From Malacoraja senta (lineage: Eukaryota): DNA of 64,000 bases. Below are positions 1 to 64,000 of the stretch, in pieces. How positions within the stretch are numbered: the first letter of the stretch is position 1; every line of letters starts with the position of its first letter. The notes below the pieces were generated by a model. That model was given only the letters and a program-made list of their open reading frames with translations, was not told the DNA's origin and ran no database searches. The position numbers and the translations under genes are program-made. The stretch is taken from contig CM075989.1 in NCBI GenBank assembly GCA_038087875.1, positions 22,260,001 through 22,324,000 on the forward strand. The letters run 5' to 3'.

Positions 1-435
1 AACACATGCTATTCAGTGCTCAGTGAATATAAAATCTGGTAATAAATCTGCCAGGCATATTTTTACAGATGCTGATAAATCATTTGCATCAGTAAAATAA
101 ATGAGTACAGTCGTTCCTTAATCTACATGAAAGAGGCAAATAGATCCCCAGCAAGTAAATATTTTGCAATGGGATTAAATAGTTCTGTGTTTCTGTGCAT
201 CACATAATCGATCTTCAATAAAACAATGTAATGTACAAAGACCATGAATTTTGTTCAGGGTCCTGCATGCATCTCATGCACAACTGCATGGATGATCAAG
301 ACCACTCGTTCAATTGCATCCGTCTCCTGACGGCTCCAGGTCCTAATTTGCACTCTTGTGTGTGACTGCACTGTCCACAGGTTGTACATGAAGAAGCTTT
401 CACGTTTGAGAAGCCAACCTCTATATGATTTCATG

Positions 436-530
436 GACACAAAGTGCTGGAGTAAATCAACGGGTCAGGCAGCATCTCTTGAGAACATGGATCGCTGATG
501 TTTCAGGTCGGGACCCTTCTTCAGACTGAT
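436..530 (-). mobile_element. Penelope-like element pseudo-LTR fragment (hammerhead-bearing unit)
   Basis: Reverse complement of the recurring unit TCTGAAGAAGGGTCYCGACCCGAAACGTCA...GATGCTGCCTGACCCGCTGAGTTACTCCAGCA that follows the GIY-YIG ORF end at 9300-9670 and 43290-44035. Confidence 0.75.
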
Positions 531-852
531 GTAAAGGACATTAGGAAGTCGCAAACTGGCATTGAAATCTGGACTAAGTAAATCTCCTTAAGGTAGGCAC
601 ATACTCCTCTCCTTCAAGTGCCACTTTATGCCTGACTCGCTCGGTTCATCCACCAATTTGACTGCATGTTATTTACTAAACCCACAGTAAATTCTCCAAT
701 CATCTCCCATCTGACCTGCCCTTTCAACCCATCTCTGAAAGCGACCACTCTCTATAACTGTTGATGAAACACTCCTCCCACCACACGACTGATCAATTAG
801 GTGGATTGGGTAAATTTGATGCTCTCGAAGACAAGTGTTTGCAACTTCTACG

Positions 853-1212
853 AGTCAAGTCAAGTCTAGAGAGTTTATTGTCATGTGTCCCAGATAGGAC
901 AATGACATGCTTGCTTGCTGCAGCACAACAGAATATTATAGGCATAAATACAGAACAGATCAGTGTGTCCATATACCATAGAGTATATATATATATACAC
1001 ACATAAATATACAGATAAAGTGCAATAGGCTGTTAAAGTTCAGAGTTTGTTTGATGTTGTGTTTAATAGTCTGATGGCTGTGGGGATGTAGCTGTTCCTG
1101 AACCTGGATGTTGCAGATTTCAGGTCCTGTACCTTCTGCCTGATGGCAGCGGAGAGATGAATGAGTGGTCAGGATGGTGTGGGTCCTTGATGACGTTGGC
1201 AGCCTTTTTGAG
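853..1212 (-). mobile_element. Rex1/Babar-type LINE 3' fragment
   Basis: Minus-strand translation KKAANVIKDPHHPDHSFISPLPSGRRYR (Rex1/Babar C-terminal motif), then 3' UTR with AATAAA and short-repeat tail. Confidence 0.75.
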
Positions 1213-1457
1213 AAAGTCTTTTTGAGCCTTATTTCGGGAAGTTCCTACTAAGAATCGGGTTTCTGCCTTTGATACTGGGTCATAGGAATCTGAAATTTTC
1301 CAGCGATGCTGCCTGACCCACTGAGTTTCTCCAGCACTTTGTGTCATTTTTTGTAAAGCATTTCCATCTGGAGGGATATTGATTGTATCTCAACTAATCC
1401 AGTGAACCTTCTCTGATTTGTCTTCAAAGCAGGTACATCCTCCTAAAAATACTTTCA

Positions 1458-1550
1458 GTCAGTTGAAGGGCTCCAACCCAAAATGTCATCCATCCTTTTT
1501 CTCCAGAGATGCTGCCTGACCTGTTGAGTTACTCCAGCACTTGTGTCTAC
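1458..1550 (+). mobile_element. PLE pseudo-LTR fragment (decayed)
   Basis: Matches the recurring unit; hammerhead core degenerate. Confidence 0.65.
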
Positions 1551-1681
1551 ATCCACCTGAATATGGAGATCAATAGCGGAGGTAGTATTCAAGGGAATGT
1601 TTCCACCAGCATTGTGTATTGTTGTAACAAAACCTCCCTATTTTTATCGCTGTACTGCTTCATAAATTTATACTGTAAGTG

Positions 1682-2017
1682 ACAGGAGCAGAATTAGGGC
1701 ACTCAGCCCCATCAAGTCTACTCCGCCATTCAATCATGGCTGATCTATCTCTCCCTTCTAACCCCATTCTCCTGCCTTCTCCCAATAACTCCTGACACCT
1801 GTACTAATCAAGAATCTAAGGTAGACAAAAAGCTGGAGAAACTCAGCGTGTGAGGCAGCATCTATGGAGTGAAGGAATGGGTGACGTTTCGACTCGAGAC
1901 CCTTCTTCAGACTGAATCAAGAATCTATCTATCTCTGCCTTAAAAATATTATTTAACTTGGCCTCCACTGTGATCTGTGGCAATGAATTTCACAGATTCA
2001 CCACCCTCTGACTAAAG
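1682..2017 (-). mobile_element. CR1 LINE 3' fragment (family B tail), interrupted by a PLE unit
   Basis: Reverse complement of the GATCAGCCATGATTGAATGGCGGAGTAGAC...TAATTCTGCTCCT tail and the RVVNLWNSLPQ-coding segment. Confidence 0.8.
1819..1914 (-). mobile_element. 96-bp PLE hammerhead unit with 13-bp TSD
   Basis: AATCAAGAATCTA at 1806-1818 and 1915-1927 flanks the unit inside a CR1 copy. Confidence 0.8.
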
Positions 2018-2130
2018 CGTTTAGTCAGGTCTGCATGTCAAACTATAATGAGTACATTTCAAGAGAACTTTACCAGGTGGCGATCACAGGGACACCTTGC
2101 AGAAATGAAACCTGCTTCATAAATAGCCGC

Positions 2131-2275
2131 ATTTAGTATTGTGTTCGATTCTGGGCATCATGTTATAGGAAAGATGTTGTCAAGCTTGTGTAGCGGGGAC
2201 ATGTTGGCCGGTGTGGGCAAGTTGGGCCAAAGGGCCTGTTTCCACGCTGTATAACTCTATGGCTATGACTTTATG
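2131..2275 (+). mobile_element. CR1 LINE fragment (family A tail)
   Basis: YCVxFW-like segment joined to the TTGGGCCAAAGGGCCTGTTTCCACGCTGTAT tail. Confidence 0.7.
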
Positions 2276-2644
2276 AGAATGGCTTTCAAAGAATTGTGAG
2301 CAATTTATAACAGTTGCACTCAAGGGGGGTACAGTAGGTGAAGGATTGTTTACTGTAAATTAATTCAAATAATTGATTCACACTTAAAACAAAGATCTGA
2401 AGAAGCAATGCTCTAATCATTGAATGAAGACATGAGAGATCAGGTTACAGAATTAAATAAATCCAGTGGGTGAAAAATAATGAACAGATTTTGTTTTCTG
2501 GGCACATCTATAAACCCTTCGAGAGTCTCATGCTCAAATAGACACTGAACTTGGGGCTAATTCATGAAAGTGAGATAAAATATGAAGGATGAAATCTAGG
2601 GTCAGAAAATGAACTCCAATTAAGAGGTATAAAATAATAGTACC

Positions 2645-2775
2645 AGGGTGTCAAGGCAACAACCTCTCCCTCAATGTCAGCAAGACAAAGGAGCAGGTCA
2701 TCGACTTCAGGAAATGGGGTGGGGTGGCTCCAGTCATCTAAACTGTGCTGAAATGGAGAGGGTCGAGAACTTCAT
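2645..2775 (+). mobile_element. Rex1/Babar-type reverse transcriptase fragment
   Basis: Translates CQGNNLSLNVSKTKEQVIDFRK, a typical late RT motif of this clade. Confidence 0.7.
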
Positions 2776-2781
2776 TTTTTA

Positions 2782-3366
2782 CGAGGATGCTGCCTGGACT
2801 CGAGTGCCTGAGCTATAGGTAGAGGTTGAGCAGGCTCGGACTCTGTTCCTTGGAGCGCAGGAGGATGAAGGGTTCATAAGTGATAGGAGCAGAATTAGGC
2901 CATTAGGTCCATCAAGTCTACTCCACCATTCAACCATGGCTGATCTTAACCCCATTCTCTTGCCTTCTCCACATAACCCCTGACAACACCCTAGGTGATC
3001 CAATAGAGGTGTACAAAATCATAAGAGAAATAGATTGGGTAAAGGCACAGGGTCTCTTGCGCAGAGTAGGGGAATCGGGAACCAGTGGACATAGGTTTAA
3101 GGTGAGGGGGATTTAATAGGAACCTGGGAGAAACATTTTGACACAAAGGGTGGTGGGTGCATGGAACGAGCTGCCAGAGGAGGTCGTTGAGGCAGGTACT
3201 ATAACTACATTTAAGCAAAACTTTTAGACAGGTACATGGATAGGATATGTTTATAAGGATATGGACCAAACGCAGGTAGGTGGGACTCATGTAGATGGGA
3301 CGTTGGTTGGCGTGGGCAAGTTGGGCCGAAAGGTCTGTTTCCACACTCTGTGACTCTATGACTCTA
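2782..3366 (+). mobile_element. CR1 LINE 3' fragment (family A) with nested antisense family B tail at about 2871-2990
   Basis: TRMLPGL...RVVGAWNELP-like coding remnant; tail ends GACTCTATGACTCTA. Confidence 0.8.
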
Positions 3367-3644
3367 AGTTCCTGGATATCTTCCCCAATTTTATCAGACT
3401 CCTGGTTCAACCTTTCATAAGCTGAGGATGTAGTCCCAATCTTCCAACCAACCCCATTGCAGAACTTGAACTTTTTCTTTTATTATCCGCACTTTCTCTA
3501 CAGGAACAATGTTACGCCATCATCCTATATCCTACACCGCTGGTTAATTTTTCTCTTCGCACTGGCTGTTGTACTTGTGTTTGTACCCATACCTGGCCAT
3601 ATGTTCCTGAGTTTCCTCCTTTCCACAACCTTACTTCACTCAAC

Positions 3645-3797
3645 ATAATAAAGGATCACTGACACCCCAGCCAACCTCTCTTCTCCCCTCTTCCGTCAGG
3701 CAGGAGGTACAGAAGCTTGAAAGCACTGATCGCCAGATTCAGGAACAGTATCTTCTCCGATGTTTTCAGACTGGTGAACTGGTCTGTCGAAAGCTAA
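3645..3797 (+). mobile_element. Rex1/Babar 3' fragment (host of the MITE)
   Basis: LFSPLPSGRRYRSLK-coding segment. Confidence 0.7.
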
Positions 3798-4125
3798 TAG
3801 CCCTGTCCCACGGTGCGAGTTCATTCAAGTGCTCTCCCGAGTTAGAAAAAAATCAAACTCGTGGTAAGCACGGAGAATGAACGAATCGGATACGTCGGAG
3901 CTCGGGGATGTCTCTTAGCGGCTCGTAACGATAACGGCAGGTACTCGGGAAGACTGGTTAACGGGAGGTAAGCATGGGAAGACTCGTGAAGATTTTTCAA
4001 CACGTTGAAAAATGTCCACGAGAGCCCCGAGTACCGACGAGTGGCCATTACCATAAATCTCTGAGTTCGAATCAGGGCAAACTCGGGAGAGCTCTTGGAA
4101 TGAACTCGCACATGGGACAGGGCTA
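3798..4125. mobile_element. Non-autonomous PIF/Harbinger-type MITE
   Basis: About 46-bp TIRs starting TAGCCCTGTCCCA; TAA target duplication at 3795-3797 and 4126-4128. Confidence 0.85.
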
Positions 4126-4192
4126 TAAGGGTATCATCCCAACTTCCCGACCAGATCCCGAAGGCTGACCTTGTTGATTAGCTGTGCACAAA

Positions 4193-4490
4193 GTTTAGTT
4201 CAGTTTAGAGATGCAGCATAGAAATAGGCCCACCGAGTCCACACCGACCAACGATCCTCGCACACTAACACTATCCTACACACACCAGCGACAATTTACG
4301 TTTATACCAAGTCAATAAACCAACAAACCTGTACATCTTTGGAGTGTGGGAGGTAACCAAAGAACTCGGAGAAAACCCAAGTAGTCACGGGAAGAACGTA
4401 GAAACTCAGTACAGGCAGCACCCGTAGTCAGGATCGAACCCGGGTCTACGGCGCTGTGAGGCAGCAACTCTACCGCTGCGCCACCGTGCC
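4193..4490 (-). mobile_element. tRNA-derived V-SINE (HE1-like)
   Basis: A box TGGCGCAGCGG, B box GGTTCGATCC, central TTTCCTCCCACACTCCAAAGAC-type V-domain, CR1-like tail with (TAAAC)n. Confidence 0.85.
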
Positions 4491-4844
4491 GCTCATCGTA
4501 GGCTAAACTACTTTTAAATAATCAAATACAATAAGCCAAGGAGTTAAACATGTAACTTTTCTGGCTCTTCCCTTTCTATTCTGCCATCTAGTGCAAAATG
4601 AATAGACTGCTTGATCCCATGCCATGTTTAGAGTGGTAGAGGACATTAGAACAGATTGCCCAACATATGTGCTGGGAATCTCTGCAAGCTAGGGCTGAAC
4701 GCAGACAGGAAATCATTGACGGGCCTCGTTAGTCTGGACGATCTGCATTCCTCTGGGTAACACGCAATGTGTTGGCACTTAATGCCAGTCACACCAGCAG
4801 CCCTGTGTGAAACCCAGCAAAACCTGGGCTACTAACTAGATTGG

Positions 4845-5160
4845 GTAGACGCACAGTCTCTTGCCCAGAGTAGGGGAATGGTCATAGGTTTAAGGTGAGG
4901 GGGGGAAAGGTTTCATTGGAACCTGAGAGGCAACTTTTTCACACAAAGGGTGGTGGGTGTATGGAATGAACTGCCGGAGGTGGTAATTGAGGCAGGGACT
5001 ATTGCAACGTTTAAGAAACTTTTAGACAGGTACATGGATAGGACTGGTTTGGAGGGATATGGGCCAAACGCAGGCAGGTGGGACGAGTGTAGATGTGGCA
5101 TGTTGGTTGGTGTGGGGAAGTTGGGCCAAAGGCCCTGTTTCCATGCTGTATGACTCTATA
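4845..5160 (+). mobile_element. CR1 LINE 3' fragment (family A)
   Basis: VGVWNELPEVVIEAGTIATFKKLLDRYM, CR1 ORF2 C-terminus plus tail. Confidence 0.85.
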
Positions 5161-5329
5161 GATACTCGGTGCTGTGTTGTGCACTTTCAATGGGGAGAAG
5201 CATATATATAATTTATACCTATATTCATAATCTTATCTGTTGGGAATGTATAAAATGAAGGTATATTTATGTTTGTAAGGTAAGTATAGGGGGGAAATAG
5301 GCCAGCATGTTCCATGGAGGCTTGATTGT

Positions 5330-5478
5330 TCATAAGTTCATAAGTTATAGGAGCAGAATTAGGCCATTTGTCCCATCAAGTCTACTCCGCCATTCAATCA
5401 TGACTGATCCATCTTTTCCTCTGCACCCCATTCTCCTGCCTTCTCCCCATAACCTGTGACGCCATAACTAATCAAGAA
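5330..5478 (-). mobile_element. CR1 LINE 3' tail (family B)
   Basis: Tail with (TTATGAAC)n end on the minus strand. Confidence 0.75.
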
Positions 5479-5685
5479 AATTGCTTACAGTTCAAAAGGT
5501 GGTGGTCAATTCAAACTTTGTTCCTCGTAGAAGGAATAAGCGAGGTTAATCCCAGCTTCAGTTTTTTAAACATAGAACTCAGATTTCACTATGCCAAATT
5601 AAAACATTATCTGCCTGCATGTGGTCCATATTCCTCCATATCCAACTTCACACAAACTTTCTCCAATCTCTCAATGTAACCGTTA

Positions 5686-5878
5686 AAACAAAGAACTGCA
5701 GATGCTGGTTAATGCACAGAAATGCTGGAGTAACTCAGCAGGTCAGGCAACACCTCTGCAGAACATGGATAGGTGACATTTAAAGTCTGAAGAAGGGTCT
5801 CGACCCGAAATGTCATCTATCCATGTTCTCCAGAGATGCTGCCTGACCCGCTGAGTTACTCCAGCGCTTTGTGTCCAT
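5686..5878. mobile_element. Inverted pair of PLE pseudo-LTR units
   Basis: Antisense half then sense half; CTGAAGA...GAAA core at 5787-5814. Confidence 0.8.
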
Positions 5879-6199
5879 TTCCTAATTTAACTGTATCTAC
5901 ACAATCCTCCATTCCTTGTGTTATAATTAGCTGGCCTGCCTTCATAGTACATTAAGTAGGTTAGTGAATCTTCACACACATGTGCCATTCCATTACATCT
6001 GTAGAACTTTTAAAACATATCACGCAGGCTTCTACTGAGTTTGTTCACAAAACCATCAAATCTTTCGGTATCACCATTTCACAGCTGAGTATTTGGTGGG
6101 ATTTCCATCACTTTGGGGGGGAAATTACAAGACACTGTTTCATATGAAAATTAAAAGGAAATGATTTAGTGTTTGTTGGCCAAACATTAGAATGATTTC

Positions 6200-6600
6200 T
6201 TTTTTATTTAACTGTTTGCTTGTAAAAGAGGGAACAAGATCATTTTCCTTGCAAGTACGTGCGTTCCTTTGCTGCCTTTTTGTTGATTAGAGTGGAAGAA
6301 ACTAATCAACTAAAAATCTAATTATAAATATTTTATGTTCGCCATTACACTAATTATAGGGACAATTTGTTTAAATAAATAAGCATTTATTTAAACTCTC
6401 AATCTTTGCATTGTGGGGCGCAGCTTTCATTCCTTTCTTGAAACACTAATGAGAACTTGTATTTGATTACAAGTAAATTCTGACCAACGCAAGCGCATTG
6501 TTAAGCCAAAAGTTCCAGGGAGGCCCATGATTTATGTTGTCAAGCAACCTCACAGTGCTTGTCCCGCGAGCCCAGCTGCCATTTAATTGGTCGGCAAAGA
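6200..6600. promoter_or_regulatory. Candidate conserved non-coding element/enhancer
   Basis: Repeat-free, dense in TAAT/TAATTA, Pbx-Hox-like TGATTTAT at 6528-6535, three short dyads; conservation not testable here. Confidence 0.4.
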
Positions 6601-7141
6601 GAGAGAGGGGGTCTCCTTTGAGGAATGAATAACAATTGTTTACGTTTAAATGTCGGTTTGAAAGGAAGACTGCACAGGGAAAAAGGAATTCTCTGTGGAA
6701 GAACAGAGAACACAAAAGAAACACCAGCGAAACCCATTGGGGTGCAAAGCAGCAGGAGACAGGAATATATGGAAAAAGTACGACAGCATGTGGAGGAATC
6801 CGTGACGGGCCACAGTCTAGAATGAATCAGACGATTCATAAAACCAGAGGCAGAGATGGCAAAATAAAGATAGCGTTTCTTCTTAAATTTCCTCCACTTA
6901 TTTTCAGAAGTGCACTCCAGTTTAGTTTTTTTTTTTCGAGTCGCAGATTTTGAAGATTAACGTTTTGCTCCAATGGTTAATAACTTTTCAAGAGAGATAA
7001 ATGCAGGCGGAGCTTCTGTTTATATGGTGCATGTAAACTGTACCGCTGCAACCAGTGGGCTACACTTTTGTTTTTGTGGTTCTTGTAACGAGAAGGAAAA
7101 TGAAAGTATTCTTCCAGATTCAGGGAAAGTTTTTTTTTCTT

Positions 7142-7428
7142 TTTCCCAGCTGCTCTCAGGCAACTGAACCAACCATCCCACCAACAACTAGAGAGCAGTC
7201 CTGAACTACTATCTACCTCATTGGAGACTCTCGGACTATCTTTGATCAGACTTTACTGGCTTTACCTTGCACTGAATGTTATTCACATTTATCCCTTTAT
7301 CACGTATCTGAACACTGTGGATGGCTCGATTGGAATCATGTGTTGTCCATCCGCGGACTGGTCAGCATGCAACAAAAGCTTTTCACTGTATCCCGGTAGA
7401 CGTGACAATAAACGGAACAAAATAACTA
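7142..7428 (+). mobile_element. Rex1/Babar 3' UTR fragment
   Basis: CCAGCTG..CAGGCAACTGAAC...AAAGCTTTTCACTGTA...GACAATAAA; the same UTR follows the Rex ORF end at 27415-27990. Confidence 0.7.
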
Positions 7429-7989
7429 CATTACATGTACATTTTGCAAGACAAGCAGAGAGAAAGTGGAAGCACTCTACGTAGACCATAATTTTCATAC
7501 GCTTGCATTTTCCTGGCAAGGTCTTGCATTAAACAGGAAATTTAACGCAGCATTACGACTTTTACGAGATTTCCTTCCTTCGAAGTCACAGCTGCTGCTT
7601 TGCACGGGAAGGGATCCAAATTCCGTTCAGACAGACATTTCTAACGGAGGGTTAAAAAAAAAAAAAAGGAAAGTCTGTAGCTGTGAGACACCTGCAGCTT
7701 AATGTCACCAAAGATATGCCCAGTGAACCTTGGTCAATATATTAGGTACAGGGAGGTGAAGATAGCTTCAAATCAAGGTGATGCTGAATTCCATTAGAAT
7801 CGACGCTGAGTAACTCACTGGTGACAAAGGTCCATTTAGTCAGAAAAGTTCAGCTGTTGTAAAATTCATTACAGTGTCACTTCGAGATGAAATGATGTCA
7901 TTTGTACTGTCTTTGGGGATGTAAAGGAGAACCGTACAGATTCTGTCAACATAATGTCTCCTTTATTTCCTTACCATATTACTGATGAA

Positions 7990-8082
7990 AGTCTGAGGTT
8001 GGGTCTCGACCCGAAACGTCACCTATTCCTTTTCTCCAGAGATGCTGCCTGACCCGCTGAGTTACTCCAGCTGTTTGTGTCT
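7990..8082 (+). mobile_element. PLE pseudo-LTR unit
   Basis: GGGTCTCGACCCGAAACGTCA...TTACTCCAGC. Confidence 0.75.
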
Positions 8083-8235
8083 AGCACATTACGATCTGCA
8101 GATTAGGGCAGTTTGAACCTCTAGTTGGTTTGGCCTGTCAATGTTTCTTATATTAATTTGTTTACCACTGCGATTATTTTCTCGATGCACCCCACCTCCC
8201 TCTCCTAACCTACTTCTCGAAAAAGCAGGAGTGTT

Positions 8236-8827
8236 CATAGTAACAGAGAAGATAGGTGCAGGAGTGAGCACCGCCATTCAATATGATCATGGCTGATCAT
8301 CCAAAATCAGTACCCATTACTGCTTTCTCCCCATATCCCTTTGATTCCGTTAGCCCTAAGAATAGAATAGAATAGAATAGAATAGAATAGAAACTTTATT
8401 TGCCACACGACCAGGGTTGGTGGTAATTGGGTTCGGTACATGATGGTACTGCTTTAGCACATTAACACATTAACACTAACAACAATAATAATAAAGCACA
8501 TCACAAATCACAAATCTCACCAACAATACATAGTGCAAAAGAACAGACAAAAACCATAGACAAGACACTGTATACATCAAAGTCAAAAAGCTAAACCTAA
8601 CTCTCTCTTGAAAACATCCAGTGAATTGGCCTCCACTGCCTTCTGTGGCAGAGAATTCCACAGATTCGCAACTCTTTGGGTGAAAACATTTTTCTTAATC
8701 TCAGTCCTAAATGGCCTACCCCGTATTCTTAAACTGCGACCCCTGGTTCTGGACTCCCCCAACATGGGGAACATTTTTCCCGCATCTAGCCTGTCCAATC
8801 CCTGAAGAATGTTATATGTCTCTATAA
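8236..8827 (-). mobile_element. CR1 LINE 3' fragment (family C), split by a short retroposon tail at about 8361-8585 with (AATAG)n
   Basis: LDAGKMFPMLGESRTRG...RVANLWNSLPQKAVEA; the CR1 resumes after the insert. Confidence 0.85.
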
Positions 8828-8983
8828 GAACCTATAAGATTTCTATAATTCCAACTGACTCAAAACATTGCGGTGCCACCTTTTGAATAAGAAAAACAGT
8901 GGTGTTCGAGTGCGGAGACCCTCACGGATATTTGTGCTGTCGTTTTAAGAGGAGAGGAGAAATAACACGGAGAGCTTTCGAAA

Positions 8984-9670
8984 TGTAGAAACAAGGAACT
9001 GTGGATAGACACAAAAAGCTGGAGTAACTCAGTGGGACAGGCAGCGTCTCTGGAGAGAAGGAATGGGTGACGTCTCGGGTCGAGACCCTTCTTCAGACGC
9101 GAGAGGTCACCTATTCTTCTAGCCAGAGATGCTGCCTGACCCGCTGAGTTACTCCAGTTTTTTGCGTCTATCTTCGGTTTTAAACCAGCATCTACAGTTC
9201 CTTCCTACACAGGAACTGTGGATGCTACTTTACCAAGGAAGGACACAAAATGCTGGAGTATCTCAACAGGTCAGGCAGCATTCCTGGAGAACATGGATAG
9301 TTAATTTGGAGGAACGGCATCTGATATTTCGCTTAGGCAGCTTACAGCCCAGTGGTATGAATTTTGATTTCTCTAACTTCAGACAGCCCCGGCATTCCCT
9401 CCCTCTCTATCCCTCCCCCTCCTAAGTCGCACCAGCTTCTCGTTTTCACCCAACAAACAGCTAACAATGGCCTGTTTCCTTTATTCTTGTTACTTTTTTG
9501 CACATCTTTCGTTCATGGTTCTTTATCTCTCTGCATCATTGTCTATATCTCTCGTTTCCCTTATCCCTAACCAGTCTGAAGAAGGGTCTCGACCCAAAAC
9601 GTCACGCATTCCTTCTCTCCAGAGATGATGCCTGTCCCGCTGAGTTACTCCAGCGTTTTGTGTCTATCTT
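8984..9670 (+). mobile_element. 5'-truncated Penelope-like element: GIY-YIG C-terminus, 3' pseudo-LTR and upstream inverted units
   Basis: LEERHLIFRLGSLQPSGMNFDFSNF at about 9305-9380 matches the end of the GIY-YIG ORF at 43747; hammerhead remnant at 9576-9603. Confidence 0.8.
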
Positions 9671-9972
9671 TAGCTAATTTTTTAGGTTGGGGCCCTTCAG
9701 ATGAATTGTAGGGGTGGGTGGGAGGAGTATGGAAGTCTCATCTAAAAAATGTTGAAAAAATGCTTTGGCTGCAGGTTAAGCCAGCTATCAAAATATATAT
9801 AAATGAGTTCTGAGTCTCTCTAGTTTCAGGGCCATATTAAACTTTTGAAAAGATAAGTAAATAATGTTAAAATAATTAATAGGTTTACAAAAAGTTACTT
9901 AAAAGAAATAAAACATGTAGGAATTTCAACTGATTAAAATAAATTTACTAAAAACATATTGTGATTTGTAAG

Positions 9973-10181
9973 TGTTTAAGAAGGAACTGCAGATGCTGGA
10001 AAATCGAAGGTAGACAAAAAATGCTGAAGAAACTCAGTGGGTGAGGCAGCAACTATGGAGCGAAGGAAATAGGCAATATTTCGGGTCTGAAGAAGGTTTC
10101 GACCCGAAACGTTGCCTATTTCCTTCGCTCCATAGATGCTGCCTCACCCCCTGAGTTTCTCCAGCATTTTTGTCTACCTTT
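9973..10181. mobile_element. Inverted PLE unit pair (second subfamily) with 11-bp TSD
   Basis: TGATTTGTAAG at 9962-9972 and 10182-10192; core CTGAAGAAGGTTTCGACCCGAAACGTT at 10087-10113. Confidence 0.8.
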
Positions 10182-10220
10182 TGATTTGTAAGCATTGTTT
10201 TAATTTAAAATAATTGACTT

Positions 10221-10553
10221 TAGTTTGGTTCAGTTTAGTTTATTTTAGTTTAGTTTAGAGATACAGCGCAGAAACAGGCCCTTCGGCCAACTGAGTCCGC
10301 GCCGACCAGCGATCACCCCGTACACTAGCACAACCCTACACACTAGGAACAATTTACATTTTTACTGAAGCCAATTAACCTACAAAACTGCAGGTTTTTG
10401 GAGTGTGGGAGGAAACCGGAGCACCCGAAGTAAACCGACGCAGTCACAGGGAGAAGGTGCAAACTCCATACAGACAGCACCCGTGGACAGGATCGAACTA
10501 GGGTCTCAGGCGCTTTACGGCAGCAACTCTACCGCTGCGCCGCCGTGCTGCCC
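10221..10553 (-). mobile_element. V-SINE (HE1-like)
   Basis: Full head-body-tail match to the other copies. Confidence 0.85.
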
Positions 10554-10857
10554 ATTTGTTAAGCAATGACAAAAGAATTTAGTTGCCATCTTTGCAAGAC
10601 GTCTGGGGCTTTTACTTCATGGCAGCTTTTGTCACAGTAATTCTAGGAATATGATGAGAAAATTCCAGCAAATTCACTCAAAGTTGGTGTTTCTCAGGAA
10701 ATCGTTGGCTGTTCTGATTGTAATTGCTCTCATTACTTGGTCTGCAAATGATTTGCTTCTAATTATTCCACTTTCAAGCTCTATTTGAAGGCAAGGTTAT
10801 GTAGAACATGTTAGATATCCACTAAAGTGAAGGCTCGATTGAGCTTTGATCTGTTGG

Positions 10858-11116
10858 ACTTTAGAGACGCAGAGGGGAAACGGGCCCCCTTCCGCCCAGC
10901 AAGCCCGTCCCAACCATCGATCACCCCGTACACCAGCACTGTCCTACACACACTTGGGACAATTTACGTCTTTGGAGTGTGGGAGGAAACCCGAGCACCC
11001 GGAGAAAACCCACGCGGTCACAGGGAGAACGTACAAATTCTGTACAGACCACCTGTAGTCAGGATCGAACCCGGGTCCCTGGTGCTGTAAGGCAGCAAAT
11101 CCACCACTGCACCACC
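10858..11116 (-). mobile_element. V-SINE (HE1-like)
   Basis: Match to the other copies, with an internal deletion. Confidence 0.8.
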
Positions 11117-11395
11117 GAGTCATCCACTTCATGATAGAGTGTAGCAATCCACCCGTATTGGTCAGCTGAGGTGATATTGGGGCTTCTGCATTCCCATGGA
11201 AATCTTTGTTCGATTTTAAAGACCAGGCAGAATGGTTGATTTCTTCCTATGGAAGAGGGGTTTTGATAGGCAAATAGTTGGACAAAGGCCAGAGATGAAC
11301 ATACACAAGGTGTGAATCAAAAGGATTAGAGAGTTGCGAATTGTGTAGGGGGTTCTGTGCCATTATAATAGTTGCCTTATTATATAATGGATTCC

Positions 11396-11488
11396 AAACT
11401 CCGTACAGACAGCACCCATAGTCAGGATCGAACCCGAGACTCTGGCGTTGTAAAGCAGCAACACTACTGCTGCACCACCATGCCGCCC
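11396..11488 (-). mobile_element. V-SINE head fragment
   Basis: tRNA-like head only. Confidence 0.7.
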
Positions 11489-12011
11489 TGATCACTGGGG
11501 TTGCTGCTTCAATCATTAAGGATTTGACCCTCGTGGATTTGCGAACCATAAAGACCTCTCCTTAACTCTTGTTCACGATGGCATTGAACTATTGGAAACA
11601 AAGCCAGGAGGTATATAGTTTGAGCTGTGTTTGCCAGTCAAATAATGCTCTTGCCTTTAACTGCTTGAGGAAGAAAGAACTGTAGCTGTTGTCAGGGAAA
11701 CTGATGCCAACATGTCACCTGCAAGTTATGAAATGAGAGGCTTGTCTGTACTTGAATTAAGGTGCTTTGGGACCAGGGATGGGAGCACTTGACAGATGCC
11801 AGTTCTGGCACCCTAGACCCTTCAGAATCCTAATTCACACCAGAAGCAGATAGATTACACTGGCTACTTTCCACATGAATAGGTGTAGTCTTTACTCTGG
11901 TGCTAGCACTCTTGACCTGTCTCCTGTCCCTACAGTGACAGAATCCATGGTGTTAATTTACTCCAACTGAATATTGGGATAGAAAGACACATCTGCATAA
12001 TGCAAGGAAAA

Positions 12012-12306
12012 AGGGCGGTCACGGCGGCGCAGCAGTAGAGTTGCTGCCTTACAGTGCTTGCAGCGCCAGAGGCCCGGGTTCGATCCCGACTACGGGTGCT
12101 GTCTGTACGGAGTTTGTACGTTCTCCCCGTGACCTGCGTGGGTTTTCTCTGAGATCTTCAGTTTCCTCCCACACTCCAAAGACGTGCAGGTTTGAAGGTT
12201 AATTGACTTGGTGTATGTGTAAATTGTCTCTATTGTGTGTAGGGTAGTGTTAATGTGCGGCGAGCATTGGTCGGTGTGGATTCGGTGGGCCCAAACTAAA
12301 CTAAAC
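12012..12306 (+). mobile_element. V-SINE (HE1-like)
   Basis: Full copy with a short duplication in the tRNA head. Confidence 0.85.
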
Positions 12307-12335
12307 TTTAAAAAAAAGATTATACATGATTATTA

Positions 12336-12606
12336 GAAACAAGTAACTACAGATGCTGTGTACGAAGGAACTGCAGATGCTGGTTTACCCCAAAGATAAA
12401 CACAAAATGCTGGAGTAATTCAGTGGGACGGGCCGCATCTCTGGAGAGAAGGAATGGGTGTTGTTTCGGATCGAGACCCTTCTGGATCTCGACCTAAAAC
12501 GTCACCCATTCCTTCTCTCCAGAGATGCTGCCTGTCCCGATGTGTTGCTCCAGCATCTTGTGTCTATCTACAGTGTAAACCAGTATCTGCAGTTCTTTCC
12601 TACACA
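12336..12606. mobile_element. Inverted PLE unit pair
   Basis: GAAGGAACTGCAGATGCTGG ... CCAGTATCTGCAGTTCTTTCCTACAC inverted ends. Confidence 0.75.
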
Positions 12607-12744
12607 TTCTGATGCTGCCCTCAATTAATCTGCTGGTCATACCCTTGCTTGTTGCCTTTGGATCTGAATACTTCAATATATTCTTGGACATCACTTTACA
12701 GTCCAGAGATCTAAAGTTATTCAGAGCTTGTTCCAACATAATCA

Positions 12745-12888
12745 AGATGATTAGTACCAGTGTCCGGGGTTATGGGGAGAAGGTAGGAGAATTCGGTTAG
12801 GACGGATAGATCAGCCATGAATGAATGGTGGAGTAGATTTGATGGGTTGAATGGCCTAATTCTGCTCCTATCACTTATGAACTTGTGA
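12745..12888 (+). mobile_element. CR1 3' tail (family B)
   Basis: GATCAGCCATGA...TAATTCTGCTCCTATCACTTATGAAC. Confidence 0.75.
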
Positions 12889-12988
12889 CCCACAATGTTT
12901 GGACTTAATCTACCAACAACATTGAAACCTGATGAGTTAAGGCCTATTCTTGAGCAGGGCAGCCATGATGATCTATCTGATACCTTAA

Positions 12989-13547
12989 AGACTCTGTCTC
13001 ACGGTGTTGCGGTCATCGGCGGTGAAGCGCGGCGTCGCCGGTAGAGGGGACCGCACGGAAACGGCGAGAGCGCCGAGCCTATGCCACGGGAGCGCCGCAC
13101 GGGTGCTGCGCGGGGGCCGAGTGATTTAAATACGGCTGGTCCCACGGGCTTGCGGTAAGTAAAAACAAAGGGCGGGCCGACTGCGATGACGTCATTTTGG
13201 ATCAGCGGGGCTGTGGCGGCGGCCGTCCTGATCGCGACGCTGTGGCGGCGGCCGTGCCGCACACGTGCCTCACTGGCGGAGGCTGTGGCGGTGGTCGTGC
13301 TTCACTGGCGGAGGCTGTGGCGATGCAAGTTCGACGCACAGCGCTCGTGCCTCACTGGCGGCGGCTGTGCGGTAGGAAAAGTTTTTTGAACAGTGTTGGT
13401 TTTAATTTAGCACCGTGCGGTGTTGGGAACAACGCCGCACGGCCCCGGAATTGTGCGTTTGACCGAGTGCGCGGTCTATGGCGGCCCAGGAGCGGTAGAT
13501 TCTTCCTGTTTCTCCGCCAATGACCGCAGACTCGTGAGACAGGCCTT
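12989..13547. mobile_element. CpG-rich non-autonomous Harbinger-type element
   Basis: Imperfect TIRs (..CTGTCTCACG..TGCGGTCATYGGCGG), TAA duplication at 12986-12988 and 13548-13550, three internal CGTGCYTCACTGGCGGMGGCTGTG repeats. Confidence 0.75.
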
Positions 13548-13659
13548 TAAGGTACAACGATTCTCCAGAGTGTAGGGTGCATCTGTCCAGTGTTCCCATG
13601 TATTTCTAATCCCCAAAACACCTACATGTAGGAACAGGCACGACTTCCAGTACATCGTC

Positions 13660-13830
13660 AACAACAAAGCAATTAGTTATTTGGTCATCATCATGTTTTG
13701 TGCACAAAATGGCTTCCATATTACATTTGTTTACAACAGTGAATGCATTTTCATACATTATCAGTTATAAGGGGTTTTGGGAAGATTTATAATAATGATA
13801 GGGAGTATATAAATGTGAATATATTTCTCT
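13660..13830 (+). mobile_element. Highly decayed DeuSINE (SacSINE1/AmnSINE1-like) remnant
   Basis: By-eye similarity to the Deu-domain end and tail (GGTCATCATCA..TGTGCACAAAATGGCT..TACAACAGTGA..TATATAAATG). Confidence 0.45.
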
Positions 13831-13930
13831 TTATTGTTGTTCAAGAAACAGAAAAATTGCATATAAACTGCATTTCACAATCCTTTAATGTAATAGACAA
13901 ATTGTATGCAAAGAGTACAGAATTTAATTT

Positions 13931-14254
13931 AGAATTTAGATTTAGCATGGAAGCAGGCCCTTTGGCCCACCGAGTCCGTGTCGACCAGCGATCGCCCCAT
14001 ATACTAATGATCACCTGTACACTAGTTCTATGTTATCCCAGTTTCACATCCTACACACTAGGGACAATTTACAGAGGCTAATTAACCTACAAACCTGCAT
14101 GTCTTCGGAATGCGGGAGGAAACCGGAGCACCCGGCGAAAACCCATACGGTCACAGGAAGAACGTACAAACTCTGCACAGACAGCACCCGTAGTCAGGGC
14201 CGAACTCGGGTCTCTCACGCTGTGAGGCAGCAACTCTACCGCTGCGCCACTGTG
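13931..14254 (-). mobile_element. V-SINE (HE1-like)
   Basis: Match to the other copies. Confidence 0.85.
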
Positions 14255-15153
14255 CAAATTTGTTTTGTATTTTGATCAGTTCAAGCTCCCAAAGAACCAA
14301 GAACTCACAATGTGAAATCATGGTAGAAAATGCCTAGCACATCTGCTGCAAACTTCATTACCCATTATTTTCAAATGCAATTATTAATTTAAAATACATG
14401 GGTTGGTGACTGTGTTAAAAAGTTCAATTGTGTGTGACAAACACACCATGCATTCCTATAATGCCATAAACAGCAATTTATTAGCTAATATTTAAAAAAA
14501 AAGTGGTAATAATTATACTCTAACTTAATATTCTACATTTTAATATTCTATATCTATGCAATGTTGGCTATTGAAGAGTATAACCTTCCTTCAGTCCACA
14601 TATTATTTCCATTACGTTTTGCACACATGATTTCTGCTACCACCTTTAAGGATACAAATATGCTTAGGGTTCTTCTATCTTAAATCAGGCTGATGTACAT
14701 TATTTTTGAAAATCTAGGCATGGTGAATTTATATTGACAGTGGCGCACGTTAAGCAGGATCACTAATGGATGACCTTGAGGATCAGCCATTACATACTGC
14801 AGAAGATCAAGTCTCAGCCCTCTCCTGCGAGTGTTCTGACCCTTCTATTCTCCCTTCACCGTCCTAACCTTTAACTTCTGATCTTTGACCAAATTATTAA
14901 ACAGACACCTGCTTCTTTTCTTGCGACTCCAGCGCCAGACCTGGAGTGGTACCATAATTCCCTATGCATATACACACACCACTGTGATGCACTGCGAGAC
15001 ACACATGGGCGATCGCAGGCACTGGGTTGCGATGGAGTGCGTCCTGTTTCAGAACACGCCGGTTTTCACTGCACTCAGACTGATTTGACTTGCCCTCGAA
15101 ATCAGTGTTGTCAACGTCGTCAGCGATGTTTGAAGTAAATAAAAATAGTCTTT

Positions 15154-15255
15154 TACGATACGATACGATATGATACGATAGAAATGTATTTATCCCAGGA
15201 AAGAAATTGATCTGCCAACAGTCATAAAAATACAAACATGAAATTAATGTGACAA
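15154..15255 (-). mobile_element. Short retroposon 3' end with (TCGTA)n tail
   Basis: (TACGA)n on plus preceding TTTAT; family unassigned. Confidence 0.5.
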
Positions 15256-15639
15256 CTTTACACTGCAATGTATTTTACACCACCACACTTCAAATTAATT
15301 CTTCTCCAGTAACAATTCAATATAAATGAAATCAATATTTATATTTCCTTTCAATAGGCAGTGTATATTCAATCCCTTCCCTGTTCTTTGGAACTGCAGC
15401 CTCAGTCTTAAACATAAATGGACGTTAAAAATATCAAATAATTAATTGGCATTGTGTTCTGAAATCTAGTATAAGTTCCTGCATGTGTGTGTGTTACATT
15501 AAGTTCTGAACGTTTAATATTTTAATTTTTATTTCTACATGTTTCTTGCAACCACTGGTCTGTTGCAAGAAATGTCTTGTGCATGCTCTGTTGTGATATC
15601 CAGATAAAGGTATATTCTATATTATTATGTTTCCAAATG

Positions 15640-16520
15640 AAAATCCTTACCTGCTGTAAGGAGGCAATGTCGTTTGTTTGGGAATTGTTTGCGGACGTAA
15701 TTGCCCTTTTAACACATGCTTGAAATATTATAGAGAACCATATTGTTAACAAGAGCATCGAAACTATGCATATATACATGACATTACAGTACTGCTGCTG
15801 AGCAGGTCGGGGAAGCGGTGCTGAGGTGGGGCCAGAGAGAGCAGCTGACATCCAATGGCAGAAATGAGTCATTATGCTACAGTTTAGGATTGACACTGAC
15901 CGAGGTCTGCCATCTTGCATTGTCCCACCATCTGCCCAGACTTGATCTTTGCCTCCAGTACTTTGCTTCTCAATTAACAGGTCCAGGTGGGCAAGGATTC
16001 CGTCATTTCCCTAACGTCATTACAGCCGCCGTGGACAGGGCATTATTAATACTGAGAATTGATCTGGGCCCCTGATCGCCGTCGTGTGCTAATTCTCGCA
16101 CAGCAGACAGAGGCCGACACCATGTAATCTGAGAATGGACTGGGGCAGTCTTTGCTCGTGTGCACCTCCATCCAGCTCTTTTGTCCAGGCACATGATCTG
16201 ATGTGTGGTGTTCTCCGACGTGCTTTTGAACAAAGCTGTATCTGTGCAGGCCTTGATCAAGAACAAGGGGCTGGGAGAGGAGGACCCCTTTGACATGATG
16301 CCTGGAGCTGTTTAAAGCCCGGCAATTAAAACGCCACCTACTGAAGAAAGAGACTAGGGCAGTAGAGCTGCAAAGGGCTTGCGCTCTTATCCCCACCTTG
16401 CCTTTAAGTTATCACTTTACCCGCAACCAATGTATTCTCTGCTCTCCACTTGTCTGCCTTGATCTGGGTCCCAATCCCCATCAGCGGCGATGATAGTGCT
16501 TTGTTTTTCACTGCAAAGTA
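15640..16520. promoter_or_regulatory. Candidate conserved non-coding element
   Basis: Inside a repeat-free island of about 2 kb; CpGs retained, many TAAT/ATTA cores, no credible ORF. Confidence 0.4.
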
Positions 16521-17452
16521 CGTGCTTGAAGTGATTGAAATTGAAGTGCCGTGCGAAGCTTACGTGGGCAGCAGAAAATGAACTGAACTTGAATAATATC
16601 AGGCAGCAAAAAAAAACAAAAAAAAAATGTGGAATGCTAAGTTTGAAAAAAAAAAACTTTGAGCAGTTTAGTTAGCAGGTGAATGCAGGATGCATGTTTA
16701 TGTTTGGGGATTCATATGCAGTTAGGTTGTAAAGAGGCATAACACACTGCAATGATATCCTTGATCAGTGTTAGAACTCGGCAAATAGGGTTGTGTCGCA
16801 TACAGTTATCATCAATCTATTTTCGATTCCCAGAGCTCAAATCATTCCAAGCGTTCTACAACGCATTCCCTTCATTTAGCTTCCAGGAATGAAATAGCCT
16901 GCCTTTTTTTTTTTCAATTTTAGACAAATTTCAGTGAAGTGGTATTGTTTACCCATCCAGTGTACTGCTGTTTACATATTCCTCAGAGTAAAATTGCCAG
17001 GTGTCGCTGTTCCCGATCGCAATTTTCAGTTTTCTATTTTTAATCTGCAAGAGCACAGGTCACTCTGACCATCAAAACAGCAGATATGGGAAGGTAATCT
17101 GTTCACTCTGAGAGAGAGAATGGATGGGAGGCCGGGCTGCAGGGCACCACGTCCGTCGATGAGGTGTGCATCTTCTCTGTTGGCAGAAGATGTATTATGG
17201 TCTGGAAATCCTCTCGAGTTTGTTCCCAGATGTGAATGGGCTACAGCAACACACAGCAACACTGAAGTGACTAATAAGAGGCTTGTGTGGATGTTAGGCC
17301 TCGCATACCACATCGATCCATGGCTGGAGTCAGAGAACTGTCATGTATCTCAGAACTCCAATGTCAAACTGTGCAAGAAACCTTGTGGAGTCTATAAAAT
17401 GGTTTCCTGCAAGTCTCCTTTGAATAGTTTTTCTGAATCTTTCAGTTGTACT

Positions 17453-17759
17453 TTAGTTTATTTTACTTTAGAGATACAGCATGGAAACAGGCCCTTCGGC
17501 CTCGCGAGTCTGCGCCTACCAGCGATCACCCCGTACACTAGCACCGTCCTACACACACCAGGGACAATTTACTACTACCAGAAGCCAATTAACCTACAAG
17601 CCTGTACTTCTTTGGAGTGTGGGAGGAAACCGGAGAAAACCCACGCAGGTGAAGGGGAGAACGCACAAACTCCGTACAGACAGCACCCGTAGTCAGGATC
17701 GAACCTGGGCCTCTGGCATTGTGAGGCAGCAACTCTACCGCTGCACCACCGTGCCGCCC
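17453..17759 (-). mobile_element. V-SINE (HE1-like)
   Basis: Full copy. Confidence 0.85.
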
Positions 17760-18302
17760 AAATGTGGACAGCCTAAGTGCATTCATGTACAGTCTATTTC
17801 TTGACCAGACAGCTCGCAAACAAAAGGTTTTAACAGAGTCTCTGTACACGTGACAATAATAAACTAAACGAAACTAAACTAACGTGGAGCCAGAATAAGC
17901 ATAATTGCATCAAAAATTGGTTCCACGCATTTTCCGCTCTATCCCGAGCCCGGATATTGTTGATTTCCCAGTGTAGAGCTGAACAAAATGTAATTTTTAA
18001 ATCAGCATTACAAGCGTTCTATTCTTCCAGTGGAAAAAGAGGGCACTTAACACATAATTGAATTCTGTGCCACACTTTGAAATGCTTCATCTTAACAAGA
18101 GGTTGCACAAAATATTAATTGGTGAATTTTAATTTTATTGGCGGATGCTAGGTGGTTTTGTCAGTGGATACTCATCAAAAATGGTCTGTATTTTTTTACT
18201 GTTTTGTGTTAGCACAGGTCAAAATGGAGGTTGAAGCTGTGCCTCAGCGCCATCAGCGGTAAGCTGCTAGAACAGCAGGCTGCCTGGTTAGACTGTGGTA
18301 AC

Positions 18303-18592
18303 TTTAGTTTAGTTTAGAGATACAGTGTGGAAACTGGCCCTTCGGCCCACCGAGTCCGCGCCGACCAGCGATCCCCGCACACTAACACTATCCTGCACAC
18401 AATAGGGACAATTTAAGTTTATACAACGCCAATTAGCCTACAAACCTGTACGTCTTTGGAGTGTGGGAGGAAACTGGAAATCCCGGAGAAAACCCACGCA
18501 GATCACATGGAGAATGTACAAACTCTGTACAGACAGCACCCGTAGTCGGGATTAAACCCGGGTCTCTGGCGCTGTGAGATACACCATCGTGC
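18303..18592 (-). mobile_element. V-SINE (HE1-like)
   Basis: Near-full copy. Confidence 0.85.
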
Positions 18593-18710
18593 AGCCCATG
18601 ATAACTTCAGTTTTTTTCAGTTTTTCATTATTTTGATATGTACCGAGGTACAGTGAAAAGCTTTTGTTTGCCTGCAGTCCAGTCAAAGAAAAGACCATAC
18701 ATTAATATTA

Positions 18711-18950
18711 AAAACAAAGAGCTACAGCTGCTTGTTTATACCAAGGATAGACGCAAAGTACTGCAATAACTCAGTGGGTCAGGCAGCATCTCTGGAGAAA
18801 AAGGATGGGTGACGTTTCAGGTTGGGACCCTTCTTCTGACTCAGTCATATCTTCATCTGTCCGAAGACGAGTCCTGACCCCAAACATCACCCATCCTTTT
18901 TCTCCAGAGATGTGGCCTGACCCACTGAGTTAATCCAGCACTGTGTGTCT
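18711..18950. mobile_element. Inverted PLE unit pair
   Basis: Antisense then sense unit. Confidence 0.75.
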
Positions 18951-18976
18951 ATACATGAATATTTATGACTATACAT

Positions 18977-19362
18977 GAGGTGGCAAAGTAATGCAGCAGT
19001 AGATTTGTTGCCTTAAATGCCAGAGACACCGGATTCGATCCTGACAATGGGTGCTGTCTGTACGGGGTTTGTATGTTTCCCTGTGAACGCATGGGTTTTC
19101 TCCGGGTGCTCCCATATTCCAAAGACGTACAGGTTTGTTGGTGAGTTGGCTTCTGTAAATTGTCTTTCGGGTGCAGGATAGAACTAGTGTATGGGTGATG
19201 GTACACAAAAATGCTGGAGAAACTCAGCGGGTGCAGCAGCTTCTATGGAGCGAAGGAAATAGGCAACGTTTCGGGCCGAAACATGGGTGATCGCTGGTTG
19301 ACGTGGACACGGTGGGCCGAAGGCCCTGTTTCCATGCTGTATCTCTAAAACTAAACCTAAAA
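18977..19362 (+). mobile_element. V-SINE interrupted by an 83-bp PLE unit (19200-19282)
   Basis: TSD ATGGGTGAT at 19191-19199 and 19283-19291. Confidence 0.8.
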
Positions 19363-20260
19363 CTTAATGAATACAATCACACCGGCCACAGTGCACAGAT
19401 AAAGGATAATGGATACAACATTCAGGGCAAGATAATGCAACTTTGACCATCACTCTTTGAAGCCCAAACATTTGTTGTAAAACCATTGCTGCAGAATAGA
19501 GGTGTGACAAAAGAGAAGCCTTACAGATTTTATTAAATGCTTATAGATTTATTGTTGAATGTTTTCAATTCTCACTCCAAGTTAATGATGTGTTAGATAT
19601 ACAGTATGGACTTAGAATTTGGTTGGCATCTCCGAAGTGCAATAAACGGTGGCTGTATCGTGGGCCAAGGAATGTTTAGTTAATGGGATCAATGCTTGGG
19701 AAACCTACTGGTCCACGAGGCTCAGGGCTATTAAATTGGCCTTGGGCTAAGAAAGGCCTTTCTTTTCAGTATCCCATACTGGTGGAACGTGTAAAGGAAA
19801 TTAAACATGGGCCAGGAGGAATCGCCAGGGATAAGGCTGGTAGTGTGGGGGACATTGCGGCGTGGTGGCTCAGCGGTAGAGTTGTTGCCTTGCAGCACCA
19901 AAGACATGGGTTTGATCCTGTCTATGGGTGCTGTCTCTACCCTTCCATGATGAATTCTAATTGATGCTATGTCAATTGCTACACATATTTGTGAAGCAAA
20001 GTTATTAAGGGATTAATTGATTTTTATTTAGAAGAAAGGACATTAAAATCAAGCAAATGTAAAAGTAGAGGTTAAAGGTGATTTTGCCCCAAACTCTCCG
20101 CCACTGAACTTTATTTCTATAATGTACTTTATTTCTACACTTTCCTTGAGGTGGCGTCACAGGTAGATAGGGTGGTCAAGAAAGCTTTTTGGCACATCAG
20201 CCTTCTTTCGTCAGAGTATTGAATATAGAAGTTGGGGGATCATGTTACATTTGCACAAGA

Positions 20261-20961
20261 CACAATAGACAATAGGTGTAGGAGGAGGCCATTCGGCCCT
20301 TCGAGCCAGAACCGCCATTCAATGTGATCATGGCTGATCATCCCCAATCAGTACCCCCATTCCTGCCTTTTCCCTGTATATCCTCTGACTCCCCTATCTT
20401 TAAGAGCCCTATCTAGCTCTCTCTTGAAAGTATCGAGAGAACCGGCCTCCACCGCCCTCTGAGGCAGAGAATTCCACAGACTCACAACTCTCTGTGAGAA
20501 AAAGGGTTTTCTCGTCTCCATTCTAAATGGCTTACTCCTTATTCTTAAACTGTGGCCCCTGGTTCTGGACTCCCCCAACATCGGGAACATGTTTCCTGCC
20601 TCCAGCGTGTCCAAACCCTTAATAATCTTATATGTTTCAATAAGATAACCTCTCATCCTTCTAAACTCCAGAGTGTACAAGCCCAGCTGCTCCATTCTCT
20701 CAGCATATGACAGTCCCGCCATCCCGGGAATTAACCTTGTAAACTGACGCTGCACTCCCTCAATAGCAAGAATGTCCTTCCTCAAATTAGGGGACCAAAA
20801 CTGCACACAATACTCCGGGTGTGGTCTCACTAGGGCTCTGTACAACTGCAGAAGGACCTCTTTGCTCCTATACTCGACTCCTCTTGTTATAAAGGCCAAC
20901 ATGCCATTCGCTTTCTTCACTGCCTGCTGTACCTGCATGCTTACTTTCATAGACTGATGAA
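20261..20961 (-). mobile_element. CR1 LINE 3' fragment (family C) with a 200-aa open ORF2 C-terminus
   Basis: ORF 20348-20950: KKANGMLAFI...LYRALVRPHPEYCVQFWSP...RVVSLWNSLP; tail (ATTGTCT)n. Confidence 0.9.
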
Positions 20962-21485
20962 CAAGGGCACATTTGGAATATTGTGTTCAGTTTGGGTCTC
21001 CATGTTACAGGACAGATGTTAGTAAGCTGGATAGGGTGCAGAGAAGATTAACGAGGATGTTACCAGGACTCGATGGCCTAAGTTATAGAGAGTGGTTGGG
21101 CAGGCAAGAACTTTATTCATCGGAGTGCAGGAGGCTGAGTGATGAATGTAGAGAGGTGTATAAGATCATGGGTGAATGCACTGTCTTTTACTCAGTATAG
21201 GGAAATCAAGATCCAAGGGACATAGGTTTAAGATGAGATGAGAAAAAATTAATAGGAACCTAAGGGGCAACTTTCTTAATGCAAAGAGTGGTAGATGTAT
21301 GGAACAAGCAGCCGGAGGAGTGGTTGAGGCAGGTACTATCACAAAGTTTAAAAAACTCTTGGGTTGGATAGGATTGGAGGGGTATGGGCCAAACGCATGC
21401 AGGTAGGACTAGTGATGGGGCATGTTGGTTGTCGTGGGCAAGTTGGGCTGAAGGAGCTGTTTCCACATTTCTTGACTCTATGCCT
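20962..21485 (+). mobile_element. CR1 LINE 3' fragment (family A); its upstream part lies at about 20149-20260
   Basis: EYCVQFGSPCYRTDVSKLDRVQRRLTRMLPGL; continuous with 20149-20260 once the nested copy is removed. Confidence 0.8.
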
Positions 21486-21645
21486 CTATAACAGTCAGTA
21501 ATTGACAGTGATTGATTATTATAATTAGATAACCACTCCATTATTATTGCATCATGCAGCCATCAGGTTGGTGAAAGACAAATTAGATAGATCCTTTCTT
21601 TCCACTCAATTCATATCTGCCTATGAAATATTCATGTTACCTATA

Positions 21646-21945
21646 GAGTCAAGAGAGTCAAGTGTGTTTAATTGTCATATGTACCAACAACAGAACGATG
21701 ATATTCTTACTTGTGGCAGCATAACAGGCCCATAAACTCAATACGTGTAGATAATAAATAATAAACAAAAAAATCAATAAATGAATAATGCCAACAATCG
21801 TGCAAAAAAAAACAATGTCCTATGAAAGTGCAACCAAAGTCAGTTCATGATTCACTTTGAGATTAGTGTTGCTTCTTGTTCAAGAGCCTGATGGTTATTG
21901 GGAAGAAGTTACTTTTGAACCTGGCGCTCACGGATTTCAGATCCT
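21646..21945 (-). mobile_element. Rex1/Babar 3' UTR fragment
   Basis: Same UTR and tail type as 853-1212. Confidence 0.6.
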
Positions 21946-22529
21946 CATAACTTGTTCCTTAGACTTAAAGAGTGAAAGAAGAAAACAACAACAAAAAATA
22001 CAATTAATCAGCGAAACGGCGACAAAAATGACTAATGATTTATTGGTGCCTATATTATGTGCTTGTTCACGACTGATAACACTTCCATGAAGCGCACCAC
22101 TGGTAGATAGAACCTGGGATGAGGAAAAATGGGAGCTTTCATTAAGGAAACTTAAGTAGACCACAGAAGGGACTATGAACATATCCACACGTTAATGGTT
22201 CAGCGCCAGATTGCAATCACCTGACAGGGGCTTAAACAAAAACGTCGTGAAGAGACAGCATCCCCTAATGTCCAAGATCAATATTGTTCCTCAAAACCTA
22301 TGGCATCTAAAGCCAAGATCTAAATAATCATATCTTTGTTGGCAATGGCAACAGCTGTATGGAACTATGTTGCTGCATTGCCGATGTAAAGCCAATAACT
22401 GTGTTTGTCAAGTGGGTTGCAATGCCTTCAGGGTGTGATTTGTGCTATAAATTGCAGGTTGTCTTTAACATATTAAACCTCGCATTTTTATTCTTCAATC
22501 AACACCTCAGATGCTGCTTATAAATTAAA

Positions 22530-22635
22530 AAAAAAAACTTGTATTTATATTGCACTTTTTATGATCTCGGAATGTCTCAAAGTGTTTCAAAACTAATGTA
22601 GTTCGCCTTTTAAAGAGTAGTCAGTGATGTTAGAT
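22530..22635 (-). mobile_element. Decayed DeuSINE/L2-type tail
   Basis: Reverse complement resembles ACTGACTACTCTTTAAAAG...GAAACACTTTGAGACATTCCGAG...GTGCAATATAAATACAAG. Confidence 0.45.
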
Positions 22636-23216
22636 TAGGAGATTGGGAGATTATGCAGCAGAGTTTAAACATTATTGAACCCTTTATTAAAATGCACAGC
22701 ATGTGCCTATTATTAATAATAATAATAATAATAGTAATAATTTTGATTAGCCAGCGTAGACATGGGCATTACATTTACTCTAACATTAACTGGACACATA
22801 CATCCAACTAATACCTCATTGTTTTTATTAGATGTAGAAAGCTGACAAAGCAAGTAAATGTCTAACATCTGGTGTTCTGCAGTCGGTTCGTGACAATGAG
22901 GCAAAATGGGAAACATGAGAGGGTAAAGCAGAACATAGCTAATTGATCCTGACTCTTACTCGGATATTACCAATATGAGGTACCCAGTACGTCTTCAGAA
23001 AAACTGTGAAGGAAGAGGTGAGAGTCTTAAAAGTATATGCTGACAGTTTCCACGTGTGCTGTAACACCTCGTTTAAGCCACATCTGATTTAAGAAACGCT
23101 GTTGTCGATCAGTTCATGTGAAGGCTGTCACATTAGTACTGCCGTAGACATTTCTGTGTAAAACTGAACTGGGATGCTTCTTTGAAAGCAGCAAAACTGG
23201 CACGCACATAATCTAA

Positions 23217-23368
23217 GGTAGACACAGAATGCTGAAGTAACTCAGCGGGACAGGCAGCATCTCTGGAGAGAAGGAATGGGTGAAGTTTCGGGTTGAGACC
23301 CTTCTTCAGATCTTCTTTAGGTCTGAAGAAGGGTCTCGATCCGAAACGTCACCCATTCCTTCTCTCCA
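23217..23368. mobile_element. Inverted PLE unit pair with intact hammerhead core
   Basis: GGT-CTGAAGA-A-GGGTCTCGATCC-GAAACGTC-ACC at 23320-23353. Confidence 0.8.
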
Positions 23369-23559
23369 TAATATAAGCTGGCCAAATAATGGGCAATGTC
23401 TATTGTCCCCTGTGGCACTGCTAAATGAATCTTCAGTCGTTTTCTATTTCAAATGTTGCTAGCTTAGCTTAGTTCAGAGATCCAGCATGGAAACAGGTCC
23501 TCCGGCCCCACCAGGTCCACACTGACCAGCGATCATCCGGACACTAGTTCTATCTTAGA

Positions 23560-23730
23560 CGATGGTTGGAGGGAAGAAGCTGCTCCTGAACCTGGACGTT
23601 ACAGTTTTTTAGGCTCCTCTACCTTCCTCCCAATGGCAGGAGTGAAATGAGAGTGTGTCCAGGGTGGTGCAGGTCTCTGACGATGCTGGCTGCCTTCTTG
23701 AGGCAGAGACTATTATAGATCCCTTTGAGG
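23560..23730 (-). mobile_element. Rex1/Babar fragment
   Basis: CLKKAASIVRDLHHPGHTLISLLPLGGR-like translation. Confidence 0.7.
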
Positions 23731-23747
23731 TGAGGAGGTAAATACCC

Positions 23748-23948
23748 ATGTGTAGGAGGGAACTGCAGATGCTGGTTTACACCCAAGATAGATGCTGGAG
23801 TAACTCAGCGGGTCAGGCAGCATCTCTGGATAGAAGGAATGGGTGATGTTTCGGGCCGGGACTGAAGGAGGATCTTGTCCCGAAACGTCACCCATTCCTT
23901 CTCTCCAGACATGCTGCCTGACCCGCTGAGTTACTCCAGCATTTTGTG
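23748..23948. mobile_element. Inverted PLE unit pair
   Basis: Antisense then sense unit. Confidence 0.75.
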
Positions 23949-24477
23949 GGTATGAGCGTTCGACTTGCGCGGATAAGAAAGGTTTCGAGGGATATGGGTC
24001 AATTACAGTCAAATGGGACAAGCTTACAGGAGACGGGCATCTTGGTCAGCACGGATGAGGTGGGGAGTTTCCACGCTGTAAATGACTATGACTCTATCAA
24101 ATTATTTTAATACATCCTCAACAAGCATAAATTATATCACCAATATTCACTAATCCACCTTGGATGAGAATCTTAAGAGAATCAGACATAAATGCTCATA
24201 AAGATAAGTTATCTTTCCAATTACATAGAAGGTGAAGTTGTTGAGACTCTGCCAAATGAGATCACCAGAATGAAAGGGGAAACAATGACTTCACTCACTC
24301 TGCTCCCATATGGGTGATCGAACAAAATCTGATAAATGGTTTCAAATTAGCAGGAATTCTCCGAGCAGTTCTCAACGCAGAGGAACTGTGGTTTCTATGG
24401 ATTCTAATTTGTGGCTGTAATTTATGAACACAGCAAAATATCAGTAAATGTGTACCGAACTTATCTGGAGATTGGAC

Positions 24478-24660
24478 AGACACAAAGTGCTAGAGTAACT
24501 TAGCAGGTCAGGCTGCGAATCTGGAAGAAATGGGTGACGTTTCGGGGTCGGGACCCTTCTTCAGACGGAAGATTGGAGAAGGGCCTGAAAATTAATCCAT
24601 CCATTTTCCAGGTGATGCTGCCTGACCTGCTGAGTTACTCCAGCACTTTGTGTCCTTTCT
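24478..24660. mobile_element. Inverted PLE unit pair
   Basis: Antisense then sense unit. Confidence 0.7.
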
Positions 24661-24678
24661 TTCATTTGACAGTACCTA

Positions 24679-25140
24679 TATAATAATAATAATAATGAAT
24701 TTTATTTACGGGCGCCTTATACCGAGGTCTCAAGGACACCTTACAGAGATTTATAGGAAACATATAATCAGAATTTTAAAAAATAAGTTAAAAAAATAAG
24801 TTATAAAGACCAATACACAAATCAGGGACAGAATTCCTTCCAAAAACACAAAAAAGAAAATCAGAAGCACAATTTGAGGAGAGAGCAGCGGCAACGAAAC
24901 CGCGCCAGCGTCCACTCTCCCCTCCGACCGCCATCTTGAACACAAACTAACAAATACAATTACAAACAATTACATACATAAATCATCCCCCCACAGTGAT
25001 TTCCACTGTGGGGGAAGGCAAAATGTCCAGTCCCCAGCCCCAGTTCACCCAAAAAAGTCAGGCCAAATGAGGCCCCCGCTATTGCCTCTACGGAGGCCCG
25101 ATGATCCTGGCCGTTCTCCCCCCCCCCCCCCCCGTGCCGG
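24679..25140 (-). mobile_element. Retroposon 3' region with L2-type tail
   Basis: Minus strand ends TGTAAGGTGTCCTTGAG...AAGGCGCCCGTAAATAAAATTC(ATT)n, typical of L2-clade tails. Confidence 0.55.
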
Positions 25141-25827
25141 CACATGTATAGTCATGTATAGCTTCATGCTGGTAAATCGTTCCCAGTTTTATTAATAGTG
25201 GGACGTTTACGTACATTGCACATTTGTGTGAAAGGAAAAAGAGAATTAGTGAATGGAGTTTCTGCAATGATACATTGAAAATCTCGAGCAAACAACACAT
25301 AATATTACAATAACAAACGATCATTGATTTATCAATAAATTATATTCAATAGTAAATTAAATTGCTATTAGAATTAGAGACAAGGAACTGCAGATGCCAA
25401 TTTACAAAAAAAAATCACGCAAAGTACTGGAGTAACTACTCAACAGTCAGGCAGTATCTCCAGAAGACTTGGATAAGTGACGTTTCGGGTCGGGGACCTT
25501 TCTTTAGCCTAATTGTGCATCCTCTGACAAATTAAGATGAAAATCAAATCCAGCCAATCAGATAGAAAGCAAAGAGTAGACATTTGTTCTACATGGCATA
25601 CAGTAAGCATTCAATGTTACAGACGATAGAAGAAATTGCAGATGCTGGAACTTTGAGCCAAAAAAACAAAGTGCTGGAGGAACTCAGCAGATCAGACAGC
25701 ATTTGTAGAAGGTGATGTTTTGTGTCAGGACCCTTCTTCAGACTGACCGAAACCTGATGGTGTGGGACTTCAGCCTTCCTCCTGATGGTAGCAGCAAGAA
25801 GAGGGCATGGCCTGGCTATTTGACCAG

Positions 25828-26240
25828 TTCAGAAGTGATAGGAGCAGAATCAGGCCATTTGGCCCATCGATGGGCCAAATGGCCTGAGTCTGCTCCTATC
25901 ACTTACTCTGCCATTCAATCATGGCTGATCTATTTTTCCTTCTCAACCCCATTCTCCTGCCTTCTCCCCATAACCCCTGACACTGTTACTAATCAAGAAT
26001 CCGTTAATCTCCACTTTAAAAATACCCATTGACTTGGCCTCCACAGCCGTCTATGGCAATGAATTCCACAGATTCACCAACCCCTGACTAAAGAAATTCC
26101 TCCTCATCTCCTTTCTAAATGTACGTCTTTTTATTCTAAGGCTATGGCCTCTGGTCCTAGACTCTCCCACTGGTGGAAACATCCTCTCCACATCCAGTCT
26201 ATCCAGACCTTTCACTATTCAGTAAATATCAATGAGGTCC
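25828..26240 (-). mobile_element. CR1 3' fragment (family B) with fold-back duplication of the tail
   Basis: ORF2 end remnant plus tail; palindrome at 25833-25904. Confidence 0.8.
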
Positions 26241-26778
26241 CACATCAACCTACTCAACAACCACCAATAATTCAGGCCAACTGTAGTGGTGTTGGAGGCA
26301 AATTTATAGATGGCAATGGAGCTCTGCTTAGACACACGGTCGTGGGTGTAAAGAGTATAATGTGGTGTAGCGGAATGGTAACAGATTCACCTGAGTGCTA
26401 GCAGTTCCGTAAAGTGGTACTTGAGTGTTATTAATAAATCTAAAGCTCAATTCAATGTGGCAGCACAATTTGAATTTATATTTGACTTGCAAATGCTCAA
26501 ATTTAGCTTCCTTCTTTAATATATCGAAGATTAAAAGTAAATTTTTACCTCTAACGAAATGAATCTCAAGAAGCACATATAAGGCGCATATATATATATG
26601 GGGTAAGTGTAATGACAAATGGATGCTTAATCTCCCTTGGATTTACCATAAGAATGAAGGATCATCTTCCTAGCCTCAGTATAAGCCTAATTCAAAAGAG
26701 AATTGAATCCGGAAACTCTCCATTTATTTTTGGGCACTTTAACCAAGTCATTATCACTCTCCCAGATGATAATTAAGA

Positions 26779-27400
26779 TCATAGAACTGTACAACACAGG
26801 AACAGGCCCTTCGGCCCACAATGTTGGTGTCGAACATTATGAACAACTTCTCTTTTGAGAAGCAAGGAGAGGGAAGAATTACATTTCATGTTTCTCTTCA
26901 CTCTTTACAATGCCGTGTATGACAGCGATCGCAACTTCTACTGAAGTGTGGACGGCCGTTGGCTCGCTAGAAGCACATCCGCCCTTTGACAGGTCTTGTT
27001 TTTGGTCCTGCTGGGGGTCCACAGCCCCCTCCTCACCTGGCAAACCAGGTGGGGGAGACGGTTTAGTCGCCGACTATCTGACCATGGAGCAGGTAGCACG
27101 GGATTACATGGTACCCGTGGTGGGGGGAACTCCCCCCGACCTGATCTGACCTGACCTGTCAAACATGACGCCAAGTTAAACTGGTCTCATCTGCCTGTAC
27201 ATGATGTATGTCCCTCTATTTCCTTCACTTCCATGTGTCTGTATAAAAGCCTCTTAAACCCCATCATCATATCTGCCTCCACCACCACCACCACTGGCAA
27301 TGCGGTCCAGGCACCCACTTATTTCTGTGCAGAAAGTTTGCCCCGCACATCTCCATTAAACTTTCCCCATCTCGCTCTATATTCTCCAGTGTTGGACATT
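26779..27400 (-). mobile_element. CR1 3' fragment split by an insertion
   Basis: Tail at 26779-26837, body resumes at 27157. Confidence 0.7.
26838..27156. mobile_element. Unclassified 319-bp structured retroposon-like insert
   Basis: TSD TGTCRAACAT (26828-26837 / 27157-27166); (CTGAC)n end; five consecutive hairpins. Confidence 0.6.
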
Positions 27401-27414
27401 TTCACTCAGGAGAA

Positions 27415-27990
27415 AAGACGGGAAGAAACTGCAGAGCGTTATGGAAGCAGCCTAGAACATCATGCAAACCAATCTCCTTCACATTGACTCCATCTACACT
27501 TCACGCTGCATCGACAAGACCATCAGCATAATCAAGGACCAGTCTCACTCCCTCTTCTCCCCTCTCCCATTAGGCAAGAAGTACAGAAGTTTGAAAACGC
27601 ACACCTCCAGATTCAGGGACAGTTTATTTCTAGCTCTTTCTTCCCAAAAACCCCATTCTGGTTTAAGTCCTCCCTCCACCACCTCCAGTTTAAATTCCAT
27701 TTGGAATATTTTGGAGGACCAAGAAACCAAGAACCAAGAACCAGCTGTTATCAGGCAACTGAATGGTCCTCTCATCAGCTGGAGTGTTATCCTGACCTCC
27801 CGTCTACCTCATTGGAGACCTTTGAACTATCTTGAATCAGACTTTATTGGACTTCAATGTTATATTTTGCACTGAATGTTCTTTATGTGTGTATTGTGGC
27901 TTGCTTACTTGTAATCATGTATAGTATTTTCTTTGGCTGGATATCACGAAGCTTTTCACTGTACCTCGTTACACATGAGAATAAAGAATT
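27415..27990 (+). mobile_element. Rex1/Babar 3' fragment
   Basis: IDSIYTSRCIDKTISIIKDQSHSLFSPLPLGKKYRSLKTHTSRFRDS then 3' UTR; small nested insert at about 27630-27740 ending (CCAAGAA)n. Confidence 0.8.
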
Positions 27991-28256
27991 ACACTAAACT
28001 AACTTGTAATTAAGGGGAGGACTAGTGTGCCCATCATTGTTACCAGTACTGAGCTGGAAAGAGACAAGTGCAGCAGGTAGATTGGGCGGGATGAGCACAG
28101 ATGATATTTTTAACTCCATTTAGCCATCTGCCATTTTAGGATTTGAACTCATCTGTGGATTATTAGTTCAATCGGCAAGACTACAAATCCATCAGGTTAT
28201 CCACCGTCATCATTCCCATTAATATAATTATTGAACAGGTGTCATGTTAGATGTCT

Positions 28257-28598
28257 GGGTGGCACGGTGGCACAGTGGTAGAGTTGCTGCCTTACAGCGC
28301 CTGCAGCGTCGGAGACCCGGGTTTGATCCTGACTTCAGGCGCTGCCTCTACGAAGTTCTCCCCGTGACCGCGTGGGTTTTCATCGAGATCTTCAGCTTCC
28401 TCCCACACTCCAAAGACGTACAGGTATGTAGGTTAATTGCCTTGGGTTTTTATACTTTGTATAAGTGTAAATTGTCCCTAGTGTGTGTAGGCTTGCGTTA
28501 ATGTGCGGGGATCGCTGGTCGGCGCGGACTCGGTGGGTTGAATGGCCTGTTTCCGTACTGTATCTCTAAACTAAATTAAACTAAACTAAACTAAACTA
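28257..28598 (+). mobile_element. V-SINE (HE1-like)
   Basis: Full copy with (CTAAA)n tail. Confidence 0.85.
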
Positions 28599-29319
28599 GT
28601 CAATAAAGTGAAATACAAGTTATTTGGGCATTAATAACCGGCACATCCAATAGTCCAGACAATCTGCTCATCAGACACTGACAACATCTTAAGGACATCA
28701 GAAGATCGGAGAATTGCAGTTTGCAGAAGTATTCTAACTTGGCAGTGTGCTTTCTTGAGTTGAAGTGAGATTATTTCTCCGCATCCCTTGGCATGGCATC
28801 ACTAATTGATGCTCCTTGAGAATTACAATGTGCGATTTAACTGGAACCAGCTCTTGTCACTTGAGGACCAGCACTAATGACAATGGCATTTTATTGCAGT
28901 CAAAACAATGTGAAAGCGGCTGATAGAATGAGGATTGATGCTTCAATTTCCATCAGCTGGAAGGCTGAAGCATGGCCACTTCTAATTCCAGTTGCTATTG
29001 ACTCGGTAACTAAAAGAATGAAAATAGGTTCCAACAATAAATTGATCTGGATTAACATCATAAGATATAAGGAAATTAAATCAAGAGGATTAATGCAAGT
29101 TCTTGCCCTTCCACAGAGGGAGTGTATAGATTTTAAGCCAGAATGGGTTAACGGCAGTTGTGTGTTAATTTCCTACATGTTAAAAGGGCCAGAAATCCAG
29201 GTGATTTTGACTTCCGAACATTATTTAAATGCCAAAGGTTAACTTCCCATCTGATGGGTGTGAAGAAAATACGGACTGGGACTTTGTGTGGTGTGACAGA
29301 ACAGACTTTGATTGCTGAT

Positions 29320-29490
29320 GCAAGGAACTGCAGATGCTGGTTCACGAAAAAAAAAACCCACAATGTGCTGGAGTAACTCAGCGGGTCAGAAAGCATCTCT
29401 GGAAAAAATAGATAGGTGACATTGCAGGTCAGGAGCTTCAGACTATAAATGGATAGATTATATTTTGGGTTGGGATTCTTTTACAGACTG
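29320..29490 (-). mobile_element. PLE pseudo-LTR units
   Basis: CAAGGAACTGCAGATGCTGG...GCTGGAGTAACTCAGCGGGTCAG. Confidence 0.65.
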
Positions 29491-29715
29491 ACCTGGATAG
29501 GTGAAAGGTAAGTCCTATCATGAGGAAGGTTTCTGGGAGGCTCTTGCCAGAGGGATGATAGGGAGATTGCAGGAACGAGAGTTAGGAGGGTTTAATTTTC
29601 ATCAACGGAACAACAAAATTCTTACTTGCTGCAGCTTAAGAGGCCTGGAAATGCAACAACACATAGGTAAATATTTCAATGGTTCAATGGTTCTTCATTG
29701 TCTCATGTACTGACG

Positions 29716-30082
29716 TATACGATTGTTAAGGGCTTGGACACACTAGAGGCAGGAAACATGTTCCCGATGTTGGGGGAGTCCAGAACCAGGAGCCACAGTT
29801 TAAGAATAAGGAGTAAGCCATTTAGAATGGAGACGAGGAAACACTTTTTCTCACAGAGAGTGGTGAGTCTGTGGAATTCTCTGCCTCAGAGGGCGGTGGA
29901 GGCAGGTTCTTTGGATGCTTTCAAGAGAGAGCTAGATAGCGCTCTTAAAGATAGCAGAGTCAGGGGATATGGGGAAAAGACAGGAACGGGGTACTGATTG
30001 GGGATGATCAGCCATGATCACATTGAATGGCGGTGCTGGCTCGAAGGGCCAAATGGCCTGCTCCTGCACCTATTGTCTATTG
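29716..30082 (+). mobile_element. CR1 3' fragment (family C, young)
   Basis: KGLDTLEAGNMFPMLGESRTR...GYGEKTGTGY*, nearly identical to 20261-20620 and 58829-59028. Confidence 0.9.
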
Positions 30083-30231
30083 TATAGTGAAATTCTTCTT
30101 TTGCGTACAGTTCATTAAAGTATTGCCATTCCTAAGCACAATTGCCGATTAGTAAAAAAGTGCTTAGAAATAGTCCACTGAGATCGCATGCAAGAGTCTC
30201 CAGGTTTTGGCGTCATTTTTAATGTCCATTT

Positions 30232-30491
30232 CGGTCCCCGCGCTCAGGCTCAGACACCCGGGTTTGTACATAAGCACCAGAGAACCTGGTTCGATCCTGG
30301 CTACGGGTGCTGTCTGTACAGAGTTTGTATGTTCTCCCTGTGACCACGTGGGTTTTCTCCGGGTGCTCTGGTTTCCTCCAGCACTCCAAAGACGTACAGG
30401 TTTGTAGGTTAATTGGTGTTGATAAAATTGTGAATTGTCCTTCGTGCATAGGTTATTGCTAGCGTGCGGGGATCGCTGGTCGGCGCGGACT
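30232..30491 (+). mobile_element. V-SINE, partial
   Basis: B box and V-domain present. Confidence 0.75.
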
Positions 30492-30880
30492 TCCACTTCC
30501 ATCCAGTTTCTCCAGAGATGTTGCCTGACCAACTGAGTTACTCCAGCACTTGGTGTTTTTCATAAAACCTTTATTTTTAATTTTGTCACTAGAACATTAA
30601 TCCACTTCCGAAATCATCTGCTTATGACAGAAACTGACATTAATTCACGATAATATTATCACCATGTTCTCGAAAGCTCTTGGACATTCTGTTGTTACAA
30701 AGTCATACCACACTGTCAAACCGGAAAACAAAATAAATCTCATTGATTCAGTAATTGCTGCTCTTTAAGTAGACGAACGAGGCACATTTCTGGAGAATTC
30801 TAAAGGAAGCTTTATCTGCAAGGAATATTTCAACCTGACATTGAGGCAATGGACAATTTTAGCTCCTTTGACTTTTACAT

Positions 30881-31073
30881 TTTAGACTTTAGAGATACAG
30901 CACGGAAAGAGGCCCTTCAGCCCATCGAGTCCACACCGACCAGCGATAACCCTGCACACTAGGGACAATTTACAATTTTTAATTTGAAATTTACCTACAA
31001 ACTTGTACGTCTTTTGGAGTGGGGGAGGAAAGAGGAGAACCCGGAGAAAACCCACAGAGTAAACGTGCAAACT
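30881..31073 (-). mobile_element. V-SINE, partial
   Basis: Tail and V-domain. Confidence 0.75.
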
Positions 31074-31249
31074 CAGGCAGAATCTGTGAATGAAAATGGA
31101 CAGATGAGGTTTCAGGTCAGGACCAGGCGAAACATCGTCTGTCTGTTTCTCACCACAAATGCTGCTCGATCCGCCGAGTTTCTGCAGAAGTTTGCTTCTT
31201 GCAATAGTTTACCGATGTCTCGGTTGGGTTCAGATTGAACTCGCAGACA

Positions 31250-31440
31250 TCCTCGACGTTCGGTGGCATTCAAAAGAGAGTTAGATAGAGCTCTTGGGGC
31301 CAGCGGAGTTGGGGGATATGTGGAGAAGGCAGGAACAGGGTACTGATTATGGATGATCAGCCGTGGTCACATTGAATGGCGGTACTGGCTCGAAGGGCCG
31401 AATGGCCTACTCCTGCACCTATTGTCTATGTATCTATGTA
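31250..31440 (+). mobile_element. CR1 3' tail (family C)
   Basis: GGCTCGAAGGGCCGAATGGCCTACTCCTGCACCTATTGTCTAT. Confidence 0.8.
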
Positions 31441-32107
31441 TTTAAGGTATGATTTCTGCTTCCTTCCTCCCACAGTACAATCAGTATTTAGTGGTTGTTA
31501 TGTATCACCAAGAAGCAGTCATGAACAGCACGAAAGAATTACCTTATTATCATCAACTACATTTGAATCACATTCAATCCTCATATGATTGCACTTTAGA
31601 ACGTTAAATTAACATCATTTATCAAGATTTATTTTAACCTACTTGTAAAGATGGAATTGTCACTGAATGTATTCAGACACAGTTCTTCAACCACTGTTTA
31701 AAGAAGGTTTCTAGCAATCTATTTTATACAGGTTAATGTCTCTTTGGAGTTCAGACAGCAGATTGTTATCAGGGTACATTAAAAATTCCCATGCTGATTT
31801 TGCCAGCAGCTAAATTTATCTTATTGTCACCTGATCCTTAGGAACAATGATTCAACTTCAAATCTTTATTTTTAAAGGGCACCAAACTACATTCAGATCT
31901 CACTCATGGGTCAAAACCTGTTACAACGAAGCTGACCTCACATTCAAAGCAATGGGCTGCAATGGATTAGTTACTCATGCATTTGTCACTTTCAGGGAAG
32001 AAGCATTGAGATAGTTGATAAGAAAACACTCCTATGCCTGGGAATCTCTCATACGTTGATGTGTAAAGCATAAGAAACACTGACAAAAAAAATTAAGAAC
32101 TCTGCAG

Positions 32108-32420
32108 CGGGGGTATGGAACAAGCTGCAAGAGAAGGTAGTTGAGGCAGGGCCTATCCCAACATTCAAGAAACAGTTAGACAGGTACATGGGTAGACACA
32201 AAATTCTGGAGTAACTCAGCAGGACAGGCAGCATCTCTGGAGGGAAGGAATGGGTGACGTTTCGTGTCGAGACCCTTCTTCAGACTGACATGGATTGGAC
32301 AAGTTTGGTGGGACATTGACTAAACGCAGGCAGGTGGGACTCATGTAGCTGGGACATGTTGGCCGGTGTGAGCAAGTTGGGCCGAAGGGCCTGTTTCCAC
32401 ACTGTATCACTCTGTCACTC
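32108..32420 (+). mobile_element. CR1 3' fragment (family A) with nested PLE unit (32192-32287)
   Basis: ACATGG duplicated around the PLE unit (32186-32191, 32288-32293). Confidence 0.8.
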
Positions 32421-32989
32421 TAGTCATAGAATCATGTAGCAAGGACATGGGCCCTTTGGCTCAACTTGCCCACACTGATGAATATGTCCCATCTACACTA
32501 GTCCTACCTGTCTGTGTTTAGTCCATCTCCTTTGAAACCTGTCCTATCCATGTACATTTCTTTTTTTGTGTTCCTTCGATTTTCCAGCATCTCCAGTTCA
32601 TTCTTAAACACAATCCATGTACATGTTGATTTAAATATATAAAATAAATACATAGTACTATTTAAAAACACATGAATAAACTAAACATTTTATTAATTAG
32701 TTGTTAATTAATTAAAAACACCAAAATAAATTGAAAATAAAGAAAAACTTTGTTAAACGTACCTTTCTACTGAAAGTCAAATGAAAAGGTCCTTGCCAGA
32801 TGTGCCAGCTATGGTTGAGAGCCCAGATGTGAGAGATGTCCAATTCATCAGCTCATTTTTTATAGATCACTATGAACTTTATAGTGAACTTTAAGATGAC
32901 TCCTGGCCATTCTCTACAGAACTGTAGCCAAAAATGATCCGATCCAATCAAAGACAGAAAATATTCTAAATTCCTTCAATGAAGTTGAA

Positions 32990-33372
32990 AATATCCATTG
33001 ACTTGGCCACAACCGTCTGTGCCCATGAATTCCACAGATTCACCTCCCACTGACTAAAGAAATTCCTCCTGATCTTGTTTCTAAAGGTACATTCTTTTAT
33101 TCAGAGGCTTTGGCCTCTGGTCCTAGACTCTCCCACTGATGGAAACATCCTCTCCACATCCACTCTATCCAGGCCTTTCAGAATTTGGTAAGTTTCAATG
33201 AGGTCCCCCCTCATTCTTCTAAACTTCAGTGAGCACAGGCCCAGTGCCGTCAAACGCGCATCACATGTTAACCCAGTCATCCCTGTGATCATTTTCGTAT
33301 ACCTCCTCTGGACTGTCTCCAATGCCAGCATGTCCTTCCTCAGATATGGGGCCCAAAACTGCTCACAATACT
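32990..33372 (-). mobile_element. CR1 ORF2 fragment
   Basis: YCEQFWAPYLRKDMLALETVQRRYTKMITG...GESRTRG. Confidence 0.85.
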
Positions 33373-33391
33373 TGAGCAGTTTTAATCTGGA

Positions 33392-33602
33392 GACACAATA
33401 TACTGCAGATGCTGGAATCTTGAACAAAATACAAAGTGTTGGTGGACCTTGAGTGTCAGGCAGCATCCGTAGAAGGAATAGACAGACAACATTTCGAGTA
33501 GGGGCTCTTCTTTAGGATGAAGAAAGGTCCCGACCCGAAATGTCGTCTGTCCATTCCCACCGCAGATGATGGCTGATCCGCTGAGATCCTCCAGCACTTT
33601 GT
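33392..33602. mobile_element. Inverted PLE unit pair with 13-bp TSD
   Basis: GTTTTAATCTGGA at 33379-33391 and 33603-33615. Confidence 0.75.
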
Positions 33603-34658
33603 GTTTTAATCTGGAATGCATTTCCACCTTTCTCTATCTCCCATCCCCTCTTCTTGATTAGGACGGGTGTCAGGGGTTACCGGGAGAATGGCATTGGGAG
33701 GGAGAGATAGATCAGCCACGATGGAATGGCAGAGTAGACTCGATGGGCCGAATGGCCTAATTCTGCTCCTGCCACGTGTGAACTTATGGACTTCATCTGT
33801 GTGCCTGCACAATGATGAACCGTCTCCGGAACCGGAGGCAGCTTCATGCACAATCAAAGGCCTCCCCCTGATTGCTCATAAGTTGTCTCAGAACCTATTT
33901 CAGAAAATCCTTAACAGCAATCAATATGTGAAATAGACCTTTGGATAAAGCTCTCAAATTATTCCAGAAACAATTGGATGGATGAAATCAGATGAGCCAA
34001 AGGCCTCTACCATCTGTAATTATCTTGTTTCCTTGTGACCTAAACATGCACAATTCCAGGACAACATTAGAAGTGATCATTATTCACTACAGATCAAAAC
34101 AGAGTGTCTTCTACAACAGATACCTTTTTGTTTCACTTCTGCGTGAATATCTACACCCCTGCTTATTTCCCTTTTGATTTATTGAGATAACCAAAATAAT
34201 CTTTAATATTGTAAGTTTTAAATGAGAGTGCATTGTTCCTTCTTGTTTGGGAACTCACATTAAGCCTCCAAATTATTCTCACACATGTGCTTTCAATTTT
34301 TAAATTATGGTGCGTATAAATCTATTGGGGAAACCAACACTTAATAAAACACTATTACACATTAAAGCAAGGTGCAAAAACATGATTCTTACAGTTTTAT
34401 AACGTCCAAGATGTGGTTCAATATAACTTAATTTGAATTTGAAAAAATTAATTTCTGATGGAGCTGTGTGTTTATTGTTGTAATATTCCTTCTACACAGC
34501 CGTAAGAACGGCAAAGTTATTAGTCATTTAATACCACTCTAAATACTTTTATGGTTACAAATTTGGAATTGCTAAATGGTTGTTACTGGGTTGTTTTGAA
34601 TTTTCTTATTGAGAAAATAACCCCAGACTTCGATAGAAACAGTAACTGATCTTTTCGT

Positions 34659-35010
34659 AGAGTCATAGAGCGATACAGCGTGGAAACAGGCCTTTCGGCC
34701 CAACTTGCCCACACCGACCAACTTGCCCCATCTGCACTAGTCCCACTTGCCTGCATTTGGCCCATATCCCTCAAAGCATGTCCTATCCTTATACCTGTCT
34801 AATTGCATCTCAAATGTTGCGATGGTCACTACCTTCTCTGGCAGCTCGTTCCATACACCCACCACATTTTGTGTGGGAAAAGTTACCCCTCAAATTCCTT
34901 TAAAATCTTTTCCCCTTCATCTTAAACCTATGCCCTCTGGTTCTCGATTCCCCCACTCATGTCAAGAGACTCTGCGTCCAACCAATCTATTCCTCTCATG
35001 ATTTTATACA
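34659..35010 (-). mobile_element. CR1 3' fragment (family A)
   Basis: Reverse complement of a sequence like 4845-5160. Confidence 0.8.
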
Positions 35011-35091
35011 CCAGATAGATTGAAATGTCTTGAGAATATCTAGATCTGGAACCCCCTTTCCTCACGCATGCACCAGTATCTGAATTGACAT

Positions 35092-35250
35092 TGTGTAGGC
35101 AGGAACTGCAAATGCTGTTTTAAATCAAAGATAGACACAAAATGCTGGAGTAACTCAGCGGGACAGGCAGCACCTCTGGGTCTGAAGAAGGGTCTCGACC
35201 CCAAAGGTCACCCATTCCTTCTCTCCAGAGATGCTGCCTGTCCCGCTGAA
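35092..35250. mobile_element. Inverted PLE unit pair
   Basis: Antisense then sense unit. Confidence 0.75.
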
Positions 35251-35982
35251 TTTACATTTTTGAGGGCTCATCGTGAGTTTACCAGTGCAGCAGGTAGAGC
35301 TGCTGCCTTACATCTCCAGCAACCTGTGTTCGATATTGTCATCCTGTGCTGTTTGTGTCGACTGTACATTTCACCCTGAGACCATGTTGGCTTCCTCCAG
35401 GTGATCCAGTTCCCTCCTACATTTTATAAGTAATTTGACATTGCCCATTGTCCTTAGTGTGGGACATTGACGGTAAACCAGGGAGAATAAAGTTTAGATT
35501 TAGATTTGTTATTGTCACCTGTATTGAGGTACAGTGAAAAGCTTTGTTTTGCTTGCTATCAAATCAAATCAGATAATACGATCAAACCAACTCAGTACAA
35601 CAAATAGTGAGAAGATAAAGATACAGGGTGCAGAATATAGTTCTGGCATTAGTGCAGGGTTCATGTAAATGGGTTCTTCATGGTTGGTAAAGACGTGATG
35701 GGCCCAAGACTATGTTTCTGTACTCTATGATTCTATTTTGTAAGATGGTCTTTTGTTATATTACATATTATTTGACTTTACTAAATGAACATAAAGTATT
35801 TTGGGGGGCACAATGGTGGTTGAAAATGGGGAATGAAAGAGTTAAGGAATCAGTGACTTAAGTTTCCTTCCGAGTGTGATGCGAGCTTGGTCCAGTGTTA
35901 CATTGGCCAAAGCTCTCATTATCCATATAAGTGTCTTAGAGGCCAAGAGGCCACTCATTGCTGGATTATCAGCATTCTTAAC

Positions 35983-36343
35983 CTCTCTCTCTCTTTCTCT
36001 CTCTCTCTCTTTCTCCACATCCCTCTTAACCTTCTCTCTCTCCACATCCCTCTTAACCTCTCTCTCCATAACCCTCTCTCTCTCTCTCTCTCTCTCCCTC
36101 TCCATCCCTCTCCCTCTCACCCTTTCTATCCTTCTCTCTCCCTCCCTCCCCAATCTCCCTCCCCATCTCCCTCCCCCACGCCCTACCCATCCCCCTCGCA
36201 CCCTCCCTCTCCCTCTACCTCTCATCCTCCCTCTCTCCCTCTCTCTCTTTCTCTATCCCTCTCCCTCTCCCTCTCCCTCTCTCTTTCTCTCCACGTCCCT
36301 CTGAACCTCTCTCTCCACAACCTTCTCCCTCTCTCTCTCTCTC
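35983..36343. repeat. Polypyrimidine (CT-rich) low-complexity tract
   Basis: About 360 bp of (CT)n/CTCCCT with repeated CTCCACATCCCTCTTAACCT motifs. Confidence 0.9.
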
Positions 36344-36710
36344 TGGATTCTGAACTATGGACATTTTCCTTTGCTTTGTACACGGGGCCAAAACATGTCG
36401 ACTGTTGATTTGTGGGTTGTGCAAAAGAATCTCGCTGTGCTCTGCATATGTGACAATAAAGGGCGGTTGAACCTTTGAGGCAGGTTGGAAAATTGGGACT
36501 GCGCCCTGGCGTATGGAGGGACCATTCACAAGTTAGATAACAGACGGGAAGAAGCTGTTCCTACGTCTGGTAATAAAGATAAAAAGACAATAAATTAGAT
36601 GAGACAATAAAGATAATAATGTGAGATGGGAAGTGATGCAATTTGCCAGAAGGAATAAGGAGGTATTGGAGATTAAATCACACAAGAGTACTAGAGTATA
36701 GTTTTGAAGG

Positions 36711-37000
36711 GAGGCATGGTGGCCCAGCGGTAGAGTTGCTGCCTTACAGCACCAGAGACCCGGGTTCTATCCCGACTACGGGTGCTGTCTGTACGGAGTT
36801 TGTACGATCTGCGTGGGTTTTCTCCGAGATCTTTGGTTACCTCCCACACTCCAAAGACGTACAGCTTTGTAGGTTAATTGCCTTGGTGTAAGTGTAAATT
36901 GTCCCTAGTGTGTGTAGTGTGCGGGGATCGCTGGTCGGTGCTGACTCGATGGGCCGAAGGGCCCGTTTCTGCGCTGTAAATTAAACTAATCTAAATTAAA
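36711..37000 (+). mobile_element. V-SINE (HE1-like)
   Basis: Full copy. Confidence 0.85.
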
Positions 37001-37019
37001 GCTGGGCAGAGCCTTTGCT

Positions 37020-37208
37020 TTCTCTCTCCATCCCCTTCCCCTCCCCAGTTCTCCCACTAGTCTTACTGTCTCCGCCTACATTCTATCTTTATCCCACCCC
37101 CTCCCCTGACATCAGTCTGAAGAAGGGTCTCGACCCGAAACGTCACCCATTCCATTTCTCCAGAGATGCTGCCTGACCCGCTGAGTTACTCCAGCATTGT
37201 GCGTAGAC
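37020..37208 (+). mobile_element. PLE 3' pseudo-LTR fragment
   Basis: Pyrimidine-rich PLE 3' UTR followed by the unit. Confidence 0.75.
37115..37146 (+). ncRNA. Minimal type I hammerhead ribozyme motif (PLE-type), consensus-intact copy
   Basis: CUGAAGA-A-GGGUC(UC)GACCC-GAAAC-GUC: full conserved core, 5-bp stem II, loopless palindromic ACGU stem III, GUC cleavage triplet; stem I only 2 bp. Confidence 0.65.
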
Positions 37209-37425
37209 CTGCTTCTCCAACGAGTTGCTCTATACTGGGGCAAAGGATAGGTGATGAATTGCGAATATTTCAAACATCTGCCTTTTGTCACCGTTTGATT
37301 TCTTGTTCCAATTTGTGACCTTTAAAATGTTTCTCCCCCCTCTGAAGGAAGCATTTGCATAACTACGAAAGCGTTAACACACAATTGTAATTTGTAACTA
37401 TCATGCACTGACCAGCCAGTACAAG

Positions 37426-38050
37426 GTCATAAGGCTATAAGTGATTGGAGCAGAATTAGGCAATTCAGCCCATCAGGTCTATTCCACCATTCAATCATGG
37501 CTGATCTACCTCTCCCTCCTATTCTCCATTCTCTTCTGCCTTCTCCCCATAATCCCTGGCACCCGTACTAATCAAGAATCTATTTATCTCTGCCATAAAA
37601 AGATCCATTGACTTGGCCCCCACAGTCTTCCTTGGTCAAAGAATTCCACAGATTCACCACCCTCTGACTAAAGAAATTCCTCCTCACCTCCTTCCTAAAG
37701 GAGCATCCTTAAATTCCGAGGCTGTGACCTCTAGTTTCAGACTCTCCCACTAGTGGAAACATCCTCTCCACATCCACGCTATCCAAGCCATTCACTATTC
37801 AGTAAGTTTCAAAGAAGGTCCCCCCTCATTCTGCTAAACTCCAGCGAGTACAGGCCCAGTGCTGTCAAACGCTCATCATATGTTAACCCACTCATTCCTG
37901 GGATCATTCTTGTAAACCTCCTCTGGACCCTCTCCAGAGCCAGCACATCCTTCCTCAGATATGGTGCCCAGATTGGTTCACAATACTCCAAATATGGCCT
38001 GACCGTTGCCTTCTAGAGCCTCAGCGTTACATCCTTGTTTTTGTATTCTA
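37426..38050 (-). mobile_element. CR1 3' fragment (family B)
   Basis: EYCEPIWAPYLRKDVLALERVQRRFTRMIPG plus tail. Confidence 0.85.
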
Positions 38051-38781
38051 CAGAGAGCAAAATAATTCGTTTGTCACATCTTCTATTTCAATTGGATGCA
38101 TAACATTCGTTTTACAAGCTTGACTGAATATATCTGAAACCTTTTCCGACTTCTGAAATTCTAAACACTTATTAAAGTTTACAGCAATTCAGTCATAGGA
38201 GTAGTCAGCCATTTATCAATTAGCTTTCTAATATTTATACCTGCAGCTGAAACAATTTTAGTGTTTGAAGTGTTAGCTATTCAGTGAGAACCTGTGGGGA
38301 AAGCACAGGGGTCTGGTTTCAAGTAAACAATTAGTTTTTCACTGAAGCATTGCTGACACTTTAATGAAATGAGCAAATCTGTTGAAATCATTTCCTATCA
38401 TTTCATTTTGATGTGAAGTTGTTTGAACCAGTTTTAAGGTGCCATGGGATTATGCAGTATGAGTTCAGTAGAACGGGCTGTTTGGCAGAAGCAGAGGGGG
38501 TCATTAAGCTGTGTTATATGTCTTGGTGCTTTGATTCATGCTGTGTGCTGTAATCGGAAGATTTAGCATGGTCATTATAGCAGAAGAACTACTTAAGATT
38601 AAAAGAAGCCACACTTGCAATTGAAAGAGTTGACATTTGTGCCTTTAGGAAAATACTTCCAATTGCATAGAACAGTTCAGGCCTCTGAATGTCCGAGAGT
38701 ACATCTCCGCCTGCCACTGAAAACATTCTGAAGTGCAGTCCATGGGCAAGAGTTGAAGCCAGCTACTGGTTAGGGAAGATG

Positions 38782-39282
38782 AACACAAGTAACTCGGCGG
38801 GACAGGCAGCGTCTCTGGGTAGAAGGAATGGATGACGTTTTGGGTGGAGACCCTTCTTCAGGCTAAGAGTCAGGAGAGAGGGGAAGGAGAGATATGGAAG
38901 GGGTAAGGCGTGAAAACGAGAGATCAAAAGGGACAAAGTTGAAGGAAAATGCAGAATAGAGTGGAGCAGGAGGAATCACAGAGGGGGAGCAAGGAGAGAA
39001 TGTCGCAGAACTCTCATCGGAGAGAGGAGGAGAACTTGATCAATGTAGGCGTACCTTGAGGAGATTTCGCAGTGGAGCAGACAAAATGAGCAGGAAGCAA
39101 CTGCAGATGCTGGTTTACACCGAAGATAAGCACAAAATGCTGGAGTAAGTAAACGGGGCAGGCAGCATCTCGGGAGAGAAGGAGCTGGTGATATTTCAGG
39201 TCGAGACTCTTCTTCAGATGAAGGGTCAGGGGAGAGGGAAATGAGATCTTCAGTGTAAACCAGCATCTGCAGTTCCTTCCTA
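38782..39282 (-). mobile_element. Composite PLE pseudo-LTR fragments
   Basis: Two antisense units, one extended past the usual unit end into 38960-39088. Confidence 0.65.
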
Positions 39283-39863
39283 CTGGATGAGGAAAATGAC
39301 TTGGCTGAGAAGTAATTTCGGACATTAGGAAAGATTGCCATGACCATTCCACACTCCACTCCACCTTTTTTCTCTGCATGAATCAATTCAACGGGAAGTA
39401 TTTTTACTATAGACTTTAGACCATTCTTAAAAGCAAACAATAATGAGGGAAGAGGCTAGTTAATCATTCATAGCAGTGGATGAAAGTAAATTGGGTAAGT
39501 TATTGGGAGTCAACAGACATTGCAGATGCTGCAACCTTCAGAGAAGCTAAACTGCTGGGTGATCGCAATGGATCAGGCAGCATCCATGGAAAGAATGGAC
39601 AGTTCTTTGGGTCACTAACTTCTTTCGGATTGAAGAAGACATATCACCTGTCCCTTCCCACCGCAGAACTCATCCTACTTGCCGAGTTCCTCCAGCACTT
39701 TATGTTTTGCTCAAGATACTGAGAGAAATCATCTTGTTTACGGGCCGGTTCAAGATCTGTTACATCCACTGAATTGTTTGTTGGGCTTAATGTCCCATTT
39801 TTAAAAGCAGAGCCTTCAACTCTGGTGGCGTAAAATGCTATTTTAACTGTCAGCAGCACAGTG

Positions 39864-40160
39864 GGGTGAGACGGTGGCGCAGCGGTAGGGTTGCTGCCTC
39901 CAAGCGCCAGAGACCCGGGTTCCATCCTGACTACGGGTGTTGTCTATATGGAGTTTGCACATTTTCCCTGTGACTGCATGTTTTTTTTTCCCGGTGCTCT
40001 GGTTTATTCCCACATTTCAAAGACATGCAGGGTTGTAGGTAAATTGGCCTCTGTAAATTGTCCCTCGTGCGTAGGGTAGAACTAGTGTGATCGTTGGTCA
40101 GCACGGACTCAGTGGGGCACGGGGCCTGTTTCTACGCTGCGCTTTCTCGCCAAACTAAAA
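39864..40160 (+). mobile_element. V-SINE (HE1-like)
   Basis: Full copy. Confidence 0.8.
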
Positions 40161-40279
40161 ACCAAATCGCATGTTGTGATCTGCCTCTGAAATGTAACAC
40201 TGGTGACATCATAGATATGGCATTCACTTTAGTCAAAAACATTCCGGACTTCCATGTTCGACAAGGCATACATAGAATT

Positions 40280-40487
40280 TGTGTGGGAAGGAACTACACA
40301 TGCTGGTTTACACCGAAGATAGGCACAAAATGCTGGAGTAACTCAGCAGGTCAGGCAGCATCCCTGGAGGAAAGGAATAGGTGATGTTTCGTGTCTGAAG
40401 AAGGGTTGCACCCCGAAACATCACCCATTCCTTTTCACAAGAGATGCTGCCTGACCCGCTGAGTTGCTGCAGCATTTTGTGTCTATC
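40280..40487. mobile_element. Inverted PLE unit pair
   Basis: Antisense then sense unit. Confidence 0.75.
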
Positions 40488-40988
40488 ATACAGTATGAAG
40501 AATTCGTTGAGTTGCTGGCATTTAAACATATAAAGGTCTGTAGCACTGTGCAGGTTCAGTGAATGACAACTTTAAGCCATGGTAAATAGCTTCGAAAAGA
40601 ACATTTTACTAGTTTAATTGGCTTGCACCAGCTATTTTCTTTGTACATTACATACAATCCGTGGAAACTTTGAGATCTTGTATTTTTGAGCGTGTGCTGA
40701 AAGAAAGAAAGCTACTCTGAAGAATCTTCTTGTCGGCCCATGAATGGGTCGGTAAAAGCATGTGTGCTTGTTACTTCCATCTCAGTGTGAGGCCTGTTCA
40801 ACGTGTGGAACTGACTTGAGGCAAAATATTTTTTTGCCATTATCAACTATCTATTTATGAATTGTGTAAAAATGTATAAAATTATACATTTAAAAAATAT
40901 GTATAGAATTCTTTGCACATTTGTAGAGTATGGATGATTTTCCATTGGTTATGCTGTTATAACCAATACGAATTAGTGGAAGCTCCAA

Positions 40989-41288
40989 TTTAGTTTAGTT
41001 TAGAGTTTGGTTTAGAGATACAGGGCAGAAGCAGGCCCTTTGGCCCAGCGAGTTCACACTGACCAGTTGAGCACCCTGCACACTAACACTATCCTACACA
41101 CATTAGGGACAATTTTACATTTATACCAAGCAACAAACCTGTACGTGTTTGGAGTGTGGGTGGAAATCAGAGCTACCCAGAGAAAACCCACGCAGGTCAT
41201 GGGGAGAATGTACAAACTCCATACAGACAGCAGCCCTAGACAGGATATAACTGGGATCTCTGGCACTGTAAGGCCATTGTGCCACCCT
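40989..41288 (-). mobile_element. V-SINE (HE1-like)
   Basis: Diverged copy. Confidence 0.8.
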
Positions 41289-41300
41289 GATTCTTTGCTT

Positions 41301-41592
41301 CATAGAAACATAGAAACATAGAAAATAGGTGCAGGAGGAGGCCATTCGGCCCTTTGAGCCAGCACCGCCATTCATTGTGATCATAGCTGATCGTCCCCAA
41401 TCAATAACCCGTGCCTGCCTTCTCCCCATATCCCTTGACTCCACTAGCCCCTAGAGGTCTATCTAACTCTCTCTTAAATCCATCCAGTGACTTGGCCTCC
41501 ACTGCCCTCTGTGGCAGGGAATTCCATAAATTCACAACTCTCTAAGTGAAAAAGTTTTTTCTCACTTCAGCCTTAAATGACCTCCCCTTTAT
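41301..41592 (-). mobile_element. CR1 3' fragment (family C)
   Basis: (CATAGAAA)n tail on plus, ORF2 end remnant. Confidence 0.8.
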
Positions 41593-42301
41593 TCCCCTTT
41601 ATCATATTTTAAGGTTACGATAATCTCAGCTGTAATTCAAGTCTACAGAATGGAAAACTGCCCTACTGATTGAAAACACTCAGCACATACCTGTTGATCT
41701 TCATGATAAATGTTGAACTTTATTAGTCTCAATCTGGCATTGATTGATCCTTGTCAATGTTAAGATGCCCTACAGCACAGGTGTCAACATCTGTTAACGG
41801 AAATTCCTGCAGTTAAATCTTTTCTCAACCTAAATGCTGAAATACATTGCAGTCAATCATAATCTATACCAACCAACTGTTGATAAACATAAGATCACAA
41901 AGAGCTGAAGTAAATAGGCAGGTCAGGTAGCATGTCTGGAGAACATGGACAGGTGACGTTTTGGGTCGAGACCTTTCTTCAGATTCATCTCTTAATAAAA
42001 AGCTAGTAATGCATTATGAAAATTGGTCTCCGTTCTTAAACAAATCAGAAAATATTCTGCAAACATGGAAAATTGGTTCTTCAAGATTCAATTTGATCAT
42101 TAAATTAAAAAAAATTAAAACAGCCTTGCTGGAAATCTGAAACAATAATAACATGAATATTAGAAAATACTCAACAAGGTCTTCATCCTATATCATTAAC
42201 TTTGTTTCTCATTTCACAAATACTGCCTGCCCTGGTGAGCGTTACCAGCATTACCAATTCTTGAACCTTTAAAGAGTTGGAGAGGAATTTACTTGAGAAC
42301 A

Positions 42302-42535
42302 TGTGTAGGAAGGAACTGCAGATGCTGGTTTTCACCAAAGATAGACACAAAATGCTGGAGTAACTTAGCGGGACAGGCAGCATCTCTGGATATAAGGAAT
42401 GGGTGCGTTTTGGGTCGAGACCCTTTTTGTGTGAGAATCAGGAGAGAGGGAGACACAGATATAAGGAAGGGCAGGGTGTGAAAACGAGACATCAAAGGGA
42501 AAGCAAAGAAGGAAAATGTAGAATAGATCTATTCT
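42302..42535 (-). mobile_element. PLE pseudo-LTR fragment
   Basis: Unit plus adjacent PLE 3' UTR. Confidence 0.7.
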
Positions 42536-42630
42536 GAGCTTAATCCATGAGCCTATTTTATATAATCTGCTATGTATTAAATACAGTTCCCCCCAGTGTG
42601 AAGATTAACCGGTCACAGGACTAACAATAT

Positions 42631-42945
42631 GCGGCACGGTGGCGCAGCAGTAGAGTTGCTGCCTCACAGTGCCAGAGACCTGGGTTCGATCCTGACTATG
42701 GGTGCCGTCTGTATGGAGTTTGTATGTTCTCTCTGTGACCACGTGAGTTTTCTCCAGGTGCTCTGGTTTCCTCCCACACTCCAAGCACGTACAGGTTTGT
42801 AGGTTAATTTGCTTTGGTAAATATTGTAAAATTGTACCTAGTCTGTAGGATAGTATGAGTGTGTGGGGTGATCACTGGACAGCCTTAACTCGTGGGTCAA
42901 AGTGTCTGTCTGCACGTAGTATCACTAAAGTCTACAGTCTTAAGT
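42631..42945 (+). mobile_element. V-SINE (HE1-like)
   Basis: Full copy. Confidence 0.85.
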
Positions 42946-43366
42946 CTAATATCCCTTTTATTTCCCATTACGTTCTCCTATTCAATCTGAAAGACATCAT
43001 CATCATCATTCAAGCTCAGAAGAGTCATCAGATTTATTTACAATATTAGTCAAGAGTTAAGAGTGTTTTATTTGTCATATGTCCCAGATGGAACAATGAA
43101 ATTCTTGCTTGCAGCAGCACAACAGAATATGTAAACTGTGAACAATATAATGAATGAGAAAGAACCATTCTACCACAAAGAACCAAAAATATTAAGCAGA
43201 TGTTGAAAGATGACACATAATTCACACAATTCTTTGAGCAGTTTGGAAAATAATGAATTGCTAAAATTCTGTGCCATTCTCAGAAGCTTTGACACAAAAT
43301 GCTGGAGTAACTCGTCGGGACAGGCAGCATCTCTGGAGAGAAGGAATGGATGATGTTTTGGGTCTA

Positions 43367-43503
43367 CTTCTTCTTGCGTATGGCATGCACAACCTAAAGT
43401 TGTAAGACAACTTGTTCCGTTTGATCTTCTGTTTGTGCACGCCGGGTTGATTGCATTCGTTGAAACAGGGTGGACCACGTGAAGGTTGCAATCTCCCACC
43501 CCC
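43367..43503 (-). mobile_element. 137-bp non-autonomous retroposon (Ingi/Vingi-like ends) with 12-bp TSD
   Basis: ATGTTTTGGGTC at 43353-43364 and 43504-43515; minus strand starts GGGGGTGGGAG and ends GCCATACGCAAGAAGAAG. Confidence 0.75.
43449..43502 (-). ncRNA. HDV-like (CPEB3-type) self-cleaving ribozyme, minimal, with vestigial P4
   Basis: GGGGUGG(P1) GA GAUUGCA(P2) ACC(P3) UUCACGU(L3) GGU(P3') CCACCCU(P1') G UUUCAA CGAA(J4/2) UGCAAUC(P2'); all helices fully paired, G1-U wobble. Confidence 0.85.
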
Positions 43504-45319
43504 ATGTTTTGGGTCAAGACCCTTCTTCAGATATGGTCAGGGGAGAGTGAGACAGAGATAAAGAAGGATAAGGTGTGAAAGATGAGACGTTAAAGGGGAC
43601 GAAGTTCAAGTAAAATGTAGAATAGATCATTGTTAGCTGGGGGAAGGTGACAACGAAGCATGTAAAGATAAAAATGTAACCAAGGGAACAGTCAGACTGG
43701 TCGGAGTACTAGGATGGGGGAGGAATGGAAAGAGGGAAAGCAATGGTTACTTGAAGTTAGAGAAGTCAATATTCATCCCGCTGGAGTGTAAGGTGCCCAA
43801 GTGAAATATGAGGTGCTGTTCCTCCAATTTGCGCTGGGCCTCACTCTGACAATGGAGGAGGCCCAGGACAGAAAGGTCAGTGTGGGAATGGGAGGGGGAG
43901 ATAAAGTGTTTAGCAACCGGGAGATCAGGTAGCTTTAAGCGGACTGAGCGGAGGTGTTCAGCGAAACAATCGCCGAGCCTGCGCTTGGTCTCGCCGATAT
44001 ATAGGAGTCCACACCTGGAACAATGGATACAGTGGGGTATTTCATCTTCATGGAGTCTTACCTTTTGCCATAAAACAGATAGATAAATAAATATACATAC
44101 GACAGACACTCTCTGAAATATGGGTCAACGTCTCTCCACATCACCGTCTATATCTCTCGTTTCCCTTATCCCTAACCAGTCTGAAGAAGGGTCTCGACCC
44201 GAAACATCACCCATTCCTTCTCTCCAGAGATGCTGCCTGTCCCGCTGAGTTACTCCAGCTGGAATATCTCACTAGATATTCTATGTAAATATGTTATGAA
44301 TCTTTTCCTGGCAAGATGGACAAAACGTATTCAACAAACTATCTCTATCCATTGGCTTTTTTTAGTGCATGACTTGTATATTAATGACATTCACATCAGA
44401 GAACAAACCCGAAACATCTTAAAGATATTTGACATTTCAGTAATTGGTGAGAAATTCCTTAACGCTATGATATATAATATATTGTCACTGCAAACTGACT
44501 GGTTACTTCTTATCAAACTGGAACTACTCCAAGACACATTTGTGTACTGTCTTACTTTCTGACATGGAATGAGCAATTTTCTTAGCCAAGCAGTTTAACA
44601 GAGTGACATTGTATATTGCAATAGTTTGGTCTAATTAGAGTTGCACATGAAAAAGATATAATACAGAGATTTCATAGTTTGATGCTTAACAAGAGCCCTG
44701 TCTCAGTCATAGGGTCTAATGTCACTAATATGATTTGTCCTGCCAGATTTAATAAGATTCATTTCAATCTGTCTTGGATACATGGCAACAGATTTCAATA
44801 TTTTATATTTCCCGTCAGAAGTACTTGTGAAATCAAAACCATTATTTTAGAGAAATATGCAAATCACTGGGACCTGAGTACGTACATAATAAGATGAATG
44901 ATTTCATGTAATGTGAATAGTAATAGGATTTCTTGCTTTATTATATACCAGATATGCATGGAATATACTGCACTGTTATTTGCTTGGGAGCGTGCTTTGA
45001 AGGTAACGCATTTTTCATGCAATTATGCATATTCCTTATGCCATTGGGAGATAATATGCATGAAAAATGTTAGAACAGGTTTTTTTTCCATAACTGCACT
45101 TATGCACCATGGAAGATATCAGAACAAGTTAAGATTAATGCTAATAGAAAACAAAAATTGAATGTTATAGCTTTGTCCAAATTGCATTTGGTTCATAAAA
45201 TGTTAAGGACCTGAGGATAAGCAATTTCTAAATGTAACAACATTCCAATAGAAAGTATTGACGTTCTATTTTATAACACTTTCAATGGAAATTACTGAAC
45301 ATGCTCTACTATTCAGTTT

Positions 45320-45545
45320 TGGTTATTCAGTTTAGTTTATTGTCAGATGTGCCTAGGTACAGTGAAAAGGTTTTGCTGTGTGTTTACCAGTCAGTAGAAA
45401 GACAATACATGATTACAGTCCAGCCATTTACAGTGTATTGGTACATGATAAGGGAATAGCATTTAGTGCCAGGTTAAGCCAGCAAAGTCCGATCAAGGAT
45501 AGTCCGAGGGTCACCAATGATGCAGATAGTAGTTCATGGCAGTAC
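45320..45545 (-). mobile_element. Rex1/Babar 3' UTR fragment
   Basis: TTTATTGTCA..GGTACAGTGAAAAG.. tail type shared with 7142-7428. Confidence 0.65.
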
Positions 45546-45593
45546 TGTGGTACTAGTAGTTAGTAACACTGTCACAGGCTTAATGTTAGAAGT

Positions 45594-45775
45594 GAATTCC
45601 CTGCCACAGAAGGCAGTGGAGGCAAATCCACTGGATGTTTTCAAGAGAGAGTTAGATATAGCTCTTAGGGCTAACGGAGTTAGATATAGCTCTTAGGGCT
45701 GGGGAGAAAGCCGGAGCAGGGTACTGATTTTGGATGATCAGCCATGATCATATTGAATGGCGGTGCTGGCTCGAG
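45594..45775 (+). mobile_element. CR1 3' fragment (family C)
   Basis: NSLPQKAVEA segment; local 24-bp duplication GAGTTAGATATAGCTCTTAGGGCT. Confidence 0.8.
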
Positions 45776-45871
45776 GGCAAAACCTGTGTATTCAACTAAA
45801 AAGTGCAATTACATTGGTATGAAGGTGGAGATGTCTAGAGGGTACTGAGAAATAGTCTATGTTAAGAGATG

Positions 45872-46166
45872 CTGGCACAGTGGCACAGTGGTACAGTTGC
45901 TGCCTTGCAGCACCAGAGACCCGGGTTTGATCGTGATACGGGCGCTGTCTGTACAGAGTTTTGTACGTTCTCCCCGTAACCAAGTAGGTTTTCACAGGGA
46001 GCTCTGGTTTCCTCCCACACTCCAAAGACGTGCAGGTTTGTAGGTTAATTGGCTTCGGTAAAATTGCAAATTTTCCCTGGTTTGTGTACGGGATGATCGC
46101 TGGTCGGTGGGTCGGTGGGCCGTAGGGCCTGTTTCCACACTGTATCTCTAACGTCTAATGTCTAAA
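45872..46166 (+). mobile_element. V-SINE (HE1-like)
   Basis: Full copy. Confidence 0.85.
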
Positions 46167-46812
46167 GATCAGTAGGTGAATAATTGCAAATATTTAATGG
46201 CTTGTGCATAACACACAACCAAATATTATCCCACTGATGATGAAACTAGAAGTTTTTACTAGAAAGCATGAGGCACAGAATGGATGGAGGTATGCATAAC
46301 TTAAGCACTGTCATTAGTCAACTCATTAAATGTTGCCTCTTTTACAAAGATGCATTTAATATACGTCAATCATTCTACAAAGAGCAGCCCAAGGTTCAGG
46401 CTGAACATTCTTATGCTGTTGCCTGAAGGTCAGGTGAAAGTAATCCCTGCCTGAGACTATTTCTCATATTACTTACAAACATTGGCACTAATGGTATATT
46501 TAAGCTTATGTCTTTATCCATACTTGGATTCAAGCCAGAATGCTTGATGTGAGCGAGTCTGTGCATCTTTGAGGGAGTTGTATATTGTTGGAGACGACAC
46601 GTTTTGGATGAATCAACTTCCTCGCATGCCCAATTGCGTGGGCGTCTTGTAGCCGAAGTTCTGGTTTGGAAACTAGAGACTCCCCTGCTTCCAAGATGGC
46701 ACCCAACCCAAGCGACTATTTGCTTGGTCGGCATGGGCAAGTTAGGCCTAAGGGCCCATTTCCATGCTGTATGACTTCATGACTGCAGGACCTAATACCA
46801 CTTAAATAGAAG

Positions 46813-47032
46813 GAAAGACACAAAGTGCTGGAGTAACTCAGCGGGTTAAGCAGCATCTCTGGAGAAGATGGAGAAGCAACGTTTCTTGTCAGGACCCTTT
46901 GTCTGAAGAAGGGTCGCAACCCGAAACATCACCTATCCATCTTCTCCAGAAATGCTGCCTGACCCGCTGAGTTACTCCAGCACTTTGTGTCTTTTTTTGT
47001 AAACCAGCACCTGCAAGTCTGTGTGTCTCTAT
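46813..47032. mobile_element. Inverted PLE unit pair with 11-bp TSD
   Basis: TTAAATAGAAG at 46802-46812 and 47033-47043. Confidence 0.8.
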
Positions 47033-47281
47033 TTAAATAGAAGATCTATCCTTTGTTGTTTGGCCTCAGTTGTAAGTAAAAATGAGGGCCAACATTTTAA
47101 TTTCCTTATGCCTTTACAGCAAACATATAGTGTCTGACACATAGATGTCTTCAACAATCCTTTGAATGAGTCGAGGAAACCTTTCACACTTTGGGTCCCT
47201 CTGTGAGTAAATTATTATTTTGGACTCTTGTAAATTTAAAATGGGTATAAATTGTTGATCAAAAGTGTGACATTGCATTTG

Positions 47282-47563
47282 TGTTGGAAGGAACTGCAGA
47301 TGCTGGTTTACACCGAAGATAGACACACAGAGCTGGAGCAACTTAGCGGGTCAGGCAGCATCTCTGGAGGAAGGCACAAAGTGCTGGAGCAACTCAGCGG
47401 GTCAGGCAGCATCTCGGGAGAACATGGATAGGTAATGTTTTAGGATTGGGACCCTTCTTCAGTGATTGTGGGGTGGGGAGGTTGGGGGGAAGAAAGCTAG
47501 AAGAGTGGAGGGGCAGGACAAAGCATGGCAGGCCATGTTTCAGGTCAGAGCCCTTCATCAGAC
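47282..47563 (-). mobile_element. Tandem PLE units with 8-bp TSD
   Basis: TGCATTTG at 47274-47281 and 47564-47571; unit partly repeated head-to-tail. Confidence 0.7.
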
Positions 47564-48407
47564 TGCATTTGCGTTGATGGCTTAATTCCTCTTAAACAAT
47601 TTGAATCATTATTTTTCTACGTGATGAAAAGCAACCTGATAACTTTCCGTAATTTGTGTTGCAATATTAATTATTTTAAGGTGTCAAATGTTGTTTTAAA
47701 TAAAACAATGATTAATAGCAAATAGTGAGTCCCAATGATATTCCACTTGAGACAATGATATATCATTAATTGTGGTTTAAAAGATTGCTTGGACTCTTTG
47801 TTTCATTTGGTTAGGTGGCCACGTGATAGCGACTTGCAAGCAGTCTTGTGTTTGTCAGCAGCAATTAATTTCATTGATTCTCCCCTCCAATCTTCGATGT
47901 GTCTTTGTGCGTTGAATCTTGCGATTATAAGCCTTCTCTGTTCTACTGCTGTAGAATGTTCAGCCTGTCAGATTATCATGGTGCAGTTGAGCATGTAATT
48001 GCTCAAATGAGTTAAAATCCTTTCAAATGTCTGTCTTTGTATCTCATCGCACTACTTCAGAGTAAAATATTTGACAATTGATGAAGATATATGAAAGAAT
48101 CTTCATTAGCTACCAACCACAGTGACGTATATATATATATATATATATTTTTTTTTCCTTTCAGATCTGAGGCAGTTGCTTTCAGATCTCGTTATCAAGT
48201 CAAGGAGCAGGAACGGAGCTTGGTTAATTTTATGGAAATGGTCAAATGTGTTTAATGTGAATCACCGTTAAATTCCAGAATAACTCACTTCCTTTTTATG
48301 GATGGAGCCAAACACACATTAATAAATAATCTGGCTGCATCCTGGAAATTAACATATTTGGATTAGTGGGTTTCCAGGGAGTCGGTGAGGATCGCTACCT
48401 TTAAATT

Positions 48408-48610
48408 GCAGGAAGGAACTGGGGATGCTGGTTTACACTGAAGACAGACACCAAATGCTGGAGTAACTCAGCGGGTCAGGCAGCATCTCAGTAGAAAAGG
48501 AATAGGTGATGTTTTGGGTCGAGACTCTCCTTCAGTCAGTCTGAAGGAGGGTCTCGACCCGAAACGTCACCTATTCCTTTTCTTCAAAGATGCTGCCTGA
48601 CCAGCTGAGA
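48408..48610. mobile_element. Inverted PLE unit pair
   Basis: Antisense then sense unit. Confidence 0.75.
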
Positions 48611-48895
48611 GACTGCCTTTATGGAGTTCTGTAACATGTGTTTTAGTGCTTGTACACAGACCGGTGAATGTCCTCACTTCACCTCCAGCTGTCCCTCAGT
48701 GTTGGAATCCCAATGGATGTGGAGTGGTGCATAGGCTCACAGATGACAATACACACAGGTGTACAATGGTCCAGCCACGAGTCAAGAGTGTTTTATTGTC
48801 ATGTGTTCCTGTTAGAACAATGACATTCTTACTTGCTGCAACACAACAGAATATGGAAACTTAGTACACTGTAAAGAATATAATAAACAAGAAAA

Positions 48896-49051
48896 ATATA
48901 TACACACACATACATAGACACACACATAGACACATATACATACACATACACAGGTAGACACATACATACACACACACACACATAGATATACACACACACT
49001 CACACACATAGACACATATACATACACACACACACACACAGATAGACACAT

Positions 49052-49122
<71 letters not shown>

Positions 49123-49219
49123 TACATACACACACACAGATAGACACATATACATACACACACACGCACACACACACACACACACACACACGCACGCACG
49201 CACACACACACACACAGAC

Positions 49220-49252
<33 letters not shown>

Positions 49253-49289
49253 TAGATATACACACGCACACACACACACATAGATATAC

Positions 49290-49330
<41 letters not shown>

Positions 49331-49393
49331 CACATACACACACACACACACACACATAGACACATATACATACATGTACGCACACACAGATAG

Positions 49394-49434
<41 letters not shown>

Positions 49435-49467
49435 CACATATACATACACGTACGCACACACAGATAG

Positions 49468-49500
<33 letters not shown>

Positions 49501-49560
49501 TATATTATATGCACATATATATGTACTGTACATATATATATATATATATATATGGATACA
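48896..49560. repeat. Compound (CA)n/(TA)n microsatellite
   Basis: About 660 bp of CA runs punctuated by CATAGA/CATATA units. Confidence 0.95.
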
Positions 49561-49652
49561 CAAACAAAAACAAACAAACAGTATTGCAAAAAGGCAAAAC
49601 CAATGCCCCCAAGTCTATGTAGTTCAGAGCTTATTGGAGGTTGTAATGTTTA

Positions 49653-50153
49653 TTTTTTATTTTTTTATTTCTTTTATTAGAAGTATTTTACATTACAGTA
49701 ATCTGCAATAACGTAAATTTATACAGTTCTTGTACCACTTCTGTTTTTCTACTTTAATAGAAAGAAAGGATAGAAAAAGCTAGCAAAGATAGTCAGTGAG
49801 TGAATGAAAGTGGTCCAGGAACACACATGTGAACCTAAACCACAAGAAGTAGTTAAAGAAGAAAAGAAAAAAAGAGAAACAAAGAAAATAAGATAGGACA
49901 ATATGAAAGGGATGCACCTACTTCTTATCTTTACTCGCCAGGTCCTAAAACCATTTATTATCAACATTTTGTTGCACCCTATGTTTGTAATAAGTCGATA
50001 TATGGAGACCAAATCTTTTGGAATTGGTCTTGTTTACCTGCTAGGAGGAATCTCATATCTTCTAGATGTAACAATTCCGACATATTAGAAGTCCACATTT
50101 TTATTGTTGGTGTAGGAGCATTTTTCCAAAATTTCAGTATCAGTTTTTTTGCC
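49653..50153 (-). mobile_element. L1-clade LINE 3' end with A-rich tail and 17-bp TSD
   Basis: GGAGGTTGTAATGTTTA at 49636-49652 and 50154-50170; minus translation AKKLILKFWKNAPTPTIKMWTSNMSELLHLEDMRFLLAGKQDQFQKIWSPYIDLLQT* resembles fish L1 ORF2 termini. Confidence 0.8.
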
Positions 50154-50395
50154 GGAGGTTGTAATGTTTAATAGCCTATAATGGTTTAATGACTGTAGGG
50201 AAGAAGCTGTTCCGGACGTTACAGTTTTCAGGCTCCTGTACCTTCTCCCTGATGGCAGGAGTGAAATGAGTGTGTGACCAGGGTGGTGTGGGTCTCTGAT
50301 GATGCTAGCTGCCTTTTTGAGGCAACGACTTCTGTAAATCCCTTCGATGTTGGGGAGGTGATAACCGGCGATGGACCGGGCAGTGTTCACCACTA

Positions 50396-50800
50396 TTTCA
50401 ATGTTTCAATGGTTCTTTTTTATTACATGTACCAAGGCAGAACAAAATTCGTTTTTTGCATACAGTTCAGTAAATTATCACCAGACACAAGTACAATCCC
50501 AGATTGAGTACAGAGTGTATAGAATCAGCCCACTGAGGCCATATACAAGAGTCGCCAGGTTTTGGGGCCATTTACCAGTCCCAAGTGGAGTTGGCCATAA
50601 AGTCCCGTTGCAGCCTCCGTCCGGATCGTCCCGTGAACCGTCGTCCCTCTCCTCTCCTCGCCCGGCCCCCTTCAGCCTCCGTGCCCCGGGGAGGGGGGGG
50701 TGCACCTCCCGCAGCCAAGGGAGAGGAGGGTAAGATTCTGCTTCTCCTTACCGGCCCTTTGTTCTTGCGTCCACAGCCATCTCTGACTCGCTCCAGCCTC
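50396..50800 (-). mobile_element. Unclassified GC-rich retroposon fragment
   Basis: Tail TTTCAATGGTTC..TTGCATACAGTTCA..CCACTGAG..CAAGAGTCGCCAGGTTTTGG also seen split around the CR1 at 29674-30225. Confidence 0.45.
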
Positions 50801-51147
50801 CTCTGTTGATGCATCTGCAGCTGGGAGAAAGAATGGCAAATTTAGCCACTCTTCCAGAGTATTTAGTTTTTGATTATTCTCAAAATTTAATCTACCTAAA
50901 GATATGAAATCCCCACGGACAGCACCCCTCCTGTGAACCTTCAATCAATGAGTGAAAAATTCATTAACTAATTAACTGAATATTCTTTAAAGTACATTTT
51001 TGGTTGTTTCTATTGATTAGTAGATTATTGCTGGTATTAATTTGTTCCACTATGCTGATCCTTGCTATGGACAAATTCAATGAAAGTCACACTTCACAAT
51101 TGATCTGTACAATTCCTGACAATAGTTTTGGGTAAAAGAAAAAAAAT

Positions 51148-51545
51148 GACATAAAGTGCTGGAGTAACTCAGCGGGGACAAGGCAGCGTCTCTGGAGAGA
51201 AGGAATGGGTGGATTTTCAGGTCGGGACCCATCTTCAGACTGAGTCAGGGGAGAGAGAGACAGAGATATGGAAGGGTGAGGTGTGAAAGCACAGATCAAA
51301 GAGGACGATGATCAAGGAAATGAGGAATGTTACATTGTTAGCTGAGGGGAAGGTGACAACGAGACGAACAATCAGTAATATTTAATGAGGACGACACTAA
51401 ACTGGTCAGAGAACTAGGTTGGGGGAGGGACACAGAGCGCCGACCCGAACCGAGGGAATCTAAGGGTGACTGAACATGGATAGATGACGTTTCAGGTCGG
51501 GACCCCTCCTCAGTCTGAAGAAGAGCTCCTCCAGTATTTTGTGCT
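51148..51545 (-). mobile_element. PLE pseudo-LTR and 3' UTR fragments
   Basis: Same UTR as 43530-43740. Confidence 0.7.
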
Positions 51546-51809
51546 TTTTTTGCAGTCACACTATAAAAACATTTCCTCCCAAAGACGCGCAGGTTTGCAG
51601 GTTAATTGCTGCTAGTGTGTAGCCAAAGTGGGATAACATAGAATGGGTGATCTATAAATTACACAGACTCGATGGGCTGAAGGGCCTGTTAGCATGCTGT
51701 ATCTTTTAATTCATCGGTCAATCTATCTAATCCATAGATACTTTAAACGGTATTTTGTAGAAGCAATGAAATATAGATGCTGGTTTACAAAGAAGGATGC
51801 AAAGTGTTG

Positions 51810-52118
51810 AGTTTTGTTTGGAGATACAGCGAGGAAACAGGCCCTTTGGCCCACTGAGTCCATACCAACCAGCGATCCTCGCACATTAACACTACCCTAT
51901 ACACAATAGGAACAATTTTCCATTTATACCAAGCCAATTAACCTACAAACCTGTACATCTTTGGAGTGTGGGAGGAAACTGAAGCTCTCGGAGAAAACCC
52001 ACGCAGGTCATGGGGAGAAACGTACAAACTCCGTATAGACAAGCACCGGTGGTCAGGATCGAACTCGGGTCTCTGGCACTGTAAGGCAGTAGCTCTATTG
52101 CTGAGCCATCCTGCCACC
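51810..52118 (-). mobile_element. V-SINE (HE1-like)
   Basis: Full copy. Confidence 0.85.
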
Positions 52119-52516
52119 GAACAGTGCTGGAATAACACAGTGGGTCACGCAGCATCCCTGGAGAACATGGATAGGTAATCCATAAATTAATCCTTCTCGC
52201 TCTTGTGTTTAACTCTTTTCTCTTTAAACACATCTCTTCATTTAGTTCCAATTACTCATTCCAATAGTAAATGTATCACCTAATCATTATCTGGGTGGAA
52301 AAAAAACCTTGAATTTTCCATTACATTCTCCATTATATCCATTAGAGACTGCCTTATCGCCATTGTTTAGACTACCTCCCCTGCTAGTTATAGTTGTGAA
52401 AATTAGATGTAATCAGCCATACACATGGGAAGATGTCTATAGTTCAGAGAATACTCACTGTTTTCTGTAATGTCATCTTTGACCTGTTAAACCTTGGAAT
52501 ACAGCTGCATTCAAAG

Positions 52517-52830
52517 GGACGTCAGGGTGGCGCAGCGGTAGAGTTGCTGCCTTTCAGCGCCAGAGTCCCGGGTTCGATCCTGACTATGGGTGCTGTCTGT
52601 ATGGAGTTTGCACGTTCTCCCCGTGACCTGCGTGGGTTTTCTCCAGGTGCTCCTGTTTCCTCCCACATTCCAAAGACGTGCAGGTTTGTAGGTTAAATGG
52701 CCTCTGCAAATTGTTCCTAGTGTGGATGAGTAAGTGGGATAACACACAACCAGTGTGAACGGGTGATGGATGGTTTGCGTGGACTCAGTTCAGTTTCCAT
52801 ACTGTGTTGTTAAACTAAACTAATTTAAGT
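52517..52830 (+). mobile_element. V-SINE (HE1-like)
   Basis: Full copy. Confidence 0.85.
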
Positions 52831-52895
52831 TAAATCAAATTCAATTAAAACTAAGTTACTTTTTAAAATTTACACATACTCCGATTCCACCTCAG

Positions 52896-53098
52896 GCTTT
52901 TCTCCAGGATCTCCGGTTTCCTCCCACACTCCAAAGACGTACAGGTTTGTAGATTAATTGGATTGATAGAATTGTAAAATTATCCCTGGTGTGTGTAGGA
53001 TAGTGTTAATGTTCAGGAATCGCTGGTCGATGCAGACTCAGTGAGCCGAAGGGCCTGTTTCCGAGCTGTATCTCTAAACAAAACTAAACTAAACTAAA
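52896..53098 (+). mobile_element. V-SINE, 5'-truncated
   Basis: V-domain and tail. Confidence 0.8.
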
Positions 53099-53139
53099 CC
53101 ATCTGTGTGAATAGTCTTCTCAAATCTCTTCTAAGAACA

Positions 53140-53360
53140 TAGAATATAGAACAGATCCTTCGGCCAACAATGTTTGTACCAACATGATGCCTAGGTAAAC
53201 TGATCTGCCTGTTACATGATCCATATCCCTCTATTCCCTGCACTTCCATGTGCCTGTCTAAATGTTTCTTAAAAGCCACTATCATAGCTGCCTCCACCAC
53301 CACCACTGGCAACGCGTTCCAGTCCCCAACCACTCTCTGTATAAAAATACCCGCCCCGCA
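53140..53360 (-). mobile_element. CR1 3' fragment
   Basis: VGDWNALPVVVVEAAMIVAFKKHLDRHM. Confidence 0.8.
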
Positions 53361-53361
53361 T

Positions 53362-53527
53362 GTTTAGTTTAGTTTAGATTAGAGATACATTGCGGAAACA
53401 GGCCCTTCAGTCCACTGAGTCCACGCCGACCAGCGATCTCCACATATTAACACTATCCTACACACGCAATGGGCAATTTTTTACATTTACCAAGCCAATT
53501 TACCTACATACCTGTACATCTTTGGAG
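53362..53527 (-). mobile_element. V-SINE, 5'-truncated
   Basis: Tail and part of the V-domain. Confidence 0.75.
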
Positions 53528-54132
53528 GACATCTCCATTAAATGTTTCCCTTACCTTATAGCTATGACCTTCAATCTTTTTCTCTCTCATTTATAAATAG
53601 ATCTGTGGCTTCGAGTTAGTAGAAACAATGCTAGGGTTTCGTATCTCCCACATCCACCATCCTGCAACATTATTGGGTGAGATTGCAGATTGATGCTACA
53701 TGGGTCAGTATTGTTCTGTGGGTCACAGGGAACTAGACCAGAGGTTGGTTGATCTAACCAACACTTAATGTGGAACCCCTGGCAGGCTATAGATAGAGAT
53801 AACTCTTGGCTGATCAGAGCAATATTGGCAGCAATAACACCCTTGTAGAGGGATGTGGACCAAACGCAAGCAGGTGGGACTAGTGTAGATGGGACATGTT
53901 GGCTGTTGTGGGCAAGTTGGGCCAAAGGTGTATGACTCTATGACTCTTGTGAAGAGCAGCTTCATCCAAGCTAACTTTTCTTAATCTGAAGAAAGACCCC
54001 GACCCGAAACATGACCTTTCCATGTTTTCCAGAGTTGCTGCCTGACCTGCAGAATCCCTCCAACACTCGTGTTCTTTTTTCTTTATCTGCGGTGTTTCTT
54101 TTGGAAGTGGTATAATTTTAAGTCTCTAAAAG

Positions 54133-54439
54133 GGGATGTAGTGGCGCAGCGGTAGATTTGCTGCCTTACAGCGCCAGTGACACAGGTTCGATCCTGACTA
54201 CGGGTGCTGTCCGAAAGAAGTTTGTCCGTTCTGCCTGTGACCGAGTGGGTTTCCTCCAGGAGTTCTGGATTCCCCCCCACATCCCAAAGGCAATCAGGTT
54301 TGCAGGTTAATTGCTTTCAGTAAAAATTGTAAATTGTCCCCAGTGTGTGTTGGATAGCGTTCGTGTGCGGGGATCGCTGGTCGGCGTGGACTCGGTGGGC
54401 CGATGGGCCTGCTTCCGCGCTGTATCTCTAAACTAAACT
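54133..54439 (+). mobile_element. V-SINE (HE1-like)
   Basis: Full copy. Confidence 0.85.
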
Positions 54440-55089
54440 GTGCAAAAAATAACCCATATTATATCAAAAGGAAAAATGGACTGCTGTTCCTGCCCACAGT
54501 CTGATGTGCGCATCATTAGACAGTCTCGGCCTTTGAAATATACATCAAAACTCTTCACATTTTCTGTTGTTGACTAAATACAAAATGCTGCCTTGAAATA
54601 AACCAATTAGATGGTGTGGGGACAAGAGAGCACACCCTTCGTGGCTATGAGTTACAAGTCCTGCATTAATCAACTGTTTTATTTTTCACTCACCCGGATC
54701 ACCTAAGTGTTTTCCTTTATAACACATTTAGTATATTTAATGTAGTTTAACAGCAAATTAACCCAATTTAAGCCCTTTCGAACAACTGCAGAGGTAAATG
54801 TTAAACAAGGACTTATTTGAAAGCAAAAACAGCAGTGTGATAGACATCGCTTCAGGCCACCTAACCTGTCCGTCAACCAAGACTTCAATTGCAGACTAGG
54901 GATACAGAAAGCAAAGAGAACCATCCCAGGGAGTGGCATTAAAAATGGGCAATGGGCTCGGCAAGGAGAGTGGAAGTGTCGCGTGGAGAGAGAGGGAGGA
55001 AAGATGGTATCGTGCGTGAATTTGTGGCTGTGCAAGATAGGAGAAAAATTGAAAGGCAGGACAGAAGGGTGAAGACGCCGACACGAATT

Positions 55090-55530
55090 CAGCGCAAAGC
55101 GTTCGAAATTCTCCAGCTGCCACTCTTTAATTTGCCACCGCTCTAATTAAAATGCAAATTAAAATTATAATTAGCGGCAGCCGTATCTCAGGAAACCTTC
55201 TCACATCTCCTGCAAGCGACACACAGAGTGGGTGGACAAAGGTGAAGGGAAGTTTTTTGAAAGTTGTGCTTTGTAGGGGAAGCGTCATGCCTGATTTAAC
55301 CTGTGCAAGGGGGAGAGATGGGTCAGTCCTTGATAAAGAGGTTCTTGAATATGAACGAGCTGTCAGGGGCTTCACATTCTGTGGCGATGGGTGCGAAAGG
55401 TCTTCTTAAATGTCATCACTTTTGCTTCCAGGGGTCCAAAGGTGGCACAGGAGGTCAGAGGGTCTTATCAAAAGACCCTGGATGACACATTAGCTTCTAA
55501 TTACTTTGTCATTCATTTAAAGTTTGACTG
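55090..55530. promoter_or_regulatory. Candidate conserved non-coding element/enhancer
   Basis: TAATTA-ATGCAAAT-TAATTA cluster at 55144-55173 in a repeat-free island of about 1.2 kb. Confidence 0.45.
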
Positions 55531-55748
55531 AACACCATTAGTTTTGCTCTGCACCCAAACATATATTGTTCGAGTTTAAAAAAAAAACACACAAATTTTT
55601 TGCCTCAGGTTTACGCCACTCATTGAAATAAAAATCAATTGATTATTACTTTGCTTATTTTAGTTTGTCATCATTTGCTATGGCCATCTTTCTTAGGCAC
55701 TTTTTACATTTGTGGCAGAAACTCAATATGGTCTACGAGCAAAATATG

Positions 55749-56061
55749 GTTTAGTTCAGAGATACTGCGCGTAAGCAGGCCCTTCGTCCCACTGAGTCCG
55801 CACCGACCAACGATCCTCCCACATTAACACTATCCTACACACACTAGGGACAATTTACACACTTATACCACAATTAACCTACAAACCTGTACGTCTTTGG
55901 AGTGTGGGAGGAAACCGAAGATCACGGAGAAACTCACACGGTCACGGGGAGAACGTGCAAACTCCATACAGACAGCACCCGTAGTCGGGATCGAACCCGG
56001 CTCTCTGGCGATGTAAGCACTGTAAGGCTGCAACTCTACTGCTGTGCCACCGTGACCGCCC
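55749..56061 (-). mobile_element. V-SINE (HE1-like)
   Basis: Full copy. Confidence 0.85.
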
Positions 56062-56479
56062 ACAATGGTCTATGAACAAAATGTAAAGCTAGAGTTCATG
56101 CCAGGGGAATAAACAGGAAACGTACCTCAAATTGTGCTTGAAATTGAAGTGATTAGGTTATAGTTCAAGCTTCAGCTAAAATTAATTTACATAATTACAA
56201 ACATAATACCCTTTCAGTGTGGCTGGATGGTGTAGCAGTACAAAATTATTTATTTATTTTCAGTAGATTCCATTTCTCGCTAAAGTTAAGAATGTTAAAG
56301 CAGGCATGATATAAACCCAGAGTCCAACTTTCATAGAAACCTTCCTTTCACCATTGTCCAGTTTTGGTAAGATATCTGCAAATAATTTTATGACAAAACA
56401 TATATTTTTAATGAATATAATTCCCTCCAAACATGAATAACATAACTTTAATCACTAGAAATTACTTATTAATTTAGTT

Positions 56480-56970
56480 TTGTTTATTTAGTTAAGTATT
56501 AGTTAAGTTTATTATTGCCATGTGTACCGAGGTACAGTGAAAAGCTTTTTTGTTGCTGGCCAACCAGTCTGCGGAAAGACAATACATGATTCCAATCAAG
56601 CCGTCCACTGTGTACAGATACAGGATAATGGGTAAGTCGTTTAGTGCAAGATAAAGTCTGATAAATTCCAATTAGAGACAGTTCAAAGGTCTCCAATGAG
56701 GTAGATGGGAGGTCAGGACAGCACGAGTTGGTGAGAGGATGGTTTGGTTGCTTGATAATAACTGGGAAGAAACTGTCTGAATCTGGAGGTATATATTTTC
56801 AAACTTCTGTACCTCTTCCCTGAGAGAGTAACTGGGGTGAGACTCATCCTTGATTATGCTCGTGGCTCTGCCAAGGTAGCTTGAAGTGCAGATGGAGTTT
56901 TCAATAGAAGTGAGGTCGGTTTGTGTGATGGTCTGGGCTGCGTCCACAACTCTCTGGATGGAGCTGTTCC
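56480..56970 (-). mobile_element. Rex1/Babar 3' fragment
   Basis: DAAQTITQTDLTSIENSICTSSYLGRATSIIKDESHPSY plus UTR. Confidence 0.75.
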
Positions 56971-57047
56971 CATTTCATGGTACGGCAAAAGAAAACTGTT
57001 CTTGATAAATTTATGGATGTAATTCTTGCCAACTGGTTTGTAAAGTA

Positions 57048-57519
57048 GAATCATAGAGATATAGAGTCATGGAAACAGGGTAATTGTCCCAATTCATCCA
57101 TGACGACCACAATGTCCCATCTAAGCAACTCCTATTTACTTGGGTTTGGCCTCTGTCCCTCTAACCTTTTCCAATCCATACAACCTGTCTTTTAGATATT
57201 ATTATTGTACCTGCCTTAACTAAATCCGCTGGCAGCTCGTTCCATTCTCAGTGTTGCCCCTTGGGTTCATATTATGTCTTACCCCTCTCAACTTAAACCT
57301 ATGTCCTCTGGTTACAATACAATATACAATACAATAAGGTTTTATTCGTCACATTGCACTTAAAGTGCAAGTGAAATGAAATTTTCATTCCTTCATTCCT
57401 CTATCCTGGATCTTCATTCCTCTATCCTGGGGGGAAAAAAATGTCCATTTACATTATCTATGCCACTCATGATTTTATACACCTCTTTAAGATCATTCCT
57501 CAGACTCCTGTGCTCCAAG

Positions 57520-57551
<32 letters not shown>

Positions 57552-57722
57552 GATTTTATTTATATAGCGCTTTTCAGTCCAGCTTACCCAACTTCTCTGT
57601 ATAACAGGCCTTTGAATCCTGGCACATCCTGGCAACACCCTCGTAAATCTTATCTGCGCACTTTCCAGTTTACGGACACCTTTCCTATAGTAGGTTATCC
57701 AAAACTGAACACACTACTCCAA
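57048..57722 (-). mobile_element. Decayed CR1 3' fragment with small nested tails
   Basis: SLEHRSLRNDLKEVYKIMSGID; (TAA)n L2-like tail insert at about 57521-57575. Confidence 0.7.
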
Positions 57723-58030
57723 GTTTAGTTTAGCTTAGAGATACAGCGCGGAAACGGGCCCTTCAGCCCACCGGGTCCACGCCAACCAGCGATCCTCGCA
57801 CATTAACACTACACACACTAGGGACAATGTTTACATTTACTAAGCCAATTTACCTACATACCTGTACTTATTGGAAGTGCGAGAGGAAACCGAAGATCTC
57901 GGAGAAAATCCACGCAGGTCACAGGGAGAACGTACAAACTCCGTACAGACAGCACCCGTAGTCAGGATCGTACCTAGGTCTCCTGCGCTGGAAGTGCTGT
58001 AAGGCAGCAACTCCACAGCTGCACCACCAT
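57723..58030 (-). mobile_element. V-SINE (HE1-like)
   Basis: Full copy. Confidence 0.85.
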
Positions 58031-58828
58031 AGTTAATTTTTTTTAAAGCAAAAAATAATCATCTTGGTTATTCAATCCTAGAACACAAGCTCAATTTGGA
58101 GAACATTTTCAAAAGGATACATTACGAGCAAGGATGTGTCGACTTCTATGGGTGGGATCTGCTTTGGGTAAAAGAAAACAAGCCCAAATCTTGGGAGATG
58201 TGAAACTACAGTACTATTTGTGCTGAGATATTATTTCTATCATGTTCAATGTTGTTAATTATTCATGTACCTTTAGTTAACTTTTGCTTTAAAATACTTG
58301 TTACTTTTCCTATTTAATTACCTCAATTTTAATTTTATTCTTCTAAATCCAGCTGAAAATCATAGTTGATGATACCGTGAGAATAGCAACTGTTGCGAGT
58401 TGGAATATTGGAAACAGCTATTTACCGTGAGAATGTCTGTATTTAAGTGACAACAAACTATAAGGAGTTTTGGTAATTTATTACCAAATCACAACATTTG
58501 CGAATAAACCAACATTCATTAACCAACAACATTAATGAAACAATTTCAAAGATGGATAAAATCTTTTAAAAAGATAGACCGTGTTGGAAATGATAAAAGG
58601 TGTGGGGAACCTGTAATCTTTCTCATCTATCCTGGGAAATTACTACCAATTCCAACATGCCTTTCCTGAGATGTGGTTTTAGTGCCCAATATTTAAACAT
58701 CTACAGGCCTGTACATGAGTTCCATCCCTTTGAATTCCATCTTTGTAAAGAAAAAGTTAAATGTCAATCTTTGATGAGATTCTGAAGAAGGGTCTCGAAC
58801 CGAAACGTCACCCATTCCTTCTCTTGAA

Positions 58829-59028
58829 ACATATAAGATTGTTATGGGTTTGGATACGCTAGAGGCAGGAAACATGTTCCCGATGTTGGGGGAGTCCAGA
58901 ACCAGGGGCCACAGTTTAAGAACAAGGAGTAAGCCATTTAGAACGGAGACGAGGAAACACTTTTTCTCACAGAGAGTGGTGAGTCTGTGGAATTCTCTGC
59001 CTCAGAGGGCGGTGGAGGCCGGTTCTCT
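58829..59028 (+). mobile_element. CR1 ORF2 fragment (family C)
   Basis: GLDTLEAGNMFPMLGESRTRGHSLR...NSLPQRAVEAGSL. Confidence 0.85.
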
Positions 59029-59670
59029 GACTGTGTGGCACAGTGGTGCAGTTGGTGGAGCTGCTGCCTCACAGCTCCAAAGATAAAAGTTTAACCCTGA
59101 CCAGCAGTCATAGAAAAATAGAAAATAGGTGCAGGAGTAGGCCATTTGGCCTTTCGAGCCACCACCGCCATTCAATATGATCATGGCTGATCATCCAAAA
59201 TCATCACCCCGTTCCTGCTTTCTCCCCATATCCCTCACAGTCCTGCTGTATGGAATTTGCACATTCTCCCAGTGACTGGATCGATTGCTGCTCTGGTTTC
59301 CTCCTCCATCCTAACGACATCTGCTTTGGTAAGTTAATTGGCCTCTGCTAATTGCCTCTAGAGTAGAATTACATAATTGAATCTAAAGGTGGTTGTTGGG
59401 AATATGTGGAGAATAAGATGAGACTAATGTAAATGAATGCTTGAGGGTCAGCATGACTTGATGGGCTGAAAGGCCTGTTTCTGTCCTGCATGACTCAGCA
59501 ATTCTCATTGCCAATCCGATTAGCATTCAAGGTCATCAGTGCTTGCGTCTCCAGTGTAATTGTTGAATATATGTGCCAATGTACAGTGTAATTTACATTT
59601 TAAATACGACTACATATTAATACCTGACATTGGGCAAGTTTTAATATGAGTATATTTGTGTCATATGTAT

Positions 59671-59981
59671 GGCCGGCATGGTGGAGCAGCGGTAGAGTTG
59701 CTGCCTTACAATGCCAGAGACCTGGGTTCGATCCTGACCACGGGTGCTGTCTGGACGGAGTTTACACGTTCCCCCCGTGACCTGGGTGGGTTTTCTCCGG
59801 GTGCTCCGGTTTCCTCCCACACTCCAAAGACGTGCAGGTTTATAGGTTCATTGTCCTCGGTTAAATTGTAAATTGTCCCTCGTGTGTGTGGGATAGTGTT
59901 AGTGTGCGGGGATCGCTGGTCGGCGCGGACCCATTGGGCCGAAGGTGCCTGTTTCCGTACAGTATTTTGAAACTAAACTAA
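59671..59981 (+). mobile_element. V-SINE (HE1-like)
   Basis: Full copy. Confidence 0.85.
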
Positions 59982-61274
59982 TGTATACGACAGGTTAAGT
60001 AAAACTGCCTGAGTTACAATAACATGAGGCTGAACGAGTTTGCAGACCAAGAATCTGAAAATGATTATGAACTTTCTTTTGTCTTTAAACATTGCTGTCT
60101 TAGAGAACCTGAAATTTCCACGAATCTTCCAGATCCAAATAGTCTCACGTTAAAATGATCTTTCATCCTTCATGTAGAGAACATGCTTTAGCAAAGTGCC
60201 TTGGTTTTGTCTGCCATGTTTGTCATGTGCAGTCACAGATAAAAATCACCTATTCATCTACTCATTTACAAGACATGTTTCAGTCTGGTTTGTCCATTAT
60301 TAGCTAGTGTTTCTTTTTATTATTATTCAGAAGTAATTTATACAGAAAATGAATGTTTTTCTGGACTGTCTATCAAATAAAGGCAAAGAAGTTCTTTCTT
60401 TATTGAAAAATTAATTAGAAAATGTATGTTTTCTTATCTGCCCATGATGTATGGACTTAAATTATTCAACAATGACATATCACAGACTTTGAAAGGATAT
60501 GTTAAGTCATTTCTATTGCCTTGCTCAGAAATTCTGCAATACCCTTAAGGAAGTTGTACAGTACATAGACTATTCAAAGTTCATGTAATTAATTTGAAGA
60601 AGTCAGTCTTATTTGTGGTCACAATTAAATGGACAAGGAAATAAACATTGCTTTGCCAGTTGTGAATGGATCAGGATCATCAAGAAAGAGCTATCAATCT
60701 TGCATTCATTTCTGTGTCAGGGCTGGGTCACCTCTCCTATGTTGAATCAAATTAAACTGCATGTTCTAATCATGCTGCTGCCACTCTGTTAAGTTTCCCC
60801 ATCACAACCTTACTTCTGCCACCTCCTTCTCAGCCTCGACATCTCGCTCTGGTACGAGTGTCACAATGTGGTTAGTGTGTGTCAACCTTTTACTGATCTG
60901 ATCAATCCACCAAATTTCCAGAGGGTCACAATGCCAATGAATAACTGATCGTTATTTGTCCTGGAAAGGCCCGATCTTAAATTATTTGCACGGTTATAGT
61001 CTATTATTCAATTTGTTGCAGTGTTAAATGCTTTTCATAGTAACATCATGTTCCATTGGCCATGATACAATTTATTTTATGATGGTATAAATCTTCTTTT
61101 GGATCCCGTAAGCTATATTTTCTATTCACAGAAAAAGAAGAGATAGTTATTTCATATTATTTCACACTGCAGAATCCTGTCTTACTAATTGCAAACAATT
61201 ATCTTTCTTTTTAAAGTTTTTTACTTGAAATATCGCCTGCATACATTTTAAGATAAATCTGATTTATTAATGCG

Positions 61275-61945
61275 TGGCAGTGTAGTGGTTTTGTTAAAGG
61301 AGCAGTATCTAAAGCCATGGGCAATTTATGAAGTATATGATTTAAAATAGCATTGGAGAATTTGAGTTCAAATAATTAAATACACAAAATTCTCATTTAC
61401 CAACCATAAAGCCACCAAATTGTTGCCTTGCAAAAAAATATCCATTGCGTGTGGGCAGCTTGGTGGTGCAGTGGTAGAGTTGCTGTCTTACAGCGCCAGA
61501 GACCCGGGTTCAAACCTGACTACGGGTGCTATAGGGAGTTTGTATGTTCTCTCCGTGACCTGCGTGGTTTTTCTCCGGGAACTCCGGTCTCCTCCCATCC
61601 TCCAAAAGCGTACAGGTTTGTAAGCTAATTGGCTTGGTTGAATTGTCCATAGTGTGTGTGTGTGTGTGTGGGTAGTGTTAGTGTGTGGGGATCGCTGGTC
61701 GGCGCAGATTTGATGGGCCAAAGGGCCTGTTTCCGTGCTGTATCTATAAACTAAACTAAACTAAATACTCTGGTTTACTGATGTCCTTTAGTGGAAGAAA
61801 TCTGCCACAATTTTCTGGCTTATATGATTCTACACCCATCAGTGTTGTTTATTCAACTGCCTTGGTTCAGGGGCAATTAGTGCTGGACAAAAGATGTTGG
61901 TACTGCCTGCCATGTTCACATCTTGTGAAAGAATTGGTTTAAAAA
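61275..61945 (+). mobile_element. Old decayed SINE of a different family, split by a V-SINE
   Basis: GGCAGTGTAGTGG head; CTGGTTTACTGATGTCCTTTAG..GAAATCTGCC..GGGCAATTAG..GGACAAAAGATG body resembles an ancient shark SINE (by-eye recall). Confidence 0.45.
61453..61765 (+). mobile_element. V-SINE (HE1-like)
   Basis: Full copy with internal (TG)n. Confidence 0.85.
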
Positions 61946-62054
61946 AAAACCACGGGGCTCAAAATCTAATCAACTTGTTTTCAAATAAATTATATTTTGA
62001 GTTGGTTTAATACTTCTTTATATAATATATAGAATATAAAACAATGTTGTAATG

Positions 62055-62622
62055 CTTATAAGGCACTTGTCAAACCGCATCTGGAATATTGTGAGCAGTT
62101 TTGGCCCCACATCTGAGGAGGGATGTGCTGGCTTTGGAGAGAGTCCAGAGGAGGGTTACCAGGATGATCCCAGAGATGATTGGGTTATTATATGAAGAGC
62201 GTTAGATGACTCTGGGCCTGTACTCGCTGGAGTTTAGAAGGTTGAGGAGAGAACTCATTGAAACTTACCGACTCGTGAAAGGCCTGGATAGAATGGATGT
62301 GGAGAGGATGTTTCCACTGGTTGGAGAGCCTATCACCAGAGAGCACAACCTCAGAATAAAAGGACGTACCTTTAGAAAGGAGATGAGGAAGAATGTCTTT
62401 AGTCAGAGTGTGGTGAATCTGTGGAATTCATTGCCACAGACGGCTGTGGAGGCCAAGTCAGTGGGTATTCTTAAAGTGGAGATTGACAGATTCTTGATTA
62501 GTAAGAGTGTCAGGGTTTATGGGGAGTAGGCAGGAGAATGGGGTTGAGAGGGAAAGATAGATCAGGCATGATTGAATGGCCAAGTGGCCTTATTCTGCTC
62601 CAATGACTTATTAAGTTATGAA
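62055..62622 (+). mobile_element. CR1 3' fragment (family B)
   Basis: LGLYSLEFRRLRRELIETYRLVKGLDRMDVERMFPLVGE...VVNLWNSLPQ plus tail. Confidence 0.9.
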
Positions 62623-62625
62623 CTT

Positions 62626-62869
62626 TTAGTTTAGTTTAGAAGTACAGCGCGGAAACAGGTACTTTGGCCCACCGCGTCCGCGCCGACCAGCGATCCCCGC
62701 TCACTAAAGCTATCCTACACACACAAGGGATAATTTACAATTATGCTAAGCCAATTAACCTACAAACCTGTACATCTTTGGAGTGTGGGAGGAAACCCGT
62801 AGACTGGATTGAAACCGGGTCTTGGGCACTGCAAGGCAGCAACTCTACCGCTGTACCAATGTGCTGCCC
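62626..62869 (-). mobile_element. V-SINE with internal deletion
   Basis: Tail, V-domain and head present. Confidence 0.8.
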
Positions 62870-63003
62870 ATTCATTACATACCTTGAAATATCAAAGAGC
62901 AATCCATAAATACCCAGGTTATTTGATCAGAGAATCACAGGATGCCTCTGCTCAGGGAGTGGCCCTCGTCAGACTTGTTGGTGGAGCTCCACGCAAGTTT
63001 ATC

Positions 63004-64000
63004 ATGGAGAAAGGGCGTAGGGGAAGGAGACGCACCGCAGGTAAAACCCAAGTTCCTGAGGGTAGCGGGCATCAATTAGAGGAGTCAGTGGCAGCGAGGC
63101 CATTAACTCCCGTTGCTGTCGAAAGTGCCGTTATACCGCCGGAGGCGGGGCGCAAGGCAGGACAAAAGTCGGCCCGACCAGTAGACTCCGATGAGTCAGA
63201 CCCGGAGGAATACCCTCCTCAGGCAGAAAATATAATGGCTGCTAGGGTCGCGAGTTTGGAACTTCTGATGGGGAAAATGATTTATAAAGAACCCCCACAG
63301 GAGGATTTCAGTCCGTGTTGGCCTATGGAGGATATAGCACAGGGGGTGCCTTGGATGGGACAGGCACAAGGATGGCCTACAGGAGAGCCATCAGGAATGC
63401 CTGTGCAGAAACAATACAGTGGTTGGCCTACAGGAGAGCCAGTGCCCGAAATGCCAGCAAAAAGGCAGTATATGTGTTGGCCTACCGGAGAGCTAGTACT
63501 AGAAATGCCTGAACAAAGGCAGTACAAACGTTGGGTGAGAGATGTGCCAACACCGACAATGGCTAAAGAAAAACAAATGAAGCGTTGGCCTAGAATTGAG
63601 CCAGCGCCAGCAGCACCTGAAACAGGGCTGCCTATCCGTGGGCCTCCAGGAGAGCCCGCGCAGGGGGAATCTGGCAGAGACCTTACTATGCAACGGCCAA
63701 TTGAAGGGCCAGGGCTAGACTTACCTGAAACAGGGGAGCCAGAAATTTCCCATCAAGAAGAGGAACATCTAGACTCAGATGATGAATTGTATGAGGACCA
63801 GAGCCCATTATCAGAGGTCAAAGTTCCAGGGCTGGCACAAAAGGTTGCTGTTCCCAGAGTAACAGGGGAACCTTTGAGAGAGAAAATAGCAATGACTATA
63901 AATTATCTGCTCTCACATCAGCTCCAGGAATTAACTATGGATGAGACTGTTAAAAAATATGAGACCCCGGCAAATTGTGAACTGCTAGCAGTCCCAGCGG
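63004..64000 (+). CDS. DIRS-type tyrosine-recombinase retrotransposon ORF1 (gag-like), open to window end
   Basis: Stop-free 332 codons from ATG 63004 (MEKGRRGRRRTAG...); ends TGEPLREKIAMTINYLLSHQLQELTMDETVKKYETPANCELLAVPA, resembling the KYxxPxNCxxLxVPxVNxxIW motif of metazoan DIRS ORF1. Confidence 0.7.
   Translation, partial: MEKGRRGRRRTAGKTQVPEGSGHQLEESVAARPLTPVAVESAVIPPEAGRKAGQKSARPVDSDESDPEEYPPQAENIMAARVASLELLMGKMIYKEPPQEDFSPCWPMEDIAQGVPWMGQAQGWPTGEPSGMPVQKQYSGWPTGEPVPEMPAKRQYMCWPTGELVLEMPEQRQYKRWVRDVPTPTMAKEKQMKRWPRIEPAPAAPETGLPIRGPPGEPAQGESGRDLTMQRPIEGPGLDLPETGEPEISHQEEEHLDSDDELYEDQSPLSEVKVPGLAQKVAVPRVTGEPLREKIAMTINYLLSHQLQELTMDETVKKYETPANCELLAVPA

Follow-up and report, generated by a model that had tools for sequence, protein, structure and literature searches.

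What kind of element is the short insertion on the minus strand of the window analysed here (a stretch of 64,000 nucleotides), and how could so small a sequence spread? A first-pass annotation, made from the letters alone, had described it as a ribozyme-headed, SINE-like insert of 137 bp with a 12-bp target-site duplication and a resemblance to non-autonomous Vingi elements.

The element is inserted into an abundant host repeat

The insertion and its surroundings comprise the following features.

43504..43515, minus strand: target-site duplication upstream of the element's 5' end (exact 12-mer repeat; single at empty paralogous sites)
43353..43364, minus strand: target-site duplication downstream of the tail (exact 12-mer repeat)
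43291..43530, minus strand: host repeat interrupted by the element (47 other copies; minimal hammerhead-like core, 8 intact by pattern)

The 12-mer at 43353-43364 recurs exactly at 43504-43515, as annotated, and the match extends on neither side. Between the two duplications lie 139 nt rather than 137, with the element running on the minus strand from 43503 to 43365; the element proper is 138 nt. The insert consists of one extra G, a 54-nt ribozyme fold and 84 nt of body and tail, which agrees with the earlier description of a ribozyme plus about 80 nt. Exact non-microsatellite repeats of at least 12 bases spaced 100-300 nt apart occur ten times in the window, in a count that leaves out the CA-repeat block at 48700-49700, and so a 12-bp duplication alone is not beyond chance. 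The insertion is instead shown by the flanks, which are the two halves of an older repeat, and by empty paralogous sites: the insert is absent from 47/47 other listed copies of that repeat, about two thirds of which (by eye) continue uninterrupted into the right-flank sequence.

The element itself occurs only once within the window. The host repeat (43291-43530) is very abundant, with about 47 other sites, often arranged as inverted pairs, and the element sits in the stem II loop of its hammerhead-like core. One ribozyme fold is in this way nested inside another on the same strand, an HDV-like element within a hammerhead-like host repeat. The host core is probably of Penelope type. Minimal type I hammerheads have been described in Penelope-like elements (PMC7761336), which fits the core seen here.

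No Vingi-type ORF fragment or autonomous partner was found within the window. Among its 176 unmasked frames there was no convincing host gene able to supply read-through transcription, and two sub-threshold Pfam matches were treated as noise. The window also contains a 399-codon open frame at 62803-63999 (plus strand) that runs off its end and has no Pfam match; its last 40 residues may resemble a DIRS-type Gag motif. LINE 3' fragments, at 20348-20986 (minus strand), 20262-20635 and 29713-30083, are 92% alike and presumably CR1-like. A repeat of about 300 bp has more than 15 copies across the window, and a long compound CA microsatellite block occupies 48800-49500.

The element begins with a P4-less HDV-like ribozyme fold

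The first 54 nt of the element proper can be drawn as follows.

43449..43502, minus strand: P4-less HDV-like (CPEB3-type) ribozyme fold, 54 nt (descriptor scan, weak Rfam CPEB3 alignment, family 5' ends, compensatory changes in related heads)
43502-43496 with 43473-43467, minus strand: P1, a G1.U wobble plus 6 bp
43493-43487 with 43455-43449, minus strand: P2, 7 bp
43486-43484 with 43476-43474, minus strand: P3, 3 bp
43483-43477, minus strand: L3, 7 nt, UUCACGU
43466, minus strand: G of P1.1, one pair
43464-43460, minus strand: stub replacing P4, 5 nt
43459, minus strand: predicted catalytic C, first base of J4/2 (CGAA)
43503..43503, minus strand: extra G at -1, probably untemplated and atypical of the family (50/360 junctions in sequencing run X2, 47/326 in run X23)

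The head has the nested double pseudoknot P1/P2/P3/P1.1 of HDV-like ribozymes, with a 7-bp P1, a G1.Y pair and a 2-nt J1/2, and both the conserved L3 and the catalytic C that opens J4/2 are present. The P4 helix is absent, which fits the minimal HDV-like subclass. A descriptor of the HDV fold, composed after the sequence had been seen, picked out one place in the window, with G1 at 43502 on the minus strand, whether L3 was strict or relaxed; 60 random strands of 128 kb contained no match. No Rfam family reached its gathering score anywhere in the window, and a search of 1.3 kb returned none at E<=1. A search of 91 nt gave weak alignments on exactly the head stretch, to CPEB3 (15.4 bits, E 0.05) and to HDV-F-prausnitzii (15.9 bits, E 0.34). 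The gathering cut-off of the CPEB3 model RF00622 is 35 bits, so that the window head lies below it at 15.4, with the related metagenome heads L117 and L070 above. From this fold we infer that the head would self-cleave 5' of G1.

A structured body and an (AAG)n tail follow the head

Two features make up the remainder of the element.

43382..43443, minus strand: body, with a long-range stem (43443-43433 with 43392-43382) and an enclosed 7-bp hairpin (43413-43407 with 43403-43397)
43365..43381, minus strand: 3' tail, a motif resembling CATACG followed by (AAG)n (about 2 nt shared with the duplication; 14/16 nt match to a related element's tail)

The body folds with a minimum free energy of -21.3 kcal/mol (z -2.05; 8/200 shuffles as good), compared with z -0.55 for the opposite strand. 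Body variants common in the family fall in the small loop and the linkers; one betters the stem and two break a stem pair. The structure is a candidate recognition site for a borrowed reverse transcriptase. In the tail, the fourth AAG repeat of the window copy carries a private substitution at 43366, differing there from about 95% of family depth, and the loose 3' ends of the family run on as more AAG repeats. The annotated tail is accordingly to be read as (AAG)n; the odd tail base and the fifth G (-1) are both private to the window copy.

Simple patterns for an A box or B box had no match in the element, in line with the annotated absence of tRNA or 5S boxes, and the element lacks the tRNA, 5S or 7SL head and internal boxes that mark a Pol III SINE. 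Its sole ATG comes some 20 nt before the 3' end, leaving no usable ORF, again as annotated.

Family copies mostly start at the predicted cleavage site

We asked where other copies begin, using 23 listed sequencing runs, four of which were examined in detail (X1, X2, X13 and X23, the last being poly(A) RNA-seq). The element or part of it is contained in 20/23 runs, and at least half of its words in 18, which carry eight coded organism labels and come from ten studies; X19 and X20 hold fewer than five of its words each. Across the 23 runs, the run index listed no RNA run as a holder of the element. Copies were recovered as 9586, 6625 and 10292 contigs in X1, X2 and X13 and as 775 poly(A) RNA reads in X23, summed contig depth not being taken as copy number. 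With thousands of contigs in each of three runs, the single-copy status that the first-pass annotation had named as fatal to its reading does not apply.

Among the 24 loose-end rows listed, of 558, 5' junctions at 43502 numbered 476 in X1, 310 in X2, 428 in X13 and 279 in X23. This total of 1493 at G1 compares with 191 at 43501 (88, 44 and 59) and 97 at 43503, among the rows listed. The loose letters across junction flanks agree at only 0.34-0.43 and so come from unrelated loci, which means that each run contains several hundred insertions or more that start at the predicted cleavage site. Depth drops about 100-fold immediately beyond G1. Ragged 5' ends running into a longer element, the other outcome that the first-pass annotation had named as refuting it, are not seen either: unrelated flanks join mostly at 43502, and copies do not run on in the 5' direction. 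In the three non-RNA runs the plurality consensus of the flanks has TT and, after it, a run of A at a distance of 11-19 nt from the junction; this weakly suggests a modal duplication of about 12 bp and a nick at a pyrimidine/purine site. T is the plurality base at -1 in the host family; in the window copy that T belongs to the duplication.

The head is variable among these copies. Among the variants listed, four exceed 10% in X1 and all keep the fold; they affect J1/2, a P1 pair (U-A to U.G), the stub that replaces P4 and the nucleotide following the catalytic C. At the catalytic C itself, about 4-5% of the depth of the three contig runs carries another base, much as at the other CpG sites (about 5% decay). 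At 43430-43433 all four runs show the junction to a family subtype whose linker differs and is slightly longer, and X23 also has 8-nt deletions at 43406 and 43425. We had considered the loose ends at 43430-43433 as a junction to a longer element, but their consensus, among the 24 of 558 rows listed, is that slightly longer variant of the same body; a rarer long form may still exist.

In the RNA run X23, the rows listed include no pile-up of molecule ends at G1, and 279 reads continue past it into the upstream flank, a weak but real sign that many transcribed copies are uncut. These crossing reads are mostly 80-95% alike to the element, and a poly(A) library captures short 5'-OH RNA poorly. First mates in the head divide about 250:360 between plus and minus, in a library whose strandedness is not on record.

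Similar heads precede APE-RT proteins in metagenomes

An exact 26-nt scan of metagenomes returned no match. A degenerate pattern with just four fixed parts (the G-run, L3, J4/2 and the end of P1) and no pairing requirement matched at least 117 loci. Among the matches listed, 116 loci gave 63 distinct heads: P3 is fully paired in 30 of these (3.3 expected), and 20/63 make all six free (unconstrained) pairs, in nine combinations, although many of the 63 are copies of one family and the compensatory changes are not independent events. An APE N-terminus is present within 400 nt in 38/63 folding loci and in 0/30 non-folding ones, again among the matches listed; these 93 loci have at least 330 nt downstream, and some repeat one insertion (41 distinct flanks).

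One of these elements, L053, starts at G1, closes with an (AAG)n tail and measures 3261 nt; it spans APE, RT and the C-terminus. Two shorter members of the L053 family, L056 (558 nt) and L010 (335 nt), keep both ends and have lost internal sequence. The window head matches the L053-family head at 30/39 nt. The tails match at 14/16 nt, largely in the AAG repeat, with 6/2000 shuffles as good; minus that repeat, the tail comparison with the L053 family gave no significant alignment. The body (positions 55-121) had no match in the 117 listed loci. Base -1 in the L053-related family is T in 31/41 flanks.

Six homologues of 1029-1052 aa have APE and RT domains and lack RNase H; five of them also show a weak zinc finger. 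Vingi elements are described as having a single ORF with APE and RT, no RNase H and a length of about 3.1-3.5 kb (PMC13708176), a layout shared by the metagenome elements (single ORF, about 3.3 kb, APE and RT, no RNase H). From layout and head type, we regard the metagenome proteins as Vingi-like. Named matches to the homologues came from a tunicate, bony fishes and Anolis (the Anolis protein, among the nearest of them, at 36% over 87%), and a PDB search gave weak R2 matches only.

Several observations from the same loci stand apart. In L005, L008, L016, L036, L062, L066 and L079, which belong to the autonomous-type family, no stop codon interrupts the frame that leads from G1 across the ribozyme to the APE domain; the ribozyme there may share its bases with coding sequence or promote initiation without a cap. 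Another family, in which L3 is unchanged, P1 carries compensatory changes and long G-runs lie upstream, accounts for 16 loci among the matches listed (L015, L025, L030, L031, L034, L038, L041, L050, L057, L072, L083, L086, L098, L099, L112 and L116), with no APE ORF downstream in those long enough to check. L092 carries HDV-like folds on opposite strands 200 nt apart, at 7-87 (plus) and 286-370 (minus), scoring 36.9 bits on Rfam HDV and 31.2 bits on CPEB3, both below cut-off; the arrangement resembles viroid-like or ambisense circular RNAs.

Vingi 5' ends resemble the CPEB3 ribozyme

The supplement of PMC5786205 prints the 5' ends of four Repbase families, Vingi-2_Gav, Vingi-4_Crp, Vingi-2_SPur and Vingi-1_BF. 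By eye, an HDV-like ribozyme with P4 can be folded from the gharial end and from the amphioxus end, the window L3 is exact in the gharial and sea-urchin ends, and the printed ends have the post-P1 GU and J4/2 of the window head. Vingi-1_BF matches the ribozyme of the drz-Bflo-2 construct, which is described as self-cleaving (PMC11662937), at 60/62 nt. Together with the Vingi-like APE-RT elements, which have the same head type and a similar tail, these printed ends uphold the Vingi resemblance that the first-pass annotation had offered.

The human CPEB3 ribozyme (oligos in PMC5984629) matches Vingi-2_Gav by eye at 51/54 nt outside the P4 tip, and the match covers helix positions that vary freely among other heads. 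A non-mammalian-looking metagenome sequence, L117 (290-379), has nearly the same head, which aligns at 66.5 bits to the mammalian CPEB3 model, against a cut-off of 35; the sequence downstream is too short to show an ORF. This near identity suggests a Vingi origin of the CPEB3 ribozyme. CPEB3-related ribozymes have been reported in sea urchin, lancelet and lamprey, with spread by retrotransposition suspected (PMC8256844). An identification of drz-Spur-3 with a Vingi head was rejected, the oligos in PMC5984629 being a different sequence.

A model for the spread of the element

The copies form a dispersed multicopy family with fixed G1 starts, an (AAG)n tail, target duplication and no coding capacity. 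The starts, tail and duplication together point to spread by target-primed reverse transcription with an enzyme that the element does not itself encode. In our judgement it is probably a non-autonomous derivative of a Vingi (Ingi-related) LINE, of which only the 5' ribozyme and the 3' end are kept. A copy would be transcribed by read-through from outside, and the P4-less HDV-like fold would then cut 5' of G1, leaving a uniform, uncapped and tightly folded 5' end. A Vingi APE-RT protein would bind the body hairpin and the tail, nick the target at a pyrimidine/purine junction (TT/AAAA-like; TC/AAGA at the window copy) and copy the RNA, and a second nick about 12 nt off would give the duplication. 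As its cut lies on its own upstream side, the ribozyme would be retained by new copies, which would need no promoter. We also infer some bearing from the base at -1, which shows no excess of G (14%, two runs) of the sort that a capped template might give. For the label SINE-like, non-autonomous LINE derivative is the better name.

Some of the data sit uneasily with this model: the lack of an end pile-up at G1 in X23 and its 279 uncut reads, a window head below the Rfam gathering cut-off, a tail match that is mostly AAG repeat, a window with no autonomous partner and no convincing host gene for read-through, and the T bias at -1, which perhaps reflects a target preference or an element that starts one base before the cleavage site. 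The RNA reads and the T bias would suit the main rival reading, in which the ancestry is the same but the head acts chiefly as a Pol II promoter inside the element, with starts at G1 or immediately before it, like Pr77 in L1Tc and NARTc, and the P4-less fold cleaves weakly or not at all and is protective or protein-binding. Pr77 is both promoter and ribozyme, with a transcript start at +1 either way (PMC3185411, PMC5814959), and some well-folded trypanosome SIDER heads are inactive in vitro (PMC4035085). We consider such a promoter role unlikely, though worth keeping in view: G at -1 is not in excess, the G1.U pair, L3, P1.1 and catalytic C are all retained (the C being altered in about 4-5% of depth), and P4-less HDV-like ribozymes do cleave (PMC10879173).

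The unmatched body (55-121, against 117 listed loci) and the shortness of the tail similarity would also suit a composite, in which a Vingi-type head had joined the tail of another LINE clade, such as RTE, whose enzyme moved the element; exchange of tails among SINEs is documented (PMC5786205). This seems improbable, as the sole full-length element with this head type ends in the same motif plus (AAG)n and T at -1 is common to both families. That the feature is a single-copy or chance occurrence, or the ragged end of a longer element, might be read from its one copy in the window and the ten 12-mer repeats at such spacing; we give this essentially no weight, since it is already refuted by thousands of contigs per run, the roughly 100-fold fall in depth and hundreds of unrelated flanks at one position.

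Returning to the Vingi derivation, we cautiously favour a broader reading in three parts held jointly: that the Vingi clade is headed by CPEB3-type self-cleaving ribozymes, that the 138-nt family is run by an active P4-less ribozyme, and that the mammalian CPEB3 ribozyme descends, by domestication, from the 5' end of a Vingi-2-like element inserted long ago. PMC5786205, in the portion consulted, lists six ribozyme-bearing LINE clades without Vingi among them, names RTE, Ingi, Vingi and R2 as the sole makers of bipartite non-autonomous LINEs, and leaves the ribozyme link open. If the broader reading is true, all four of these clades would be ribozyme-headed, and the bias would be explained.

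Discussion

Bipartite non-autonomous Vingi elements, such as the Vingi-1_EE derivatives, are already on record (Kojima et al. 2011, as cited in PMC5786205), and the window element is like them in having no ORF, no Pol III head, a Vingi-like 5' end, a short microsatellite tail and a duplication; it differs from the four printed Vingi heads, all with P4, in having none. RIME, NARTc and SIDER of trypanosomatids (ingi, L1Tc clade) are likewise short and non-autonomous, with an HDV-like head that there cleaves 5' of +1 and that has the 3-bp P3 and 1-2-bp P1.1 of the window head. Their head, however, is 77 nt long with P4 and has proven promoter activity, whereas that of the window element is 54 nt, and L1Tc possesses RNase H and ends in poly(A), where the window family has an (AAG)n tail and an animal-type host. 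R2 SIDEs are also internally deleted, ribozyme-processed LINE passengers (PMC6765202), but are site-specific for 28S rDNA and use an RLE enzyme, in contrast to the dispersed, APE-type window family. True SINEs with tRNA, 5S or 7SL heads (for example SINE2-1_AMi, with a Vingi 5' part) are similarly short, non-coding and LINE-dependent, but the window element has no small-RNA head and no A or B box.

Among ribozymes, the mammalian CPEB3 ribozyme (RF00622) shares the L3, G1.U, post-P1 GU and J4/2 of the window head, but it is single-copy, intronic and equipped with P4, and its helix sequences are unlike those of the window head. Minimal HDV-like and theta ribozymes replace P4 with a short loop, as does the window head. 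These ribozymes are described as nearly 99% confined to tailed phages, with the function of the minimal forms open (PMC10879173); in contrast to these phage-based forms, the window fold heads a high-copy retroposon.

The kind of element is already known from RIME, NARTc and the R2 SIDEs. In the literature searched, a set lying outside Kojima 2011, Ruminski 2011, Webb 2009, Repbase, Dfam and patents, which may hold the family or the link, we found no report of a ribozyme in Vingi, no Vingi link in work on the origin of the CPEB3 ribozyme, and no match to the element's motif strings. Judged by sequence comparison and within that literature, three things appear to be new: a ribozyme in Vingi, a P4-less ribozyme heading an abundant animal-type retroposon, and the near identity of CPEB3 and Vingi.

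Minimal P4-less HDV-like ribozymes, reported so far mostly from phages, would thereby be given a definite role in a genome of animal type, where each run offers hundreds of natural variants or more for comparison. Vingi has been the one bipartite-LINE clade with no reported ribozyme, and the gap in PMC5786205, where sampling bias is left as a possible source of the ribozyme link, would be filled; the origin of the CPEB3 ribozyme likewise becomes testable. Vingi proteins have been used for RNA-templated gene insertion (PMC13708176), and this natural 138-nt passenger shows how little cis RNA may suffice for insertion based on them.
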